Shown here one piece after another: positions 1-64,000 of a stretch of DNA of 64,000 nucleotides. Origin of the DNA: a virus; IMG/VR virus record IMGVR_UViG_3300037189_006220, positions 1 to 64,000 of that record, one strand, 5' to 3'. Below the pieces are notes generated by a model. It saw only the letters and a list, made by a program, of their open reading frames with translations. It was not told where the DNA came from and did not search any database. Within the stretch, counting starts at the first letter, position 1, and each line of letters opens with the position of its first letter. The position numbers and the translations under genes were made by a program.

Positions 1-1343
1 ATGTTCTGCTCTGCCTCACGAGCGTGCTGGATAAGACCAAGCTCGTTGTGGCGAGCGAGAAGCTCTGGGTACGCACGCGAGAACAGGTTACCGAACTGCA
101 TCTGGAGAGTAACAGCGTCAGTGTACGATGTCTGCTCCTGTGCAGCTGTAACAGTAAGGCTAGCCTTAGTTGAGCTGTTCGGGGTTGTGTCGGTTGAGTT
201 TGTCCAAACACCAACAGCGTTGTCATATGATGCCAATACTGGAGGAGTTACGTAGCGGATACCACCACGGTCTGCTTGGAACGAAGGAAGTGAGTCACGA
301 ACGGGACGGGCGTTTGAGCCAATTCCGAAGATGTCGTAACGAACCTGAAGAGGTGTGGCAAAACCACCCGAAGCGACAAGCGCCTTGGCTCCAACTACGT
401 TCTCAATCTTTGCGCGGTTCTCTTCTGGGTCAGTTCCGAGAGTACGAGCCTCTGGGTACTGGGTCGAGATTGAAGCAACGATGTGCTGCTCACCATCTCC
501 ACCATTGACGCGACGCAGTGAGTGGAGACGCTTCTCCATTGCGACTGCAACGTCGGACATTGAATCAATTGTGCTTCCAGCGGTGTAGCCCGGGATGTCG
601 GCACCAGCTGTGATAGCAACTGGAGCTGATTCGACAACTTCGAGCACAGGCTGACGGTCAACAGGAGCTTCGAAAGCTCCTTCTGCTGCGGCGGTCACGG
701 GTGCCTCTTCCTGAGCCTCTGGCTCAATAGTTGTGTTTTCTTCTGCTGAGAAGGTCTCTTCTTCAGCAACTGAAGCTTCAAGAACGTCTGATGTTGAAGC
801 CATAGGTGCTTCCTCAACAGGCTCTTTCTTCTCTTCTTCAGGTGTTTCTGTTCCCTCTTCAGCCGGGGTACCTTCAGCGGGAGCGCCCTCTACGGGAGCC
901 TCCTCTGCTGGAACCTCTGGCGAAGCGGGTGCTTCGTCAACGGGTGCGTTGTCGGTGGCGAACTCAGCAACTTCAGCCGAGTCAGTTGATGCCTCTGACA
1001 TGTTCTTCTCCTTGTTTTCATCTTGAGGGGTCTCGGTTGAGTCCTCAACAGGATTCTCCTCGGAGGGAACCTGCTCGGGGACTACATCTTCTGAACCGTG
1101 AACACGGTCAACAGCATCGGCAGCAGCAGCAGTAAGCTCTTCCGCCTGTGCCTCGCGACGAGTTACCTCGCCACGGACTGTGTCCAACATGTCTGCAAGA
1201 GTAGTCATTGCATCTACTGTCTCGGGAGTGGGGTCACTTTGCTCAACCGCCTCAAACTCGCTGACGATGCTTGTCTGAAGCTCAGCGACTTGCTCGTCGC
1301 TCAGCTCAGCTAGCTGGTCTAGCTGTGTTTTAATTTGGTCCAC
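1..1343 (-). CDS. Major capsid protein (actinophage type with long acidic N-terminal region), 3' end outside window
   Basis: Not in ORF track. GTG at 1343 after AAGGAGAGG; open frame MDQIKTQLDQL...ASGGFATPLQVRYDIFG...RPVRDSLPSFQADRGGIRYVTPP runs to the window edge, downstream of portal and protease genes. Confidence 0.85.
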   Translation of the reverse strand, partial: MDQIKTQLDQLAELSDEQVAELQTSIVSEFEAVEQSDPTPETVDAMTTLADMLDTVRGEVTRREAQAEELTAAAADAVDRVHGSEDVVPEQVPSEENPVEDSTETPQDENKEKNMSEASTDSAEVAEFATDNAPVDEAPASPEVPAEEAPVEGAPAEGTPAEEGTETPEEEKKEPVEEAPMASTSDVLEASVAEEETFSAEENTTIEPEAQEEAPVTAAAEGAFEAPVDRQPVLEVVESAPVAITAGADIPGYTAGSTIDSMSDVAVAMEKRLHSLRRVNGGDGEQHIVASISTQYPEARTLGTDPEENRAKIENVVGAKALVASGGFATPLQVRYDIFGIGSNARPVRDSLPSFQADRGGIRYVTPPVLASYDNAVGVWTNSTDTTPNSSTKASLTVTAAQEQTSYTDAVTLQMQFGNLFSRAYPELLARHNELGLIQHAREAEQN

Positions 1344-1472
1344 TGTACCTCTCCTTGGGCCAGTAAGGATGAGCGGAAGTCCCGCTCATCTTTGCGGATA
1401 GTCGGAGGTATAGGGACTTCAACACGCGATTGTGAAGAGGCACTACACCCACTAACTAATATTACATCAATT

Positions 1473-2219
1473 TTATGTTAGTAATCGAAGCATTCGGTTT
1501 AATTGAGACGAAATTTGCGACTGACTGTACACTTCTCCGCCAGACATGAAGTTTTTCAAATCCTTCGTGGCTACGGCTCCATCCTTAGGACCAATCTTCT
1601 TCTCAACTCGGTCAATGATATTTTGAGTGAGTTCTCGAAGAACAGGAGGTAAATCGCTAAAGCGAACCTTCTGTGCTTGGTCGTCGAATGGGAGGGGAAG
1701 ATTTGAAATAACCTTGCCAAGCTCAGTAGTCGTGGCACGCACGTTCTCTACAGACTTGGAGTTGAGTGCACCTGAATCAAGGCGGTCAACAGTACCAATA
1801 AGGTCATGGGCAGACTGTACAGCTTGCTTGTAGTTTCCTACGTTACCAAACTTCTCTGCTTCTTTAATCTTGGCAAGAACAACTTGATTTCCGTTAGGAC
1901 CCAAGTCCTGCTTAAGACGCGCTAGTACATCACGGAACTTGCCAGCCTCATCGCGGGGCTGAGTTTTACCGGGAACATACTTATCAAGAGATGGCAGTCC
2001 CTTATTAAGGTTGACAGGCTCTACAGCCTTTTCAATACCAGTCTTAGCGTTGATGATTGTCTTAGGAGCATCTCCACCGGGAACGGGGCGACCCTGCTTA
2101 GCTTGTTCTGCAGCGGTCTTAGCGTCCTCAACAAGATTCTTGAGTCGGTCAAGAGCACCAGCCACCAGTGGAGTCACTGGTGCTGGCGCTTCATTGATGT
2201 CTTCAGGAAGATTGTCCAT
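1473..2219 (-). CDS. Hypothetical head-module protein with QPRDEAGKF motif
   Basis: 248-aa ORF coupled to the upstream gene (TAATG overlap). Confidence 0.7.
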   Translation of the reverse strand: MDNLPEDINEAPAPVTPLVAGALDRLKNLVEDAKTAAEQAKQGRPVPGGDAPKTIINAKTGIEKAVEPVNLNKGLPSLDKYVPGKTQPRDEAGKFRDVLARLKQDLGPNGNQVVLAKIKEAEKFGNVGNYKQAVQSAHDLIGTVDRLDSGALNSKSVENVRATTTELGKVISNLPLPFDDQAQKVRFSDLPPVLRELTQNIIDRVEKKIGPKDGAVATKDLKNFMSGGEVYSQSQISSQLNRMLRLLT

Positions 2220-5200
2220 TACTCTGACTCTGTAGTACCTTCAGCAGATGCAGTGATGGCTTCGATACGAGCACGCATTGACTCAACGCTAGCTGTGATG
2301 CCCTGTGAGCTTGCTGTTGTCCAGCCCTCGGGTACGAGGTTTGACTTTCCAAGAGCCTCTGCACGCTTGATGATGTGCTTGCGAACCGCTGCCTTGTTCT
2401 TAGCGCGTCCGTAGGCGTGGATAGCCTTCTTCAGCTCCGAGGCATTGCGGATTGGGAATGAACCATCCTTGAGGGCAAATCCCTTTTCAGCTGCCTTTGC
2501 ACGGACAGCTTCCGAGATGTAACCAGCCTCATCGTAAGGAACACCTGAGGCAATGATTCCCTCGTCAGCGAGGATTGAGAATGCCTGAGCGTAGAACTGC
2601 TCTGCCTCATCTTCGTTAGCCTCGTCCGAGAGAGTCTGGAACTCCTCAGGGATAACTGAAGCGCGGAGTTGCCATGCCCACTTCTGGTGGTGGTCAATAC
2701 GCTCAGCGATGAAGTTAGCAATACCCTGCTCATTAGCTGCGGTGCAGACATTGAAGACCATCTTCAGCTCTTCGATAAGAGCGTTGTTAGCAATGAAGAG
2801 GTCGTATGCCATGTCGTGTGGGTTAGCTGTGTCGATGTCTGAGTCACCAATTGAGCGACCAGCCATGAAGTCACCAAGGTTGAATGGTGAGTCGTAGCCG
2901 AGCTTTACGATGTTCTCTGCGATTGGGTCGATTGAGCCATAGATGTCTTCGTAGATGTCTGAGAACAGCTCGTGGTACTGAGCGAAGTCCTGACCCTTGA
3001 CATTCCAGTGGTATCCGTGTGCACGGAAGTAGACCGAGACGACATCGGAGAGAAGCTTCTCAAGAACGTCAACAATGAGTGGCTCTTGCTCTTCAGCTTC
3101 CATACCCATACCATCAGCGGTAAGAGTCTCAACAGCTGGAGCAATGTTCAACTCCTGCTTGAGCGCATTAAAACGTGCGCGTGCTTCATCCATAGCGGAC
3201 ATTGTTTCTACTTTCTCCAGTCGCTCAAGGCGAGTTGATAGTTCAGTTACAGGGTCTGACTTGAGCTTGGCAAGTACTGAAGCACCAGCAGCTACGAGAG
3301 CCATAACCTGACCTGATGCGACGCGGGCGCGAGCAACAGGGAATCCGGGGACATTTACCTGACAAACAGCAACTAGCTCAAGGCTTCCCTTGATTGGTCG
3401 CCAGTCTCCCGAAGGAGCAGAAGCGCGTAGTGCGCGAACCTGCTCGGGTGAGCAACCGGGGCGAAGTGCGCCAGCAACCCAAATACCGTAAGCGTCTTCA
3501 CCAGCGTGGCAGTCGATAACTGCTGATGCGGTGTCATCGTAGTGCTTGACAGCTTCAGCAGCTGAAGCAGTAATGTCTGCGTGTCCACCAGCAAGAGTAA
3601 TCTGACCTACTGGAACATCTGAGCCATCCTCTGTACGGACAACACCAGTGTGGAAGTAAGCGTAGTTACTACGGCTACGAGGCGGGCGTGTGCCAAAAGC
3701 CATACCAATGTGGTCAACGTGCCATGCAGCGATGTGACCAAAGACACGACCATCGTCAGTAACAGTTAGCGGAGTTGGCTCCTTGAGAGCGGGGTTGTTG
3801 AACCACTCTTTGGGGGGATTAGTCGGAGCAACGCCAGCTACGATGCCACAAGCAACGAGTGCTGAAGCCTCTGTAGGGTCCATCTCATCGACGTAAACAC
3901 CGTCTGTAATCATTTTATCCTCCTGAGGATTGCCTTCTCCGTCGAGAAGATTAATTGTGCATTCTTGAAAAGCTGGCTTAGGTACAATTGTAACGCCCAT
4001 GACCCTAGCCTTATTTATAACAATTTTGTTTTTCTTGATTTCGCCTTCAGAGTTTTCTGTGGGAACCTCTTCTTCAGCCTCAAACTTGTCCATATCTGCT
4101 GACACTCCACGAAGGAATCCGTTACGGACAAGACGCTCAGCCTCGCGACCAAATGCGCCTGAATCGAAGACACCATAGGCGTTAGCAATGCCGTCTTCTG
4201 TGTGCTCCATCTTGTCGATACGTCCGACAACAACAGAACCGTCGTGACCAGCACCAGTCTTAATCTGCCACATGAGTGGAAGTGGGAGGTCACGCATGGT
4301 GATTGCATCCTTCTTAAAGATGCGTCCATCGCCGGACTCCTGACCCTCTGGAATAACTAGAGGAATGTAGAAGCCAGAACCTGACTCAGCAACTGTTCCA
4401 TCGGCAATAAGACCGTTCTGCTCAAAAGCATCTTCGACCTGTGCGTGTAGCTGACGGAGTTCGTAAATCTCGTCAAAGTCCTTGAGCGAGAAGTGACCGT
4501 GGTGCTCTTGCTGAGAACCGGGCCATACGCCGTTCATTTCCTTGTGGCGTAGTGCACAGTAACCCTTAGCACGAATACCAAGATACTTACCAAGGTGACG
4601 AACGCAACGCTTCCAGTCGCCCTCAACGCCCCACTTAATCTTTGCGCCACCCTCACCGATAGTCCAGTAACGGCGAAGCTGTTCTGCATCTCCGTGGCTA
4701 CGGTCAATTCCACCAGCAGCTACGAGCGAGAAGAGAATATCATTGGCTTGGTCAAGATTCTTGAGGAAGAGAACAATCTCCTCGTCTGGCTCCCAGTCGT
4801 CATCGTATGAGTCATCTGGCTCTTCAATGATGTCATGGATAGGCTGAGCCATTTCATTCTCAGTAACCTTTGTGAAGGCTGGTGTAGCTTCAGCGTCCTG
4901 CGACTCTGCAACTAGGTCAGCAAACTGCTCAATTGCAGATGCAGCGTGCTTAGCCTTCCTGTCCATCTTGGCGTGAGTAGAAGTATAGAATCCGAGAGCA
5001 TCCTTGTGACGGAGCTGGCAGTAGCCCTTTGCACGGACACCGAGGTACTTGGAGAGGTGGCGTACACAACGCTTCCAGTCTCCACCAGTTCCCCAGCGAA
5101 TCTTTGCAGCTCCTTCGCCGTGCGTCCAATACTCGCGGAGCTTCTCTGCGTTACCACGGTTACGGTCTGCACCACCAGCTGCAACGAGTGTCGGTCCAAA

Positions 5201-7213
5201 CAGAACGGACATAATCAGCGAAGCAGTAACTGCTGTAGCCTCATCAACCTGCTTAATAACATCCTGAAGAGTAGCATCATCAAGAGGAACTACTGGAGGA
5301 GGAGTAGCTGACTGAAGGTCAGCAAGGGTCTGAGCATCAGGAACCCACTTACCATCCTTACGAACGAACGTAGCTGGCTTAGTAGACGAATTAGATGATG
5401 GGACAAGGCTAACTAGCGAAAGAACAGCCTGTGGGTCGTCTTGGTCAACAACAGCTAGGTAGATTGGGGCAACATCTGAGTTCTCTGGAGTAACCTGAGT
5501 AGGTGCTTGACCCGGCTTAGCGGGGGTTACCTTTTCTGGCTCAGCAACTTGGCTGTCACCAGCAGCACGCATTGGAACAACAGGGCTGTACCAAATAGCG
5601 TTATTAGTTCCACTACGCTTGTCCTTTTCGTGTAGCCACTTATTGAGAAGTGGGTTACCGTAAGGATTCGTGTCAAACTTAGCGTCAGCCTTCTTTTCGT
5701 AGGCACGACCAGCGTCTCCAATGTCAGTGCTGTTCTTTCCTTGAACAGCTACATCCTTGGGGCTTGGGTTAGCACGGAATGAATCACGCTCTGACTTAAC
5801 CCATGCTGAGAAGTTTCCAAGAACCTGCTTGAGGCTGTCATCAGTCATAGCAGGAAGAGTTCCGGGAAGCTGTGCGCCAGCCTTACCAACAGGCATACGA
5901 GGCTCGCCAAGGATACCTGTAACATCTACAGGCTCAACCTGAACTGGCTGACCGGGGATAGTAGCTGTGTATGAACCGGGCTGGAGAATCTTTCCGGGAA
6001 CAGTAACAGTCTGACCGTTCTTAAGCTTTACATCTGCTGTTCCGTTAGCACTATTCATAGCTGTAACGGTTCCAGTACCCCGTGGGTCGCCACCTACGGT
6101 AACAGGAGCACCCATCGAGGTGAACTTACCAGTTGCGTCACGAACCTGCTTAGAAGCATTCTGTGAACGCTCTTCGCCTGTGTACTGGTTGTCTGATGAG
6201 GGAACAGTATCTGCACCAGCTGGAGCAGCTGCGGTAATTGTCTGGTCTACAAAGTCCCAGTCCTCAGCAAATACGGCTTCAACAGCAAGTTCAGACTCGT
6301 GGGAGTCAATCTCATCAATAGTGACATTCTTAAATGGGCACTCGTGAAGGTGAGCAGCGATGATGATTGCTGAATCCGGGTCAATCATCAGGTGAGAAGT
6401 TTCTACGTTATCGTAGGGGTCGTCAAGTGCACGGTCATAAGCCCAGATATCTCCGCTAGGAAATCCTAGGCTATCCCAGTCTCCATCGTCCCAAACATAG
6501 ACATGGCTATCCGAGTCAATCTTGTAGAGTCGGTCAATACCAGAACCATCAAGACGAACACGGGCGAGGAACTCTGGAGCAACAACTTCTTGCTCTTTTA
6601 GTGACTTCTCAAAATCCTCAAGCTCAATGTAGTGATTAGGCTTATCAAACTCGTACACACCAGCAGCAGTTACAGGCTTCTTGTCTTCACGCTCAACAAT
6701 TGCCTGTGCCCAACGCCATGCAGCGTCACCGCCCCACAATGCCCACGCGATACGACCCTTCGAGGGGAAGCCATCCTCCTTAGGAGACCAGCCTTTACCC
6801 TTTTTGTCTACCTCGTGGCGGGGGAAGTACTTAGCAATGTGGCGAACCTTGTGAATACCGATTTGTCCACCAGCAGCGAGAGTGCGAGCCGTATTAAGAC
6901 CAACAGAGGTACCACCACGGTTGTACTTTTTGTGCCACTCAAGCGACTTCTTAGCTTCAGCTTTTACTCCAGACGGAATTGTGTACATACGACCAGTAGA
7001 TGCTGTAATAGAAGCGGTCATAGAAAGAACACCTAGGTCAGCTAGGTCAGACTGAAATTCATCACCGCGTACAGGCTCCCACTCGTGGGACGCAGACATA
7101 ATGTCCATCGAGCCAGAGGCAACAATGACATTAATAGAGGAATCAATAATTACCCCAACACTGCCTTCAGTGAAAAGGTAAAGATTTCCAGAGCGTCCAG
7201 CAAGCTGAGCCAT
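2219..7213 (-). CDS. Capsid maturation protease polyprotein with duplicated Cys/His domain, Dps/ferritin domain and DUF6582-like tail
   Basis: GQESGDGR..RDLPLPLMWQ..GHDGSVVVGRI..GVSAD protease-like block; Dps motif HGYHWNVKG..YHELF..DPIAE; tail DGSFPIRN..KAIHAYGRA; lies between portal and capsid. Confidence 0.8.
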   Translation of the reverse strand: MAQLAGRSGNLYLFTEGSVGVIIDSSINVIVASGSMDIMSASHEWEPVRGDEFQSDLADLGVLSMTASITASTGRMYTIPSGVKAEAKKSLEWHKKYNRGGTSVGLNTARTLAAGGQIGIHKVRHIAKYFPRHEVDKKGKGWSPKEDGFPSKGRIAWALWGGDAAWRWAQAIVEREDKKPVTAAGVYEFDKPNHYIELEDFEKSLKEQEVVAPEFLARVRLDGSGIDRLYKIDSDSHVYVWDDGDWDSLGFPSGDIWAYDRALDDPYDNVETSHLMIDPDSAIIIAAHLHECPFKNVTIDEIDSHESELAVEAVFAEDWDFVDQTITAAAPAGADTVPSSDNQYTGEERSQNASKQVRDATGKFTSMGAPVTVGGDPRGTGTVTAMNSANGTADVKLKNGQTVTVPGKILQPGSYTATIPGQPVQVEPVDVTGILGEPRMPVGKAGAQLPGTLPAMTDDSLKQVLGNFSAWVKSERDSFRANPSPKDVAVQGKNSTDIGDAGRAYEKKADAKFDTNPYGNPLLNKWLHEKDKRSGTNNAIWYSPVVPMRAAGDSQVAEPEKVTPAKPGQAPTQVTPENSDVAPIYLAVVDQDDPQAVLSLVSLVPSSNSSTKPATFVRKDGKWVPDAQTLADLQSATPPPVVPLDDATLQDVIKQVDEATAVTASLIMSVLFGPTLVAAGGADRNRGNAEKLREYWTHGEGAAKIRWGTGGDWKRCVRHLSKYLGVRAKGYCQLRHKDALGFYTSTHAKMDRKAKHAASAIEQFADLVAESQDAEATPAFTKVTENEMAQPIHDIIEEPDDSYDDDWEPDEEIVLFLKNLDQANDILFSLVAAGGIDRSHGDAEQLRRYWTIGEGGAKIKWGVEGDWKRCVRHLGKYLGIRAKGYCALRHKEMNGVWPGSQQEHHGHFSLKDFDEIYELRQLHAQVEDAFEQNGLIADGTVAESGSGFYIPLVIPEGQESGDGRIFKKDAITMRDLPLPLMWQIKTGAGHDGSVVVGRIDKMEHTEDGIANAYGVFDSGAFGREAERLVRNGFLRGVSADMDKFEAEEEVPTENSEGEIKKNKIVINKARVMGVTIVPKPAFQECTINLLDGEGNPQEDKMITDGVYVDEMDPTEASALVACGIVAGVAPTNPPKEWFNNPALKEPTPLTVTDDGRVFGHIAAWHVDHIGMAFGTRPPRSRSNYAYFHTGVVRTEDGSDVPVGQITLAGGHADITASAAEAVKHYDDTASAVIDCHAGEDAYGIWVAGALRPGCSPEQVRALRASAPSGDWRPIKGSLELVAVCQVNVPGFPVARARVASGQVMALVAAGASVLAKLKSDPVTELSTRLERLEKVETMSAMDEARARFNALKQELNIAPAVETLTADGMGMEAEEQEPLIVDVLEKLLSDVVSVYFRAHGYHWNVKGQDFAQYHELFSDIYEDIYGSIDPIAENIVKLGYDSPFNLGDFMAGRSIGDSDIDTANPHDMAYDLFIANNALIEELKMVFNVCTAANEQGIANFIAERIDHHQKWAWQLRASVIPEEFQTLSDEANEDEAEQFYAQAFSILADEGIIASGVPYDEAGYISEAVRAKAAEKGFALKDGSFPIRNASELKKAIHAYGRAKNKAAVRKHIIKRAEALGKSNLVPEGWTTASSQGITASVESMRARIEAITASAEGTTESE

Positions 7214-7218
7214 ATGAG

Positions 7219-7833
7219 TTACTTACTCTCTGTGGTGTCGTCAGGTGAGGTTGTGTAGTTCTCTGCATCAGCAACGGTCATGTTGCCTTTGTCGTATTCT
7301 TTGACAAACTCTTCTGCTGTGTCAGCATTTACCATGTAAGGAATGGTGTCATCAAAAGTGTCGTCAGACGGCTTAACGCCAACCCACTGTCCGTTGTAGC
7401 GAATGAACGCGCCAAACTTATTGACATAGAGGACACCGTAGATGTCTTTGCTATCTGGCTGGCTAAAAGCAACCATTGTTTCATTAGCATCTTGTAGGTA
7501 TGGCATCTGTCCCAGTCCCTGTTCCTTAAAAAGCATTTTCGTGAGGATGTTCGTAGGCAAGTCTACCCCATAATCCGAAATCCACTCGCCGTCTTCTGAC
7601 TCAAGTGGGCGGATTGTGTAGGTATCGCCATCATCCGTGGTAAACGAAACTAAACCATTATTGTATGGTTCTATCTTACCGTCTTTGACGGGGAATGAGT
7701 CAACTGAACCACTAACATACTCAACATTCAGTGTTGAGTCGTCTGGCATAGAAGCGGATTTAATAGGCTTTGGGTCTGACCCGTCTGCCTTTTCGAGTAC
7801 TCCGGTAGTTGGATAGATGAGTCTATTAGGCAT
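7219..7833 (-). CDS. Hypothetical protein
   Basis: 204-aa ORF in operon context. Confidence 0.7.
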   Translation of the reverse strand: MPNRLIYPTTGVLEKADGSDPKPIKSASMPDDSTLNVEYVSGSVDSFPVKDGKIEPYNNGLVSFTTDDGDTYTIRPLESEDGEWISDYGVDLPTNILTKMLFKEQGLGQMPYLQDANETMVAFSQPDSKDIYGVLYVNKFGAFIRYNGQWVGVKPSDDTFDDTIPYMVNADTAEEFVKEYDKGNMTVADAENYTTSPDDTTESK

Positions 7834-8188
7834 TTTCGTCTAGCTCCTCATTAGCTTCTTCGCTGTTATAGAGATACTCGTCATCTTCTTCAGGGGTTTG
7901 AGGAGGATTTTCCTCATATGCTGCCTGAGCCATATTGAGCATATCAATAAGACCCTGAACTGAGTCGTATGCTTCTTTGCTAACATCGAATGTTCCAGAT
8001 GATTCTGAGTAAATATTTTCGAAACCATCTTTGTGTTCAGTCTCAAGGCTATACTGAGTTCCGAGTGAGCCATCCTGATATAGAAGAACACCGTTATCGA
8101 ATGTTGCAAGCAACTCTCCGTCGGGAGTTACATGCGTCGCTTTTACAGTCACCATATTAGGTGTATCTGCATTAGTATTAGTTTCCAC
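7826..8188 (-). CDS. Acidic hypothetical protein
   Basis: GTG start at 8188 with AGAGGA RBS preferred over the ORF-track start. Confidence 0.6.
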   Translation of the reverse strand: METNTNADTPNMVTVKATHVTPDGELLATFDNGVLLYQDGSLGTQYSLETEHKDGFENIYSESSGTFDVSKEAYDSVQGLIDMLNMAQAAYEENPPQTPEEDDEYLYNSEEANEELDENA

Positions 8189-11100
8189 GGTTATTCCTCT
8201 GATTCTTCTTTGCTTCGTTCTTAGCAATATCCTTTAGGCGCTTTGCCTTAGCCTCTTCGAGAGTGGGGATACGGCGTGTACCCAACCAGTTACTACCATT
8301 AGTAAGCTCACGACCAAGCGTACCACCATGAGTGGGGTAGCTAGAGCGTTGACCCTGAATGTTGGCAATCTCCCATGCGTGAACCTGTACACCAGAATTT
8401 ATCTTCTGAATAATCTCATTCAGCTTCTGAGCATCAAAAAGTCGGTTATTAGCAATAGCCATACGAAGTTGAGTCTTCAGACGAGACTTAATTTCAGTAG
8501 GAACTTTACCGCCATTGTAGTCAAAGCCGGTCTTACCCCATGTGTAGCCACCGTCTTCAAGAGCAGCGTGTACCTGCATAGTATTGACTCCATAGGCGCG
8601 ACCAAAGTCATCCCATGCCTCGAAGTAGTTGGTAGAGAATCCACCACCACGGTCTGGCTTAGCCGGGATGTACATGTAGTCGTTGTAGATGTACATTTCA
8701 CCATTGTTATCGAACTTAAAGGTACGAATCGTGTAACCAACATCTTTACCGTCTTTATTAAAGATAGTAAATTTGAATGAACGACCGCCCTGAGATACTG
8801 GTGCACCTAGGGTGTGAATACCAAACTGCTTACCAGTGAACTGGTCTTCTACCATTTGGAGAACTTTACGCCTATTATTTGGGTCATCCATGTTCTTGAC
8901 GAGGTCTTTAAACTCTTCAGGAGTCATAACCCCTTCATAGCTACCGGGTTCATAGGTATACTCGATAGGTCCGCCACGGCGAGCAACTGCTGGAACTGAC
9001 GGGTCTAGGTCAGCAGGTGTGATGAGGTCAGAGTTACGGTTAGAACCGCGAGACGAAGCGACTCGCATGTTATTGATGATAGAGGTAGCTTGTCGCGATT
9101 CTGGCGTGTGGTAAATAGCCGAACCATTGCGACGAATAAAGTCTGCTACCCAAACTTCATCCCGTGTGTGCGTAGCACCTGTAGGTGAGCCTTGCGACCA
9201 CGAGCCATCTGCATTCTTACGGAACCATCGACTCTGACCGCCAGTAGTTGAGCCAGACAGGTGAGTACCTACTGGAACATTACGCAGGTCAGAAGCTGAG
9301 CTAACCGTTACAGGCTGGTACTCAGGGGCAGAGGGGTCAAAAGTAGGTCGTGCAACAACTGAGCTATTTGCTTCACTAACACGGCTAGCAATACTAGAAG
9401 TGTATGCAGTCTCTCCACGGTCTTGGTTGACCCAGATGTCCGAGCCAGCATAAATCCATGTACGTGAACTTCCATCTGGACGAGTAACTGTGACTCGTGC
9501 TCCAACTGAAGCATTCTCGATATAGGATGGGTCAGTTACAGCTGAACCATCTGCTTGAGGCTCCCAAACCTGAGTAGGAATGGTGCTACCCTCGCGCTGG
9601 AAGAGATTAGCATTAGCCATATCTTCATTGCTTGAACCAGTCTGAGGACGGTTGTTGTCCTCAAGAAGCTGAGAGTACCACAGACCATCTTCCTTCTTGA
9701 TGTAAGTAGCACCATTTACAGTTACTACAGAACCAGTAGGAGCATTAGCAAATGACTCTGGGTTATTGATAGGAGTGTTCTCAGGAATTGATTCCCAGTC
9801 TGGGCTTGTCAGTTCTCCAGTATTTACTACAGGAGCTGGAGTTGCCTCTCGGGGAGCTTGTGGAGCTTCCACCTTATTAGTAGGGGTATTATATGTTGCG
9901 GGAGGAGCTGGAAGTGGGGCTGGTTCGGGGAATCCAGAGTCCTCTAGACGAACCTCTGCGGGTGCTATACGGTGGACTCGTCCATCAGCTAGAACACGGT
10001 CAAAAGCATTCGCTGGTACATCTTCACTAGTGCGGTCACCAAGTGCGTTTACTCGGTGCCACTGACCATTTACATCTTTAATGTAAGCATCGTTGGAGTT
10101 TGATAGTCGAACAATTACTCCAGTAGGAGCATTCTCCATCCAAGCCATATCTGGGATATTAGCTCCAGCGGGGAGGTCAGACCAGTTTGATTCTGGCTGG
10201 GCTTGCGTCGGTGCAGGGGTGCGGTCAAGGGATAGTGCCTGATTGTCAGCTTTACGATACATTGAGGCTTCGCTCATAGTAGCGCCGGAGGACGTGTTCT
10301 TCCATGTTCCGTCTTCTTGCTTGACGTAGTTAATGGGGTCACCCTCATTGTCAACCTCAAATACCACGGTGCCAGCCGGAGTGTGCTGTAGCCAGTCACG
10401 GTTGGGGATGGGGTCACCTGAGTTGATTTGCTCTTGCTCGTGCTCTTGTCTCTGAGCCTCTGCGTTGTTCTCAGGGACACTGGAGATTAGCCAGTCATTC
10501 AGGGTGAAGAACTCTGAGGTATACCTAGCTGCACCCGCACGGTCTGACTGCCATGTGCCGTCAGCTTGCTTGGTTCGAGTTTCTACTACTGTACCGTCAC
10601 CATCAACACGGCTGACCTGAGTACCTACGGGAGCATACTGAAGCCACTCGGTGCTTGGTACCTCTTCATTCTCAAGAGTGTCACGATTCAGCTCAGCGAA
10701 ACGCTCCTCCGGTGAGGTAGCTGGTGAAAGTGCCTCTTGGTTATTCTCAAGCTCGGAGGTACGAATCTTAGCCTCGTTGACAGCATTAGAGACATCAACC
10801 GTGTCGTCTGGCTTCGAGTCAACGATACTACTAGCTAGGTCATTAACAGCCTTAGCGTTCTCTTCTGGAGTTGGCTGGTTACGACGAGGAAGAGCTGAAA
10901 GCTCGCGAGCAATGTCATTCATCTGCTGGGCATTGAATGTGGTGTCACCCTCACGCATACGCAGGGCTTCCATGACTCGGTTGAGTTCATCTGCGCTAAG
11001 TCCCGAGGTGTCTGCCTCGCGGAACTCTGCGAATACGCGGTCAATCTCGTTCTGAGTAGCAGCTTCTGGTGTGGAAGCTTCTCGGGTACGGTATGCCTCA

Positions 11101-14100
11101 AGGCTGTCGAGGCTGTCAAGGTTTACGGTGTTAACGAGTATGCGTGATGTAGCTGAGCCGTTCTGCCCAACAACAACTGTGCTGACATCGTATCCACCGT
11201 CGGGGTTCTCTTCAATGGAGAGAATCTCGTGAATCTCTAGTTCACCAGTCTGGTCATTAACTCCCGGTACGAGGTCGTGAACTTGTACATCACCTTGGAC
11301 GTAGTCACGCTGGGAGAGAAGAGCAGTGTCGCTTGCGCTCATTTCTACTGGCTTACCGTCACCAAGGTCAACAACCTTCTTGCCGCTGTCTGGGTTGGTA
11401 GTAACATCTACCTCGCGGGGAGCAGTGGCAGGAGTTGTGTTCAGTGGCTCTGTACGGCGAGGAGCCTTCTCAGCCTGAGGTGCTTCTGGTACTGATGGTG
11501 CTTCTGCATTGGCAGGACGGTTTCCAACACGACGCTCTGAACCATCGGTACCTGACTTAGTGCTGATAATTGTCAGGTTACGCGAGGTAATGTTGCGCTG
11601 TGAGATAGACCATGAGCCGTCTGGGTTCTGGAACTTAACGAATACATAGTCGGTGTAGTTGTATCCACGGGTAAAGTGGCTACCAATACGGTTGACAACG
11701 TAACCGATACGACCATCCTCGTGCTGAACAATGTCTCCAGCTTCGATTGGTGTCATGTGGTCGCTAGAAATCCATGTGTCGTAGTGGTTCTCGACATCCA
11801 TAGCGTGCATATTAATAGCGGTAATAAGTTGCTGGAGTTGCTGGTTGCTTAGACCAGTCTCTTGGCGAAGACGGGAAACAATGTCATCCTCTAGACCGTA
11901 GCGAGTTACGTTATTGAATACCGAGTGGATAACTGCATCAGTAACCTCATCGAGCGAGCTTGCATTACGAATAGCTTCGATGGTCTCGCGCTGAAGTGGC
12001 TGGTCACGAAGGTGCTCTGGGCGACCTGTCTCTGGGTTGATAGAGTCGCGCTGGATTGAACCACGACCATCTGTATTACGGTTAAATGTACTCTCCGGGT
12101 TACCGTACATCATCTTGTAGTAGACCGCGTATGTCTTGTTGTTGAGAGCGCGAGCTGACTGTGTGAATGTGGTAATTCGTCGAGACTGTACCTCTCCACT
12201 CGTGAGGTTTGTCTCACGCATGTAAGTGTAGAAGAACTCGTCAGTAGTACGAATCGTAACGAGGTCGTAACGCATACGAGTACCGTCTGCACGGGTCGTT
12301 TCGCGAGAAGCAAGAACAAGCTCGCCATCCTCGTTGTAGTGAGCGTCAGGGTAGACAGCTTTCATAGCCTCTAGAACCTGACCGGGGTCAGTTAGACCAC
12401 GACGAATAGCTGGGGGAACCTCGCGGAATCCACGCTTGAGGTTGACATCTCCGGGAGCTGCTTCAGGAAGCTGAGAGAGTTCGTCAATAACAGCTTGAAC
12501 ATCTTCGGCAGATGGGTGCTCCTGTGCGAGGATGTCTCGTACACGAGTACGGTCTTCCCTAGAAAGCTCACGGTGCTCGTAGAGGTGCTGAGCAAGGTAG
12601 ATTTTTCCGAATGAAGCCTCATTACCTGTTTCGCTAGGCTCCGGGATTGCGCTGTTATTAGGTGTTACGTTCTCGGAAATAGTGTTGGTATCGCGACCAC
12701 GCATCTGGAGAGCATCACGAATAGCCTCAGTTGGAATATCAGCTTCCGGTCCGGGCTGGTTACCCTCACCGGGGAACTGAAGACGTACAGTCTGGTCACC
12801 ATTCTTAAGAGCGTTCTCAAACGCAGTCTGAAGCTCTTGTACATTGTGAGTATTGGCAATAACAGATGGGTCATCTGATGTACCGTCAATGCCTATCCCC
12901 TTAGACTCGTATGGAGCTGGGTCTAGAGCAAGCTCGGTGTTTGTAGCCTCGTTCTTGATGAGCGGAGCATGAGGAGCCTTATCTGGGTTAGCAGTTGTAT
13001 TGTCTTCCTTGTAGTTACTCATCTGGGTAAGAGTGAATCTCTTAGGCTCACCATCACCAGTAGTACCAACAAAGTTAGTGTTTCGGGTATTAGGGTTCTT
13101 GTCCTCTAGAAGAGTAGGAAGAATCTCTCGGTTCTTTCCTTTGTAGTAGAACTGAATTTTGTGACCATTTGTAATGGCATCACTAATCTGAGCCTTAATA
13201 GACTCAAGACCATTAGTAGTATCGATTTGTACAATCTTGCCAACTTCAGACTCTGGAGTTGGAGCTTCACCGGGGAGGGGCGATTCAGGAGCATTTTCTG
13301 GAAGCTTAGCTTCTACCTTTGGCTTTCCTTGAGGAAGTTCCTCGATGCTAGCTTGGTCTCCCGAGTAGTCAATAATTTGTTGGTTAGTGAGGACACCCTC
13401 TTCTCCATCAAAGCCACTGTCTTGGCTCCAGACGAAGCTAACATTCCAGCTATTGTCTCCAGTCTTCTCAGCTGTAAACATCTGGTCTTGGCGACTAGCT
13501 TCCTCATATGGGTATCCGGGAGTAGACCATGCAATCTTTGTGCCAACTGGAGCGTTCTCTACGAAGTTAATTCCACCAGTCTCGTCGCCCACCTTGTAGT
13601 CACTAACAAGAGCATATTTGTGCCACTGGTTGATAGCAGGAACTACCTCATTATTGAAGTAGTCAATACGAGCTTGCTTAGCATCCTTGTATGCCTGTGA
13701 GGTGCTGTCCTTGGTTCGCTCTTCCCTCTCAGTAGCAATAAACTTTGAGTATTCTTCGTTCTTTGCGTCGAGGTTTGCAATTGCTTCCTCGCGGTTTGTG
13801 GGAGCAGAGGTTGGTGCAGTAGGTAGATTAGCTTCGGGCTTTGCCTTACTCTCTACGAGGTTTCCCTTTTCATCCACCATGTAGGAGTAGTCAATGCCGC
13901 GACGACGAGCCTCATTACGGTAAGTTTTATCGTTGAATGTCTTAGAGCGACCAATGCCAATGCGACCCTCCTTCTCGCGAGCATTTTCCTCAGACATATG
14001 CTGTTCTGCTTCTTCAGACTGAGCAAGACGCTTAATTTCGTCATCAGTGAAGTCCTTAAGCTCTTTCTTTGAGCCGTCAGGATTAGTAAGCTCTACGCCA

Positions 14101-15029
14101 TGTCCCCAAGGGGTGGGAGCTTGGGGCTTCTCTGCGGGAAGCTCTGCTACCTTCTCCTGTGCAGGAGCGTTCTCTGGGTTGTTCTGGATGTCAGCAATCT
14201 GACGGTCAATGTCAGCGTTCTCTTTTTCGAGGTTGTTGTACAGCTGACCACGGCGGTCAAGACCACGTTGCATGTTTGTGTTCTCGCGACGGTCACGGCG
14301 GAGCTGTGCAATCTTAGCTTGCTGTTCTGCGGAAAGACCGTTTGCGTCTGCGTTAGGGGCAGATGGGGCTTCGGGAGCATTGCCCTTTTCGCCAAGACGA
14401 GCTAGAACCTTGTCGCCGGGAAGTGGAGTCGGAGACTTTTCACCTTCGCTGAGCTGACCGTACTTATGAATAACCTCTGCCCAGTTATCAGCCGAGAATG
14501 ATTCTCCGTTTACGCCAGTAACATTGAACTTTCCGTCCTCCTGCTGGAGGGCAGTGTACTTGCCATCGTTGCTGTGGAACATACGAGGGTCTTTAGCATC
14601 CTGTGACCAGTTCAGAGGAGCGTTCGAGTATCCCATCTGGTCGATGTTTGGGATGTCTTTGTTGAGACGGTCACCAACATCGTGACCCTCAGCGTGCTTA
14701 CCAAGCTCAATACCGCGAGCCTTAAGGTACTCTGGGTCGAGTGAGCCAAGGATTTCCTGTACGTTTCCTGATTTGAGGTTGTAGAAACCGTCTTTTAGAC
14801 CCGGAACGTCGTGTACATAGAACTGACCTTCGCCCTCGTTACCTGTTCCACCAATGAAGGTACCCTGACCAGACATGGTCTGACCATTACGGTTGCGGAA
14901 TTTGAACTTTGCGCCGCGTCCCATCTCAATCCAGCGACCAAAACGGTCACGAAGCTGGGTACGCCACGACTCGTGGAAGTTTCCTGCTGAGATGATGGGG
15001 TCGATGTTATCGGGCACGTTGTTCTCCAT
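8178..15029 (-). CDS. Giant multidomain putative virion protein (WYL-like domain, internal repeats, C-terminal GNAT-like domain)
   Basis: 2283 aa; N-terminal RDRFGRWIEMG; AITNGHKIQFYYKGKNREILP..KRFTLTQM; C-terminal DRGGGFST..VHAALEDGGYTWGKTGF. Confidence 0.7.
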   Translation of the reverse strand: MENNVPDNIDPIISAGNFHESWRTQLRDRFGRWIEMGRGAKFKFRNRNGQTMSGQGTFIGGTGNEGEGQFYVHDVPGLKDGFYNLKSGNVQEILGSLDPEYLKARGIELGKHAEGHDVGDRLNKDIPNIDQMGYSNAPLNWSQDAKDPRMFHSNDGKYTALQQEDGKFNVTGVNGESFSADNWAEVIHKYGQLSEGEKSPTPLPGDKVLARLGEKGNAPEAPSAPNADANGLSAEQQAKIAQLRRDRRENTNMQRGLDRRGQLYNNLEKENADIDRQIADIQNNPENAPAQEKVAELPAEKPQAPTPWGHGVELTNPDGSKKELKDFTDDEIKRLAQSEEAEQHMSEENAREKEGRIGIGRSKTFNDKTYRNEARRRGIDYSYMVDEKGNLVESKAKPEANLPTAPTSAPTNREEAIANLDAKNEEYSKFIATEREERTKDSTSQAYKDAKQARIDYFNNEVVPAINQWHKYALVSDYKVGDETGGINFVENAPVGTKIAWSTPGYPYEEASRQDQMFTAEKTGDNSWNVSFVWSQDSGFDGEEGVLTNQQIIDYSGDQASIEELPQGKPKVEAKLPENAPESPLPGEAPTPESEVGKIVQIDTTNGLESIKAQISDAITNGHKIQFYYKGKNREILPTLLEDKNPNTRNTNFVGTTGDGEPKRFTLTQMSNYKEDNTTANPDKAPHAPLIKNEATNTELALDPAPYESKGIGIDGTSDDPSVIANTHNVQELQTAFENALKNGDQTVRLQFPGEGNQPGPEADIPTEAIRDALQMRGRDTNTISENVTPNNSAIPEPSETGNEASFGKIYLAQHLYEHRELSREDRTRVRDILAQEHPSAEDVQAVIDELSQLPEAAPGDVNLKRGFREVPPAIRRGLTDPGQVLEAMKAVYPDAHYNEDGELVLASRETTRADGTRMRYDLVTIRTTDEFFYTYMRETNLTSGEVQSRRITTFTQSARALNNKTYAVYYKMMYGNPESTFNRNTDGRGSIQRDSINPETGRPEHLRDQPLQRETIEAIRNASSLDEVTDAVIHSVFNNVTRYGLEDDIVSRLRQETGLSNQQLQQLITAINMHAMDVENHYDTWISSDHMTPIEAGDIVQHEDGRIGYVVNRIGSHFTRGYNYTDYVFVKFQNPDGSWSISQRNITSRNLTIISTKSGTDGSERRVGNRPANAEAPSVPEAPQAEKAPRRTEPLNTTPATAPREVDVTTNPDSGKKVVDLGDGKPVEMSASDTALLSQRDYVQGDVQVHDLVPGVNDQTGELEIHEILSIEENPDGGYDVSTVVVGQNGSATSRILVNTVNLDSLDSLEAYRTREASTPEAATQNEIDRVFAEFREADTSGLSADELNRVMEALRMREGDTTFNAQQMNDIARELSALPRRNQPTPEENAKAVNDLASSIVDSKPDDTVDVSNAVNEAKIRTSELENNQEALSPATSPEERFAELNRDTLENEEVPSTEWLQYAPVGTQVSRVDGDGTVVETRTKQADGTWQSDRAGAARYTSEFFTLNDWLISSVPENNAEAQRQEHEQEQINSGDPIPNRDWLQHTPAGTVVFEVDNEGDPINYVKQEDGTWKNTSSGATMSEASMYRKADNQALSLDRTPAPTQAQPESNWSDLPAGANIPDMAWMENAPTGVIVRLSNSNDAYIKDVNGQWHRVNALGDRTSEDVPANAFDRVLADGRVHRIAPAEVRLEDSGFPEPAPLPAPPATYNTPTNKVEAPQAPREATPAPVVNTGELTSPDWESIPENTPINNPESFANAPTGSVVTVNGATYIKKEDGLWYSQLLEDNNRPQTGSSNEDMANANLFQREGSTIPTQVWEPQADGSAVTDPSYIENASVGARVTVTRPDGSSRTWIYAGSDIWVNQDRGETAYTSSIASRVSEANSSVVARPTFDPSAPEYQPVTVSSASDLRNVPVGTHLSGSTTGGQSRWFRKNADGSWSQGSPTGATHTRDEVWVADFIRRNGSAIYHTPESRQATSIINNMRVASSRGSNRNSDLITPADLDPSVPAVARRGGPIEYTYEPGSYEGVMTPEEFKDLVKNMDDPNNRRKVLQMVEDQFTGKQFGIHTLGAPVSQGGRSFKFTIFNKDGKDVGYTIRTFKFDNNGEMYIYNDYMYIPAKPDRGGGFSTNYFEAWDDFGRAYGVNTMQVHAALEDGGYTWGKTGFDYNGGKVPTEIKSRLKTQLRMAIANNRLFDAQKLNEIIQKINSGVQVHAWEIANIQGQRSSYPTHGGTLGRELTNGSNWLGTRRIPTLEEAKAKRLKDIAKNEAKKNQRNNRGN

Positions 15030-15057
15030 GAGTAAATACTATAGCAATTTCCGCAAA

Positions 15058-15588
15058 TTAGGCGGAAATAGCCTTATCTGCTGTAGAAATAATGATTTCT
15101 GTGCTAAAGCCTTTGTCGTGCATTTTGAGCTTGGCTTCGTAGAATTTTCGTGTAGCGGTGTTTGGCTCTGCTTTGAGGGCAGAAGCAAGAATTGGACGTA
15201 CTTCGTCCTCAATTTCGGCAGTTTGAGCCATGTAAGACGCAACAATGGCACGCTTCTGGAAACTTGATACCCAGCGAGTAGACAGCGGGTGACCTTCGGG
15301 GAGGAGGTCAGTGTGCTGAGTAGGTCGTTTTGTGGCTGGATTCTCTACAGTAGCGAAAAAGTTGGCTACAGCGCGTTGAACAACAGCATCTCCGTTATGC
15401 TCTTCGCGGGCAATAATTTCGTCAATTGTAGAATAGGACACATATTGCACGTCAGCGAAGTTTTCGTTCTGAGAATCGGCAAAAGAGCGCAGTGAAGCAA
15501 CAAGAGACAGTGGAGCAATAGGCTTCGCACCAAATACAGGTTTTACAGGCTCGCGCTCTGCCATATCAATCAGAGAATTGATGGACAA
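15058..15588 (-). CDS. Hypothetical protein
   Basis: 176-aa ORF, GGAG RBS before TTG. Confidence 0.6.
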   Translation of the reverse strand: MSINSLIDMAEREPVKPVFGAKPIAPLSLVASLRSFADSQNENFADVQYVSYSTIDEIIAREEHNGDAVVQRAVANFFATVENPATKRPTQHTDLLPEGHPLSTRWVSSFQKRAIVASYMAQTAEIEDEVRPILASALKAEPNTATRKFYEAKLKMHDKGFSTEIIISTADKAISA

Positions 15589-15664
15589 TTATGGCTCCAT
15601 TCACAGAAAATTCTACGTCTTTACTATCATACAGGTTTGTTTGATAGTGACTTAGATTTTATGT

Positions 15665-17380
15665 TTAGGAAACCTGAGAGTCTTTTGTGTTTTCTCCGGG
15701 CATCGCTGCCTTTTTAGCAGTCTTAGCTGGTACCTTAGGAGCTGGCTCTTCAATAGACGCTGTTGCCTGAGGTACTTCTGCCGGTGGTGTCTGCTCTGCT
15801 GGAGTAGCTTCTGGGGTTGCAGGGGCTTCTGGAGTTGTGGGGGACTCGGGTGCGCCCATTCCGAGTGCTTGCTCAACATTTGGTGGAAGCGGAGCAACAG
15901 ACTGCTCTTGGCTAGTCTGGCGAGCCTTGCCCATAATGTCCGGCGCAATCGTTCCAAGAAGAGCCTCAGTTAGCTCGGGGCTAATTGAACCCTTCTGGAT
16001 AAGCATACGGATTGCTGTCTCAGTAGCGTCGGGAGCATCTGCCTCCGAGAAGCCGTGAGCGTGTCGCCATGCTGCATATGAGACAGCCATCTTGTCGAAT
16101 CCCGAGTCAGCATCTGCCGCGCGGTCATTACGAGTCGAGATAGCCGAGGGGTCATACCAAACAACAAGACGGTTGACATCTGCCTCATCGTATCCGAGTG
16201 AACGGAGGTATGGACGCAAGTAAACAACGGTCAGAGCATCTGAGATAAGAAGAAGCAGAGGCTCGATATGTGCCTTGTAGAGTGACTCGTCAATCTGTAG
16301 AGCGTTCGAGTACTTAACATTAGCAAGACCAGTAACAACATCTTTAGGAACGTCGAGTCCTTGCAGGATACGCTCTAGTACGCGGTCTGAGCGCTCAGCT
16401 AGCGCGGGGTCAAATGAACGCTCAAACTTGAACTGCTTAATCTTGTCACCCAGTTCGGCGGGACCGCGGATGATAAGAGGGACAACAGCAGAGGCGGATG
16501 CTTCATCGGAGATGGGCGTAGTCATCGCGTCGATGAGCTGCTCTTCAAACTGGTCTTCTTCTTCCTCCGCAACAACTCCCGTCGGGTCGCCATTCTCATC
16601 GTATGGGTAGTCGGGGTCGGTAGAAGAGGCAACGGATAGACCATCTGGCAGGTATAGCGCACCAGCGTTAAGACGTGAGCGAGCCGTGCCACGGAAGGTA
16701 CGGTTCAGGAGCAGAAGCTCGGCACATAGGTCAAGAAGACCCTTGAGGCTCGAATCTGGCTCGTCTGAGAAGCGGGGGTGTGCACGCCAGATGCGTCCAA
16801 TGAATGAGGACGAGGGCAGTGGAATATTGTGTGCAGTTGTGGAGTCGTGACGAGGGCGAATCTGGTAGTTGCCCTTACCGTCCATCGAAAGCTCGTCAAC
16901 GGAGCGGATATCCCAAGACTCGGGGTAGCCAGTACCAATACGAGCGGGCATCTGTACGAGGTAGCACTCTCCGGTAACAGAGAGGTTAAGAGCTGCATCG
17001 CGGAGAAGCCCAGCCTGTCCACCATACGCAGAGTCAAGACGCTGTAGAGCGCGTTCCGCTGCGGCGGAGAGTTCAGGGCTAATCTTGTCGGACTCTTTCA
17101 CTGAGATAGGAGTCTCGGCAGGATTCTCATTTACTGCGGCATATAGACGGATGCGGGAAACAACGGAGCCAACCAGATTGAAGGCGTACTTGATTTCACC
17201 AATTGCGTCGTAGTATTCCCACGCCTCTTGTTGCCACTGGGTGACAGAGGATGCGCGACGAGCCTTAAACTGGTCTGATTCAGTTTTGTCACCAATCTTT
17301 ACCTGAGCTGCGGCAGCTGTAAGCGCACGCGGAGCCGAGTAGACGGCTGGTACTGGTGAGTCTTTTCTGAAAACAGCCAC
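15665..17380 (-). CDS. Portal protein
   Basis: WQQEAWEYYDAIGEIKYA, LNLSVTGECYL, RIWRAHPR, ASAVVPLII motifs typical of actinophage portals; 571 aa. Confidence 0.85.
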   Translation of the reverse strand: MAVFRKDSPVPAVYSAPRALTAAAAQVKIGDKTESDQFKARRASSVTQWQQEAWEYYDAIGEIKYAFNLVGSVVSRIRLYAAVNENPAETPISVKESDKISPELSAAAERALQRLDSAYGGQAGLLRDAALNLSVTGECYLVQMPARIGTGYPESWDIRSVDELSMDGKGNYQIRPRHDSTTAHNIPLPSSSFIGRIWRAHPRFSDEPDSSLKGLLDLCAELLLLNRTFRGTARSRLNAGALYLPDGLSVASSTDPDYPYDENGDPTGVVAEEEEDQFEEQLIDAMTTPISDEASASAVVPLIIRGPAELGDKIKQFKFERSFDPALAERSDRVLERILQGLDVPKDVVTGLANVKYSNALQIDESLYKAHIEPLLLLISDALTVVYLRPYLRSLGYDEADVNRLVVWYDPSAISTRNDRAADADSGFDKMAVSYAAWRHAHGFSEADAPDATETAIRMLIQKGSISPELTEALLGTIAPDIMGKARQTSQEQSVAPLPPNVEQALGMGAPESPTTPEAPATPEATPAEQTPPAEVPQATASIEEPAPKVPAKTAKKAAMPGENTKDSQVS

Positions 17381-17383
17381 TTG

Positions 17384-17674
17384 TTAGTTCCTATCAAGAA
17401 TGGTACTAATAATTCCGGTCAGAGCAGAAAGACTGAGACCAGCAAAAATAATGAGCATAACGCTAGGTACAAGTATATAAGAGATTACAACAAGTGTTGC
17501 CACATAAATGGAAATACACCAGTCGCAGGTCAGCAGGTATCCGAGTTGCGTTGAGGGTGGGAAACGCTTCCAAACACGATTGCGTAGAGGGGCGGTGATT
17601 TGGTCTCGCGTAATAAGTCGCGTCAGACGGAAAGTGGCAAGGGCAAGAAGAATAAGTGGAATGGGTTCAAACAC
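17384..17674 (-). CDS. DUF1360-like membrane protein
   Basis: LATFRLTRLITRD..LLTCDWC pattern. Confidence 0.75.
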   Translation of the reverse strand: MFEPIPLILLALATFRLTRLITRDQITAPLRNRVWKRFPPSTQLGYLLTCDWCISIYVATLVVISYILVPSVMLIIFAGLSLSALTGIISTILDRN

Positions 17675-17677
17675 TGG

Positions 17678-18037
17678 TTAAGCCTCCATTACCGAGTATG
17701 CGTTCCACGAGCGTAGGCGCGAGCCACAGCCACAGTTCTCATCTTTACGGAAGGCAACCTTAGTCCCGCTGGCGGTGGCGAGATACGAGTCGGTGGTTGA
17801 GACGTTTGAGGCTTTGCTAAGAGTTGCGGGGTCGTAGGGGTCATTCATAACAATGACTGGTCCGTCAGAGCCGTCTATAGCAACAATGATTTTCGTGTTC
17901 GTGACTACAACTCGGGCGGTAGAGACTTGGTGTGAGTTAGGGGACGGCGGGGCAGAACGGAGTTCTTCGAGGGGGAGCGGGTCTGCACCTGCGAGGAATG
18001 AGACGAAGCAGGGAAATAGGTCAATCTTGATACTCAT
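17678..18037 (-). CDS. Hypothetical protein (CGCGSRL motif)
   Basis: 119-aa ORF in operon. Confidence 0.65.
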   Translation of the reverse strand: MSIKIDLFPCFVSFLAGADPLPLEELRSAPPSPNSHQVSTARVVVTNTKIIVAIDGSDGPVIVMNDPYDPATLSKASNVSTTDSYLATASGTKVAFRKDENCGCGSRLRSWNAYSVMEA

Positions 18038-18519
18038 GGGGTTAATTTAATCCTTCGATACATAGCACGGTAGGTAACACCCGCGAGGTTGGCAAGCTCC
18101 TGAATGGGAACTCCTAATTCATTGTACTGGCGACAGATATCAGTAAGTTCCTTATTTGCTTTTGTCGCCGGATGCGAGGGCGTATAAGTAGAGCGATACG
18201 AGCGGGCGATGGGGGCAAGCTGAGCAATACGCGACTGGATGTCCTCGGGGATGCCCGGGGAGGGAGGCTTCTTATGTACGTACTCTTTATTGATAGGAGT
18301 TGGGATAGGACGAATCGCAGGAGAGTTTGGAGTCTCCGTTACCCAGACCCGGACGGTTGAGCGGGGGCGGTTGATGGGGGAGCCAATGGCAGAGAGTGTC
18401 CAACCTGCTTGGTAAAGGTGTTGGCACCGTGAGCGTAGTTGCATTCCGGTGAGGGACTGGAGGAAGAGGGCTTCATCTTCGGGCAGAGACTGGTTACGAG
18501 CTGAACGGCGCATGGTCAT
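18034..18519 (-). CDS. Double helix-turn-helix DNA-binding protein (paralog 1)
   Basis: GWTLSAIG..RSTVRVW and GVPIQELANLAGVTYRAMYRRI. Confidence 0.7.
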   Translation of the reverse strand: MTMRRSARNQSLPEDEALFLQSLTGMQLRSRCQHLYQAGWTLSAIGSPINRPRSTVRVWVTETPNSPAIRPIPTPINKEYVHKKPPSPGIPEDIQSRIAQLAPIARSYRSTYTPSHPATKANKELTDICRQYNELGVPIQELANLAGVTYRAMYRRIKLTP

Positions 18520-18670
18520 AGTCTACTGCATCGAGGGCATTGTACAAAGCGGAGAAAGTAGTACCTTACGCTAATAGCTTTTGGTCGGTGAGAAGCCAGC
18601 CGTTTAGGAGAGGCGCGTCTCTAATCGTTTCCATATGTGTACTGAGTATATAGATAGATAGTTGAAAAAT

Positions 18671-18808
18671 TCAATCATTAAAATTCTCAATCATTTATAA
18701 AGTCAATCATTGAAAAAATAAATCATTGACAAAGTCAATCATTGAAAGTCTCAATCATTGAGGAAGTCAATCATTGAGGAAGTCAATAGTTGTAAGTGTC
18801 AATGGTTG
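18671..18808. repeat. Nine units of a 16-bp-period repeat, core TCAATCATT(GA)
   Basis: Cores start at 18671, 18687, 18703, 18719, 18735, 18751, 18767, 18783, 18799. Confidence 0.9.
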
Positions 18809-18841
18809 TAGATATCTATAGTCAGGGTACTGACTAATCTA

Positions 18842-18899
18842 ACTAAGCAAGTGCTTAGTCTACTGAGTAGATAGTTACCTAACTAAGCAAGTGCTTACT
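18842..18899. promoter_or_regulatory. Two copies of the palindrome ACTAAGCAAGTGCTTAGT (TetR-operator-like)
   Basis: 18842-18859 and 18882-18899 (second has one mismatch), 40 bp apart. Confidence 0.6.
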
Positions 18900-19047
18900 T
18901 GTGGATAACTTATACACAGGTTGTTGATAAGTTATACACATGTTGATAAGTTATACACAGCCTGTTGATAACTTATACACAGGCACTTGCCTACTTGTGG
19001 ATAACTTATACACAGGGGGCTTTACCCTTGTGGATAACTTATACACA
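18900..19047. promoter_or_regulatory. DnaA-box cluster 1 (six inverted pairs)
   Basis: TGTGGATAA or TGTTGATAA, 1 nt, then TTATACACA, six times. Confidence 0.85.
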
Positions 19048-19196
19048 GGCTAGTTACTCACAGAGCAATCCAACTATAAGCAAACACAATAGCTGCTATC
19101 AAAAGACTTAGTGTTTATGACTTGACTAATAGGCATAAGAGAGTATCGTTAGTTATGTACCTAGTTAGGTACAGAAACTAAACAGGGAGAAACAAA

Positions 19197-19304
19197 ATGC
19201 TAAAGACAATCACCAAGGTAGCAACCAAGGCACTCGGGAGCGTCAGCATTAGCGTCACGATAGACAAGTCAGGCGTAGCAATCAATCTAAACACAGGCAA
19301 GTAG
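19197..19304 (+). CDS. 35-aa peptide MLKTITKVATK... in its own cassette
   Basis: TTGACT at 19122, AGGGAG RBS, terminator hairpin 19306-19338. Confidence 0.65.
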   Translation: MLKTITKVATKALGSVSISVTIDKSGVAINLNTGK

Positions 19305-19350
19305 CAAAGTAGGGGTTAGGTAACTAGCCCCTACTTTTGTGCCCGCAATC

Positions 19351-19510
19351 AGGCGCACAGGGCAGACACGCGCACAGGCACAGGCGGGCAACACAGGCGG
19401 GCACAGGCAACACAGCGGGCAACCCCGCAACCCCCACAGGCGGGCGAGTCAAGGCGGGCAACCCTACGCACAGGCAACCAATAGGCAAGCCATAGGCAAC
19501 AACCCGCAAC
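19351..19510. repeat. T-poor ACAGGC / GCAACC repeat tract
   Basis: No T on the + strand over 19351-19448; repeated CACAGGC and GGCAAC. Confidence 0.7.
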
Positions 19511-19519
19511 GCGGAAGGC

Positions 19520-19833
19520 TGTGAATAACTTATCCACATGTGGATAACTTTTGTAGGTAGCCTGTGGATAACTTATACACAGCCTGTGGATAACTTCCCC
19601 GCACTTGTGGATAACTTATCCACAGGTTGTGGATAACTTTTTCAGCAAACTCACAGGAAACTCACAGGAAACTCACAGGAAGTTTTTACGGCAATGCCTG
19701 TGGATAACTTATCCACAGGTTGTGGATAACTTTCATAGGAAACTCTCAGGAAACTCACAGCATTCTTACAGCAAACTCATAGGCGTATTCTCACTAACTA
19801 CCCTGTGGATAACTTACGGCAACCTGTGGATAA
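19520..19833. promoter_or_regulatory. DnaA-box cluster 2 (14 boxes)
   Basis: Repeated TGTGGATAA, TTATCCACA and TTATACACA. Confidence 0.85.
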
Positions 19834-19887
19834 CTTTCTCAGGAAACTCACAGGTTTCTCACAGGGTTCTCACAGGAAACGCATAGG
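19651..19887 (+). repeat. 11-bp-period direct repeats TCACAGG-N4 in three blocks (about 13 units)
   Basis: Units at 19651/62/73; 19733/44/55/66/77; 19837/48/59/70/81. Confidence 0.85.
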
Positions 19888-20208
19888 CGGGTAACCCCGC
19901 AAACAACCCCGCAACCCCTGCCACAGAGCAAAGCCAAAACGCAGTAACAGCTGCTGCTGCGAAAAACGCATTGACGCAAAACGCGTCAAAAACATTCACC
20001 GCATAGCGCGACACGCCGGAAAAACGCCGTTGAGCAAAAAAAGTTTTGCCCTATTTTTCCGCGTAAACAAAGGGAAGTAGCCCCGCACGGCAAAAAACTT
20101 TGCCAAAATGGTTTTGACAAGTCAAAAAGTGCGATATCTTTGTATTTGTCAGCAACCGCAGACAAGCACCACCTAACCAGCACCACCTAGTTTCAGGGAG
20201 AAACGAAA

Positions 20209-20526
20209 ATGACCGCAACGACAATCGCCACCGCCGAAGCAACCGCTAGCACGCTCCGCGCATTCGACTCGTTTATGGAAGCAAAGCGTCTCGCAAAGCA
20301 AGCCGAAGCACTCAAAGCCGAAGCCGAAACCGCGCTCCGCGCTTTTATGGCACAGCACGGCGTGGAAGCAATCACGGTTGAGGGACGCACCGTTGTCACT
20401 CTCGCAAAGCGCAACCGCACCGGAGTAGACACCGCGCTACTCAAGTCAGCATTCCCCGAAGCGTTCGAAGCCACGCAGACCGCAACCGCCTACGACTTCC
20501 TACGCACCGCCGGAGTCACGGAGTAA
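20209..20526 (+). CDS. Hypothetical early protein, paralog of 35030-35332
   Basis: TTGACA at 20114, AGGGAG RBS, downstream hairpin terminator. Confidence 0.8.
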   Translation: MTATTIATAEATASTLRAFDSFMEAKRLAKQAEALKAEAETALRAFMAQHGVEAITVEGRTVVTLAKRNRTGVDTALLKSAFPEAFEATQTATAYDFLRTAGVTE

Positions 20527-20834
20527 CACGCACCAAAGCGAGAGAGTGCCTAGCCCTTAGGGGTTAGGCACTTTTTCGTTTGCCCTAGCGTTTTCGCACT
20601 CACCGCATAACCCCTACCGAAGCATTCACCGCATAGCAAAACGCAGGGCAACCCGTGGACGGCATACATTCACGCAGGACGCACCGTGACCCGTAGGCGG
20701 GCGTATACGGGCGCAGGGATACCTAGACTCACCCGTGACCCGTTAGCGCGTCAGCGTGGCGCACAGCGCGTTAGGCAACCGTGACCCGCAGACACGCACC
20801 CGTAAACACGCACAGCGGGCAGACACGCACACCC

Positions 20835-20900
20835 TGTGGATAACTTATCCACAGCCCCACACCCTGCCTGTGGATAACTTTTGCCCCCGCCTGTGGATAA
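20835..20900. promoter_or_regulatory. DnaA-box cluster 3 (4 boxes)
   Basis: Boxes at 20835, 20845, 20869, 20892. Confidence 0.8.
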
Positions 20901-21064
20901 CTTTTTCGTCGGCGGGCGTTCCGGTTACACGGAAAAACTACCCGCCCGCAAAACTACCGCGACACGCCCGGGAGTCAATACATTTTGCGTTTAGCCGTAG
21001 GTACAGTATGCTTGGAGTATCAAGCAATAACCGCTTGACTTAGTAACTAAATAAGGGAGTCATA

Positions 21065-21259
21065 ATGACCGCAGTCGCAGAATACCTAGTCAAGAGTCTG
21101 ACCGCCCTCGCGCTTGCGCGTGAGTACGAAGCAAGTCACCCTACGGTGGCAACGCCTAAGGTACGCGTCACTTGCCCCACTTGCGGAAGTGACAACGCCC
21201 ACCGTTTGTGGGTAAGTCTCACCGCCCGGTGCGAGTCTGAATGGCATAACGACAAGTAG
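21065..21259 (+). CDS. Small Zn-ribbon protein
   Basis: CPTCG..C; AAGGGAG RBS; terminator follows. Confidence 0.7.
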   Translation: MTAVAEYLVKSLTALALAREYEASHPTVATPKVRVTCPTCGSDNAHRLWVSLTARCESEWHNDK

Positions 21260-21405
21260 CCAAAGAAAGTGCCCCTAGCAATCGCTAGGGGTATTCTTTT
21301 GCCCACGCTCACCCGCACAATCGCGGGCGGGCAATTTTTTCGCGGGGTAACTTTTCCGTGTAACTATCCGCACCCGCGCCCGCAGAAAAAACTTTTGCTT
21401 TCGAC

Positions 21406-21434
21406 TTGACAATCAACAATCTTGGTCTTATGCT
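21406..21434 (+). promoter_or_regulatory. SigA-type promoter TTGACA-17-TATGCT (representative of the array)
   Basis: Similar promoters with TAGACT/TATGCT/TAGGCT -10 boxes at 22949, 23304, 23657, 24043, 24380, 24919, 25251. Confidence 0.85.
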
Positions 21435-21468
21435 TAAACTATAAGCAAACCAAACAAGGGAGAACAAA

Positions 21469-21723
21469 ATGCTTAGCAACCAAAACTACACAATCGCAAG
21501 CCCGCGTATCGGTCAGCGCATTTTCACTTTTGAGAATGGCTACGGCGCAAGCGTCATTCAGTCGCGTGACTTTCTCACGCTCGCACCGACGGGGCAGTAC
21601 GAAGTCGCCGTACTCGACGCAAGTGGAGAAATCACTTACGACACACCCGTCACCGACAACGTCATTGCCTACTTGGACGATAGCGGTGTGTATGAAGTGT
21701 TGGAGCGTATTCAGTCGCTCTAA
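21469..21723 (+). CDS. Hypothetical protein (FENGYGASVI family)
   Basis: Promoter-RBS-ORF-terminator cassette. Confidence 0.8.
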   Translation: MLSNQNYTIASPRIGQRIFTFENGYGASVIQSRDFLTLAPTGQYEVAVLDASGEITYDTPVTDNVIAYLDDSGVYEVLERIQSL

Positions 21724-21964
21724 GCGCGTCAGCAAAGTGCCCCGCTTCGGCGGGGTATTTTGTTGCCTAACGCGCCCGTAGGCGCAATCCGGCAAAAGTT
21801 TTTTGCCCTATTTTTCCGCGTCATTCCGGGCTTTTTCTTCCTACCGGAAAACTTTTTTGCCATTTTGGTATTGCGTGAATGTTCAGACGGTGTATAGTCG
21901 AAGTATCGGAACAATCCGATAGGCACTACCGGACAAGCAACACTTAGTTTCTAGGGAGAAACGA

Positions 21965-22222
21965 ATGAACAACTTTGAGAATGTAATCGTCACCGAGTCG
22001 GCTACCGAGCGCGTCTATGCTTTTGAGAACGGTAACGGCGCACACTTGGTTGTCGAATGTAACGACAACGGTTTCCCCACCGGAACATATATGTTCGCGT
22101 CAATCTTGCGTGGCAAGGTATCGCGCTACGCGCTTAATGTGACAATGAGCGAAGTTGTTTGTGCCCTTGACGCAATCAGCAAGTTTGACGCCGACGCGCT
22201 GGATATGGCACTAGGGCGATAG
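21965..22222 (+). CDS. Hypothetical protein, N-terminal paralog of 21469
   Basis: RVYAFENGNGAHLV vs RIFTFENGYGASVI. Confidence 0.75.
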   Translation: MNNFENVIVTESATERVYAFENGNGAHLVVECNDNGFPTGTYMFASILRGKVSRYALNVTMSEVVCALDAISKFDADALDMALGR

Positions 22223-22376
22223 AACCCCGTGAGGGAACCCCGGCGAGTGCCGGGGTTTCTTTATGCGCCAGAATGAGCGCGTACAGCGCGGGAGAGACTT
22301 GGACTTGCGTACCAAACAAAAAGGGAGTAAGGTCCCTTATGTAGGCAACAACGCCTACCAAACAAGGGAGAACACA

Positions 22377-22502
22377 ATGACCGTTACAGCAATCTTCGCA
22401 ACCGGCACACCAATCAGCATTGAGTGTGACCCGTGGCTAGTGGAAGCGGCAGTCGAAAGTTTCTACGATATCGGAGCAATCGCAGTCAGTACCAAAGCGT
22501 AA
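22377..22502 (+). CDS. 41-aa peptide
   Basis: AAGGGAG RBS, ATG at 22377, terminator follows. Confidence 0.65.
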   Translation: MTVTAIFATGTPISIECDPWLVEAAVESFYDIGAIAVSTKA

Positions 22503-22673
22503 AGCCAAAGAAAGTGCCCCGGGAAAATCCCGGGGTTTCTTTTTGCCCGCGCCCGGGAGTCTCGTTACACGGAAAACTATGCGCCCCGCTCGCGCACAAA
22601 CCGACACGCGGGGATTTTGCGTTTTTGACAATCCATAGTAAGATGAGTGTAGGCACTCAAACAAGGGAGAAAA

Positions 22674-22871
22674 ATGCCACTCACCAAAGACCAAGTAACC
22701 GCATTGGTATCCACGCAAAGCACCTACGGGTGTGGCGCAGACAATTGCGTGGCTTGCTACCCCGTACAGTACGGGTGCGAGTATTGCGGGGAAACCTACC
22801 CCGCGCCAATTGCTAACGGGGAAGTCTACACTTGCCCCGTGTGCGACTACACGGCTAACGCCCCCGCCTAG
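22674..22871 (+). CDS. Cys-rich Zn-binding protein
   Basis: Three CxxC pairs; RBS and terminator. Confidence 0.75.
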   Translation: MPLTKDQVTALVSTQSTYGCGADNCVACYPVQYGCEYCGETYPAPIANGEVYTCPVCDYTANAPA

Positions 22872-22983
22872 CCCGTAGTCGAAAGCCCCTAGTCACCCCC
22901 CGGCTAGGGGCTTTTTTCGCGCCTATGACACGCCGTAGCAGAATGGACTTGACAACCCTAAACCTATGCTTTAGGCTTAGGGT

Positions 22984-23190
22984 ATGAAGAAAAACACAGC
23001 TCGCAGTAATCGCGCCCTAGTCGCAGTCGTCTCGCTCATTCTCGCCGGTATCGTATCGGCAGACTTGCTCGGACAACTACGCGCAGGAAACGATTACAAC
23101 ACGCCCCTCGCCCTGACCGTAATCATTACGGCTACCGCGCTCGCAGTCACGCTCTTTACGGTGAATGTAGTTACCTACCGCAAACGATAA
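22984..23190 (+). CDS. Two-TM membrane protein, probably leaderless
   Basis: ATG 6 nt after the TAGGCT -10 box, no SD. Confidence 0.7.
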   Translation: MKKNTARSNRALVAVVSLILAGIVSADLLGQLRAGNDYNTPLALTVIITATALAVTLFTVNVVTYRKR

Positions 23191-23377
23191 CCAACAATCA
23201 AAAGAAAGCCCCGCCAAACACGGCGGGGTTTTTCTTTGCCCGCGTTAGCACTTACACGGAGAGAGTGCCAATCCGTATTCAGAAAAACATTAGTGCGGTG
23301 GACTTGACAATCGAAGCAATAAGTCTTAGACTTGATACATCAAGCACGGACTTGATACAAAGACAAAAGGAAACAAA

Positions 23378-23533
23378 ATGGATATCGACGAATTAATCAT
23401 CAAGCTTCAGGAAAAGCTCGGTTACGACACTCGCTCGGAAGTATTCCCGTACATTGTTGGAATGATGCGCGGTGTAATCACGGAGACGCAGTACAAATTC
23501 CTACTCGAAGCGGCGGAAAATATATCCCGCTAA
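23378..23533 (+). CDS. 51-aa peptide MDIDELIIKL...
   Basis: Promoter at 23304, AAAGGA RBS, terminator. Confidence 0.7.
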   Translation: MDIDELIIKLQEKLGYDTRSEVFPYIVGMMRGVITETQYKFLLEAAENISR

Positions 23534-23728
23534 CAAACAAAGAAAGTATCCCGGTTTGCGCCGGGATATTTTTTTGCTTCCGCCGTACACGGAAAACATA
23601 TCGATTAAAAATTTTTAACGGGAGACAAAAAATCTTATTTACTTAGTCGCTTCGACTTGACAATATGGCAACTACGGTGCTATGCTTGATACATCAAGCA
23701 AGACCGAGTAACTAAACAGGGAGTAAGA

Positions 23729-23917
23729 ATGAACAAGGCAATCGAAGAGATGACCGTATCAGAGCTGGAAAGCGAGCTGGACTGGATGGAAAGATACTTC
23801 GCAGAGTGCGCCACCAGCGGTGACGGTATCAGCACAAAGGAAACCGTGCGACACCGCGCAATGATTACCGAGCTACTCAAGCGGGGAGTCATCTACCAGT
23901 CGCTAGAGCTTTACTAA
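23729..23917 (+). CDS. Hypothetical protein
   Basis: Cassette architecture. Confidence 0.75.
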   Translation: MNKAIEEMTVSELESELDWMERYFAECATSGDGISTKETVRHRAMITELLKRGVIYQSLELY

Positions 23918-24118
23918 GGAACAAGCCCCGGGAAACCGGGGCTTTTCTTTTGTCAAAAATCCCCCCGCCCAAATTTTTTATTCGTATAGTTTTCCGTGTA
24001 ACCGTACTCGTAAAAATATATCTAACAATTTTTGCTGTTGATTTGACAAAATAGAAAAAAGCAATAGACTTGATATATCAAGTAATTTACTTGATAACAA
24101 CTAAACAGGGGAGTCATT

Positions 24119-24334
24119 ATGACCATTCACCGCGACATCAGCATCACTATCCCGTGGAACGAAAACCCGGGTGTAGAGACGCTCGTCAGTATGACAGAGC
24201 GCGCGCTGAGACTTGCCGGGGTACAGCGGTTCTACCGCGTACAATTCGCTGAGTCTGCCCGTGGTAAAAGCCGGGACGAAGTGCTTGACTTGATTAGGAA
24301 ACAAGTCGTCATCAAGTACGAAGACCGTGACTAG
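24119..24334 (+). CDS. Hypothetical protein
   Basis: Cassette architecture. Confidence 0.75.
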   Translation: MTIHRDISITIPWNENPGVETLVSMTERALRLAGVQRFYRVQFAESARGKSRDEVLDLIRKQVVIKYEDRD

Positions 24335-24458
24335 GAATTGCCCGGGCAACACGCCCGGGCTTTTCTTTTGCCACTTGACTTGACAATGCGGCAAATAGTT
24401 TATAGACTTATTACATCAAGTGAATTACTTGATACCAACTACATAGGGAGAAACCAAA

Positions 24459-24695
24459 ATGGCTAAGACCAAATTGGCACAGACGCTCAAGCGTAACGAC
24501 ACCGTACTGAACACGGGTCAAGAGAATGAATGGTATTACCGCCTAACCGTTCTCACCGCTAAGCAAGAGGATTACGATGACGGGTGGAGCAAATTCCCGG
24601 CAGTCAAAGTCGTTCTTCAATCCAAGCGTCCAGACGGTCAGACATTCGAACACAATGTCGTCTACCGTCTCGATGAGGAAGTCGCAGTAGCGTAG
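24459..24695 (+). CDS. Hypothetical protein
   Basis: Cassette architecture. Confidence 0.75.
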   Translation: MAKTKLAQTLKRNDTVLNTGQENEWYYRLTVLTAKQEDYDDGWSKFPAVKVVLQSKRPDGQTFEHNVVYRLDEEVAVA

Positions 24696-24984
24696 CAACC
24701 GAGAGGAACCCCGGCTAACCACCGGGGTTTTTCTTTTGCCTACCGAGTGGAGACTACCAAGAACCAGACGCGCTTACGAACGAAGATGCGTGTGAAGCGT
24801 GTAAGTAATTAGTGGAGATACCCCCGTGGAAGCGGGGGTATTTTCTTGCCCCGCGTTACACGGAAAACATACCACCTTAAAAAAATTTCGCCCGCTGGAA
24901 AATAGTTTTGGTTTGGACTTGACAAGATGCTTTAGCTGCTATAGACTTATTACATAAGCAATACAAACCAACAAGGGAGTAACA

Positions 24985-25206
24985 ATGAATAGCATCCAGC
25001 TTCGACTTCTCGTAATGGGACTCAAGCTCGAAATCAAAACTTGGGGAAGCGGTACTCGTCTCCAAATGACTCGCGAGTCGTCACTCAACACAATCAAGCG
25101 ACTGACCGGCGAGACTTTCGGAAAGGGACTCAAAGCCCGTCAGGAAGCCCTCGAATGGCTTCTCGAAATCGCCCGAGACAACGGAATCGAAATCGATACC
25201 AAGTAG
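24985..25206 (+). CDS. Hypothetical protein
   Basis: Cassette architecture. Confidence 0.75.
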   Translation: MNSIQLRLLVMGLKLEIKTWGSGTRLQMTRESSLNTIKRLTGETFGKGLKARQEALEWLLEIARDNGIEIDTK

Positions 25207-25285
25207 GCAGGAAGCCCCCCGAAAGGGGGGCAACCCCCCTACCGTAGGAATTGACAATCAGGAACAAAGTCGGTAGACTATAAAT

Positions 25286-25353
25286 ACAAGATAACTTTTC
25301 TCCCCCAGAAAAGAAACCCCCGGCACTTCTCCCCCGCCGGGGGTTTTTCTTTT
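25286..25353 (+). ncRNA. Candidate ~65-nt sRNA with two C-rich loops
   Basis: TTGACA(25251)-17-TAGACT promoter, no ORF; hairpins CTTTTCT-CCCCC-AGAAAAG and AAACCCCCGGC-ACTTCTCCCCC-GCCGGGGGTTT plus T-run. Confidence 0.65.
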
Positions 25354-25390
25354 ACCTAAAAATTTTTAAGGTAACAAGTTTTCCGTGTAA

Positions 25391-26806
25391 CTACCTAACG
25401 CGGAAACGCCCACTCCCGCTTCCGCTTCCACCTCGACGGCCCATATCCATTCGACGGGAAGCCATTGAGTGTGCGCTAATACGCCCACCAACAAATCCTT
25501 GTGGTGGCTTGATAAGCAAAGCTGTAAGCGCGTGTACCAAAGCATCTACTCGGTCAGGGGACTTGCCCTCGCCGGGAACCCAGCTAATCATTTGACTTTC
25601 CAGCTCAGCAAAGTAACCGACGTGGTGGACACGCCCTTGCTCGTATGCTAGTGTTACCGGCTCAGCGCGGAGTGCCTTACCAAACTTCGAGTGGACTTCC
25701 AATACTTGTACCGTAGGGTCAATAGTATGGATGGCTGCCTTGACAAGTGCGCCACCTTGATTAACTTCAGCAACCACGGGGCATCCCCACTTCTTAGCCA
25801 TAGCGACTACGCGTTGCGCCCAGACCGATGGTGCGCCCAGAACCGATGCGTCCTCGAGGACCCACGCGTTGCGCTTATACAAATCCCGGTCAGCGGTAGA
25901 ACCGACGACAACGATACCGCATTCGTCACGCGGGTTTTCAGCAACCGACGGGTCAACCCCAATTACACGGAAAGGCGTTACCGATGGCATCGTACTTTCT
26001 CGGTACATATCAATAATCTCGTCATTCCAAAGTGCGCCTTCAACCGCATCAAGCATCTCGCCATAAAGTTCTTGCGCAGCTAGACGCGTTCCAGCGTAGA
26101 CTCCGGTAATAGCATCCATATAAGACTCGGACAAGTTACCAGCGTTATCCATTGTTGAGCCACGGGATACACGGATTTTGTCAGGATTCTTCTCCGCTTC
26201 ACCAAGCAAAGAATAAAGTAGCGGTACGCGCTTCGGTGTGGTAGTAACTAGAATCTTCGGTTGTCTACCAAGACGCGTACCGACGCGCAAGTTATCGAAC
26301 GCAGTCATTCCAGCTGCGTCAGGGGTTTGTCTCCACGCTGCAACCTCGTCACCCCACGCGTGAGTAAATTGAGGACCACGCAAAGAGTCTGGCTCATCGG
26401 CGGTAAAGCAAGTAGCCGTATTACCATTGGGCCAAGTTAGTCGTCGCTTCGACGGCTCGTACAAAGGCATCTCGCTCGGTGCGGAAACATTGAGAATACC
26501 AGACTCACCTTCTACAATAACGTCACGCACGTCAGCCGCGGTACGTGCTACTAGAGCGAAGCGTCGCTTCCCGTCACTTGTTACTCGGGCTTCCTCGCGT
26601 ACCCACTCAGCCGCGCATCGGGTTTTACCGAAGCCACGCCCAGCAAGCAACAACCATATCGCCCAATCACCCTCGGGCGCAAGTTGCTCAGGTCGACCCC
26701 AGAAAGACCAATCCCACAAAAGCGAGTCGGGGTTGATTCCCTCGAGGGCCTTAGCGCGTTCTTCCTCGGGAAGTTCAGCAACAATTTGTGCGAGTGACTT
26801 AGCCAA
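25391..26806 (-). CDS. terL: Terminase large subunit
   Basis: AGRGFGKT Walker A, LRGPQF..WGDE, TTTP, GVDP nuclease, SPDRVDA. Confidence 0.95.
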   Translation of the reverse strand: MAKSLAQIVAELPEEERAKALEGINPDSLLWDWSFWGRPEQLAPEGDWAIWLLLAGRGFGKTRCAAEWVREEARVTSDGKRRFALVARTAADVRDVIVEGESGILNVSAPSEMPLYEPSKRRLTWPNGNTATCFTADEPDSLRGPQFTHAWGDEVAAWRQTPDAAGMTAFDNLRVGTRLGRQPKILVTTTPKRVPLLYSLLGEAEKNPDKIRVSRGSTMDNAGNLSESYMDAITGVYAGTRLAAQELYGEMLDAVEGALWNDEIIDMYRESTMPSVTPFRVIGVDPSVAENPRDECGIVVVGSTADRDLYKRNAWVLEDASVLGAPSVWAQRVVAMAKKWGCPVVAEVNQGGALVKAAIHTIDPTVQVLEVHSKFGKALRAEPVTLAYEQGRVHHVGYFAELESQMISWVPGEGKSPDRVDALVHALTALLIKPPQGFVGGRISAHSMASRRMDMGRRGGSGSGSGRFRVR

Positions 26807-26905
26807 TTTCTTCCTTCGTTAGTTACACGGAAAAGTATACCATCCCCGCAAAAAAGAAGAAGGGCGAAAGTTTCCCTTCGCCCTTGCGTTCTTTCTTGTT
26901 TTGTT

Positions 26906-27469
26906 TTAGAGTGCGCGGTTCGCTGTAACAATCGGCTGATAAACCTTTGCGCTTGACTCCGTAGTCTTGTAGCCGTATCGTACAAGACGGAAGCGCAATG
27001 CGCCGTGCGTAACGCCAAGGTCTTTAGCGAGACGATAAAGCGAGACTCCGCGTGTTTCGTGTTCGTAGTTGAGGATACGCGTGTATTCCTCGGCTTCGGC
27101 ACGGTAACGCGAAACGCTTGCGCGTACTTGCTGAGCAAGTGGCTGAAGTTCTTTGAGTCGTTCCAAGTTCTCGGGGAGAGGCTCGGGGCGATAAATCTTT
27201 GCTCGGACGGGAGCGTGAGGTGGCTCGGGTACAATGAAGCCAGCGCGTCGTGCCTCGTCAAGTGCGTGAAGCACGTCAGACTTTTGAGCAATCAGTCGGA
27301 CATTCTCGCGTGTCATTCCAAGTGGCTCGGCAATACTTTCGAGAGTCCAACCGCCCATTCGCAAAGCGGTAACAACCGACGGAAGAAGAGCGCGATTAGC
27401 CTCGACCTCGCGAAGATGCTCCGCAGTTTCGTTTGGCAAAGTCAAATTGACTTTTCGGTATTTTGTCAT
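26906..27469 (-). CDS. Double HTH DNA-binding protein (paralog 2)
   Basis: GWTLESIAEPLGMTRENVR; GVSLYRLAKDLGVTHGALRFRL. Confidence 0.75.
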   Translation of the reverse strand: MTKYRKVNLTLPNETAEHLREVEANRALLPSVVTALRMGGWTLESIAEPLGMTRENVRLIAQKSDVLHALDEARRAGFIVPEPPHAPVRAKIYRPEPLPENLERLKELQPLAQQVRASVSRYRAEAEEYTRILNYEHETRGVSLYRLAKDLGVTHGALRFRLVRYGYKTTESSAKVYQPIVTANRAL

Positions 27470-27607
27470 TAGTTTTGTTTTCCTTGTCTTTTCTTATTTT
27501 TCTCCATTCCCCCTGTTATGGTATGTTATCCACAGCCTAACAGACAACCCTATCTAGCGCAACTCTGCATAAGAAAACCCCTCCGAAGAGGGGTTAGGCT
27601 CGGTGAG

Positions 27608-27937
27608 TTATCCCCACTGAACCTTGCCCCCCTCGGCAAAAGCCTTCTCCGCAATGTCGCGGAGTTCACCGAGACGCTCGTCGAAGTAACCTTCACGACG
27701 ACCAGCGTCAATGAAGTTTCCTTCCTGAGTCGCCGGAACGCCAGCGTCGGCAGGGTTTACCGCGAGCGCGATAAGGACGCGCCCAAGGAAATCCTCGGCG
27801 GGAAGCGAACCGCCATTCCAGAAGTTCTCGGTGTTCTCCGGCGTAATGCCAAGGAGACGGAGAACGCCGACAGCGTTCGCGTTGGAGAGGTTGACCTCGT
27901 TGTCGAAGTCGATGGTGGAAGAAAATGAGATGGACAC
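27608..27937 (-). CDS. Hypothetical protein
   Basis: GGAGG RBS before GTG at 27937; TTGACA upstream. Confidence 0.7.
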   Translation of the reverse strand: MSISFSSTIDFDNEVNLSNANAVGVLRLLGITPENTENFWNGGSLPAEDFLGRVLIALAVNPADAGVPATQEGNFIDAGRREGYFDERLGELRDIAEKAFAEGGKVQWG

Positions 27938-28071
27938 GAAGTGCCTCCAAGAGGTTGGGGAGCGACGAGTTCGCTCCGCGTGAGAACAGTCTACGACATA
28001 CATCATCAACTTGTCAAGTCATACGCATAAAGAAAACCCCCCGCATAAGCGAGGGGCTTCTTAGAGTTCAA

Positions 28072-28545
28072 CTAGGGGAGAACCCGAACATTCGTGTCGC
28101 CTTCAAATAGTGAGGACAGCGTGTCGTAGTTAGCAAACCCTGTTGCTTCCAAACCTCGAAGAGTCTGGAAATCTTGTGTTGCCTTGAAAGTTGAGTCTCC
28201 GTAGAAACCTTCTTGGTCGTCAATCGGAAATCCCCACTCGCGGAGACGACGCTGAACGTGGTACACGGAAAGTGAGCGTTGCGCGTGAACATTCTTGTAG
28301 ATGACGCGAGACGCAAAAACGTCATCAACTTCACCTTCACCAAATACAGCGTATTCAGTCGGAGGAACATCATTCTTTTTCTTCGCGGGGATTGGCTCGG
28401 CAACTGGCTCGGGAACCACTTCTTCCGTGTAATCTTCAGCGGGAGCGGAAGTTTCCTCGACAACCTCGGCTACTTCTTCAGCCGGTGTTTCGACTACAAC
28501 TTCCTCATCAGAGGGCTTGGCATTGGGGGTATCGTTCTTAGGCAT
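28072..28545 (-). CDS. Peptidoglycan-binding-domain protein with acidic N-terminus
   Basis: VYHVQRRL..GFYGDSTFKATQDFQ..GLEATG. Confidence 0.7.
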   Translation of the reverse strand: MPKNDTPNAKPSDEEVVVETPAEEVAEVVEETSAPAEDYTEEVVPEPVAEPIPAKKKNDVPPTEYAVFGEGEVDDVFASRVIYKNVHAQRSLSVYHVQRRLREWGFPIDDQEGFYGDSTFKATQDFQTLRGLEATGFANYDTLSSLFEGDTNVRVLP

Positions 28546-28563
28546 ACCCCCATAATACCAAAC

Positions 28564-29106
28564 CTATCGAATACCTAATTGACGAGCGCAGTCAGGACCA
28601 AACCCGCGTTCGCGAGAGGCTTGGTCGGTAAGGTTCGCGCCACACTTGCCACAAACCGTAAAGTGCGTTCCGAACAACTTGATAAAGCCGAGCGAGTCGG
28701 TACGCAGTACGCCCGCGATAGCGCGAGTGTCGCGAGCAGACAACTTGGAGCGATTAAAGTCGCCGGGTGCGCCGTGTACCTCGCGCATATAAACCGTGCC
28801 ACGAAACTCGTCAATGACAACGAACATCAAGTCGTTGTTGACAACCGAGTCCGCGAGCGCGTTGTTCGCAACCTCGGCGGGAATAGCATAGAAAGACTTA
28901 GGCAGTCCGTCAAATGCGGGAGTGCGAGGCGTGTTGTTGTTCGCCGGAAGAGCGCGAAGTTCGTCAATGATAGCCGAAGCCTCACGCTTGGTCATCGTGT
29001 CCCACGCGTGAGTAAGAGCCTCGCGGGTAGCAAGGGAAACCTCGCGCTGGGCGAGAAGCGAAAGGATAAAATCCTTCTGGGCGGTGGTGGCGTATGCGTC
29101 ATTCAT
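28564..29106 (-). CDS. DUF6011-like Zn-finger protein
   Basis: CGKCGANLTDQASRERGFGPDCA. Confidence 0.75.
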   Translation of the reverse strand: MNDAYATTAQKDFILSLLAQREVSLATREALTHAWDTMTKREASAIIDELRALPANNNTPRTPAFDGLPKSFYAIPAEVANNALADSVVNNDLMFVVIDEFRGTVYMREVHGAPGDFNRSKLSARDTRAIAGVLRTDSLGFIKLFGTHFTVCGKCGANLTDQASRERGFGPDCARQLGIR

Positions 29107-29141
29107 ATCTTCAGCATACACCAACCAACAGCCAATGTCAA

Positions 29142-29315
29142 CTACTCGGAACGAATAGCGAGAAGCGCGTAAAGAAGAGCGTTAGCCGATATCGCGACAA
29201 CGCAGTCAGTAATGCCTCCCTTGAGAAGCGCAATAACAATCGCAAGCAACCCGAGGAATGAAGCGGAAATCGCAACCCACTGGAGGCTACGAATAAAGTA
29301 GAGCAATCTACGCAT
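29142..29315 (-). CDS. 57-aa membrane protein
   Basis: MRRLLYFIRSLQWVAISASFLG..., TAATG coupling. Confidence 0.6.
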   Translation of the reverse strand: MRRLLYFIRSLQWVAISASFLGLLAIVIALLKGGITDCVVAISANALLYALLAIRSE

Positions 29316-29473
29316 TAGTTATTGTCCTTGTCAATAGGAAGAACAACCCCGAGAAGAGGTTGGACTTGCTTGCTTTTCCGTGTAGTGCGAATAGAAACGA
29401 TAACGATGAACGAAATCAACGAAATCGCAACTACTCCGAGTACGGATAGAAGAATGATAATTTGAGTATCCAT
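29315..29473 (-). CDS. 52-aa membrane protein
   Basis: MDTQIIILLSVLGVVAISL... Confidence 0.6.
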   Translation of the reverse strand: MDTQIIILLSVLGVVAISLISFIVIVSIRTTRKSKQVQPLLGVVLPIDKDNN

Positions 29474-29477
29474 CTTT

Positions 29478-30443
29478 CTACCGTACTACATTGTTGTAGA
29501 TATTTCCAACAACATTTGCCCAAATGATTGGAGTCCAAGTCTCGGCTTGGTATCCACCCGCTCCGCCAATAAGAAACTTGTCAGCCCAAGTTGATACCAT
29601 ATTCGAGGCTTCGTTGTAACCTTCGAGAGTCCACTTCATTCCCCAGTATTCTCCGTAGTGTCCATCCGCTCCCGTAGCCAGAAGAATGACATCCGGCGCG
29701 TAGCCAGCAACAATGTCCTCGGCTTCGTCAAGGGCAGACAAAAGCGCGTCGTCGCCCGAACCCAACTCGATATTCCAGTTGTAGAAATGGCGTTCCGTGT
29801 CGTGCCAAGTATGTGCCTCGCCAAACTTATCAGGATGGTGGTTACCCATCCCAGCCGGAAAGATACCTGTTCCGTGTATCGAAAGCGTAGGAATATCCGT
29901 ATCTTCCAGAAGGTTCTGTACGCCATCTCCAGCGTGAACATCCCAGTCAATGTAGAGAGGCTTCAGTCCTTCTTTCTGAAACTTCCGTGCAGCCCACGCC
30001 ATATCGTTAAATACGCAGAAACCCGATGAGTTTTTGTATCCAGCGTGATGCTTCGCACCTTGAGGATTGAAAGCGACAGTAGCATCGCCATCGAGAACCA
30101 TCTCGGTGAGTCGAGCCGTGCCCGCAAACATCTTCAGCGCAGTCTCGGCATTATCCTTAGATACGCCATCCCAGTCCCAAGCCTTGTATTTGTCAAGTAC
30201 CTCGGCAACATAACGCTTGTCGTGGATAAACTCCAACCTAGCGCGGTCTTTCTTATCAACCGTCGGCTCGATGATATTTACGTCGTCACCAAACATATCA
30301 ACCAAATGCTCGGTAGCAAGTTTTGCGCGAATTGGGCGCGTCGGGTGCGAGCCATCGCCAGTCCCCAAGTTCCACTTCAGGTAATCGTCGCTGTACGCAA
30401 TATGTAGTTTATCGTTCATTTTTCTCGTTTCGTTATGTGTCAT
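29478..30443 (-). CDS. Zn-dependent deacetylase, histone deacetylase/AcuC family
   Basis: HP, HHA..SGFCVFND, IDWDVHAGDG, GADGH and GGY motifs intact. Confidence 0.9.
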   Translation of the reverse strand: MTHNETRKMNDKLHIAYSDDYLKWNLGTGDGSHPTRPIRAKLATEHLVDMFGDDVNIIEPTVDKKDRARLEFIHDKRYVAEVLDKYKAWDWDGVSKDNAETALKMFAGTARLTEMVLDGDATVAFNPQGAKHHAGYKNSSGFCVFNDMAWAARKFQKEGLKPLYIDWDVHAGDGVQNLLEDTDIPTLSIHGTGIFPAGMGNHHPDKFGEAHTWHDTERHFYNWNIELGSGDDALLSALDEAEDIVAGYAPDVILLATGADGHYGEYWGMKWTLEGYNEASNMVSTWADKFLIGGAGGYQAETWTPIIWANVVGNIYNNVVR

Positions 30444-30674
30444 TAGTTACAGTCTACTCGGTAGACCTTTGTTTGTCAAATCGTCACGGAGATGAGCGTA
30501 GAGTTCCTCAACCCAACCGCGAGCGCAGACTCGCAACATTCCCTCGTCATCACCTTCTTGGTAGATGCGAGAAACGATTTGTTCGATTTCTCGTTCGTGT
30601 GCCATTTCTTCCGTGTACTTTCTAGAGAGAACAAAGCCCTCGGAAAAGGGAGTAAACCGAGGGCTTTGCGTTTG

Positions 30675-30881
30675 CTATCGTGCCTTGACAAGCACGAAAG
30701 TTTTGTGGTGGTATCTCTTCTCAGGTCTTCCGTCAGTCTTTATCCGAAGGTATTGTCCCTCGTAGACTACTTTAGTTACCCGAGAAGGATAGCCATTTAG
30801 CGAGACTAGCACATCATTAGGCGCTATGTCATACGCTCGCATTTGGCGTGTCCCCGGTACAATTACCGCTTGTCCAGCCAT
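30675..30881 (-). CDS. Hypothetical protein
   Basis: GAGGA RBS, ATG at 30881. Confidence 0.6.
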   Translation of the reverse strand: MAGQAVIVPGTRQMRAYDIAPNDVLVSLNGYPSRVTKVVYEGQYLRIKTDGRPEKRYHHKTFVLVKAR

Positions 30882-30899
30882 TTGCTTCCTCATTTCTTT

Positions 30900-30986
30900 A
30901 GTATACCGACTCGAAGATTTCAACCTCTTCCATACGGCTTCCCGAGTCCTTTCGCCGTGACAGGGCGACTCTTTCGGTAAGTTGTT
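30900..30986 (-). ncRNA. Structured leader or ncRNA candidate
   Basis: TTGACA(31021)-17-TAGACT promoter; multi-stem fold closed by TACCGA/TCGGTA. Confidence 0.4.
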
Positions 30987-31025
30987 ATCCCGAGTCTACA
31001 GACTCAGAAGTCTTTTGTCAAGTTG

Positions 31026-31103
31026 AGTTGAGGCGGGCTGTAGAGTTCTTCTACACTTCACGGGATTTCCGCTGTCGCTTACCCGCCTCAACTATTTGCT
31101 TGT
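31026..31103 (-). ncRNA. ORF-less structured RNA candidate
   Basis: TTGACA(31138)-17-TATGCT promoter; 12-bp closing stem AGTTGAGGCGGG/CCCGCCTCAACT with inner hairpin. Confidence 0.45.
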
Positions 31104-31127
31104 AGTTACAGCATACAGACCATTTGA

Positions 31128-31397
31128 CTATTTGTCAAGTCCATTTCCGAAATAGACTTTCGCAATCGCCTTTTCTTGCCGAGCAAGTCGCTCGTACAAC
31201 TCTTTGCCCGCATTGCCTTCAGGCATCACGCGTTCCTCGAGGGCCTCCGTAAAGGTAGGTACAGAAGGTTTCTTAGCAATCTTTTGACTTTCCTCGTAAC
31301 GCTTGGTTGCTTCCTCGACGCGCTTGTCAAATAAGTGGCTTGAGTACCATTTGATAAATACAGGCGCGAACGCAATGAGAATGATTAGAAGTAACAT
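31128..31397 (-). CDS. Membrane-anchored hypothetical protein
   Basis: N-terminal hydrophobic helix. Confidence 0.6.
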   Translation of the reverse strand: MLLLIILIAFAPVFIKWYSSHLFDKRVEEATKRYEESQKIAKKPSVPTFTEALEERVMPEGNAGKELYERLARQEKAIAKVYFGNGLDK

Positions 31398-31513
31398 ACC
31401 TGAAGCATACCAGCATTATCCCGCGAGCGCAAATCCTGAAGCGGTGGCGTTACACGGAAAACTTATAGACGCGAAAAGAAACTCGCCCGAAGGCGAGTCC
31501 CTTTCTTAGTCTG

Positions 31514-31801
31514 TTACCAATCTCCGTGAGCCTCGCGAGCCTCTTGGATTGTGTCGTAAGGCGAGTCATCGTATTCGATTGTGCCTTCGTATGAGCCTTC
31601 GGTGTTACAAGTCGGGCAAATGAATGTTCCCCACTCGTCGGAGCCGTAGGACTCCATATCGACCATAAAGTCTTTCTGGACATCGTAGTCAGCGCAATCC
31701 TCGTTACCGCAGTATGAGGCGCGTTCCTCGGTGTATTCGCGGTCAGCCCCGGCAATCGCGTATTCGCGCCCGGTAACTCCGTCTGGATAGTTTCCACTCA
31801 T
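31514..31801 (-). CDS. Acidic Cys-containing hypothetical protein
   Basis: NYPDGVTG..C..C..CPTC; AAAGGA RBS. Confidence 0.7.
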   Translation of the reverse strand: MSGNYPDGVTGREYAIAGADREYTEERASYCGNEDCADYDVQKDFMVDMESYGSDEWGTFICPTCNTEGSYEGTIEYDDSPYDTIQEAREAHGDW

Positions 31802-32106
31802 CTGTTTTCCTTTGTTTGTCGTTGTGTTTTTCCTGCCCGCCACATCCTACTTTCAGTCCGACTCTGTACACAAGTCGTTCGGGAGTGGCGGTGTTTTGCT
31901 AGTTTACATCTTGTTCCTTTCCGCCCTTGTTGTCTGGCTGTTTGAGGTGGCGGTGGCTTTCTGCCTTTGCCTTATACTCCTACCTTAGCAGCTATCACTG
32001 ACATCCGCAAGTTCAACTCGCAAATCTCCCGCGTAGCAAGTTTTCCGTGTAATCGTAGGAAAAAAGAAACCCCGCTTTCGCGGGGCATCTTTCTTTCACA
32101 AGGGAG

Positions 32107-32439
32107 TTATGAAAGTGTCTTGACGAACCATTCGACCTGTTCGTCGGTAAGTCCGAGAGTCTCTCCTTCGTCGTCTGTTCCTCCGGTGAATACGACATTA
32201 CCGACAACGATATCAACCGCGCCAAACTTGGCTTGGAACACTGCCGTAGCGAAAGAGTTGGTGAGGTAGCCTTCCAACTTACCTTCCTCGTTGAGCCACA
32301 TCGTGAGGTCGTTCTTGAGGTCAATGGCTTGTACCCAGCCGTCAACGGCATCCTGAAGAACCTTGAGCGAACCTTCGGGAGCGTCAAGGTCAATAACCTC
32401 GAGGTCCTCCGAGAACGAAACCTTTACTGCTTTTCTCAT
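32107..32439 (-). CDS. DUF3846-like protein
   Basis: LQDAVDGWVQ..NEEGKL..N..A..IVGNVV. Confidence 0.8.
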   Translation of the reverse strand: MRKAVKVSFSEDLEVIDLDAPEGSLKVLQDAVDGWVQAIDLKNDLTMWLNEEGKLEGYLTNSFATAVFQAKFGAVDIVVGNVVFTGGTDDEGETLGLTDEQVEWFVKTLS

Positions 32440-32523
32440 TTCATTTCCTTTTGTCGTTTGTTTGTGTTGCTGTTGATACAAGCATAAGGGCAGACTCAAC
32501 ATTTGTCAAGTCTGCCCTGACGC

Positions 32524-32754
32524 TTACTGATTGGCGTGGAAGTAGTCCTGAACCTCCGCGCCACTCTCAAAGGCGTGAGCCTCGAAACCGGCGGAGGTGA
32601 GGTTGAGAACCGTGTGGCTCGTGATGAGGTCGCTAGGTGACGACCAGACATCGAAGACCTTGTTGATACCGACCAGCGGAGTTACCTCGTAGGTAAATCC
32701 GAGGTTGAAGTCACCGAGGTTCTTACGCTCCGTGTTTTCGATGATGATGAACAT
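32524..32754 (-). CDS. Hypothetical protein
   Basis: AAGGGAG RBS, own promoter. Confidence 0.65.
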   Translation of the reverse strand: MFIIIENTERKNLGDFNLGFTYEVTPLVGINKVFDVWSSPSDLITSHTVLNLTSAGFEAHAFESGAEVQDYFHANQ

Positions 32755-32858
32755 TTGTTCTCCCTTGTTGGTTTTGCTTACATACTCAATATAGCAGCTG
32801 GCTCTGACATCCGCAAATCGAAGTTGTGTTCTGGCGTGTCGCCCGAGGGCAAGGAGGC

Positions 32859-33239
32859 TTACGCCTCCTCGTCCTCCTCGTCCTCGTACTCGTCGTCGTA
32901 GCAAGAACATTCGGACTCGTACTGCCCGCAGTCCTCGCACTCGTCCTCGTCGGACTCACCTTGTGCGATGAGGCTCATAAAGCCGTCGTTCGCGTCTCCG
33001 TCAATGGTACGAACCGCGCTCACGAAACGGAGCGCACAAGAGTCGTCAAACCATTTCTTGACCGTGGTGAGCATCTCATCGGCGGACATCTCGTCCGCGC
33101 TAATCAGAGCCTCGTAGCCGTACTGTTTCATCAAGTCCATTTGGTGGTCATCCATAAGGACATAAATCTTGTGGCAGGTATCGAACGCGATGCCTCGCGC
33201 GTCGTGGATTGCGTCCTCAACTTTGTCAAAAGTAATCAT
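32859..33239 (-). CDS. Hypothetical protein with acidic tail
   Basis: FDTCHKIY..SCALRF; RBS. Confidence 0.75.
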   Translation of the reverse strand: MITFDKVEDAIHDARGIAFDTCHKIYVLMDDHQMDLMKQYGYEALISADEMSADEMLTTVKKWFDDSCALRFVSAVRTIDGDANDGFMSLIAQGESDEDECEDCGQYESECSCYDDEYEDEEDEEA

Positions 33240-33366
33240 CTTGGTTCCCTTTCGTCGTTTCGTAGCATTTGCTACATAACCCATAATACTCACATTCAGA
33301 CTCGTGTCAAGTCCATTTGGCAAATATTTTTTATTGGGTCATCTTCCGTGTAGTTACGGGCAAAAA

Positions 33367-33531
33367 CTAACCCGCGAACCGAAGTTCACGGGCTAGGTTT
33401 GCCGAGCGGGTTCTTGCCCGCTTGTCACGCTTGTCAGCGTGAGTCCCCGCAGCGCTTGACATACGCTTTCCGCGCATTGCCTCCGCGAGCGCGGGATTGG
33501 CTATCCCACGGTGTTTCTTGGCTTTTGCCAT
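33367..33531 (-). CDS. 54-aa highly basic peptide
   Basis: MAKAKKHRG..SSAAGTHADKRDKRARTRS; AAGGGAG RBS. Confidence 0.7.
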   Translation of the reverse strand: MAKAKKHRGIANPALAEAMRGKRMSSAAGTHADKRDKRARTRSANLARELRFAG

Positions 33532-33668
33532 TTTCGACTCCCTTCGTCGTTATCTAAATATAACACACTTTCAGTTAGATACAAAACTCAGAAGTTCCGC
33601 TATTTTCCTAGGTAGTACTTTTTCCGTGTAACCGTGACAAAACAAAAACCCGCCGAAGCGGGTGATTG

Positions 33669-33854
33669 TTACGCAACTGACTTTGTAAACCGAGAAAGTT
33701 TGTAAACATTCACGATATTCTCCACCGAGTCAAAACCGTAGGGCATTTCGATTTCGCTTTCGTATCGACCTTCTTGCGCCTCGGCAATGGCAAGTGCGAT
33801 GTATGGATGTAAGTCCTCGGGATAAAGTTCCCTTCAGGTAGTTTCGTTCGTCAT
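33669..33854 (-). pseudogene. 61-codon ORF with in-frame TGA at codon 7
   Basis: AAAGGA RBS, MTNETT*RELYPEDLHP...KSVA, then terminator. Confidence 0.55.
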
Positions 33855-33912
33855 TTGTTAGTTCCTTTGTTCAGTCGGATTGTTCCGATAGGGAGAGTTT
33901 ATCAGCCGGTGG

Positions 33913-34224
33913 CTAGTTTGTCAAGTCAAGTACGGGTGACTCCCAATGCCACACGATTTTGCTTGTGTTGCTATCAAGGACTCGGACTGCCGGAAGTGCC
34001 TTGCCCAACTCTTGTGCCTCGCTTGCGTGAGACAAGACATTACAAGCATAGTCACGCGCTCGCTCAATAGCCTCGTCCAAGTCCGTGTGAACAAAGCCGT
34101 GGCTTGGCTCTGATATCCGGTAGCCGTCCCATACGCCTTGTACGCGATAGACCGTAACCATTACCTCGTCCTCGCGAGCGTACTCGCTCCCGTCTTCGTT
34201 GTTTCGTCTGTTCGTCTTTCCCAT
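33913..34224 (-). CDS. Hypothetical protein
   Basis: 103-aa ORF with RBS. Confidence 0.6.
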   Translation of the reverse strand: MGKTNRRNNEDGSEYAREDEVMVTVYRVQGVWDGYRISEPSHGFVHTDLDEAIERARDYACNVLSHASEAQELGKALPAVRVLDSNTSKIVWHWESPVLDLTN

Positions 34225-34228
34225 TTTC

Positions 34229-34387
34229 CTAGTCCTGTTCCTTGTTACAAAACTCGCAATAAGTTTCGCCTTTGTCTTCGATAAACTTGTGTTCGCCCGT
34301 CTGATAACACTCGTGGCGACATTCTCCGTGGCAGTCAGACTCTCCGCAACTTTCGCAGATTCCGGTTGCTCCCCAACTGTTTACCAT
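34229..34387 (-). CDS. 52-aa Cys/His-rich peptide
   Basis: MVNSWGATGICESCG..CEFC; AAGGGAG RBS. Confidence 0.65.
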   Translation of the reverse strand: MVNSWGATGICESCGESDCHGECRHECYQTGEHKFIEDKGETYCEFCNKEQD

Positions 34388-34511
34388 TCTTGCTCCCTTG
34401 TTTGTTTCGGTGTGTTGCTTGATATCAAGAGTCTATACCATACCTCTGACAACTTACAAATCGACGCGCCGGAAGAAAGAATACCCGCCTTTCGGCGGGT
34501 ATCCTCACTTG

Positions 34512-34916
34512 CTAGTAGTCCTCGTCTTCGCCTTCCGGCACCGGCACGATTCGGAAGAACGCGCCCAACTCATCGTGGCTCGAACGGGAGCAAGTCAACT
34601 CTGTTCCGTCAAGCGTGAATCGGAGTGTGTAGTCGCTGTTGATTGAGAGTCCGTCGAGAATCTTGTCTGCCGTAATGTTCAGGAATCCTGAAACTCCGCG
34701 CCAGCCCATTCCGTATCCTTCGATTCGGACTCGGGTGTACTCGTCCCAACCATTTGCGTCAAGCCACGGAGCGAGAACGCAGTAGCGGAAGTTTTCTTTC
34801 TCGTCTTCCCAACAACCGTAGCAATAGTCGCTGGCAACGGATTCGCCCGTCTCTTCGTCGTAATACTCGCAAACGCACTGAGTCGTTAGCTCAAACTGAG
34901 TTTTCGTCGTTTCCAT
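34512..34916 (-). CDS. Hypothetical protein
   Basis: MGWRGVSG..SHDE motifs; cassette. Confidence 0.75.
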   Translation of the reverse strand: METTKTQFELTTQCVCEYYDEETGESVASDYCYGCWEDEKENFRYCVLAPWLDANGWDEYTRVRIEGYGMGWRGVSGFLNITADKILDGLSINSDYTLRFTLDGTELTCSRSSHDELGAFFRIVPVPEGEDEDY

Positions 34917-35029
34917 TTGTCTTTCCCTTGTTCGTTGTTTCTTGTTCGGAATTGCTTATACGGAGAGTCTATACCCTACCTCTGACAATGAGCAAGTGGA
35001 CGCGCCGAAACGCGTCCACTCGCTATGTC

Positions 35030-35332
35030 CTAGACCGTATCTAGGAAGGTGTATTCGGTGCGTCGGAGCGTGAGGTTGTAAACCTCGGGAGCAATTTCCA
35101 GCATCACCTTGCGGTCGAACGAAGTGTTCACTCCGTCCTTGACGACGATAACGTCAAAGCCATTTGCCGTACCAACGAGAGCCGAACCAAGTGCCTCACG
35201 AAGAATCTTCTCCGCTTGCTTCTTGCTTGCTTTGGCAGCCGCTTCGGCTTCCTTAGCGATTCGGAATTGTGCGAGTGCCTGAATAGCAACCGCGTCCAAC
35301 TCGACCTTAGCCGAGACTTCCTGAGTAGACAT
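35030..35332 (-). CDS. Hypothetical protein, paralog of 20209
   Basis: Ala/Lys helix then FDRKVM..PEVY..YTFL. Confidence 0.75.
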   Translation of the reverse strand: MSTQEVSAKVELDAVAIQALAQFRIAKEAEAAAKASKKQAEKILREALGSALVGTANGFDVIVVKDGVNTSFDRKVMLEIAPEVYNLTLRRTEYTFLDTV

Positions 35333-35490
35333 TGTGTCCCTTTCGACCTGCCAAACTTTGGCATTGAGATAAAGATACCGCATATGACTGACACTCGCAA
35401 ATCGACGTGAATCCCGGGCGTGTCGCGCCGTGGCGGAGATTACACGGAAAACCCGTACCTAAAAGAAAAACTCCCCGAAGGGAGTTTCCT

Positions 35491-35589
35491 TTAGTGAGTT
35501 GCGAATACGATACTCGCAACAACCGTGAGTCCAATGTCAAGGACTAGTAACGCTGTTGCTATCCTGAACAACTTTTGTTCCCGAGTCAC
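35491..35589 (-). CDS. 32-aa membrane peptide
   Basis: GTG overlaps upstream stop; hydrophobic; terminator follows. Confidence 0.45.
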   Translation of the reverse strand: MTREQKLFRIATALLVLDIGLTVVASIVFATH

Positions 35590-35981
35590 TATTCGACCTT
35601 TCCGTCATTACCGTATATGTTCTGGAAGTCTACCGCAATAGAGATAGCGTCGTCAAGCGTGTCGTAGACATTTGAGATTTCGTCTCCGTTTTCGTCGTCG
35701 GTGGAGTCCCAAACCTCAAACCAAGAGTTGTTTATCCACTCAAAGATACCGTCGTAGGTATTTCCCTTGTCTGACCAAGTTTGTAGTTCCTCGTCGGTCT
35801 TGATTCCGAAGTCCATAAGTTGGTCGGTGTAGCGGATAATGTGGCGCGTTCCTTTGTCGTCAATAGCGTTGATACGCATTTCGCCATTACGAACGACATA
35901 GAACCGAGGATTCGCCTCGTCTCGCCAAACCATTTGTGGCGTGTTGTGGTCGGTGTAAAAAGCCGAGTCCTGATTTGTCAT
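35589..35981 (-). CDS. Hypothetical protein
   Basis: 130 aa, coupled to upstream gene. Confidence 0.75.
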   Translation of the reverse strand: MTNQDSAFYTDHNTPQMVWRDEANPRFYVVRNGEMRINAIDDKGTRHIIRYTDQLMDFGIKTDEELQTWSDKGNTYDGIFEWINNSWFEVWDSTDDENGDEISNVYDTLDDAISIAVDFQNIYGNDGKVE

Positions 35982-36184
35982 TACTCCACCTCCTTGACAA
36001 TGCGAAACTCCAAGCCCTCGCCCGTGAACGCATCACGGTACTCGGACTCCTTGGAGAAGTAGAAGAAGATATTGGTATCGTCCTCATCAAGTGAGTTCCA
36101 CGCCTCGTCGATTGAGACGGTGGTCAACAGGTGTTCGCCAATGTTGTCCTTCCACTCAATGAGGACTTTCTTTTCGTAAGCCAT
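35981..36184 (-). CDS. Hypothetical protein
   Basis: ATG at 36184 with AAGGGA RBS. Confidence 0.7.
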   Translation of the reverse strand: MAYEKKVLIEWKDNIGEHLLTTVSIDEAWNSLDEDDTNIFFYFSKESEYRDAFTGEGLEFRIVKEVE

Positions 36185-36318
36185 TTCTTTCCCTTCGTCA
36201 TTTGCGGGCAACTGCCCTACTAAGAACCTTACCAAAATATGCGAGACTCCGCAAGTCAATGTTTTCCGTGTAGCCACGCCAAAGAAAAACTCCCGATTTC
36301 TCGGGAGCCTTTCGGTGG

Positions 36319-36642
36319 TTAGAAAGCGTAAGCCGGTTTCCAAAGTGCCACGCTGACCTCTTGCCACGCCTCTGCGTCGTGACCGCCGATGTTCCACTCA
36401 ATGCGTTCTTCCGTTTCTGGCTTGCCGAGTTCGTAGCGTTTCCAATCGTAGATTGTGGCAACGACTCCGCTGTCAAAGCGGATTACCCATTCCGTGGTGA
36501 CTTTCTCGTTTACGTCTCCGTCGTCCCAAGTCGGTGCGCCAAACACTGCCTCAATCTCGGCGCGAGTCGCTTTGACATATCCGCGGAGGCTCGTGCCATT
36601 GGAAGCATCAAGTGCCTCGTGTGCCGTGAGTGCCTTTGTCAT
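36319..36642 (-). CDS. Hypothetical phage protein (GTSLRG..TIYDWK..WNIGG)
   Basis: Recognisable motif set; cassette. Confidence 0.8.
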   Translation of the reverse strand: MTKALTAHEALDASNGTSLRGYVKATRAEIEAVFGAPTWDDGDVNEKVTTEWVIRFDSGVVATIYDWKRYELGKPETEERIEWNIGGHDAEAWQEVSVALWKPAYAF

Positions 36643-36713
36643 TTTGTGCCTTTCGTCATTTATGGGATTAGCCCCATACCCTAAGCGTATCAGAGTATGG
36701 GGCAATCCGCAAG

Positions 36714-37100
36714 TTACTTTTCTGCCGAGATGCTTCGGGCAGTTTCAGGTCGGTTCCAATCAGACTCCGACTCCAGAGTTGCCCAATCGTCTTCAGTCCA
36801 CTCGCTCGTGTCTACAAGCGCGAGTGACGAAGCATCTCCGTAGTTACCATCTTCGGCAAAGTAGGTGAGCGAGTTAGGAAGAACATTCCCATTATGGAAG
36901 CCAAGCGTATTGCTCAACTTTGCGTGGATATCCCAATCAAACTCATCACCATTTTCCATTACCTCATCGGGTCGAACCCAAGTCTGCGTCTCGGGGTCGA
37001 ACCAAGAGTTCGTGCCTTTCCACGCCATAAGAGTTTCGTCGTCGATGAAGAACCGATTGGTGTTCGTGTCGTAGTGGACTACGAAATGGATTTGCGCCAT
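36714..37100 (-). CDS. Hypothetical protein
   Basis: Cassette architecture. Confidence 0.75.
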   Translation of the reverse strand: MAQIHFVVHYDTNTNRFFIDDETLMAWKGTNSWFDPETQTWVRPDEVMENGDEFDWDIHAKLSNTLGFHNGNVLPNSLTYFAEDGNYGDASSLALVDTSEWTEDDWATLESESDWNRPETARSISAEK

Positions 37101-37255
37101 TTCATTTCCTTTCGTCGTTTGCTAGGCAACTTGCCTACATTCATTATTACAGGTATTGACCGCGAGCGCAAGTCCAAGTTCCTAAGCCGGAAGTTACACG
37201 GAAAAAACCTACAGATAAAAAAAAAGAAAGCCCCGCATTTCTGCGGGGCAATCTT

Positions 37256-37771
37256 TTAGTGGACTCGTTCCTCACAAGTCTCTAGAAACTCGCTATCCGA
37301 CGGCAGGTTATTCAGGTCAAACTGCGCGATAACTTTTCCGTCAGTCCAGACTTGGAGGTTGTCGAAGTCCAGCCGTACCGTGTACGCCCACTCGCAATCC
37401 GGCTCGGTGATGAAGTCACGGTTGTCCACAAGCGGAAGTTCCGTGAATGGACTCGTAGCAATCACCTCAAGGATTTTTCCTCCGGTGTCTCGGGAGAGTT
37501 CGGGGTAAGCGCGACTAAATCGCACCGACTCATCCATTGACATCATTCCGTCGCCTCGCTCTGAAAACTTGGCGTGGACTGCGTTCGCCTCATTCTCGGT
37601 AATCCAGCGTACTTGCGGAAGTCGCTCACGAAGTGTAGCGAGGTTGTCCGAGTTGCGGAGGAAGTTCAGAATGGTGATGCCCTGCCCCGAGGGGTAGCCA
37701 TCCCATTGACCGTACTGCGCGACGCGAACCTCGCCTTTATCAATGACCTGTACCAAGTGTCGTGTTCCCAT
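37256..37771 (-). CDS. Hypothetical phage protein (MGTR..QWDGYP..EWAY)
   Basis: Motif set; RBS. Confidence 0.8.
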   Translation of the reverse strand: MGTRHLVQVIDKGEVRVAQYGQWDGYPSGQGITILNFLRNSDNLATLRERLPQVRWITENEANAVHAKFSERGDGMMSMDESVRFSRAYPELSRDTGGKILEVIATSPFTELPLVDNRDFITEPDCEWAYTVRLDFDNLQVWTDGKVIAQFDLNNLPSDSEFLETCEERVH

Positions 37772-37912
37772 TATTGTCCTTTGTCGTTTGTCAAGCCGTG
37801 TTGCTTGATAACTAATCTTCTCATACATTTGTCAAAAACGCAAATCAAGTTTTTCCGTGTAACCGTCAAAAACGAAAAACCCCTACCGAAGTAGGGGAGT
37901 TCCGTTGGGGGT

Positions 37913-38149
37913 CTATCGGGCTGGCTCGTAGATTAGCGAACCTGCTCCGTTGCCTTCTGCGTCGCTTGACGGTATCACGAACGAACCGTCAGAGAAGAAG
38001 ATAACGAAAGCAACCGTTCCGCCGTCAAACCAGAAAAGGTTTTCGAGTTCGTCAGCCATAAGCGGTCTTACGGCTACAACGGTCTTTCCTACGAGTGAGC
38101 CGTACTCTGCCTTGATGAGGTCGAAGTGCGGGATTGTCGGTGTCGTCAT
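37913..38149 (-). CDS. Hypothetical protein
   Basis: DGS..PSSDAEGNGAG motif. Confidence 0.75.
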   Translation of the reverse strand: MTTPTIPHFDLIKAEYGSLVGKTVVAVRPLMADELENLFWFDGGTVAFVIFFSDGSFVIPSSDAEGNGAGSLIYEPAR

Positions 38150-38218
38150 TGTTGTCCTTTGTTAGGTGGGCTTGCCCCACGCCCCTATGTTACCAGAGCG
38201 TGGAGCAAACCGCAAGTC

Positions 38219-38605
38219 CTAGACTGTTGCGAGGGACTCGGAGGGAACCGAGACGCGAGTGAAGTCACTCGTACCCCAGTACATATCGTGCCCGATAGTC
38301 CTCGCCTCAATCTCGACGGTAGTGCCCGAGCGGTCGGTGTTCTCCCAGTCGCGGATACGCAGGTCGCCCACGATAACTACGCGGTCGCCCTTCTTGATTG
38401 ACTCCGCCGAGTTGCTGGCAAGGTTGCGGAACGCCGAAACGGTGTACCAGTTGGTGTCAACCGCTACGCTCTCGCCACGGTCATTGGTCTTGTATTGACT
38501 TGACGCGAGTCGGAACGAAGTGATTGCCAGACCCTCGGAGGTTACGAGGTGGCGCGGAGTCGTAGCAACGAGTCCGGTTACGGTAATGGTGTCTCTCTGA
38601 AACAT
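38219..38605 (-). CDS. ssb: Single-stranded DNA-binding protein (short, no acidic PF tail)
   Basis: ITVTGLVATTP..SFRLAS..WYTVSAF..KGDRVVIVGDLRIRDWE. Confidence 0.9.
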   Translation of the reverse strand: MFQRDTITVTGLVATTPRHLVTSEGLAITSFRLASSQYKTNDRGESVAVDTNWYTVSAFRNLASNSAESIKKGDRVVIVGDLRIRDWENTDRSGTTVEIEARTIGHDMYWGTSDFTRVSVPSESLATV

Positions 38606-38690
38606 TTTTTGTCCTTTGTGTCGTTTGTTTTTTGTTGAGCGGTTTGCCCTACACCCTAAGCATATCAGAGTGTAGGACAAAGCGCAAGTC

Positions 38691-39338
38691 CTACGCGGAA
38701 ACCGTTTCCCGAGGGCAGTCGGCAAAGAGGTAGTCCTCGTCGCCCCACATACAACCACGGCACTCTTGGTCAAGTGCCTCGTAGTCGGCGTGGCTTGCTG
38801 GAATGTCCCACTCCTTTACAAGAGTAGCAACTCCGTTTTCGATTTCGATAATGCCACCCCAGCCCTGCTCTTCCTCGAAACGGATTTCGACGGAGAGTTC
38901 AGGATGCTGTTCTGCGAGCGCGTTCCATACCGGCATAGGCGTAGACCACGCCGTGTTGATTTGATATGAGATTGAGCCATCGCCGTAGTCGGAGAAGTCT
39001 TCCACGCCAGCGTCCCACTTGGTATTCCAGTTGGAGTTGTTCCACTCGTACCAGTTCCACTCCGTATCACCGAGGCGTTTTCCATCCTTGTACCCCGAGG
39101 TTGAGAAGTAGAGTTCCCACTTGTCTTTTGGCGGAGCAATCAAGTTCCAGAATGAGAAGTCGCCCTCGTCAGAAGTCTCGGGAATGTACCACTCGCCTTC
39201 GACATTTTCGGGGTAGTTCTGTCCCTCGACCAGCGTGGTCTTCTGTTCGGGACGCGGTGCGGAAATCTTGGCGCGGAACGCCTCGACATCCTCGGGCTTG
39301 CCTCCGATGGAGACATAGTTGTAAACCCAGTTTGGCAT
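38691..39338 (-). CDS. DUF1281/YubB-like protein
   Basis: MPNWVYN..WYEWNNSNWNTKWD..TAWSTP. Confidence 0.8.
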   Translation of the reverse strand: MPNWVYNYVSIGGKPEDVEAFRAKISAPRPEQKTTLVEGQNYPENVEGEWYIPETSDEGDFSFWNLIAPPKDKWELYFSTSGYKDGKRLGDTEWNWYEWNNSNWNTKWDAGVEDFSDYGDGSISYQINTAWSTPMPVWNALAEQHPELSVEIRFEEEQGWGGIIEIENGVATLVKEWDIPASHADYEALDQECRGCMWGDEDYLFADCPRETVSA

Positions 39339-39425
39339 TTCTTGTCCTTGTCGTTTGTCGTTTTATTGGAGGCGGTGTGCCTCTTAGATAACCTTACCAG
39401 TTATTGAGGCACACCGCAAGTTCTG

Positions 39426-39950
39426 TTAGAAGTGGAAGTCCACCGGAACGAGATACCAGTCCTCGGCGTTGCCGTCGGCAATATCTTGGAGAAGGTACTT
39501 GAGCGTCGCCGTGTGGTTCTCAAGGTCAAGGAAGAACGAGTTGCTATTCCAGTTCTCCATAACCATATCGAGAGCCTTGCTAACGCTGTACCCAGCCATA
39601 CTGAACCGCGTCTCCGCGTCAGGCTGACCTTCGGTAGCGATATAGTTCTCAATCGCCGCATTGAGGTCGTACTCTTCGACTGCTTTACGAAGGTAGTTCA
39701 TCTCCTCGACGCGATTGTGGCGAACGCGAGCAATCAGTTCCTCAAACTTGAGAGGGTCTTCGACATACGAGATTGTGTTGACCTCGGTGTCGTGGTACTG
39801 GCTGTCGCCAATAAAGCGTCCACCACCGACTACGAACCAGTCGTACCAGTTTCCGTATGGTCGCTCGTCGCCCTCAAGTATGAGTTTGACATTATCAGTT
39901 GCTTCCTCGGCACTTTCGTCCTTGACCGCAATAAATTGTAGAGTGTGAAT
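39426..39950 (-). CDS. Hypothetical protein, apparent ATT start
   Basis: Frame is open 83 codons upstream of the called ATG; SD sits 8 nt before ATT. Confidence 0.6.
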   Translation of the reverse strand: MHTLQFIAVKDESAEEATDNVKLILEGDERPYGNWYDWFVVGGGRFIGDSQYHDTEVNTISYVEDPLKFEELIARVRHNRVEEMNYLRKAVEEYDLNAAIENYIATEGQPDAETRFSMAGYSVSKALDMVMENWNSNSFFLDLENHTATLKYLLQDIADGNAEDWYLVPVDFHF

Positions 39951-40033
39951 GTTTCCATTCCTTTCGTCGTTTGTATAATACGAACTTAGCCTATGGGGGA
40001 GAACCTTGTCAAGTCCTCCCCCACAAGCGGAGA

Positions 40034-40234
40034 TTATGAGACGGAAACCCAGCTCATAGTGGTACGGAGCAAGTGGTCGTAGTCACCGGCAGTTGCCTCA
40101 GTGAAGTAAGCGTCGCACTCGTTCTTTGCCACGCCAGCCCGCTTGAGAGCATTGGAGACGCGACCAAGAATTGCGAAGGCGTTTCCATCTTCGCCAATGA
40201 GGTTGACCTCAACCTCGGGGTACTTTACGGACAT
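40034..40234 (-). CDS. Hypothetical phage protein (GEDGNAFAILG..GDYDHLL)
   Basis: Motif; cassette. Confidence 0.8.
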   Translation of the reverse strand: MSVKYPEVEVNLIGEDGNAFAILGRVSNALKRAGVAKNECDAYFTEATAGDYDHLLRTTMSWVSVS

Positions 40235-40371
40235 TGTGTTCCTTTCGTCGTTTCGGGCTTTCTGCCCTACTAACAAGATAGCAGCTAATGCGTACCTTGT
40301 CAAATCCTTTTTATATTAGATTTTTCCGTGTAAATCGTGGCATAAGAAAAGGCGGGTTTCCCCGCCCCTTC

Positions 40372-40779
40372 CTAGTATGCGACCTGCGTTACGTTCTTAC
40401 CGAGCGAGTGTGCGTAGGTGTCAATCTCTTTCGCGAGGTTGACCTCAAAGGTTTCGCCCTTGTTGTTGACCGCGAGCGCGTATCCCTGAAACCAGCGATA
40501 ACCCTCCGAGCCAACCTCCATCAAGATTGCTACCCAGTCGTCAGCGAGGTGTTCCGCGAGAACCTGCGTCCACTCGATTTCGAGTTCCATCATGTCGTCG
40601 GTGTAGTAGTTCCACGACCAGCCGTCGCCGTCCTGATTGTCACAGAGCGACCACAACTGCTGTTCGCCGTCCTTCTTGCCGACAACCTGAACCGGATAGT
40701 TTTCCATGTCGGCAAGGAACTTTGCCTCGTCCTTGACCGCGAAGTAGTTGGTTCGCGACTGTCCAATGTAGTTCGTCAT
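40372..40779 (-). CDS. Hypothetical protein
   Basis: SRTNYFAVKD..MEVGSE; cassette. Confidence 0.75.
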   Translation of the reverse strand: MTNYIGQSRTNYFAVKDEAKFLADMENYPVQVVGKKDGEQQLWSLCDNQDGDGWSWNYYTDDMMELEIEWTQVLAEHLADDWVAILMEVGSEGYRWFQGYALAVNNKGETFEVNLAKEIDTYAHSLGKNVTQVAY

Positions 40780-40957
40780 TTCATTTCCCTTCGTGGGCGT
40801 TTGCCCTCACTTAGACAATAGCAGCTGAATGCCATCCGTGTCAAATCCTTTCTATAGTAACTTTTTCCGTGTAAACCTTCAGCGGATTTTTACACGGAAA
40901 AACCATCGGGACAAAAAAGAAATCCCCCCGAAGGGGGATGAGGGGATTTCTCTTTTC

Positions 40958-41158
40958 CTAGTCGTCCAGTTCGTCGCAGAAACGGAATGTGTTTCCGTCG
41001 CTGTCTGACGTGTACGACTCGGTGGTTTCTGCATACTCAAACTCACCGTGGACTTCGATTTGAGCCTGAGCAAGTTGCTTAGCTTCGTCTTCGTTCTCAG
41101 CCTCGACGGTCACGGTGTGCGTAATCGTCTCTTCGTAGGTAACTTCGTATCGAGCCAT
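40958..41158 (-). CDS. Small acidic protein (VEAENEDEA motif)
   Basis: Cassette architecture. Confidence 0.7.
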   Translation of the reverse strand: MARYEVTYEETITHTVTVEAENEDEAKQLAQAQIEVHGEFEYAETTESYTSDSDGNTFRFCDELDD

Positions 41159-41212
41159 TTTGGTTCCCTTTCGTTGTTGGTAGTTCTAACTTACCGTATC
41201 GGTAAGCCGGTG

Positions 41213-41398
41213 TCAAATCGTACTTGCGATAGCGAGCGAGACAACTTTTCCGCCTCCGTCAATGACGGTAGTGTAGTCGCCTTTCCAAAACTTCTTGCTC
41301 GCCTCGTGAAAGTCTGTTGCCTCCACATTGACCACGCCAATGCTAGGCTTGCCATCTTTGAGCGAGATGCTGGTAGTGGTGATTTGGTAGGTAGCCAT
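41213..41398 (-). CDS. Hypothetical protein
   Basis: Cassette architecture. Confidence 0.65.
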   Translation of the reverse strand: MATYQITTTSISLKDGKPSIGVVNVEATDFHEASKKFWKGDYTTVIDGGGKVVSLAIASTI

Positions 41399-41535
41399 TT
41401 TGATTCCCTTCGTCATTTGGTGGTAGCGGTTGCTACATAACCTACTTTACTGGCGCACGCCACCCTTGTCAAGTTAGAGTTCCAGCCGGGAGCAAACAGG
41501 GGGAATAGGAAGGGTAGCCCCCGGCTGGAAGTTTG

Positions 41536-43359
41536 TTATCGGCGTGAGCCAATCGCGGTCAGAGCGTCCGCAGCTGCCTTGCCGATTGCGTCGGAGGCAC
41601 TCGTTGCCGAGCCTTCCATGCGAACGAACTTGGCGGTCTTGAGTCCGTCGGTAAACCGCTTGCCGAACATCGCGTCCTTGCCCGCTCCAATCCAAAGTAC
41701 CGCCACGCCTGACTGCTCACAACGCTTGAGCCACTTCTGCGCCGCGCGTACCTCGTTGCCACGGTAATAGCCGTCCGAGACGATAACCAAGAGCCTCGCC
41801 CCGGTTCCGTGGAGCAAGTTCATCTGACCGTCGAGTGCCATGAAAGCGTCGTCGAATCGCTCGGTTGCGTCCGGTGCCGAGTAGACGCGAACCTTCTCAA
41901 GGTGCTGACCGGGCTTGAGCGTAGCGAATACGCCCGAGCCGTAGTAGACCATGCTCGCCTTGCCCTGAATCCGTCGGACTGCCTCGGAGAGAATCCATGC
42001 GGCGCTCGCCATCGGTTTCATCGCGGAGTTCATCGAGCCGGAGATATCAACCATAACGCCAACGGTCAGCGTCGGGTCGTCTACGTTCTTGTGCTGTACG
42101 CGCTTGAAAGGCTGTTCGTTGCCGGTCAGCCCGCGAGACTTCAACGCCTCGCCCTGAACCAGCGCACGAGTGCGGAGTCGTCCCGGTGGGATATCGCTAC
42201 CCGAAACCACGCGGTCACGGTCACGGTACTTCGCCTTGTCGAGTGCCTTGCCAATCTTGACTGCCGAGGCTCGCTCGTCTGCCTTGGGCGCACGCTCTTC
42301 GACCAACTCGGAGTAAGTCGTAGCGCACTCGGTTGGGCCAGTCCCGGCACCGAATACTTCGCTCGCCTTTGCCTTAGCCTTGGAACGCTCCTCTGCCTTG
42401 GAGTTGGAAGACTCAACCTGTTCGCGGTAGTCCTCGGTGGTCTGCTGTTGCTCGACATCCATGTTGCCCTCAACCTCTGCGTTCTCAGCAGCATCCTTGA
42501 GTGCCTCCATGAGTGCCTTGGCAAACTTCTGTCCGGGAGTAGGCTCGCCACTCTCGCCCTCGCCAGCCTCGCCTTCGCCACCGCTCTCGCCCTCTTCCTC
42601 GCCAGCCTCTTCTTGAGCCTCAACGATAAGAGACTCCCAGAGTTCAGCCAGTTCGTACATGCGCTCAACGTGAGCCGTAGCGTCCAGAGTCTGGAACTCG
42701 CGCCATACACTGCGGAAGTCCTCGAACTTCTCGGGTGAGAGAACCGAATCCAGAATCGAACGGAAGACTTCAACATCGTCCTCAAGCAGAACGCCAGCGT
42801 CAACGCGAGCGTAGGTCAGTCCGAGAATGTGAGCTGCCTGTCGAACAGTAGACATCTTCGCCAGACCCTTCTCGTCAGTATCTCCGAGAACAATCTCCAG
42901 AGCGCAAGTACGCAGGAACGCCTTGTTGTCCGGGAAGTGCTGAATACCGCGTCGCTCAATGCGCGACTCCTCAAGAAGGTGGAGTGCCTCGAATGCTCGG
43001 GGAGTGAGTCGAGCCGCAGCTGTGGGCAAGTCCCACGTTGAGAACCGAGCGTGCATTGCCTCGTGGAAGATTGCGCCAGTTGCCTTGGGGAACTCGAACT
43101 GGTTGGTGCGCTGACGGAGGTCGCCAACCTGAACCGGGGTAACGTGACCGAAGGCAACAGTAGTGTTTACCTCGACCTGTGCGCTCGCCGGGTTGAAGGA
43201 CGCAGGTGCGCCGGAGGCTTTACTTGCCTCGCTCCCGATGTAAGCGATGATATCAGTGCGCTCTGCCCACTGGTTAACGATTGAACCAATCTGGCTACCA
43301 GTTGCGAGCCAGTCATAATCAGTTGCCGAAATCTCGACGGTAGTTCCGAAGTGCGTCAT
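41536..43359 (-). CDS. HExxH metallopeptidase-like plus VWA domain protein (MoxR partner)
   Basis: FHEAMHARFS, EESRIE, MIDAS DISGSM, VSDG. Confidence 0.9.
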   Translation of the reverse strand: MTHFGTTVEISATDYDWLATGSQIGSIVNQWAERTDIIAYIGSEASKASGAPASFNPASAQVEVNTTVAFGHVTPVQVGDLRQRTNQFEFPKATGAIFHEAMHARFSTWDLPTAAARLTPRAFEALHLLEESRIERRGIQHFPDNKAFLRTCALEIVLGDTDEKGLAKMSTVRQAAHILGLTYARVDAGVLLEDDVEVFRSILDSVLSPEKFEDFRSVWREFQTLDATAHVERMYELAELWESLIVEAQEEAGEEEGESGGEGEAGEGESGEPTPGQKFAKALMEALKDAAENAEVEGNMDVEQQQTTEDYREQVESSNSKAEERSKAKAKASEVFGAGTGPTECATTYSELVEERAPKADERASAVKIGKALDKAKYRDRDRVVSGSDIPPGRLRTRALVQGEALKSRGLTGNEQPFKRVQHKNVDDPTLTVGVMVDISGSMNSAMKPMASAAWILSEAVRRIQGKASMVYYGSGVFATLKPGQHLEKVRVYSAPDATERFDDAFMALDGQMNLLHGTGARLLVIVSDGYYRGNEVRAAQKWLKRCEQSGVAVLWIGAGKDAMFGKRFTDGLKTAKFVRMEGSATSASDAIGKAAADALTAIGSRR

Positions 43360-43492
43360 TTTGGTTTCCTATTCCCTTGTTTGACTTTGTATCTACAACT
43401 TACACCCTGCGAGCGCAAGTTGTCAAATCGTCGTTTAGAAAAGTGGGTGCCGGGGAAACGACGAAGAAAACCCGGCACCCGATTCCGGCGAA

Positions 43493-44533
43493 TTAGATTC
43501 GAGCCGGAAGTGCGCTCTCACCGTAGGCACGAGAGAAAACGTCCTGAACAATTGGACGGTCAATCTCGGGTGCTACTGCGAGAAGATTGGCGATTGCGAA
43601 CTTAGTACCGTAGAGGCTCTCGGTCTTCTTGAAGGCGAGAAGTTCACGGAACTGCGGTGCCCAACTTACCTCGTCAGAGGCTTGTTTCTTGGCGAGGTTC
43701 TGCGCGGCGGTTACTGCTTGAGTTGGTACTCCCAACTTACGAGCGAGCGACCAGTCAGTCGTCATTTCAACCTGCAAGGTGAAACGCGAGAGAAGAGCCT
43801 CGGACAAGCGCACGCCGGGTGCGTTCGGGTTGGTCGCGCCGACGACGTAGAAACCGTCCTTCGCCTTGACCACGCCACGCTCCGGGTTCGCCGTCACGTT
43901 GTACTCTTTGCGTCCGTCCATAAGACCGTACACAATCGAGAGAACCTTGGGGTCAATCAGACCGACCTCATCGATGAGCAGTGGGGCACCAGCCTCAGCT
44001 GCTTTGATAAGAGGTCCGTCCTGCCAAGACCAGTCGCCACCCTCGGTGCGAACGTAGCCACCAACAAGGTCAGCAACTTCGGTATCGCCCGAGCCAAGAA
44101 CCGTAAACAGTTCTTCGCCAAAAGCAGCCTCGACCAGAGCAGTCTTACCGCAACCGGGTGCGCCGTACAGCAGTACGAACAGCCCCTCGTTACGAGCAGT
44201 CTTGAGAACCGAGACATCCTCGATGTCAGTCCACTTCCGGGTGTAGTAGTAGTCACCATTGGGACGCAGGTACTTGTCCTTGGTCTCGCCAGTGTTAGCC
44301 ACGCCAGTCACAGCAGGAGCCTCCACAGTTCCAGAAGTCGAACGAGTGCGTGCAACGCTACCCTTGTTTGCGTACTCATTAAGGATAGCAGTTACGCCAA
44401 CCGAAGACTGCAACATGGTTGCCCCGAGCAGTGTAGTGAGACCGGGGAACAGGTGTTCCACGTTTGGTTCTTGCGTGACCTTGCGAGCCATGTCTGCGCG
44501 AAGGATTTCGCGATTAACAATTGTGTGTGTCAT
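43493..44533 (-). CDS. MoxR-family AAA+ ATPase
   Basis: GAPGCGKT, WQDGPL, LLIDE, ATNP, ALLSRF. Confidence 0.9.
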   Translation of the reverse strand: MTHTIVNREILRADMARKVTQEPNVEHLFPGLTTLLGATMLQSSVGVTAILNEYANKGSVARTRSTSGTVEAPAVTGVANTGETKDKYLRPNGDYYYTRKWTDIEDVSVLKTARNEGLFVLLYGAPGCGKTALVEAAFGEELFTVLGSGDTEVADLVGGYVRTEGGDWSWQDGPLIKAAEAGAPLLIDEVGLIDPKVLSIVYGLMDGRKEYNVTANPERGVVKAKDGFYVVGATNPNAPGVRLSEALLSRFTLQVEMTTDWSLARKLGVPTQAVTAAQNLAKKQASDEVSWAPQFRELLAFKKTESLYGTKFAIANLLAVAPEIDRPIVQDVFSRAYGESALPARI

Positions 44534-44577
44534 TTCTTGTCCTTTGATTTCGTCGTTTAGTTAACGCTGTTGCGTTA

Positions 44578-45072
44578 CTAGAGAGTGTACCCTGCTGGTG
44601 CAGGAGTTGTCAAACTGACCGGCTCATTGAAGAGCGAGTCAGTGAATCCTCCCTCTTTACGAGCAACCAGTACTCGGCGGAGCAAAGCGTTCGGAGTCTT
44701 GGTGTCCGCGATGTCCATGAGGTCGTCAGTGGTCATTTCAACCATGAGCGGAGTCTTGTACATCAACCACTCGCCAGCTGCATAGCCGGAGAGGAACGAG
44801 GCGATTTCTCGAACCAGTGGTGCAGCGAGGTCAACAGCAACCTCGTAGTTCATCTCTGGCTCCATGATTGGGTCAGCCTTGGAACTGTAGAAACGCCATG
44901 AGCGACGCTGAACAGTGGGGTCGATGTTACGAGTGAGCAGTACCATTTTCTGGCGCATGCCAGTAATCGGGTTCATCATCGGAGGGATGACGAGTACCTG
45001 TGACGTGTCGCGCCCACGGCGCATTTCCATGTACAGGGCATTGCCTACAATTTTCTTTGCCATGAGTGGCAT
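44578..45072 (-). CDS. Hypothetical protein
   Basis: 164 aa with the conserved leader motif. Confidence 0.7.
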   Translation of the reverse strand: MPLMAKKIVGNALYMEMRRGRDTSQVLVIPPMMNPITGMRQKMVLLTRNIDPTVQRRSWRFYSSKADPIMEPEMNYEVAVDLAAPLVREIASFLSGYAAGEWLMYKTPLMVEMTTDDLMDIADTKTPNALLRRVLVARKEGGFTDSLFNEPVSLTTPAPAGYTL

Positions 45073-45117
45073 TCCTTTCGTCGTTTTTGTCTTGCGCTTT
45101 CTGCGCTACTAGGTACC

Positions 45118-45375
45118 TTACACGACTACCGCTTGGATTGCAAATCCTAGACAACTATCGCATGTCGATACTGCATTGTGTTCCGAAACAAGAATCATTC
45201 CGGTGGGCGTTAAGTCAACGTCCTGAGAGAACTCTATCAGAGTATTGCATAGCTCGCAACTCATACTCAAGAACTCAGTGTTAGTAGCGTCGGGGCCGGA
45301 TTCGAGCAACCCAGCAATGTGCGCTAGCTCAACGTCGCGGGGAGATTTAACTACGTGTAGTTCTAGATGTTCCAT
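45118..45375 (-). CDS. Small CxxC protein
   Basis: CELC..CDSC. Confidence 0.5.
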   Translation of the reverse strand: MEHLELHVVKSPRDVELAHIAGLLESGPDATNTEFLSMSCELCNTLIEFSQDVDLTPTGMILVSEHNAVSTCDSCLGFAIQAVVV

Positions 45376-45532
45376 GCCCGAGAGTCTATTACATATTTTT
45401 CCGTGTAACTGGAATTGAAAAAGCCCCCCGCAGGAAGGCAAAACCGCGGGAGGCTCTTTCGTGTAAGAAGCGTGCACAACCTCGTTGTTGTACACGGAAA
45501 AAATCTATCACACTTTTCCGTGTACTGCTGAA

Positions 45533-45751
45533 CTATTTCACGTTTCGTTTATGTGCCCAGTCCTTGGTCATGTGGTAGTGACCTTTGTTGAAAGCGCATT
45601 GATAGATGCGGACAGACTTTGAAGCGATTTGTCCAACCAGTGCCTTACGAGCATCGTGCTTTGTGCGGTAGCTGACCTTATCGGCTTCCTCGCAGAAGTC
45701 GCGACGGAGTCGCTCGGTTCCTTCTTCGTTTCCGGTTTCGTAATGATTCAT
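45533..45751 (-). CDS. Small Zn-finger-like protein
   Basis: C..KVSY..A..RIYQC..HYHMT. Confidence 0.65.
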   Translation of the reverse strand: MNHYETGNEEGTERLRRDFCEEADKVSYRTKHDARKALVGQIASKSVRIYQCAFNKGHYHMTKDWAHKRNVK

Positions 45752-45763
45752 CTCGGTTCCCTT

Positions 45764-45979
45764 CTATCGGTTGATTATCCATGTCATCCCACTGTCATCG
45801 GTACGCAACTGCCCAGCTACGTGGCGCAACTGCATGATGGCACGGTTCGAAGACTGAGCATCCGGGTACGAGTCGAAGATGTACTGCCGTTGGTACCCGT
45901 TCTCACGGAACTTCTTCCGTTCCATCTCGAGCAGGTCGAGCAGGAAGGCGTGTAGGGATATCGGTTGCATGCGTCCCAT
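45764..45979 (-). CDS. Hypothetical protein
   Basis: 71-aa ORF below a TTGACC promoter. Confidence 0.55.
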   Translation of the reverse strand: MGRMQPISLHAFLLDLLEMERKKFRENGYQRQYIFDSYPDAQSSNRAIMQLRHVAGQLRTDDSGMTWIINR

Positions 45980-46011
45980 ACTACCCGCACGCCCCCCTCA
46001 GGTCAAGTCGG

Positions 46012-46803
46012 TCAATTACCGTTTACACGGAAAAAGTGCGGTTGGCGTTTCGCAAGCTCGGTTAGCGTGTGTTCGTCCGGTTCACCCGTTGCATTGATGA
46101 GTCCGATGCTCCGTTGGAACTTCGCGAGCGCGGACTTCGTCTTCGCGTTGAAGATGGCGCGGTCTGCGTTGCGTAGTCCAACTTCAGCGGAAAGCGCATA
46201 CTGAACCGCTTCAACCGCACGCCGTATATCCGGCTTGGCGCTCGCCGTTGCTTGAGCGGTGGTGCATCGGTTGAGATGTGCGGGGAGCACGGTTATTAAG
46301 TTTGATTTTTCCGTGTAACCGTTGGCGCTCGCCGGTTTCTTTTTCGGACGGGCAAATCCCAGAACGTCATACTCATGCCGTTGACGTTCATAGATTCCGT
46401 CATTAGCGGTTCCACCCTGCGGAAGTCCCGTTGAGACTTGCGCTTCCACTGAGCGGAACATACGGTGCTTCCGCCAGCTGGAAACATCGGTTACGATGCC
46501 AACGTGCGGAGCGGACATGTTGTCACCCGTTGTGAAGTTGAAGAACACAATATCACCCGGTTTAGGTACACGGAAAATACGGTTGCTCTGGATGTACTCT
46601 GCGAGCGCGGTTACCGTGTGCGCGTGCGAGATGCCGTTGTAGTCGGTTTCGTGTAGCACGGTATCAATGAAGGAACCGTCCCAGTTGAACTGCGAACCAT
46701 TATAACCCGTTGCTGAGCCGAACGGTGTTAGCCCGTTACGCGCGGTGAACCCGACGTAAGTGCTCGCCGTCTCTACTAGCGGGTGTGCCTTAAGCTTTCT
46801 CAT
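46012..46803 (-). CDS. CHAP/NlpC-like domain plus PG-binding domain, catalytic Cys apparently absent
   Basis: NWDGSFID (WC expected), PKPGDIVFF, HVGIV; C-terminal TKSALAKFQ..ATG. Confidence 0.7.
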   Translation of the reverse strand: MRKLKAHPLVETASTYVGFTARNGLTPFGSATGYNGSQFNWDGSFIDTVLHETDYNGISHAHTVTALAEYIQSNRIFRVPKPGDIVFFNFTTGDNMSAPHVGIVTDVSSWRKHRMFRSVEAQVSTGLPQGGTANDGIYERQRHEYDVLGFARPKKKPASANGYTEKSNLITVLPAHLNRCTTAQATASAKPDIRRAVEAVQYALSAEVGLRNADRAIFNAKTKSALAKFQRSIGLINATGEPDEHTLTELAKRQPHFFRVNGN

Positions 46804-46859
46804 CCGTCGATTTTTCCGTGTAAGGGTCGGGCACGCCTCGCCCGCAGGTGCACTGTCCG

Positions 46860-47051
46860 TTACACATTATAGGAACCCTTCTCTGCGTTACACAACGCTT
46901 CGAGCAATTCTACCAGACGGTTAGCCTCGAACGCAAGCTGAGTCAAGCGCACATGCTCAAGTCGAGTTGTTGCATTTTTAATGTCGCGTGAAAGATTATC
47001 CGCGTGCACCCTTGCGCTCGCCGTTACCTCTTCTAGCTCAGGCATCTTCAT
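46860..47051 (-). CDS. Small helical protein
   Basis: Overlaps the upstream stop. Confidence 0.55.
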   Translation of the reverse strand: MKMPELEEVTASARVHADNLSRDIKNATTRLEHVRLTQLAFEANRLVELLEALCNAEKGSYNV

Positions 47052-47979
47052 CTTCTTCCACTTCGACGGTTACATAACCGTAGTTGGACGCATCTGCTTC
47101 TTCATCAGACGGTTCGTCTTTTGATTCTATAACAATAATGTCATCTTCGTTGTTGCGACTCACTAGTGACGGTTGTAAGCGATTAAGCCGTTCCATAATT
47201 AGCTCGGCTGCGGGACGGACTTCAACTTCGAGTTTACCGTCGATTTCAATTCCGCCTCGCACGCCAGCACGGTCAAGGAGTTCGGTTGCAGCTTTCAGCT
47301 TGACGGGTTCAGACTCAGCGGTTTCCATCAGGTGTTCGAGAATCTCTACTGCCTTAGGTGCTGATTGGTATACCCGTTCGCGTGCGCGGGCAACAGCCCC
47401 GGAGGTATTGCTCGCCCGTGTGCCCAAGTGGACTCGACACAGGTCGTCGTCATTGGTTCGCCCCGTTGTCCACATCATGCATCGCACGCCGTCTGATTTA
47501 ATCTTTCGGCATCGAGCGGGCGGGCCAGAGAACTGCGGTGACTTCTTCGGGTCGGTCTTCCTCGCCTCTCGAATCCGAATCCATGTGCGGGTCGCCTGTG
47601 ATACCCACATCGGAATAAGGTGGTCGGCTTGTTCCTCAACAAGGAGAGCTTCCTCGGTTAGGTAGTCCGAGTTTTTGTCGCGCTCGTCGGTTAGTATAAT
47701 ACGCCGGTCTTCTAGAGAGCGAGCGGTCTTCGCCTGTTCCATCTCCGGGGAGAGTACGCGGATGTTGCCGGTTGGCTGACCGTTGTCATTATAAATAACT
47801 TGGTAACCCATGCGAGTAGCTCGGAGGATGGAGCGGTTCTCGTAGGAGTCTTCGCACACGCCGCGTTCTACTTCTTCGATGCCGTAGAGACTGAGGTCGG
47901 GGCGGAGGTCGAAGGGTGCGTCGGATAAGTCAGCATATTCCATATCAGGAATATCTTCTTTGTCAAGCTCTGATGACAT
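47038..47979 (-). CDS. Putative terminase small subunit-like protein
   Basis: RC..SDGVRC..CRVHLG Zn knuckle and VKLKAATELLDRAG motif. Confidence 0.55.
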   Translation of the reverse strand: MSSELDKEDIPDMEYADLSDAPFDLRPDLSLYGIEEVERGVCEDSYENRSILRATRMGYQVIYNDNGQPTGNIRVLSPEMEQAKTARSLEDRRIILTDERDKNSDYLTEEALLVEEQADHLIPMWVSQATRTWIRIREARKTDPKKSPQFSGPPARCRKIKSDGVRCMMWTTGRTNDDDLCRVHLGTRASNTSGAVARARERVYQSAPKAVEILEHLMETAESEPVKLKAATELLDRAGVRGGIEIDGKLEVEVRPAAELIMERLNRLQPSLVSRNNEDDIIVIESKDEPSDEEADASNYGYVTVEVEEDEDA

Positions 47980-48089
47980 GGGGATATATTCTCCAAAACG
48001 AATATTTGGCGCGCGGTGCGAGACGGAAGGCATTTTGCCCTCAAACCCTAATAATACACCCCTGTTTATAAAGGTGATTTCCGGCTTTT

Positions 48090-48374
48090 TTAGTTCTGAC
48101 GTTTTGGCGGTTGAATGTTGTATTGCTGACGGTGAATCTTTATAGACTTACGGCACTTGTTGCACTTACAACTGGGCCATTTCTGACCCTTATTCTCATT
48201 ACACTTGCGACAAGAAATGACATAGTTAAACCGTTCCGAGCGACCACCGAGACTCGATGGCACGATGTGGTCTACGGTTCTGTCGCGGTGGACTTTGATT
48301 TCAGACTCGCAGTAATGGCAGAACTCGGGGGGGTCGCCGGGGAGATGTCTCCGTGCTCCGTGCCTATTTCCCAT
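48090..48374 (-). CDS. HNH endonuclease
   Basis: CHYC..TVDHIVP.SLGG..N..SCRKCNENK. Confidence 0.85.
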   Translation of the reverse strand: MGNRHGARRHLPGDPPEFCHYCESEIKVHRDRTVDHIVPSSLGGRSERFNYVISCRKCNENKGQKWPSCKCNKCRKSIKIHRQQYNIQPPKRQN

Positions 48375-48379
48375 AAACG

Positions 48380-48706
48380 CTAGAGGATAACGTGGCTAGA
48401 CAGCAGAGCATCCAGAGCACCTCGCGGTTTAGCTCCGGGAATCCGAGTCACAATCTCGGCATTGTTGATAAGCAACATAGTTGGAATGGAGTTGATGCTG
48501 TATTGCTTTCCAAGTTCTGGTTCTTCGTCAATGTTTACTTTGACAATCTTGAGGTTGTCACCGTATTGGTCAGCAAGAGAATCGAGAATGGGGTTCATCG
48601 CGTTGCACGGACCACACCATTCTGCCCAAAAATCAACCAACACGAATCCGTGGTGGAGGACTACATCTTGCTCAAATGTCTCAGTCGTTGTCTTCACTAC
48701 TGGCAT
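48380..48706 (-). CDS. trxA: Thioredoxin
   Basis: LVDFWAEWCGPC, SIPT. Confidence 0.95.
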   Translation of the reverse strand: MPVVKTTTETFEQDVVLHHGFVLVDFWAEWCGPCNAMNPILDSLADQYGDNLKIVKVNIDEEPELGKQYSINSIPTMLLINNAEIVTRIPGAKPRGALDALLSSHVIL

Positions 48707-48917
48707 TGTCGTCTCCTTCAGTTTCTGGTTCTGCGTCGTCATTTAATTTTACAGGTTCAGAGCCATGCTTAGAAAAGTTGTCGCAAACATTACAGCCACA
48801 GATATATTCTTTGCCAGCCCACTCAAGAACTGGCAAACATTCAGCATGACTGTTGGTGATGCACCAGCCACAGGGTGCTTTCATAAAGACTTTCTCAGCC
48901 ATGACCTATCCGTTCTG

Positions 48918-49262
48918 TTAGTTAAGCGGTGGGTCAATCTTACTGGAGATAGAGTCTTCTAGCAAACCTGATACTCGAATCTTGCTTTTGTTGTACCACT
49001 GGAACACAGCATCGGTTACTTCATTAAACGAGTAATCCGAAAGATTCTCAGAGTCTGCCGGATTGACGACTGCTAATCGGAAGAGTTTTATCATACGACC
49101 TAATTGCTCAGGTCCACCGACGCTCATCATTTCTTCGACACTCGATACGGGCATCTCATAAAGCTCAATAGCCTCTAGTGAGATGTTCTTAGTCTCGATA
49201 TGAACAGTCTTAATATCAATCTCGAAATCATCAAGTTCGCTCACTTGGAATCCACCTCCCAA
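48918..49262 (-). CDS. Hypothetical protein, possible paralog of 58919
   Basis: L.EMP..MI.L..A pattern. Confidence 0.6.
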   Translation of the reverse strand: MGGGFQVSELDDFEIDIKTVHIETKNISLEAIELYEMPVSSVEEMMSVGGPEQLGRMIKLFRLAVVNPADSENLSDYSFNEVTDAVFQWYNKSKIRVSGLLEDSISSKIDPPLN

Positions 49263-49608
49263 ACTCGTCTCGTTCTACAGCGGGAAACATACTCGACGCT
49301 GGAACTGCCCAAGTCGAACTCTTACCAAGAGTCGTACCAAGTGTGTACTCAGTGGAGTAAAGAAGCCTAGGTAACTCAAGCACTGCTCCTCCTCCAAAGT
49401 ATCCAAGAACAAAGTTCGATAGCTCGACTCCGCCATGATACTCAACATAAGTCATAAGCTCCTCGACGGTACTGCCGTTGAACTTAAAAATCTTAACTGC
49501 GCCTCGGGTAATATCCTCACCGGCAAGTTCTTCTAGCTTGCTTAGAAAATGCTCGGCAGTTCCGGGAGTTAGGAAGACAGCTCCATAGTTGAAGTCACTC
49601 GTTGTCAT
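49231..49608 (-). CDS. Hypothetical protein
   Basis: 125-aa ORF. Confidence 0.6.
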   Translation of the reverse strand: MTTSDFNYGAVFLTPGTAEHFLSKLEELAGEDITRGAVKIFKFNGSTVEELMTYVEYHGGVELSNFVLGYFGGGAVLELPRLLYSTEYTLGTTLGKSSTWAVPASSMFPAVERDEFGRWIPSERT

Positions 49609-49921
49609 CCCACATACGCTCCAGCGTCTCTTGCTTAATCAAGGGCATTTCATCTGCGGTCTGCAACAGAACAGCGCAAGCACACGCAACAGAATGTCCA
49701 ACATTCTCTTCCATGTACAACAAGAAGTCTACAACAGAATTATTCTTTGGTGCCTCGAAAAACAAATACTTAATCGCAGGGTCAGTAGCAATCGAACCGT
49801 ATCCTTTCCACAAGGCTCCAACCAGAAACTCAGCCGTGCCAATCTCCAGATACTCTTCCTCCCGAAGAGTCATCTGAATCATCTCCGGTTCCCGGCTCTC
49901 CGGCTCCTTCGATTCCAGCAT
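49595..49921 (-). CDS. Hypothetical protein (start uncertain)
   Basis: ORF in operon. Confidence 0.5.
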   Translation of the reverse strand: MLESKEPESREPEMIQMTLREEEYLEIGTAEFLVGALWKGYGSIATDPAIKYLFFEAPKNNSVVDFLLYMEENVGHSVACACAVLLQTADEMPLIKQETLERMWDDNE

Positions 49922-50435
49922 CTCCAAATAGTCCGTAGCCTCCCGGTTGGGATTGTTCCCAGAGGTATCGGTCTTCGGAGTTGCAGATGCCACAGAGGAG
50001 TATCGTCTTTCCGACGAACTCCCGAATCTCTCTCTGAGTTTTGCCCTCAGAGTCTGTAGCCAGCGCAACAAAGTCTCCATCCCACTCAAGACCGCAACGG
50101 TCACAAGTGTCTATCAACCATTCTACCCAGACTCCAACCTCACGAGCTTTTCGCAATCCACCAGTAAGCGGATGTTCTAGTGGCTTATCCACCCAATGGT
50201 GTCGCTTAAAGAATCGCGCATAAGTCTTAGTCATGCTCGAACCGTCAGGATTTTCCTCGACTCGCAACACAGCACGGCATCCGCCTACCTCAGAAACACA
50301 GTGGCATTTCTGCGGATAGACAACGCTACATCGAGCGTACTCAGTCTTAGCAAGTTCATGTCTAGACACGGGATGTCCACAGACACATACGTCAAAGTAG
50401 GTAAATCCCGCGTCTGGGATTAAGCGCCGTTCCAT
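49830..50435 (-). CDS. Cys-rich protein, paralog of 50420
   Basis: VCVCGH..H..C..CHC..HPL..CDRC..LCGIC. Confidence 0.7.
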   Translation of the reverse strand: MERRLIPDAGFTYFDVCVCGHPVSRHELAKTEYARCSVVYPQKCHCVSEVGGCRAVLRVEENPDGSSMTKTYARFFKRHHWVDKPLEHPLTGGLRKAREVGVWVEWLIDTCDRCGLEWDGDFVALATDSEGKTQREIREFVGKTILLCGICNSEDRYLWEQSQPGGYGLFGDAGIEGAGEPGTGDDSDDSSGGRVSGDWHG

Positions 50436-50881
50436 GCGTCAAAACAGGTCTTGCACAGAATCTTGTTGATTCGTGTGCTTGTGTTGGACAAGCGTTGTGA
50501 GTCTGGGTCAATCGCTACAGGATAAACACCTTGCGCTACTTCCAGACAGCCATCGCACTTCAACGGATTCTCCAAGAATCGGAATCCTGCTCCACGCTTG
50601 CGTGACGCATTGACACCCTTACCGAGTGCATGGTCTTCTGCCGTACCAGTTGTGATGTACATAAACAACCGAAGATTGTCTGCCTCAAGAATCGGACGAC
50701 CCTCTGCACAACGGCACGACGAAATACGAGCCGGTGCACAAACTGAACCTCGACCCGGTACATCTGTGTGGTAATTCATCGAGTGCCCGCACACGCAGAC
50801 TTCCCGACTCTTGATACGAGTGCTCTGACCGGCAGTGAACTTCTCCAATGCCTCGTCACTCATAATGCTGAACTCACCCAC
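50420..50881 (-). CDS. Cys-rich protein
   Basis: VCVCGH..H..C..CRC..HAL..CDGC..LCKTC; AGGAGG RBS. Confidence 0.75.
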   Translation of the reverse strand: MGEFSIMSDEALEKFTAGQSTRIKSREVCVCGHSMNYHTDVPGRGSVCAPARISSCRCAEGRPILEADNLRLFMYITTGTAEDHALGKGVNASRKRGAGFRFLENPLKCDGCLEVAQGVYPVAIDPDSQRLSNTSTRINKILCKTCFDAWNGA

Positions 50882-50894
50882 GAGTCCTCCTTAA

Positions 50895-51260
50895 AAGTAA
50901 TAACTAACTACTAACCAACACTCTAGCACACTCCCCAACCCAACTGACCCCAAACCCTCCGACCAACCCCACTTCTTACTATGGTATATTCCCTCTGTCA
51001 AAAACATACTAAACAAACTAATACACACTAAAGTCACTAAACTCACTAAATTCCTTAGTAAGGTGCACAGCGTACACACGTCACGTATAGAAGATTTTAG
51101 TTACTTTAGATACTTTAGATAGCTTTAGTTGACAGTTAATAGTGTAAATCCAACTAATAAACCGTCGCAACTAAATGCTTACTAACTACCATTCCAACTA
51201 AACCAACTAACCACGATAAGAACCAACTCAACCAAAAAACCTTATATACCCTAACTAATG
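50895..51260. repeat. Non-coding, G-poor region with ACTAA(A) repeats facing TTTAG repeats (possible origin)
   Basis: ACTAA x5 at 51008-51050, TTTAG x4 at 51096-51128, more AACTAA to 51258. Confidence 0.6.
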
Positions 51261-51327
51261 AAAAAAGGTGCTGACCACTAATTAGTCAGCACCCACAGAA
51301 AATTCTGTCAAGTTAGTACCCCAAAAT

Positions 51328-51873
51328 CTACCGCTTTTCGCCCTCCGCCTCAGCAGCTTCTAGTATCAATTCAAGTGTCACAAGCATGTCTCTACCAATG
51401 CCCCAGTCCGCATTTACGGATGGAACAAATGACCCCGGCGTACTCAAGAACCCAGAGTACTCAGCATTATCCCGAAGCTCCCAGACTCCCGAATCAAACC
51501 AAGCCCAATGCTCCCGACCAAATCCAATCCGGCTATCCTCCCAGATTGCCTCGACCTTCCAGTACACAGACGGAAACGAAACAGCCCCACCCAAAGGACG
51601 CAGTATCTTTGCATTCATGCCCCAGTCGCCAAGACCCACGACCTCAGCAACCTTCCGGCAATCATCTTGCCAAGTAGAAACCCAGACCAATTCCAGCGAA
51701 GGGTACTCAGCATGTAGCTCCAGCAACCTCGCAACCATCTCCTCAGACCACATCACAGGATAGCCAAGCACTTCCTCAGAGCCGTAGTCCCAGCCCTCTA
51801 TGGAATTAAAGCCCCACTCCTCGGACGCACGGAAAGCATTAATAACTCCGTCTACATCCAGATAGAGTTTCAC
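51328..51873 (-). CDS. HAD-superfamily protein
   Basis: LYLDVDGVIN, WVSTW, WK, AWFD. Confidence 0.75.
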   Translation of the reverse strand: MKLYLDVDGVINAFRASEEWGFNSIEGWDYGSEEVLGYPVMWSEEMVARLLELHAEYPSLELVWVSTWQDDCRKVAEVVGLGDWGMNAKILRPLGGAVSFPSVYWKVEAIWEDSRIGFGREHWAWFDSGVWELRDNAEYSGFLSTPGSFVPSVNADWGIGRDMLVTLELILEAAEAEGEKR

Positions 51874-52220
51874 TCGGAGTCTCCACTCAAGCCCATAGGC
51901 TCATCAAAAGTGATAGCCCACATTCCCGGAGCAATTTTCCTATCAATCCAGCCAAACTCGGTACAACCGCCTCGACCAGTTTCAAGGAATGAAACCTTGG
52001 AGCCAACCGCCAACTCCTCATCAGCGTCCCACGAACCCCACTCAGAGCGAATAAACCATGTCTGCTCTACCCTGTCCCACAGCACAGGAGAGGTTACGGC
52101 GGGGGTGGTAATTTCCTCCCATGTTCCACCAGCCTCAAAGTATTCCACAATCAACTGCGCCAACAAACGGTTAGCACGCTTGCGCTTACGACGCTCTGCC
52201 ATCTTAGAAAAGATATTCAT
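51870..52220 (-). CDS. Hypothetical protein
   Basis: 116-aa ORF. Confidence 0.6.
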   Translation of the reverse strand: MNIFSKMAERRKRKRANRLLAQLIVEYFEAGGTWEEITTPAVTSPVLWDRVEQTWFIRSEWGSWDADEELAVGSKVSFLETGRGGCTEFGWIDRKIAPGMWAITFDEPMGLSGDSE

Positions 52221-52229
52221 AAGAGCAGC

Positions 52230-52502
52230 CTACTCTATTCCATAGGGATTTTCAACGTCGTCTCTGCCCTCACTAGAACCCGCACTCCACCCAAGCTCCC
52301 ACGCATCCCAAAGCATCTGACGCAAAGTATTCGACCCCAGAACAGCCTCCGCAATCTTGTCCAAAGACAAGACTCCATTACCTGTATAAGGATTACGCCA
52401 AATGTATCCGCCGTTGTGAACCTGCGCTGCTTTGATGTCATCCACCAAATCTTGATGTTGTGGGCACGCAAACTCGAAATTGTCGTCCGACTCAACAGCC
52501 AT
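52230..52502 (-). CDS. Hypothetical protein
   Basis: AWELG..NPY ending; TAATG coupling. Confidence 0.6.
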   Translation of the reverse strand: MAVESDDNFEFACPQHQDLVDDIKAAQVHNGGYIWRNPYTGNGVLSLDKIAEAVLGSNTLRQMLWDAWELGWSAGSSEGRDDVENPYGIE

Positions 52503-52667
52503 TACGAACCACCGCCCCATGTAGGTACTTCAGTAATCGAACATCTCGCACAGCGATAGTGCTTAATGATTACCGTTCCACGCTTCGTCTCAGCTACCTC
52601 AGCAAACCAATCATGCCGACCAATACGACACTTCCAGTTCTTCCATGACCAAACCCTAGAACCCATA

Positions 52668-53309
52668 TCAAATCAATTCCCATCCGTCTTCCATAATGCG
52701 CTTACCTCGCGCATCTCGTTTAATTCCTTTTTCTGCGTCACTCTTACTTACTGACTCAGCTACCGAAGAATTAGACTTCTCTGGCTTCTTACGAGCACTT
52801 CCCTTACCCGGAGAATCAAGCAACCCAAGACGACGCGCATGAGCCAAACGCTCGTGAATAGTTCGCACAGAATCCATTGCTTCTACCCCGGCAATAACCG
52901 CTGCAGGATTGGAAACTCCAAACTGAAGAGCACACTTATATAGCACCGCTGTATACGCAGTTGTAGACATCACACCTAGCTTGTCCTTCTGCTCTGACAA
53001 ATGCTTTCGGCAATGAGCCTTACGCACTACATCTACAGTTCCGTCTACAATGCCACTTCCAAATCCAGCCCACGATACAAAGTCCAAAACCTCGTCAGCA
53101 ATAATTCGGCACCGACGCTCGGCATCTTCCCGAGTGTTACCAAAGATAGGAAGTTCGAGATGACCCACTACCCGTAAGTCATCACCAGAGTTACTGGATA
53201 TCCACCAGTCTGACACCCACCCATACTCGGTGGCACGGAGATTTACTGTCGCAAAGCGACCCTCCAGCCAAACTTCAATTAGTTCCACTTGATATACGGG
53301 GTCACTCAT
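52668..53309 (-). CDS. Hypothetical protein with possible C-terminal HTH
   Basis: SVRTIHERLAHARRLGLL. Confidence 0.6.
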   Translation of the reverse strand: MSDPVYQVELIEVWLEGRFATVNLRATEYGWVSDWWISSNSGDDLRVVGHLELPIFGNTREDAERRCRIIADEVLDFVSWAGFGSGIVDGTVDVVRKAHCRKHLSEQKDKLGVMSTTAYTAVLYKCALQFGVSNPAAVIAGVEAMDSVRTIHERLAHARRLGLLDSPGKGSARKKPEKSNSSVAESVSKSDAEKGIKRDARGKRIMEDGWELI

Positions 53310-53348
53310 CCTGTAAGTCTACCGCTTTCTTACTAGTTTGATTTATTT

Positions 53349-54146
53349 CTACTTTTTCTCTGCTGACCGAAAAACCTTGACGGCAATCTTGTCTGTCGCA
53401 AATGCCAAAAGAATAGGTGCTCCACCAGAGATAATCGCTCCAATAAGCAACTGCGCTGAATCACTAGCAGTCGAGACAACCAGAGTATGAAGAATGTTAG
53501 CCGTTGCCGAAACTGCTGCAAATGCCCCAATAGCCATCCAAGTCCAGCGAACTTTATCTCCACGCTCACGCTCTACGAACAGCGACAGAGTAAAGGCAAT
53601 GATTGAGATGTCCAGCATGATTGGCACAGCAAACTGCAAGGCAGGGTTACTTCCTACCGCCCACGCAGCAGCAGCGTACAAACCAGAGAACGACAAGTAG
53701 AACGAAGCTCCAGCCATTGCAGTAATAAGGAATAGCAATACTCCAAGCACAAATGGCGTATCGGCATGGAACCGCTTGACACCTTTATGAGCCGTCTCAC
53801 GTATTTCAGAAATAACTGTCTCTGGTTCTACAGCAGTAGTAGGAACACCAAGAATATCAGCACCAACCAAAGTGTCGGCAGAAGTAGCATCAACAGCCAC
53901 GACCCCTGAATCAGGAACGTCACTAAAACTAAACTCGGGGATAGGAGGAACAGTGTAAGTAGAAGTCTCATTAGGTGTTTGTTGTGACCCATTGTTTTCA
54001 TATTCCATGTTGTTTTTCAGACCTTTCTCTTCAGTATTAGAAGGAATGATTTCAGCAAAGCCAGAAGTTGGCGGTAGTGGAGCAGGAGCAGGTACTTCTG
54101 GTTGCGAAGCATCTCCCCAAGGAAAGATAAGTTCATTACGTCCCAT
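53349..54146 (-). CDS. DUF2637-like membrane protein
   Basis: FYLSFSGL..AVPIMLD..SATANILH..API; four TM segments. Confidence 0.75.
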   Translation of the reverse strand: MGRNELIFPWGDASQPEVPAPAPLPPTSGFAEIIPSNTEEKGLKNNMEYENNGSQQTPNETSTYTVPPIPEFSFSDVPDSGVVAVDATSADTLVGADILGVPTTAVEPETVISEIRETAHKGVKRFHADTPFVLGVLLFLITAMAGASFYLSFSGLYAAAAWAVGSNPALQFAVPIMLDISIIAFTLSLFVERERGDKVRWTWMAIGAFAAVSATANILHTLVVSTASDSAQLLIGAIISGGAPILLAFATDKIAVKVFRSAEKK

Positions 54147-54247
54147 ACCAATAAGTTTACACCAAAGTTGCGTTATACCAATAACTGTGCTTATAATGAG
54201 TTCACGCTCAAAACGAGCAAACGACAAACAACAAGAAACAGGTAAAA

Positions 54248-54727
54248 ATGACAACCAAGGCTAAGAAGACTGAACTCCTCAATGAGTTCCTTCCCAAACT
54301 TCAGCCCCTCGTAGAAGAGGCAACCAAGGCATTCGGTTCACGCGCAACTGAATCCCACGCACACGACATCAGCCGTATGTACACAGAACTCCTCGTTGAG
54401 TTTGACGCTAAGGGTGGCTCACTCCTTCAGATGGCAACAGCACTCGGTACTTCGTACCCTGCACTTCGTCGTCGCGTAATGACCTCCGCCGTCGCTCCGC
54501 TTGCTCGCTCCAAGAAGTCCAAGGCTACGCAGGACGACTACGCAGAGGCAGTCCTCTACATCAAAGAGGCAAAGACTCACGGAACTACTGTTTACCACCA
54601 CGCAATCAAGAACCTTTACGACAGAGGCATCAGCCTCAACAAGCTTGCTAAGGCAATGGGTCTTGGCTCGGCTTACCCTCTTTACTACGGACTGAACAAG
54701 GTTCGTCTCAACGAAGGAGAGAAATAA
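54248..54727 (+). CDS. Double HTH DNA-binding protein (paralog 3)
   Basis: ATGACAACC reads on the + strand (the track's minus label is wrong); GGSLLQMATALGTSYPALRRRV, GISLNKLAKAMG. Confidence 0.8.
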   Translation: MTTKAKKTELLNEFLPKLQPLVEEATKAFGSRATESHAHDISRMYTELLVEFDAKGGSLLQMATALGTSYPALRRRVMTSAVAPLARSKKSKATQDDYAEAVLYIKEAKTHGTTVYHHAIKNLYDRGISLNKLAKAMGLGSAYPLYYGLNKVRLNEGEK

Positions 54728-54730
54728 CTC

Positions 54731-55015
54731 ATGACTGACAACAACGAAAGCTACCGCCAGATGATTTTTTCTCCAGAGGTTTTTGCTAACGCATTTAGTG
54801 AGGGTCTTAAGGAGCAACTCAGCCACTCGTTTGGCGATACTGGACACCTCGAAGACTTGGTTGCTCATGCATCTATTTACGCGGAGAATGTGTATCAGTT
54901 CGTCTCGGCACTCTCCGCACTTAACTCAGCTCACCACAAGGACGACAACAAGCACGGTAAGCACGAGGAAGAGAACTACATCTACGAGGTAGAGCAGGAG
55001 CCAGAAGATGCCTAA
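54731..55015 (+). CDS. Hypothetical protein
   Basis: AAGGAG RBS. Confidence 0.65.
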   Translation: MTDNNESYRQMIFSPEVFANAFSEGLKEQLSHSFGDTGHLEDLVAHASIYAENVYQFVSALSALNSAHHKDDNKHGKHEEENYIYEVEQEPEDA

Positions 55016-55144
55016 GATTGACCTGACTGACCTCGACACGCAGATTGCTCCTATGGAGGCAATCAGCCAAATCCTCAAGGACTTCCACGGAGGATTTACT
55101 TCCTCCATCGAAACTCTCGAAATCATCAATGCCGTTACATACGA

Positions 55145-55381
55145 ATGGAATCACTAGTGGACATTCAGCCCCACAACTACACCGAACTCTTCAACCTAGC
55201 AATCGCTAAACTGAAGACCGAAGACATGTTTCAAGATGAGCATTATCTTCCCATTACGGAAACCCTCATTAATCTATTTCGACACACACGCAGTATGGTC
55301 ACAGAAATCCCTGATGAGAGTGACTTTTCTGATATCTACCGTGAGCAGATTGCTACAGCGGAGGCGATTATTAATGGCTAA
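55145..55381 (+). CDS. Hypothetical protein
   Basis: ORF in operon. Confidence 0.55.
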   Translation: MESLVDIQPHNYTELFNLAIAKLKTEDMFQDEHYLPITETLINLFRHTRSMVTEIPDESDFSDIYREQIATAEAIING

Positions 55382-55671
55382 GGCACTCATGTACGGCACA
55401 GGAACGACCCTTTTTATGTGGGCACTAACTGTGTTTGATATCAACTTCTTCCCCATTGCGCTCTCCTTCGGGGTAGTCGCAACCGTCATTATGTACCTCC
55501 TTGTACGAGGAGAGAACTAGTGACTGTAGAATGTTCACGATGCAAGGGCACAGGACTCAATCAGCGCGTATCTAAATACCGCGAGAAGATTATTGAGAGC
55601 TATATGTTCTGCAACGGTGTTGGATTTATCATCCTCACGGAAGACGCACCAAATAAAGTTAGGTAACTCAA

Positions 55672-56277
55672 GTGGCACTACTTGAAGGCAACTACACGGT
55701 TTCACTTTGTGACCGCAAAGACATTGAGAAGTTTATTGAAGAGCACCACTACTCGAAGTCTATCAATGGAGTTATGTCCCAGTACTGTTTTAAGCTGGAA
55801 CTCGACGGCACTCTTATTGGCGGAATGCTTTACGGTCAACTTGGTATGGCTAACGCATGGAAAAAGTACGCAGACGACCCCTCCAAAGTAATTGAACTGC
55901 GCCGTCTCTGTCTGATTGACGATACTCCCAAGAACTCAGAGTCCTTCTTTATTGGTAAGACTCTTCGGTGGCTTAAGCAGAATACGGATATCCAGACGGT
56001 TGTTTCCTACGCTGACCCCAACTACGGTCACCAAGGAACTATCTATCAGGCGACAAACTTCACCCTCGCAGGTAAGACTTCTAAGGGTCGTGTCATTATG
56101 CACAACGGACGCAAGTACCACGACAAGGCAATCCGCACTATGTATAACGGAAAGCTTAAGCCGTTTGCCCAGAGGCTCAAGGATGCACTAGAGGCTGGAG
56201 AGGCTTACTATGTTGACCAAGACCCCAAGTACATTTATGTTCGACAACTAAGGAGAGTGAAGAAGAGTGGCTCTTGA
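55672..56277 (+). CDS. Mom-like (GNAT-fold) DNA modification protein A
   Basis: HHYS, IELRRL, PKNSESFFI, VSYADPNYGHQGTIYQATNF. Confidence 0.8.
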   Translation: MALLEGNYTVSLCDRKDIEKFIEEHHYSKSINGVMSQYCFKLELDGTLIGGMLYGQLGMANAWKKYADDPSKVIELRRLCLIDDTPKNSESFFIGKTLRWLKQNTDIQTVVSYADPNYGHQGTIYQATNFTLAGKTSKGRVIMHNGRKYHDKAIRTMYNGKLKPFAQRLKDALEAGEAYYVDQDPKYIYVRQLRRVKKSGS

Positions 56278-56914
56278 GAACTACACCATCCGCGAACTCT
56301 CTTACCGCGAGGCAACCGACATGGTGGTCGAGTTTCACTACCTCCACCGTAAGGCTCCAGCATCATACTGCTACGGACTCTACCTCGAAGACAAACTAGT
56401 CGGTTGTGTTATCTACGGTAAACCTGCGTCCCCAGCACTCTGTAAGGGCGTAGCAGGACCAGAGGAAACCAGCCACGTCATTGAGCTAACGCGCTTGTGG
56501 ATTGCTGACACGACTCCTAAGAACGCAGAGTCTTTTCTTATCGGTAACTCCCTCCGCCTCCTCCCCGAACAGTACGACATCGTTGTGTCCTACGCAGAGA
56601 TTCAGGCAGGGCACATCGGAACGGTTTACCAAGCAACGAACTGGCTCTATACCGGAATGAGCGATAAGCACATTCAATGGACTCTTGACGGAGAGGCAAC
56701 CTCTAAGCATCACCGACACCTTTTTGATGAGCATGGTGGTATCAACAAAGCCAAAGAGTTTTTTGGAGAACGCATGATTGCTCACGAGCGTCCACGCAAG
56801 CATCGCTATGTAATGTTCCGTGGCTCACGAGCGCGTAAGAAGGAACTACGAGCAAAACTCCGCTACAAGGTTCAGGACTATCCCAAAGCCGAAGTTGACA
56901 TTTCGCAACAGTAA
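56267..56914 (+). CDS. Mom-like DNA modification protein B
   Basis: FHYLH, IELTRL, PKNAESFLI, VSYAE..GHIGTVYQATNW, KHRY. Confidence 0.8.
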   Translation: MALENYTIRELSYREATDMVVEFHYLHRKAPASYCYGLYLEDKLVGCVIYGKPASPALCKGVAGPEETSHVIELTRLWIADTTPKNAESFLIGNSLRLLPEQYDIVVSYAEIQAGHIGTVYQATNWLYTGMSDKHIQWTLDGEATSKHHRHLFDEHGGINKAKEFFGERMIAHERPRKHRYVMFRGSRARKKELRAKLRYKVQDYPKAEVDISQQ

Positions 56915-57139
56915 CCCATACAATGTAATAGAAAGGACAAAAATGACAAATAACAACGAAAACAAAACAGACATCCAGTACCCGCTTGGCGTAGAGTTTG
57001 ATTCAGAACTTGACACCCCTCAGGGACCTCTTGGCATTACTCGTCGTCAGGCTTACGACTGGGAGGCACGTCACCGTAAGTTCTGTGCGCTCACCCATCG
57101 TCAGCCCTGTAACTGCTCTGCTTGGGATTAGGGCTTACT

Positions 57140-57430
57140 ATGCTCCTCAAACAGAACCCAGAAACTGGCTACTGGACAGATACAGAAATTCCTAATATCC
57201 GTATTGCAGGTATTCACGCAATCTTTGATTGCCGTAAGCCATGCGCTATTCATAATTCACCATCAGACCACAAACTCTCCACTGCTCCACTTAATTGGAA
57301 CGAGCACAGGGGAATCCTTGAGCGCATCTGCTCTCACGGTTTGGGACACCCAGACCACGACTCCGCGTTATATTACAACTCAACTAACCAAGGAAACACA
57401 AATGTTCATGCTTGCGATGGGTGTTGCTAA
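57140..57430 (+). CDS. Cys/His-rich hypothetical protein
   Basis: CAIHN.PSDH..ERICSHGLGHPD..HACDGCC. Confidence 0.7.
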   Translation: MLLKQNPETGYWTDTEIPNIRIAGIHAIFDCRKPCAIHNSPSDHKLSTAPLNWNEHRGILERICSHGLGHPDHDSALYYNSTNQGNTNVHACDGCC

Positions 57431-57669
57431 TGGCTAATCGACCCAATAATAACAAACCAGTAGAGGATTACATCCTCGAAGAAATTGCCCCCCTTCGCGC
57501 TAAGGGACTATCCTTCCGAGCCATTGCCGAGAAACTCGGTATCGGAGAGTCTACGGTTCGTAAGCACCAGAACTACAAAGGCACTACCACCTCACCCGAA
57601 TACACATTTACCAAGCGTCAACTTGAAATTGCAATTGCTGCACACATTGCTAGGGAGCGTAAAAAGTGA
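57430..57669 (+). CDS. Small HTH protein
   Basis: GLSFRAIAEKLGIGESTVRK. Confidence 0.75.
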   Translation: MANRPNNNKPVEDYILEEIAPLRAKGLSFRAIAEKLGIGESTVRKHQNYKGTTTSPEYTFTKRQLEIAIAAHIARERKK

Positions 57670-57751
57670 AACCAGAAAACTGGTTCACCCTTGGTGTAAT
57701 TGCCGGAGGGTTTATTTCTTTCTTACTACTCGTATTGTTTGGAGTAATTAA

Positions 57752-58030
57752 ATGAGCGTCTTTGACCTCGCAAAGAATAACCGAGATAACAACGATGTCA
57801 CGGTAACAATGTCCTACGCGCGATTTGATGAGTACCTACGTATGGCGCAGACAGAGGCTCTTGAGGCTCAGTACTCTGACGGAATTGCTACTGCTGTTCG
57901 CGTTGGTAGGGATGCAGAACGCAACCGCATTATCGCGCTACTCGAAGATAACCTGTTTACTGACAAGGGACTAGGAAATGTTCGCGTTAGTGACCTTATT
58001 AACCTGATTAAAGGAGAAACAAATGACTGA
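57752..58030 (+). CDS. Hypothetical protein
   Basis: GGAG RBS; ERNRII motif shared with next gene. Confidence 0.65.
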   Translation: MSVFDLAKNNRDNNDVTVTMSYARFDEYLRMAQTEALEAQYSDGIATAVRVGRDAERNRIIALLEDNLFTDKGLGNVRVSDLINLIKGETND

Positions 58031-58205
58031 AAAAGAAACAAGAAACACCCGAGCATACCGCCAAGGAATCGCGCATGAGCGAGAGCGTATCTTGACTCTC
58101 ATTCGTAGACCCGGATTTCATGTGTGGGATGCAGATGGCAGTCACAGTAAAGACCATTGCGTTACATGTAATGCAATAATTCAAATTCAAGGAGAAAAAG
58201 AATGA
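58023..58205 (+). CDS. Hypothetical protein
   Basis: AAGGAG RBS; ERERIL. Confidence 0.65.
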   Translation: MTEKETRNTRAYRQGIAHERERILTLIRRPGFHVWDADGSHSKDHCVTCNAIIQIQGEKE

Positions 58206-58543
58206 GTCGTATGACCCGATACGAACGAGCAGTTCGTCGCATGCTTGACGACCTTAACCTTGAGGGAATCCTACACCGCGCTCTTACTCACCTAGAGCGT
58301 AGTGAAGATGAGTTTGCTGATGTCCATATCAAACTTCTTAATGAGCCACTGGACTTTGCGCGACGCACCAAGGTTCGTCTCTACCCCGAAGACTTTCCGG
58401 CACACTATGAGCTTGCTTACAAGATTCTTAGTCTTGACCTTCCCACAAAGAAACTAAAGAAAAAGAAACTTATCCGCAAGCGCAGGTCAACTTATATTGA
58501 CATGTGGCATGATGAGTGGGGTACAGACGATTACTACTTCTAA
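58202..58543 (+). CDS. Hypothetical protein
   Basis: AAGGAG RBS. Confidence 0.65.
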   Translation: MSRMTRYERAVRRMLDDLNLEGILHRALTHLERSEDEFADVHIKLLNEPLDFARRTKVRLYPEDFPAHYELAYKILSLDLPTKKLKKKKLIRKRRSTYIDMWHDEWGTDDYYF

Positions 58544-58558
58544 CAGAAATTATAGTTA

Positions 58559-58747
58559 ATGACTATTTTGCTTGTCTTTTTAGGAACAGCCCTACTTACC
58601 ATCGCACTTTTCAAGGCGAAGGAAGATACGACTCTACCCAAAGAAAAGCGTTTGTTTGTAGATACGGTTGCCACCGTATTCTCACTTACAGCAATCATTA
58701 TTGGTGTAACGGTCATTGTTACTCTCATTATTGAGTCTCTAAACTAA
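58559..58747 (+). CDS. Two-TM membrane protein
   Basis: Hydrophobicity pattern. Confidence 0.55.
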   Translation: MTILLVFLGTALLTIALFKAKEDTTLPKEKRLFVDTVATVFSLTAIIIGVTVIVTLIIESLN

Positions 58748-58917
58748 TGCCTACTTATCTTTATATTTGTGCTTGTGGATATCGAGAAGAAATTATTCAC
58801 GGTATAAATGAAGATGTTGTGGTCGAATGTACTGCTTGTAAAGTTCCTATGACTCGTAAACCCCAATTCAACTCCTACTCGTTCAAGGGTAAGGGCTTCT
58901 ATTCCACGGGAGGATAG
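58747..58917 (+). CDS. FmdB-family zinc-ribbon protein
   Basis: MPTYLYICACG..CTAC..M.R..FKGKGFYST; not in ORF track. Confidence 0.8.
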   Translation: MPTYLYICACGYREEIIHGINEDVVVECTACKVPMTRKPQFNSYSFKGKGFYSTGG

Positions 58918-58918
58918 T

Positions 58919-59215
58919 ATGAAAACTGCAATGATTGATATTCACAACTTTAAAGCTAAAGTAATCCCTCTTAGCGAAATGCCCGGAGTTCGACTCCTTG
59001 AGATTGCTTCTATGCCTCAGGACGAAAAGCAGTCACTCGCAATGATTCAACTCCTCAAAGATGCACTTATTGACCAGACTCAGACCGCAGAGATTGACAC
59101 CCTTTCGATGACCGTCATCACAGACATCATTGAGGCGTACTTCAATGCCACAGAGACTGAAGAGACTTTTGATATGTCGTTTATCGAAGACGCAGACCCT
59201 AATGCCAAAGAATGA
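58919..59215 (+). CDS. Hypothetical protein
   Basis: GGAGG RBS. Confidence 0.65.
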   Translation: MKTAMIDIHNFKAKVIPLSEMPGVRLLEIASMPQDEKQSLAMIQLLKDALIDQTQTAEIDTLSMTVITDIIEAYFNATETEETFDMSFIEDADPNAKE

Positions 59216-59319
59216 GAGACACTCTGAAGAAGACCTTGAGCTTCTCCAAAAAGTTCTCGCTATGCCCAAAGAGGCAATAGAAGATTTACAAAAGCTATTC
59301 GCAATTTGTGAGGAACCAG

Positions 59320-59856
59320 ATGACACGCACGACTTGGGATGAGACGTGGATGGCTGTTGCCGAGACAATGGCTCAACGCTCGCTCTGCACTAATCGTCAG
59401 GTCGGCTGTGTCATTGTGACTTCCAGCAACCGACCAATGGCTGTTGGATATAACGGTCCTCCGGCAAACTTTAATCGAACCACTCACGAAGGGCTACTCT
59501 CTTTTGCTAAATCAGAAGGATGTAACAACTGGTGTGACCGCGCTAAGTCGCAAGACCGAGGAACAACTTACTCCAACTGTGTCAGCGTCCACGCAGAGGC
59601 TAATGCTCTCCTATTTGCAGACCGCAGAGACTACGCAGGTGGCACAATGTATGTCACTAATCCTTGCTGTTGGGACTGCGCCAAGCTCGTAGCCAACTCA
59701 GGCATTAGTCGTCTTGTAGTGCGACTTTCAGAACGAGACGCTCACTACGATAATGAGTCGTCACTATCTTTCATCCGCTCGTGCGGAATACTTGTAGATA
59801 TCTTTCCTCCTAAAGAAAGAGGAGAGATTGGATACTGGGAAGAAGAAGACGCTTAG
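59320..59856 (+). CDS. dCMP deaminase
   Basis: RSLC..QVGCVIV..GYNG..HAEANAL..PCCWDC. Confidence 0.9.
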   Translation: MTRTTWDETWMAVAETMAQRSLCTNRQVGCVIVTSSNRPMAVGYNGPPANFNRTTHEGLLSFAKSEGCNNWCDRAKSQDRGTTYSNCVSVHAEANALLFADRRDYAGGTMYVTNPCCWDCAKLVANSGISRLVVRLSERDAHYDNESSLSFIRSCGILVDIFPPKERGEIGYWEEEDA

Positions 59857-60146
59857 TCTTTCTTAACCCGAACATCGTATTGCTTACGAGGTGGCGGAGT
59901 ATATCCACGCCTCAGACGACTACGCTCACGAGCGGTTGTTCCTCCCCAGATACCAAGCTCTTCATTCTCCATAGCCCACGCTAGGCACTCAATTACATAT
60001 GGGCATGAGGCACAAATTTTTTTGGCTAGTACAACCATTGTTGTAGAGTCACCAACACCAGTCTCTGGGAAGAACGCATCTGGGTCAGCACTAGCGCAAT
60101 GAGGCTCACCCTTCTCAAAAAAGTCTGGATACTCGGCTTTGCTCAT
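59853..60146 (-). CDS. whiB: WhiB-family Fe-S transcription factor
   Basis: C..DPDAFFP..AKKICASCP..CL..GIWGG..ER. Confidence 0.92.
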   Translation of the reverse strand: MSKAEYPDFFEKGEPHCASADPDAFFPETGVGDSTTMVVLAKKICASCPYVIECLAWAMENEELGIWGGTTARERSRLRRGYTPPPRKQYDVRVKKD

Positions 60147-60148
60147 AC

Positions 60149-61096
60149 CTATAGCTTAGATGTTGGCTCGACAAAACGCAAAGCTGAAATCACTCTTGTA
60201 ACGTCAATAGTTGCAACCCAAGAAGACAAATCATTTCGTCCGTAGCTGATGACAAACTTGTCTCCGTCTTGTATAAGACCAGAAGCAAACTCAACCCAAC
60301 CCTCGTGAAAAATAAACTTATTAGAAATAGCTTCGATGAGTCCATCTTTATTGTGCTTAACAAATACGTGAGAATAACTCCGTAGGTCTAGCGGTTCGTA
60401 ACTAAATGTTCTTGTATTGAATAGAACTTTCGGTTTCATTACCATATAGTGACCTACTGACAGGTAGCCATCCTCGAAAGGAATAAGCTGTGTTCCGCCC
60501 CGAAGCTTTTCAATTTCTTCAGGGACATCTCCAAGCTTGATAATTTTTTCGTCTTTAAAAATCTTGTTGGCTCCGTAGATATAGTCAAACCCGGGGACCG
60601 ACTCTCCGGCAACTACCCCCCAATTCTTTTCGACTACCTTAGGAGTTTCTGTATCATGCTTTGCAATATATGTAGCCGTACCAGCATCAGGGTCTAGCTC
60701 AAATATACCAACTCGCGCTATCCGAGTATGTTCTTTCTCAAGAATAATCGCAGTAAGTTGCCACTTCCCACCGCGCCAGAACAAACGAGCATCTTCGATG
60801 CCACGCTTAAACGCGAGTTCCCCAATAGTCATAATCTCAATAAGTTTGACTGGCTTATAATTTTCATCAAGCTCAGAGAAGAAGAGTCGGTTAGCTATGT
60901 CATTACCAACAGTAATTGCCTCGTACCTCTGATACTCACCTAGTACATAGTTACTTGAGCGAAAGGTGGCATATAGCTTCCCGTTCGGATGACGAGCAAT
61001 TGAAGGATTAAAAAGTGACCAATGCCTCTTGACCGGCTCTAAGGCCCGGGCAATCATGGACGTAGTGAAGTCACTTGCGTCTATTACATCACTCAT
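60149..61096 (-). CDS. Beta-propeller glycosidase-like protein
   Basis: FNPSI, GIEDARL, EKNW, LRGGT, VEFASGL, ISYG.ND. Confidence 0.7.
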   Translation of the reverse strand: MSDVIDASDFTTSMIARALEPVKRHWSLFNPSIARHPNGKLYATFRSSNYVLGEYQRYEAITVGNDIANRLFFSELDENYKPVKLIEIMTIGELAFKRGIEDARLFWRGGKWQLTAIILEKEHTRIARVGIFELDPDAGTATYIAKHDTETPKVVEKNWGVVAGESVPGFDYIYGANKIFKDEKIIKLGDVPEEIEKLRGGTQLIPFEDGYLSVGHYMVMKPKVLFNTRTFSYEPLDLRSYSHVFVKHNKDGLIEAISNKFIFHEGWVEFASGLIQDGDKFVISYGRNDLSSWVATIDVTRVISALRFVEPTSKL

Positions 61097-61125
61097 AGTA
61101 CCTATTCTACCGTTACACTAGAGTC

Positions 61126-61347
61126 ATGGAAGAAAAGCTCACGTCTCTTGACCGTTGCGATAGTTGTGGTGCTCAAGCCTATGTCCGTGTCAACCTCGAA
61201 AGTGGAGAACTACTCTTCTGCGGTCACCACTTTAAAAAGAATGAAGACACGCTTGTTCTTAAAGCCGTAAGTATTGACAGCGAACTAGACAAGCTTTACC
61301 CAGAACCTAAGGCTAAAACTCAGCCAGAACCTCAGGTAGTAGAATAG
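61126..61347 (+). CDS. Small actinobacterial Zn-binding protein
   Basis: DRCDSCGAQAYVRV..LLFCGHH. Confidence 0.75.
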   Translation: MEEKLTSLDRCDSCGAQAYVRVNLESGELLFCGHHFKKNEDTLVLKAVSIDSELDKLYPEPKAKTQPEPQVVE

Positions 61348-61683
61348 AAATGTGAAAACGCAAGTTTTCCGACATGAGTAATTTCGCTACCTACTCACAT
61401 AAAATCGCCATCCCCCTCCATCTGGTTGAGTACCACTCCTAGAATATGTGAGGGGGATGGTGTTTTCTTGACAAAAAATATGTCATGTCTTTTTAAGTTA
61501 TTTAACATATTTATTCTCACTAAGCTTAATGAGAATAAGCTGACAATAAATAATTATTATATAAGTTTTAGTGATTGTCTCGGTCTGTTGAGCAGCTCAG
61601 AATTTGCTAAAATAGAAGAACAAACAATCCCCCTCTTGACCAAGAAATTGGTCATTTTTCTTCTGCCCTGAAAGGTCACAAAC

Positions 61684-61767
61684 ATGAATGAATCACAAGA
61701 CACCGTTGGCGGATACTGCATCCCCGTAGACCCGATGGACATGCTTCAGTGCGATTCCTGCCAGTAA
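61684..61767 (+). CDS. 27-aa peptide resembling the RNR alpha C-terminal redox tail
   Basis: MNESQDTVGGYCIPVDPMDMLQCDSCQ*; GAAAGG SD; TGCTAAAAT extended -10 at 61605. Confidence 0.7.
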   Translation: MNESQDTVGGYCIPVDPMDMLQCDSCQ

Positions 61768-61856
61768 GAATCTAACCCTCGGGTTAACGCCCGGTGCTCC
61801 TCGTAGTAGAGTTGAGTACCGGGCTTCTTTCACCCCTCTAAGACAGCTAGGACATA

Positions 61857-62789
61857 ATGTACGCCCCTGAAACTCTGGTCTTGACATCGTCAGGACACAA
61901 GCCTCTTAGTGAGCTTGATGGACACATGGTGGACGTATGGAATGGCGAAGAGTTTTCGCTAGTCCTAGTTGGACAGGCTGGAAAAGATAAGCCTCTAGTT
62001 ACCGTTGTCTTTGATACCGGAGCAGAGATTACCTGCACTCCAGACCAAACGATGTTTGTCCAGAATGGATACTTCGACCACACAATTTCTCGTAAGCGAG
62101 TTGCAGAAGCACTGCCCGGAGAAAAGATTGTTAAGTCCGAGTTCCCACTCTTAGAGCACGGCACTGAGCTAATTCCTAATGCTTACACCCACGGCTTCTA
62201 CACAGGAGCAGAACGGTTTAAGCGTCGCCCCGGAGTTGTATCAAGACTCGCTATCTATGGTGGTCGCAGACCATGTCTAGATGAGCTTGACCTAGACCCT
62301 CGGACAGATAAGACTAACCTCTACTTCACTACAGAAATGCTTGGAGACTTCGAGGTTCCACTCAGCACTAAGTACTCACTAGAGTCCAAGCTTGAGTGGC
62401 TAGCTGGACTTTTTGATAGTGGTCTTATTAAAAGAAAAATTGGTTCACAACCAATGTGGCATCTCTACTCAAACAACTTTCAGTTTCTTAAAGACATGAA
62501 ACTTTTCATGCAGACTTTGGGAAGCGATGTTCGAGTAGTAAAAAACGAAGATATGAACCGTCTTGAATACACACTACGGTTCTCTGGAAGACCGATGCAG
62601 AACTTACGAAAGCTCGGAGTCCCAGCAAAGTATATCACCATCCCTGAAGTATCTTACAAACGACGTGGAGTTGGTTATCCACGAATTGTGAGCATCATCG
62701 ACAACAACCGCCGTGACACGGTTTACACGCTCATGGAAAAGAAAACTCACCGAGCAGTGTTCAACGGCATCTTAAACGCAACCCAATAA
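61857..62789 (+). CDS. Free-standing intein-derived Hint plus LAGLIDADG-like protein
   Basis: APETLVLT..G..VWNGEEFS, ITCTPDQ, WLAGLFDSG, VY..HRAVFNGIL; no exteins. Confidence 0.8.
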   Translation: MYAPETLVLTSSGHKPLSELDGHMVDVWNGEEFSLVLVGQAGKDKPLVTVVFDTGAEITCTPDQTMFVQNGYFDHTISRKRVAEALPGEKIVKSEFPLLEHGTELIPNAYTHGFYTGAERFKRRPGVVSRLAIYGGRRPCLDELDLDPRTDKTNLYFTTEMLGDFEVPLSTKYSLESKLEWLAGLFDSGLIKRKIGSQPMWHLYSNNFQFLKDMKLFMQTLGSDVRVVKNEDMNRLEYTLRFSGRPMQNLRKLGVPAKYITIPEVSYKRRGVGYPRIVSIIDNNRRDTVYTLMEKKTHRAVFNGILNATQ

Positions 62790-62808
62790 CTAACAAGGAG
62801 AAACAACA

Positions 62809-63798
62809 ATGGCAATTCTAGGAACCGGCATCCAAGAGGGACTCCTCCTGAAGCCAGTCAAATATCAGTGGGCAATGGACTTGTACGACCAAGCAGTTGC
62901 CAATACTTGGTTCCCCAACGAAATCCAACTAGGCGAAGACATCGCTGACTTCAAAAAGATGTCTGAGGATGAGCAACACGCTATTACGTTCTTGATGTCA
63001 TTCTTTAACCCATCAGAGCTTATTGTGAATAAGGCTCTTGCCTTCGGTGTCTACCCTTACCTAAATGCACCCGAGTGCCACCTCTACCTTGCTAAGCAGA
63101 TGTGGGAAGAAGCAAACCACTGCATGTCGTTCGAGTACGTCCTTGAGACGTTCCCTGTAGACCGTAAGAAAATTTATGAACAGCATGTTGCTGTAGACAG
63201 CATCAAAGCCAAGGAAGACTTCGAGGTCAAGTTCATTAAGCGCATGACCGAAGATACCATTGACATCAACACCGTAGAGGGAAAGCAGGACTTCGTCCGC
63301 AACCTCGTGGCTTACTCGGTCATCATGGAGGGTATCTGGTTCTACTCGGGCTTCATGGTGGCTCTGAGCTTCCGTCAGCGCAACCTACTTCGTAACTTTG
63401 CCTCACTGGTGGACTGGATTGTCCGTGACGAGAGCCTTCACCTCAAGTTTGGTATCAACCTCATTCTTGAGGTACTCAACGAGAATCCTGAAATTGTCAC
63501 AGACGAGTTCGCAGCCGAGATTCAGCAGATGATTTTTGATGCTGTTGACATGGAGATTACCTACAACAAGGAGCAGTTCCCCAACGGTATCCTTGGACTC
63601 AACGCTGACTATGTTAGCCAATACACCAAGTACCTCGCTGACCGCCGTCTTGAGGAGCTTGGATTCCCCCCACACTACAACGTGGGTAACCCTGCTAAGT
63701 GGATGGCTGCGGCTAATGATACTCTTCAGCTTGTGAACTTCTTTGAGTCCACCAACACAAGCTATGAATCAAACGCATCAGCTGCTACTGGTAAGTAG
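62809..63798 (+). CDS. nrdB: Ribonucleotide reductase beta subunit, class Ic-type residues
   Basis: W.P.EI, FFNPSE, EEANHCMSF, EGIWFYSGF, RDESLH, NFFE..Y. Confidence 0.93.
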   Translation: MAILGTGIQEGLLLKPVKYQWAMDLYDQAVANTWFPNEIQLGEDIADFKKMSEDEQHAITFLMSFFNPSELIVNKALAFGVYPYLNAPECHLYLAKQMWEEANHCMSFEYVLETFPVDRKKIYEQHVAVDSIKAKEDFEVKFIKRMTEDTIDINTVEGKQDFVRNLVAYSVIMEGIWFYSGFMVALSFRQRNLLRNFASLVDWIVRDESLHLKFGINLILEVLNENPEIVTDEFAAEIQQMIFDAVDMEITYNKEQFPNGILGLNADYVSQYTKYLADRRLEELGFPPHYNVGNPAKWMAAANDTLQLVNFFESTNTSYESNASAATGK

Positions 63799-63838
63799 TA
63801 AGTGATAGGCTCTTTAAAGAGTCAGTTGCTTTACCAAT

Positions 63839-63873
63839 AAGAAAGCCCCCACCAATCGGTAGGGGCTTTTCTT
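63839..63873. terminator. Bidirectional intrinsic terminator
   Basis: AAAGCCCC..GGGGCTTTT between convergent genes. Confidence 0.75.
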
Positions 63874-63880
63874 ATGCTTG

Positions 63881-64000
63881 CTACTTAGTCTGCGTAATCC
63901 GCACAACTTCGTAGTCTGGATACCAGATGGGGTGAAGACCAATAGTCTTACCGTCATTAGGAGAGTCGAGCATAAGCCCGTTTCCAGCCCAGAACCCAAT
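63881..64000 (-). CDS. C-terminus of a probable NlpC/P60 protein (partial)
   Basis: IGFWAGNGLMLDSPNDGKTIGLHPIW...*. Confidence 0.55.
   Translation of the reverse strand: MGFWAGNGLMLDSPNDGKTIGLHPIWYPDYEVVRITQTK

Follow-up and report, generated by a model that had tools for sequence, protein, structure and literature searches.

The window analysed here, a stretch of viral DNA of 64,000 nucleotides, carries a 27-codon gene ahead of nrdB whose product is, judged by its sequence, homologous to the C-terminal tail of class I ribonucleotide reductase (RNR) alpha, in a manner that goes beyond a shared CxxC. The phage peptide probably acts in trans, as a redox tail serving a host alpha subunit that has no tail of its own. 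Class I RNR alpha (NrdA) ends in a flexible tail with a cysteine pair, often of the form C..CxxCQ, which carries electrons from thioredoxin to the active site. In the phage, the tail peptide is not covalently part of alpha; it has its own 27-codon ORF in a genome without an alpha gene.

The tail gene and its surroundings in the phage genome

The features on which the analysis rests are the following.

48380..48742, minus strand: thioredoxin (PF00085, 8e-30)
61605..61613, plus strand: candidate extended -10 element TGCTAAAAT for the small gene, read from the sequence
61637..61654, plus strand: leader hairpin with T-run, 5' of the ribosome-binding site, called by a scan for terminator-like structures
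61670..61675, plus strand: Shine-Dalgarno-like GAAAGG, 8 nt 5' of the ATG, read from the sequence
61684..61767, plus strand: tail micro-protein gene from the ORF listing, ATG start, 27 aa, ending in DPMDMLQCDSCQ and a stop
61789..61831, plus strand: terminator-like hairpin GCCCGGTGCTC ... GAGTACCGGGC, then TTCTTTC, 3' of the small gene, read from the sequence
61857..62789, plus strand: intein-derived ORF of 310 aa, free-standing, Hint and LAGLIDADG-like, without exteins (homologues and weak Pfam matches)
62809..63798, plus strand: nrdB, class I RNR beta with class Ic-like residues (PF00268, 5e-76; NF007186, 1.6e-113)

The peptide quoted in an earlier note on this DNA is identical to the 27-aa product at 61684-61767 in the ORF listing, and the gene lies, as the note had stated, two genes ahead of nrdB, with the 310-aa ORF between them. 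The product terminates in QCDSCQ-stop, which places a Cys-x-x-Cys pair at the extreme end. The note had further given the gene an extended -10 and a Shine-Dalgarno sequence of its own. The latter was found as GAAAGG, 8 nt before the ATG; the -10 motif is present, but a sigma-70 consensus scan, with its requirement for a -35 element, called no promoter at 61605-61613. This putative element is poorly conserved in L004, L005 and L032, and a promoter belonging to the small gene is a possible reading of the sequence. The 3' arm and T-run of the leader hairpin (TTGGTCA.TTTTC) are partially conserved in L004 and L032. Both arms of the hairpin at 61789-61831 are kept in the same two contigs; the terminator scan did not call it.

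The tail gene is real, conserved and under selection at the protein level. Alignment of 16 sequences showed D16, P17, C23, C26 and Q27 to be invariant (C23 and C26 in 16/16), and among 122 distinct viral copies the mean entropy at the three codon positions was 0.85, 0.74 and 1.63, the third value being roughly double the first two. The serine between both cysteines is written in viral copies with TCN codons (61) as well as AGY codons (36). The gene is presumably translated in the phage; a look-up of RNA runs listed none that contained the stretch. Searches of Pfam, NCBIfam, PHROGs and PDB sequences with the tail peptide or its profile returned no family match, Rfam gave no match around the phage tail gene, and a phages collection held no DNA match to 61400-63800.

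The phage record comprises 120,518 bp with an 87-bp terminal repeat (CheckV completeness 71% despite the terminal repeats) and encodes nrdB, thioredoxin and the tail gene. The absence of nrdA from the window, as claimed earlier, was borne out and extends to the whole 120,518-bp record: no RNR alpha was found with PF02867, TIGR02505, the RTPR protein of a relative or tblastn with two host NrdA proteins. When host NrdA was compared with the phage genome by tblastn, the sole match was the tail itself (61699-61764, E 0.001). The phage-encoded thioredoxin, likewise part of the earlier description, is the likely reductant of the tail peptide, to which it would be functionally linked.

The best solved structures for the phage NrdB are 1syy, 4d8f and 2ani. 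It shares with those chains a Phe at the position of the radical Tyr and has Glu at the first metal ligand. It is 76-82% identical to the NrdB of 53 genomes of the sampled bacterial family; from this identity and a similar C-terminus it may pair with host alpha. The 310-aa ORF matches PF14890 and PF14528 weakly, both under their cut-offs. It has 73 longer homologues, 70 of which contain PF02867, and 61 span 97-99% of the query at 24-33% identity; it is also 39% identical to the intein within a phage nrdA (L031, residues 450-756). The phage has probably lost nrdA, because two contigs (L024, L033) share its layout and have an intact nrdA.

Homology to NrdA tails and natural splitting in bacteria

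A DNA scan with the motif D-P..[DE]...C[DE].CQ-stop, which enriches for what it seeks and misses variants such as the extended tail in G038, gave at least 120 bacterial loci. Among the 120 listed, the motif was fused in 33, split beside nrdA in 36, within a partial RNR neighbourhood in 3 and unlinked in 48.

The 33 fused motifs are the in-frame ends of NrdA-sized ORFs, with nrdB downstream in most, and six of these proteins checked by Pfam all contain ATP-cone, all-alpha and barrel domains. The NrdA of Demequina (L231) ends in the same motif and matches the phage peptide with 64% identity over 22 aa (E 0.001 by tblastn, 61699-61764). The comparison with NrdA C-termini that had been proposed as a check thus came out in favour of the assignment, the Demequina protein matching the peptide gene only. 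Conservation extends well past CxxC in both the fused and the free tails.

In the 36 split loci (among those listed), a separate small ORF lies beside a Cys-less nrdA, 24 times in another frame and 12 times behind an in-frame stop; these belong to Microbacteriaceae and Saccharibacteria, and the order is nrdA, tail ORF, nrdB. Eleven operons of the Microbacteriaceae type have a tail ORF of 21-34 aa whose first codon, ATG in ten and GTG in one, lies between -1 and +12 nt relative to the nrdA stop, while in eight operons of the Saccharibacteria type the motif is carried on a protein of 57-60 aa. By eye, a GGAG-like stretch was seen within 16 nt before most of the tail starts in the same 11 operons. 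Seven of the split-operon NrdA ends were read through and contain no Cys after the barrel; all 11 were viewed at the last 14 residues only. The frame relation of the tail ORF to nrdA differs between genera.

Nine genomes tested each encode exactly one PF02867 alpha, which is tailless, and RTPR was not found in the five genomes searched for it; the searches for further reductases covered PF02867 and RTPR. The alpha of the probable host lineage is itself tailless, a point beyond what the earlier note had proposed. Two genomes (G022, G084) have no tail ORF at the nrdA operon, only an unlinked one, and up to five copies of the motif occur per genome. When 121 genomes were sampled from the family to which G006 belongs (Microbacteriaceae), the motif was found in 53 and this type of NrdB in the same 53; none has one alone and 68 have neither. 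The reversed pattern, used as a control, gave no match in the 121 genomes, compared with 53 genomes with the true motif.

Viral copies and the unlinked host paralogue

The DNA motif was found in at least 117 viral contigs. A profile search of 1.84 billion proteins returned 481 protein clusters with E <= 1e-3; among the 150 matches listed all proteins are 25-151 aa long, and in 143 the motif ends at the protein's own last residue. Five related phage genomes contain exactly one copy each, with no match for the reversed pattern. Small CxxCQ ORFs near phage nrdB, which the earlier note had suggested surveying, are present in 18 of the 33 viral loci fetched through NrdB. In the viral motif loci listed, 114 of 117 had no nrdB in the fetched stretch (mean 8.3 kb), and in G005 the tail gene lies about 30 kb from nrdB. 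Viral tail genes are often downstream of genes that look like a lysis cassette, a label given by eye.

Some relatives encode their own nrdA or an RTPR-type reductase; three other phage genomes with terminal repeats are without an alpha of their own. In related contigs L024, L031 and L033 the gene order is tail gene, tailless nrdA, nrdB. In relatives that keep nrdA, the tail is thus an ORF of its own upstream of a gene whose product ends without Cys. One further viral contig encodes a glutaredoxin (PF00462, 1.3e-14) fused to a C-terminal tail motif.

The phage peptide resembles the unlinked host type most, with up to 20 of 22 residues identical. Its mean number of matches, out of 22, is 16.4 with unlinked copies, 12.8 with split copies in another frame, 9.9 with split copies in the same frame and 10.0 with fused tails. 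The unlinked host copy lies 5' of genes for a MaoC-like dehydratase and murB, and a second or broader role of this copy is possible.

Upstream of 33 of the 48 unlinked loci a box within two mismatches of ACACNANATNTNGTGT starts 124-275 nt before the end of the peptide stop codon; the other 15 have no box. NrdR boxes are tandem 16-bp promoter elements 15-16 bp apart; six of their positions are conserved according to passages of PMC13584703. The common form at the unlinked copies, ACACTACATGTAGTGG, has all six of these positions, and the second half-site has four of the six, with a linker of 17 nt by our own count. Similar boxes precede nrdA in 19 loci, and NrdR is encoded in all four genomes tested. 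No NrdR box was detected at the phage tail gene (61300-61900), and the whole window contains eight isolated sites and no tandem pair. The conserved upstream stretch of the host copies had also been considered as a tRNA or riboswitch; this was rejected, as an NrdR-box-like site and a site resembling a promoter emerge from the alignment of the stretch, and Rfam found only tRNAs near the unlinked host copy.

Proposed function and its alternatives

According to the model that we favour, thioredoxin, host- as well as phage-encoded, would reduce the Cys-x-x-Cys pair of the peptide. The reduced peptide would enter the alpha active site and reduce the disulfide left by each turnover, and the oxidised peptide would then leave and be reduced again. 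In the probable host lineage (Microbacteriaceae, with a class Ic-like RNR) the sole alpha lacks a Cys tail, which is encoded instead by small genes, one or several in number; a copy is often placed between nrdA and nrdB, and another is unlinked, behind NrdR-box-like sites. The phage carries a copy of the unlinked type without the NrdR box, together with nrdB and thioredoxin and no nrdA, so that during infection it would top up beta, tail and reductant around host alpha, outside NrdR control, and yield more dNTP.

We infer binding of the peptide to alpha, electron shuttling and a benefit to the phage from this arrangement; shuttling draws indirect support from the co-occurrence with one NrdB type, the glutaredoxin-tail fusion and a weak complex score. 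That score was obtained by predicting the pair of L204 NrdA (residues 105-822) and its own 33-aa tail ORF with custom alignments. It was 0.51 (runs 0.15, 0.51, 0.56), the best of three controls scoring 0.00. Of 80 solved complexes 58 attain the mark applied, as do 2 of 110 mismatched pairs; with scores no higher than 0.60, it is attained by just 7 of the solved complexes and by both of the mismatched pairs. At least 70% of contacts are shared between the runs, and the partner pLDDT is 46 or more; the prediction lends weak support to an NrdA-tail complex. The L204 prediction gave no contacts, and the Cys pair is therefore not placed in the active site.

Supply of the tail in trans, as first proposed, is favoured by comparative genomics: the split host operons, the genomes with only an unlinked copy, and L024, L031 and L033. 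Of the two ways in which the earlier note had imagined this, completion of a tailless phage NrdA suits those three contigs, in which nrdA is indeed tailless, but not the phage itself, which has no nrdA. Boosting of host NrdA fits a phage without nrdA; competition with host NrdA found no support. On a wider view, which we consider somewhat better than an even bet, a diffusible micro-protein, separately encoded and regulated, would be the only route of re-reduction for a sole RNR (in 53 of 121 genomes of the Microbacteriaceae family, and in Saccharibacteria). It would have been captured by actinophages, giving a chimeric enzyme of host alpha with phage beta, tail and thioredoxin, free of NrdR repression.

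Among the alternatives, the peptide might be a small all-purpose dithiol shuttle, a redox buffer or the partner of another thioredoxin-dependent enzyme, its likeness to the tail reflecting descent and not present function. The 114 of 117 listed viral loci without an RNR gene nearby, the frequent position of viral copies behind genes that by eye resemble lysis cassettes, the unlinked host copy ahead of MaoC-like dehydratases and murB, and the presence of up to five copies in a genome would suit such a role. Against it stand the perfect co-occurrence with one RNR type (53 both, 0 single, 68 neither), the NrdR-box-like sites before the unlinked copy, the sole alpha of these genomes having no tail of its own, and the conservation well beyond CxxC in fused and free motifs alike. 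We regard it as unlikely.

Clearly less likely still is a decoy or inhibitor that blocks the active site of host alpha or drains host thioredoxin, such that host dNTP synthesis is turned off or a phage RNR is favoured. A free tail could fill the active-site pocket, for which tail and nucleotide compete according to the part of PMC11903788 consulted, and some relatives do have their own nrdA or RTPR-type reductase. Yet the phage and three other terminal-repeat genomes are without alpha, so that by blocking host alpha they would deprive themselves of dNTPs; moreover, the peptide is nearly identical to that of the host (20/22) with all invariant residues kept, and it travels with nrdB and thioredoxin.

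Slightly below this in probability, we place the idea that bacteria attach the tail to NrdA through programmed frameshifting or stop read-through, in which case the enzyme would not truly be divided and the free copies would have some other nature. The tail ORF does overlap or abut the nrdA stop (-1 to +12 nt), and 12 loci have it behind the stop in an unchanged frame. No single recoding rule fits, however, since the frame relation varies between genera. The ATG (ten) and GTG (one) starts in 11 operons, with a GGAG-like stretch before most, the lack of any tail sequence beside nrdA in G022 and G084, and the phage and unlinked copies, which are monocistronic and far from any nrdA, also speak against it.

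Highly improbable is a non-functional leftover, a 3' fragment of a deleted nrdA preserved by chance beside an orphan intein: although the adjoining ORF is an RNR-alpha intein without exteins and nrdA was probably lost (L024 and L033 having the same layout with nrdA intact), in relatives that keep nrdA the tail is an ORF upstream of a Cys-less-ended nrdA and hence not a 3' fragment, no NrdA-like sequence flanks the tail gene, which has a start codon and a ribosome-binding site of its own, bears a signature of protein-level selection and recurs in no fewer than 117 viral contigs and in 481 protein clusters. An nrdA 3' remnant was accordingly rejected as contradicted by conservation.

The class I tail re-reduces the active-site disulfide and is itself reduced by thioredoxin (PMC11903788, PMC9669993; both in the portions consulted). 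With the tail of class I alpha (C695/C698 of B. subtilis NrdE; class I CXXC consensus) the peptide shares the terminal Cys-x-x-Cys and homology, whereas here the tail is a separate, untethered product of 21-35 aa, is encoded several times in a genome, once at an unlinked locus, and is carried by phages without alpha. The split NrdJa/NrdJb of Pseudomonas aeruginosa similarly distributes body and reducing C-terminal part over two adjacent genes, but it belongs to class II and not class I, is not a peptide below 35 aa, and is described without unlinked or phage copies in the passages drawn upon (PMC9669993, PMC4520616). A body and a tail in separate genes of one organism were found here in the hosts and in L024, L031 and L033, the phage having the tail part only. 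A phage nrdA fragmented by a mobile element is comparable in that pieces of the large-subunit gene occur at a locus shaped by homing elements; there the catalytic body is cut, the enzyme is functional and assembly proceeds via domains derived from the mobile element (PMC3045599, as far as consulted). Here, in contrast, only the tail is split off, bacterial hosts natively show this division too, and the alpha body is missing from the phage altogether.

Among phage RNR auxiliary metabolic genes, incomplete suites occur, perhaps of rate-limiting parts; whether such incomplete sets function is said to be unknown in PMC3653736, whose consulted portion makes no mention of a tail micro-protein. At 27 aa and without a family match, the peptide is not one of the redoxins with a thioredoxin fold (Trx, Grx, NrdH), whose CxxC is embedded in a fold of roughly 75-110 aa. 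Nor is it a RiPP precursor, as its neighbours are the intein ORF and nrdB, or elsewhere nrdA/nrdB or dehydratase/murB, without a recurring maturase cluster. The literature searched contained no account of a class I RNR tail encoded by a gene of its own.

With this finding, the auxiliary genes that phages carry for RNR would include one of 27 codons, which, if the interpretation is true, may be the smallest auxiliary metabolic gene. It would explain how phages with nrdB and no nrdA can still gain from nrdB, and it suggests that the NrdR regulon extends past the RNR operons themselves. The alpha tail is essential for turnover, but its disorder and its tether to alpha make it difficult to study. 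With a naturally free tail of 21-35 aa, binding, redox steps and kinetics could be titrated using synthetic peptides, which bears on the coupling of re-reduction to catalysis. Where so small an ORF is missed by gene calling, tailless alphas would appear to be without a reductant pathway. Two members of the tail family are named 'ribonucleotide-diphosphate reductase subunit beta' by NCBI, and this naming is wrong.

The tail gene and its surroundings in the phage

The small peptide ORF quoted in the earlier note is present, with the same 27-aa product, and lies among the following features.

48380-48742, minus strand: thioredoxin, phage gene
61605-61613, plus strand: TGCTAAAAT, by reading of the sequence
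61637-61654: hairpin with T-run inside the tail-gene leader
8 nt before the tail-gene ATG, plus strand: SD-like GAAAGG, by reading of the sequence
61684..61767, plus strand: tail gene, 27 aa, ATG start, from the ORF listing
61857-62789: 310-aa ORF downstream of the tail gene, weak intein and LAGLIDADG matches
62809-63798: nrdB, after the 310-aa ORF (PF00268, 5e-76; NF007186, 1.6e-113)

Both TGCTAAAAT, previously read as an extended -10, and the SD-like GAAAGG are present, but a consensus scan called no sigma-70 promoter at the TGCTAAAAT site; the leader hairpin was called by the same consensus-type scan. A second hairpin, followed by TTCTTTC, lies 3' of the tail gene, and its arms are kept in two relatives. 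WhiB and DUF7455 are among the nearby genes, which we take to be a sign of a phage of Actinobacteria. The window covers the initial 64 kb of the viral record, which comprises 120,518 bp (48% G+C) and bears a direct terminal repeat of 87 bp; IMG/VR places the record in its direct-terminal-repeat class, and its CheckV completeness estimate is 71%.

That the window lacks nrdA was borne out over the whole record. No match was returned there by the PF02867 profile, which matches 12/14 control genomes, by TIGR02505 or by the RTPR protein of a relative, and tblastn with two host NrdA proteins (E ≤ 10) gave noise only, apart from the tail gene, where the Demequina NrdA tail (residues 968-989) matches 61699-61764. 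The ten long ORFs scanned at 64-104 kb comprise a primase, an SNF2 helicase, a DNA polymerase A, a phosphoesterase-like protein and six without a Pfam family. The thioredoxin said to be encoded by the phage was located on the minus strand; no glutaredoxin was found in the phage.

Fused, split and unlinked tails in bacteria

Comparison with NrdA C-termini confirmed the likeness of the peptide to the tail of class I RNR alpha. A slightly stricter version of the degenerate DNA motif (last 12 codons plus stop) led to at least 120 bacterial loci, which were then classified. Among the 120 listed, 33 have the motif as the in-frame C-terminus of NrdA; it stands in its own ORF beside nrdA in 36, in another frame (24) or in the same frame behind a stop (12); 3 have a partial RNR neighbourhood and 48 no RNR gene in the stretch. 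Six long ORFs ending in the motif (by record title, Demequina, Terracoccus, Jiangella, and Saccharibacteria, gammaproteobacterial and 'archaeon' MAGs) are class I alphas by Pfam, with ATP-cone, all-alpha and barrel domains, and nrdB lies closely 3' of most of these long NrdA ORFs. The likeness extends past the cysteines, a 20-residue stretch being common to the Demequina tail and several viral peptides.

The sequences indicate that the split of the tail from alpha is native to the host lineage. In the Microbacteriaceae type (by record title, Protaetiibacter, Cryobacterium, Lacisediminihabitans, Rhodoglobus, Homoserinibacter, Leifsonia, Humibacter and others) NrdA is 812-880 aa long with a Gly-rich end, and no Cys follows the barrel in the seven ends read through. 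A tail ORF of 21-34 aa begins -1 to +12 nt from the nrdA stop, with nrdB next; by eye, most tail-ORF starts have a GGAG-like stretch directly before them, within the nrdA 3' end or immediately behind it. The alpha active-site residues C227, N439, C441, E443 and C456 are invariant in 18/18 aligned sequences. Each of nine genomes tested has a single PF02867 alpha, which is tailless, and weak TIGR02505 matches in the tested host genomes fall within that gene; there are 1-5 tail genes per genome. Two members of 27-28 aa bear the NCBI name 'ribonucleotide-diphosphate reductase subunit beta', which we read as a mis-annotation. In genome G038 the in-operon tail ORF (L293:3150-3560) continues 11 residues beyond the usual final Gln, which reflects either natural variation or faulty assembly.

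In the Saccharibacteria type the motif is borne by a protein of 57-60 aa whose N-terminal part looks helical (loci L161, L171, L177, L198, L211, L224, L267 and L270). The RNR type is the same in these Saccharibacteria MAGs, whose NrdA is 62-67% identical to that of Lacisediminihabitans. Since Saccharibacteria are epibionts of Actinobacteria, gene transfer between the two is possible.

The closest relative of the phage peptide is the unlinked bacterial paralogue, encoded away from the RNR operon. The last 22 residues of the window peptide have up to 20/22 matches to this type; mean matches are 16.4, versus 12.8 to other-frame split tails, 9.9 to same-frame split tails and 10.0 to fused tails. 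In most of the 48 loci without RNR genes the common downstream neighbours are two MaoC/FAS1-type dehydratase genes, one confirmed by Pfam, and a murB-like gene; in Clavibacter the unlinked locus follows tRNA-Thr and tRNA-Met. About 100 nt 5' of the unlinked-copy ATG lies a conserved element, ACACTACATGTAGTGG, then ATGACA, then TATATAGTG. A box at most two mismatches from ACACNANATNTNGTGT occupies that place in 33/48 unlinked loci, and similar boxes lie 5' of nrdA in 19 loci. The NrdR box has conserved positions C4, A6, A8, T9, T11 and G13 and a linker of 15-16 bp, according to PMC13584703; by hand count, box 1 of the unlinked copies fits 6/6 of these positions and box 2 4/6, with a linker of 17 nt. 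NrdR is present in all four genomes tested. No NrdR-type box was found at the phage tail gene.

Viral relatives and the probable origin of the phage locus

A survey for small CxxCQ ORFs near phage nrdB, as the earlier note had proposed, found the peptide ORF in 18/33 related IMG/VR loci retrieved via NrdB; in a 16-sequence alignment D, P, the two Cys and the last Gln do not vary. The tail-gene stop overlaps the nrdB start (TAATG) in five loci, the gene lies downstream of nrdB in four, and an intein-like ORF follows it in six, as in the window. The motif has exactly one match in each of five related phage genomes (reversed control, 0); in genome G005 it lies ~30 kb from nrdB. In a wider viral collection it occurs in at least 117 contigs, only 3 of these stretches containing this nrdB and only one an nrdA body, there a separate gene. 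Searching 1.84 billion representative proteins with a profile yielded 481 matches at E ≤ 1e-3; the best 150 are all 25-151 aa long, with the motif as their own C-terminal end in 143, and longer proteins among the matches look like over-extended gene calls. Over 122 distinct viral copies, codon-position entropy is 0.85/0.74/1.63, and 0.29/0.25/1.96 at a Pro outside the search motif; the Ser between the cysteines is TCN in 61 and AGY in 36. Among viral loci L043-L159, the tail gene stands directly 3' of a peptidase-like gene in 46, with small membrane-protein genes, which by eye resembles the last part of a lysis cassette. On one viral contig (L048:2691-2990, minus strand) a glutaredoxin of 99 aa, with CAPC as its active site, carries the tail motif as a C-terminal fusion.

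Gene orders at NrdB-linked viral loci
L031: tail gene, tailless nrdA with an intein at SNL/CTEI, nrdB
L024, L033: tail gene, free-standing intein ORF, uninterrupted tailless nrdA, nrdB
Window, L004, L032, L034: tail gene, free-standing intein ORF, nrdB
L013, L014, L016, L019, L022: tail gene overlapping nrdB; the fetched stretch has neither an intein ORF nor nrdA

A tailless phage NrdA, which the earlier note had suggested looking for, is present in the relatives L031, L024 and L033. Residues 3-306 of the 310-aa ORF align with the L031 intein (39% identity, E 2e-68); of 73 longer homologues, 70 contain PF02867, the RNR-alpha barrel, and 61 cover 97-99% of the query. The ORF spans a whole RNR-alpha intein, with Met for the first Cys, the end NATQ-stop and no exteins; intact copies (~39-42% identity) occur at seven loci on six related contigs. 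Given the match to the L031 nrdA intein and the barrel-bearing homologues, nrdA was probably lost from the window locus. In three other terminal-repeat genomes (G001, G003, G005) nrdB and the tail gene are likewise retained with no alpha, and NrdB is intact (89-91% identity).

In the record holding L016 (G002), the gene for an RTPR-type class II reductase (L037:490-2550; TIGR02505, 3e-109) precedes the tail gene and nrdB by ~5 kb, and there is no class I alpha. On another contig (L034 and L036, IMGVR_UViG_3300012000_000019) the nrdB match falls in two adjacent stored stretches, residues 1-172 and 192-329, ~11 nt apart; an insertion, masking or the boundary between the stored stretches may account for the gap.

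Proposed action in trans and the putative host partner

The proposal that the tail is supplied in trans, completing a phage NrdA or acting on that of the host, held in its trans-acting form: split bacterial tails exist by sequence and the host-alpha option fits this phage, which has no NrdA of its own to complete. To the earlier view we mainly add the host-lineage origin of the split and a putative role of the phage peptide in serving the host alpha; the peptide would be translated, bind and shuttle electrons there, and phage beta would pair with host alpha. We rate the gene as a kind of split RNR alpha and of phage RNR auxiliary gene; no description of a separately encoded class I RNR tail was found in the literature searched, the coverage of which was limited.

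At the radical-tyrosine position the window NrdB carries Phe, and its first metal ligand is Glu. The solved structures that match it best are 1syy, 4d8f and 2ani, Chlamydia-type class Ic beta subunits, and host NrdBs are 76-82% identical to the window protein. Complex prediction weakly favours pairing of a host NrdA (residues 105-822) with its own 33-aa tail ORF (score 0.51; best of three controls 0.00). The mark used was reached by 58/80 solved complexes and 2/110 mismatched pairs, and with scores ≤ 0.60 by only 7 of the 80 and both mismatches. Runs, made with custom alignments, agreed in at least 70% of contacts with partner pLDDT at least 46, and the output came without a contact list.

Among 121 genomes from the family of G006, the tail motif occurs in 53 (reversed control, 0/121) and this NrdB type in 53 (E ≤ 1e-80); comparison of the tables shows that they are the same 53. 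In one genome (G022; two fetched loci of 45-47% G+C) NrdA ends without Cys, no tail ORF precedes nrdB, and the sole motif match lies 35 kb away behind an NrdR-like box. A second (G084) is alike, with the tail gene on another contig. With such a gene layout, a tail can act only in trans.
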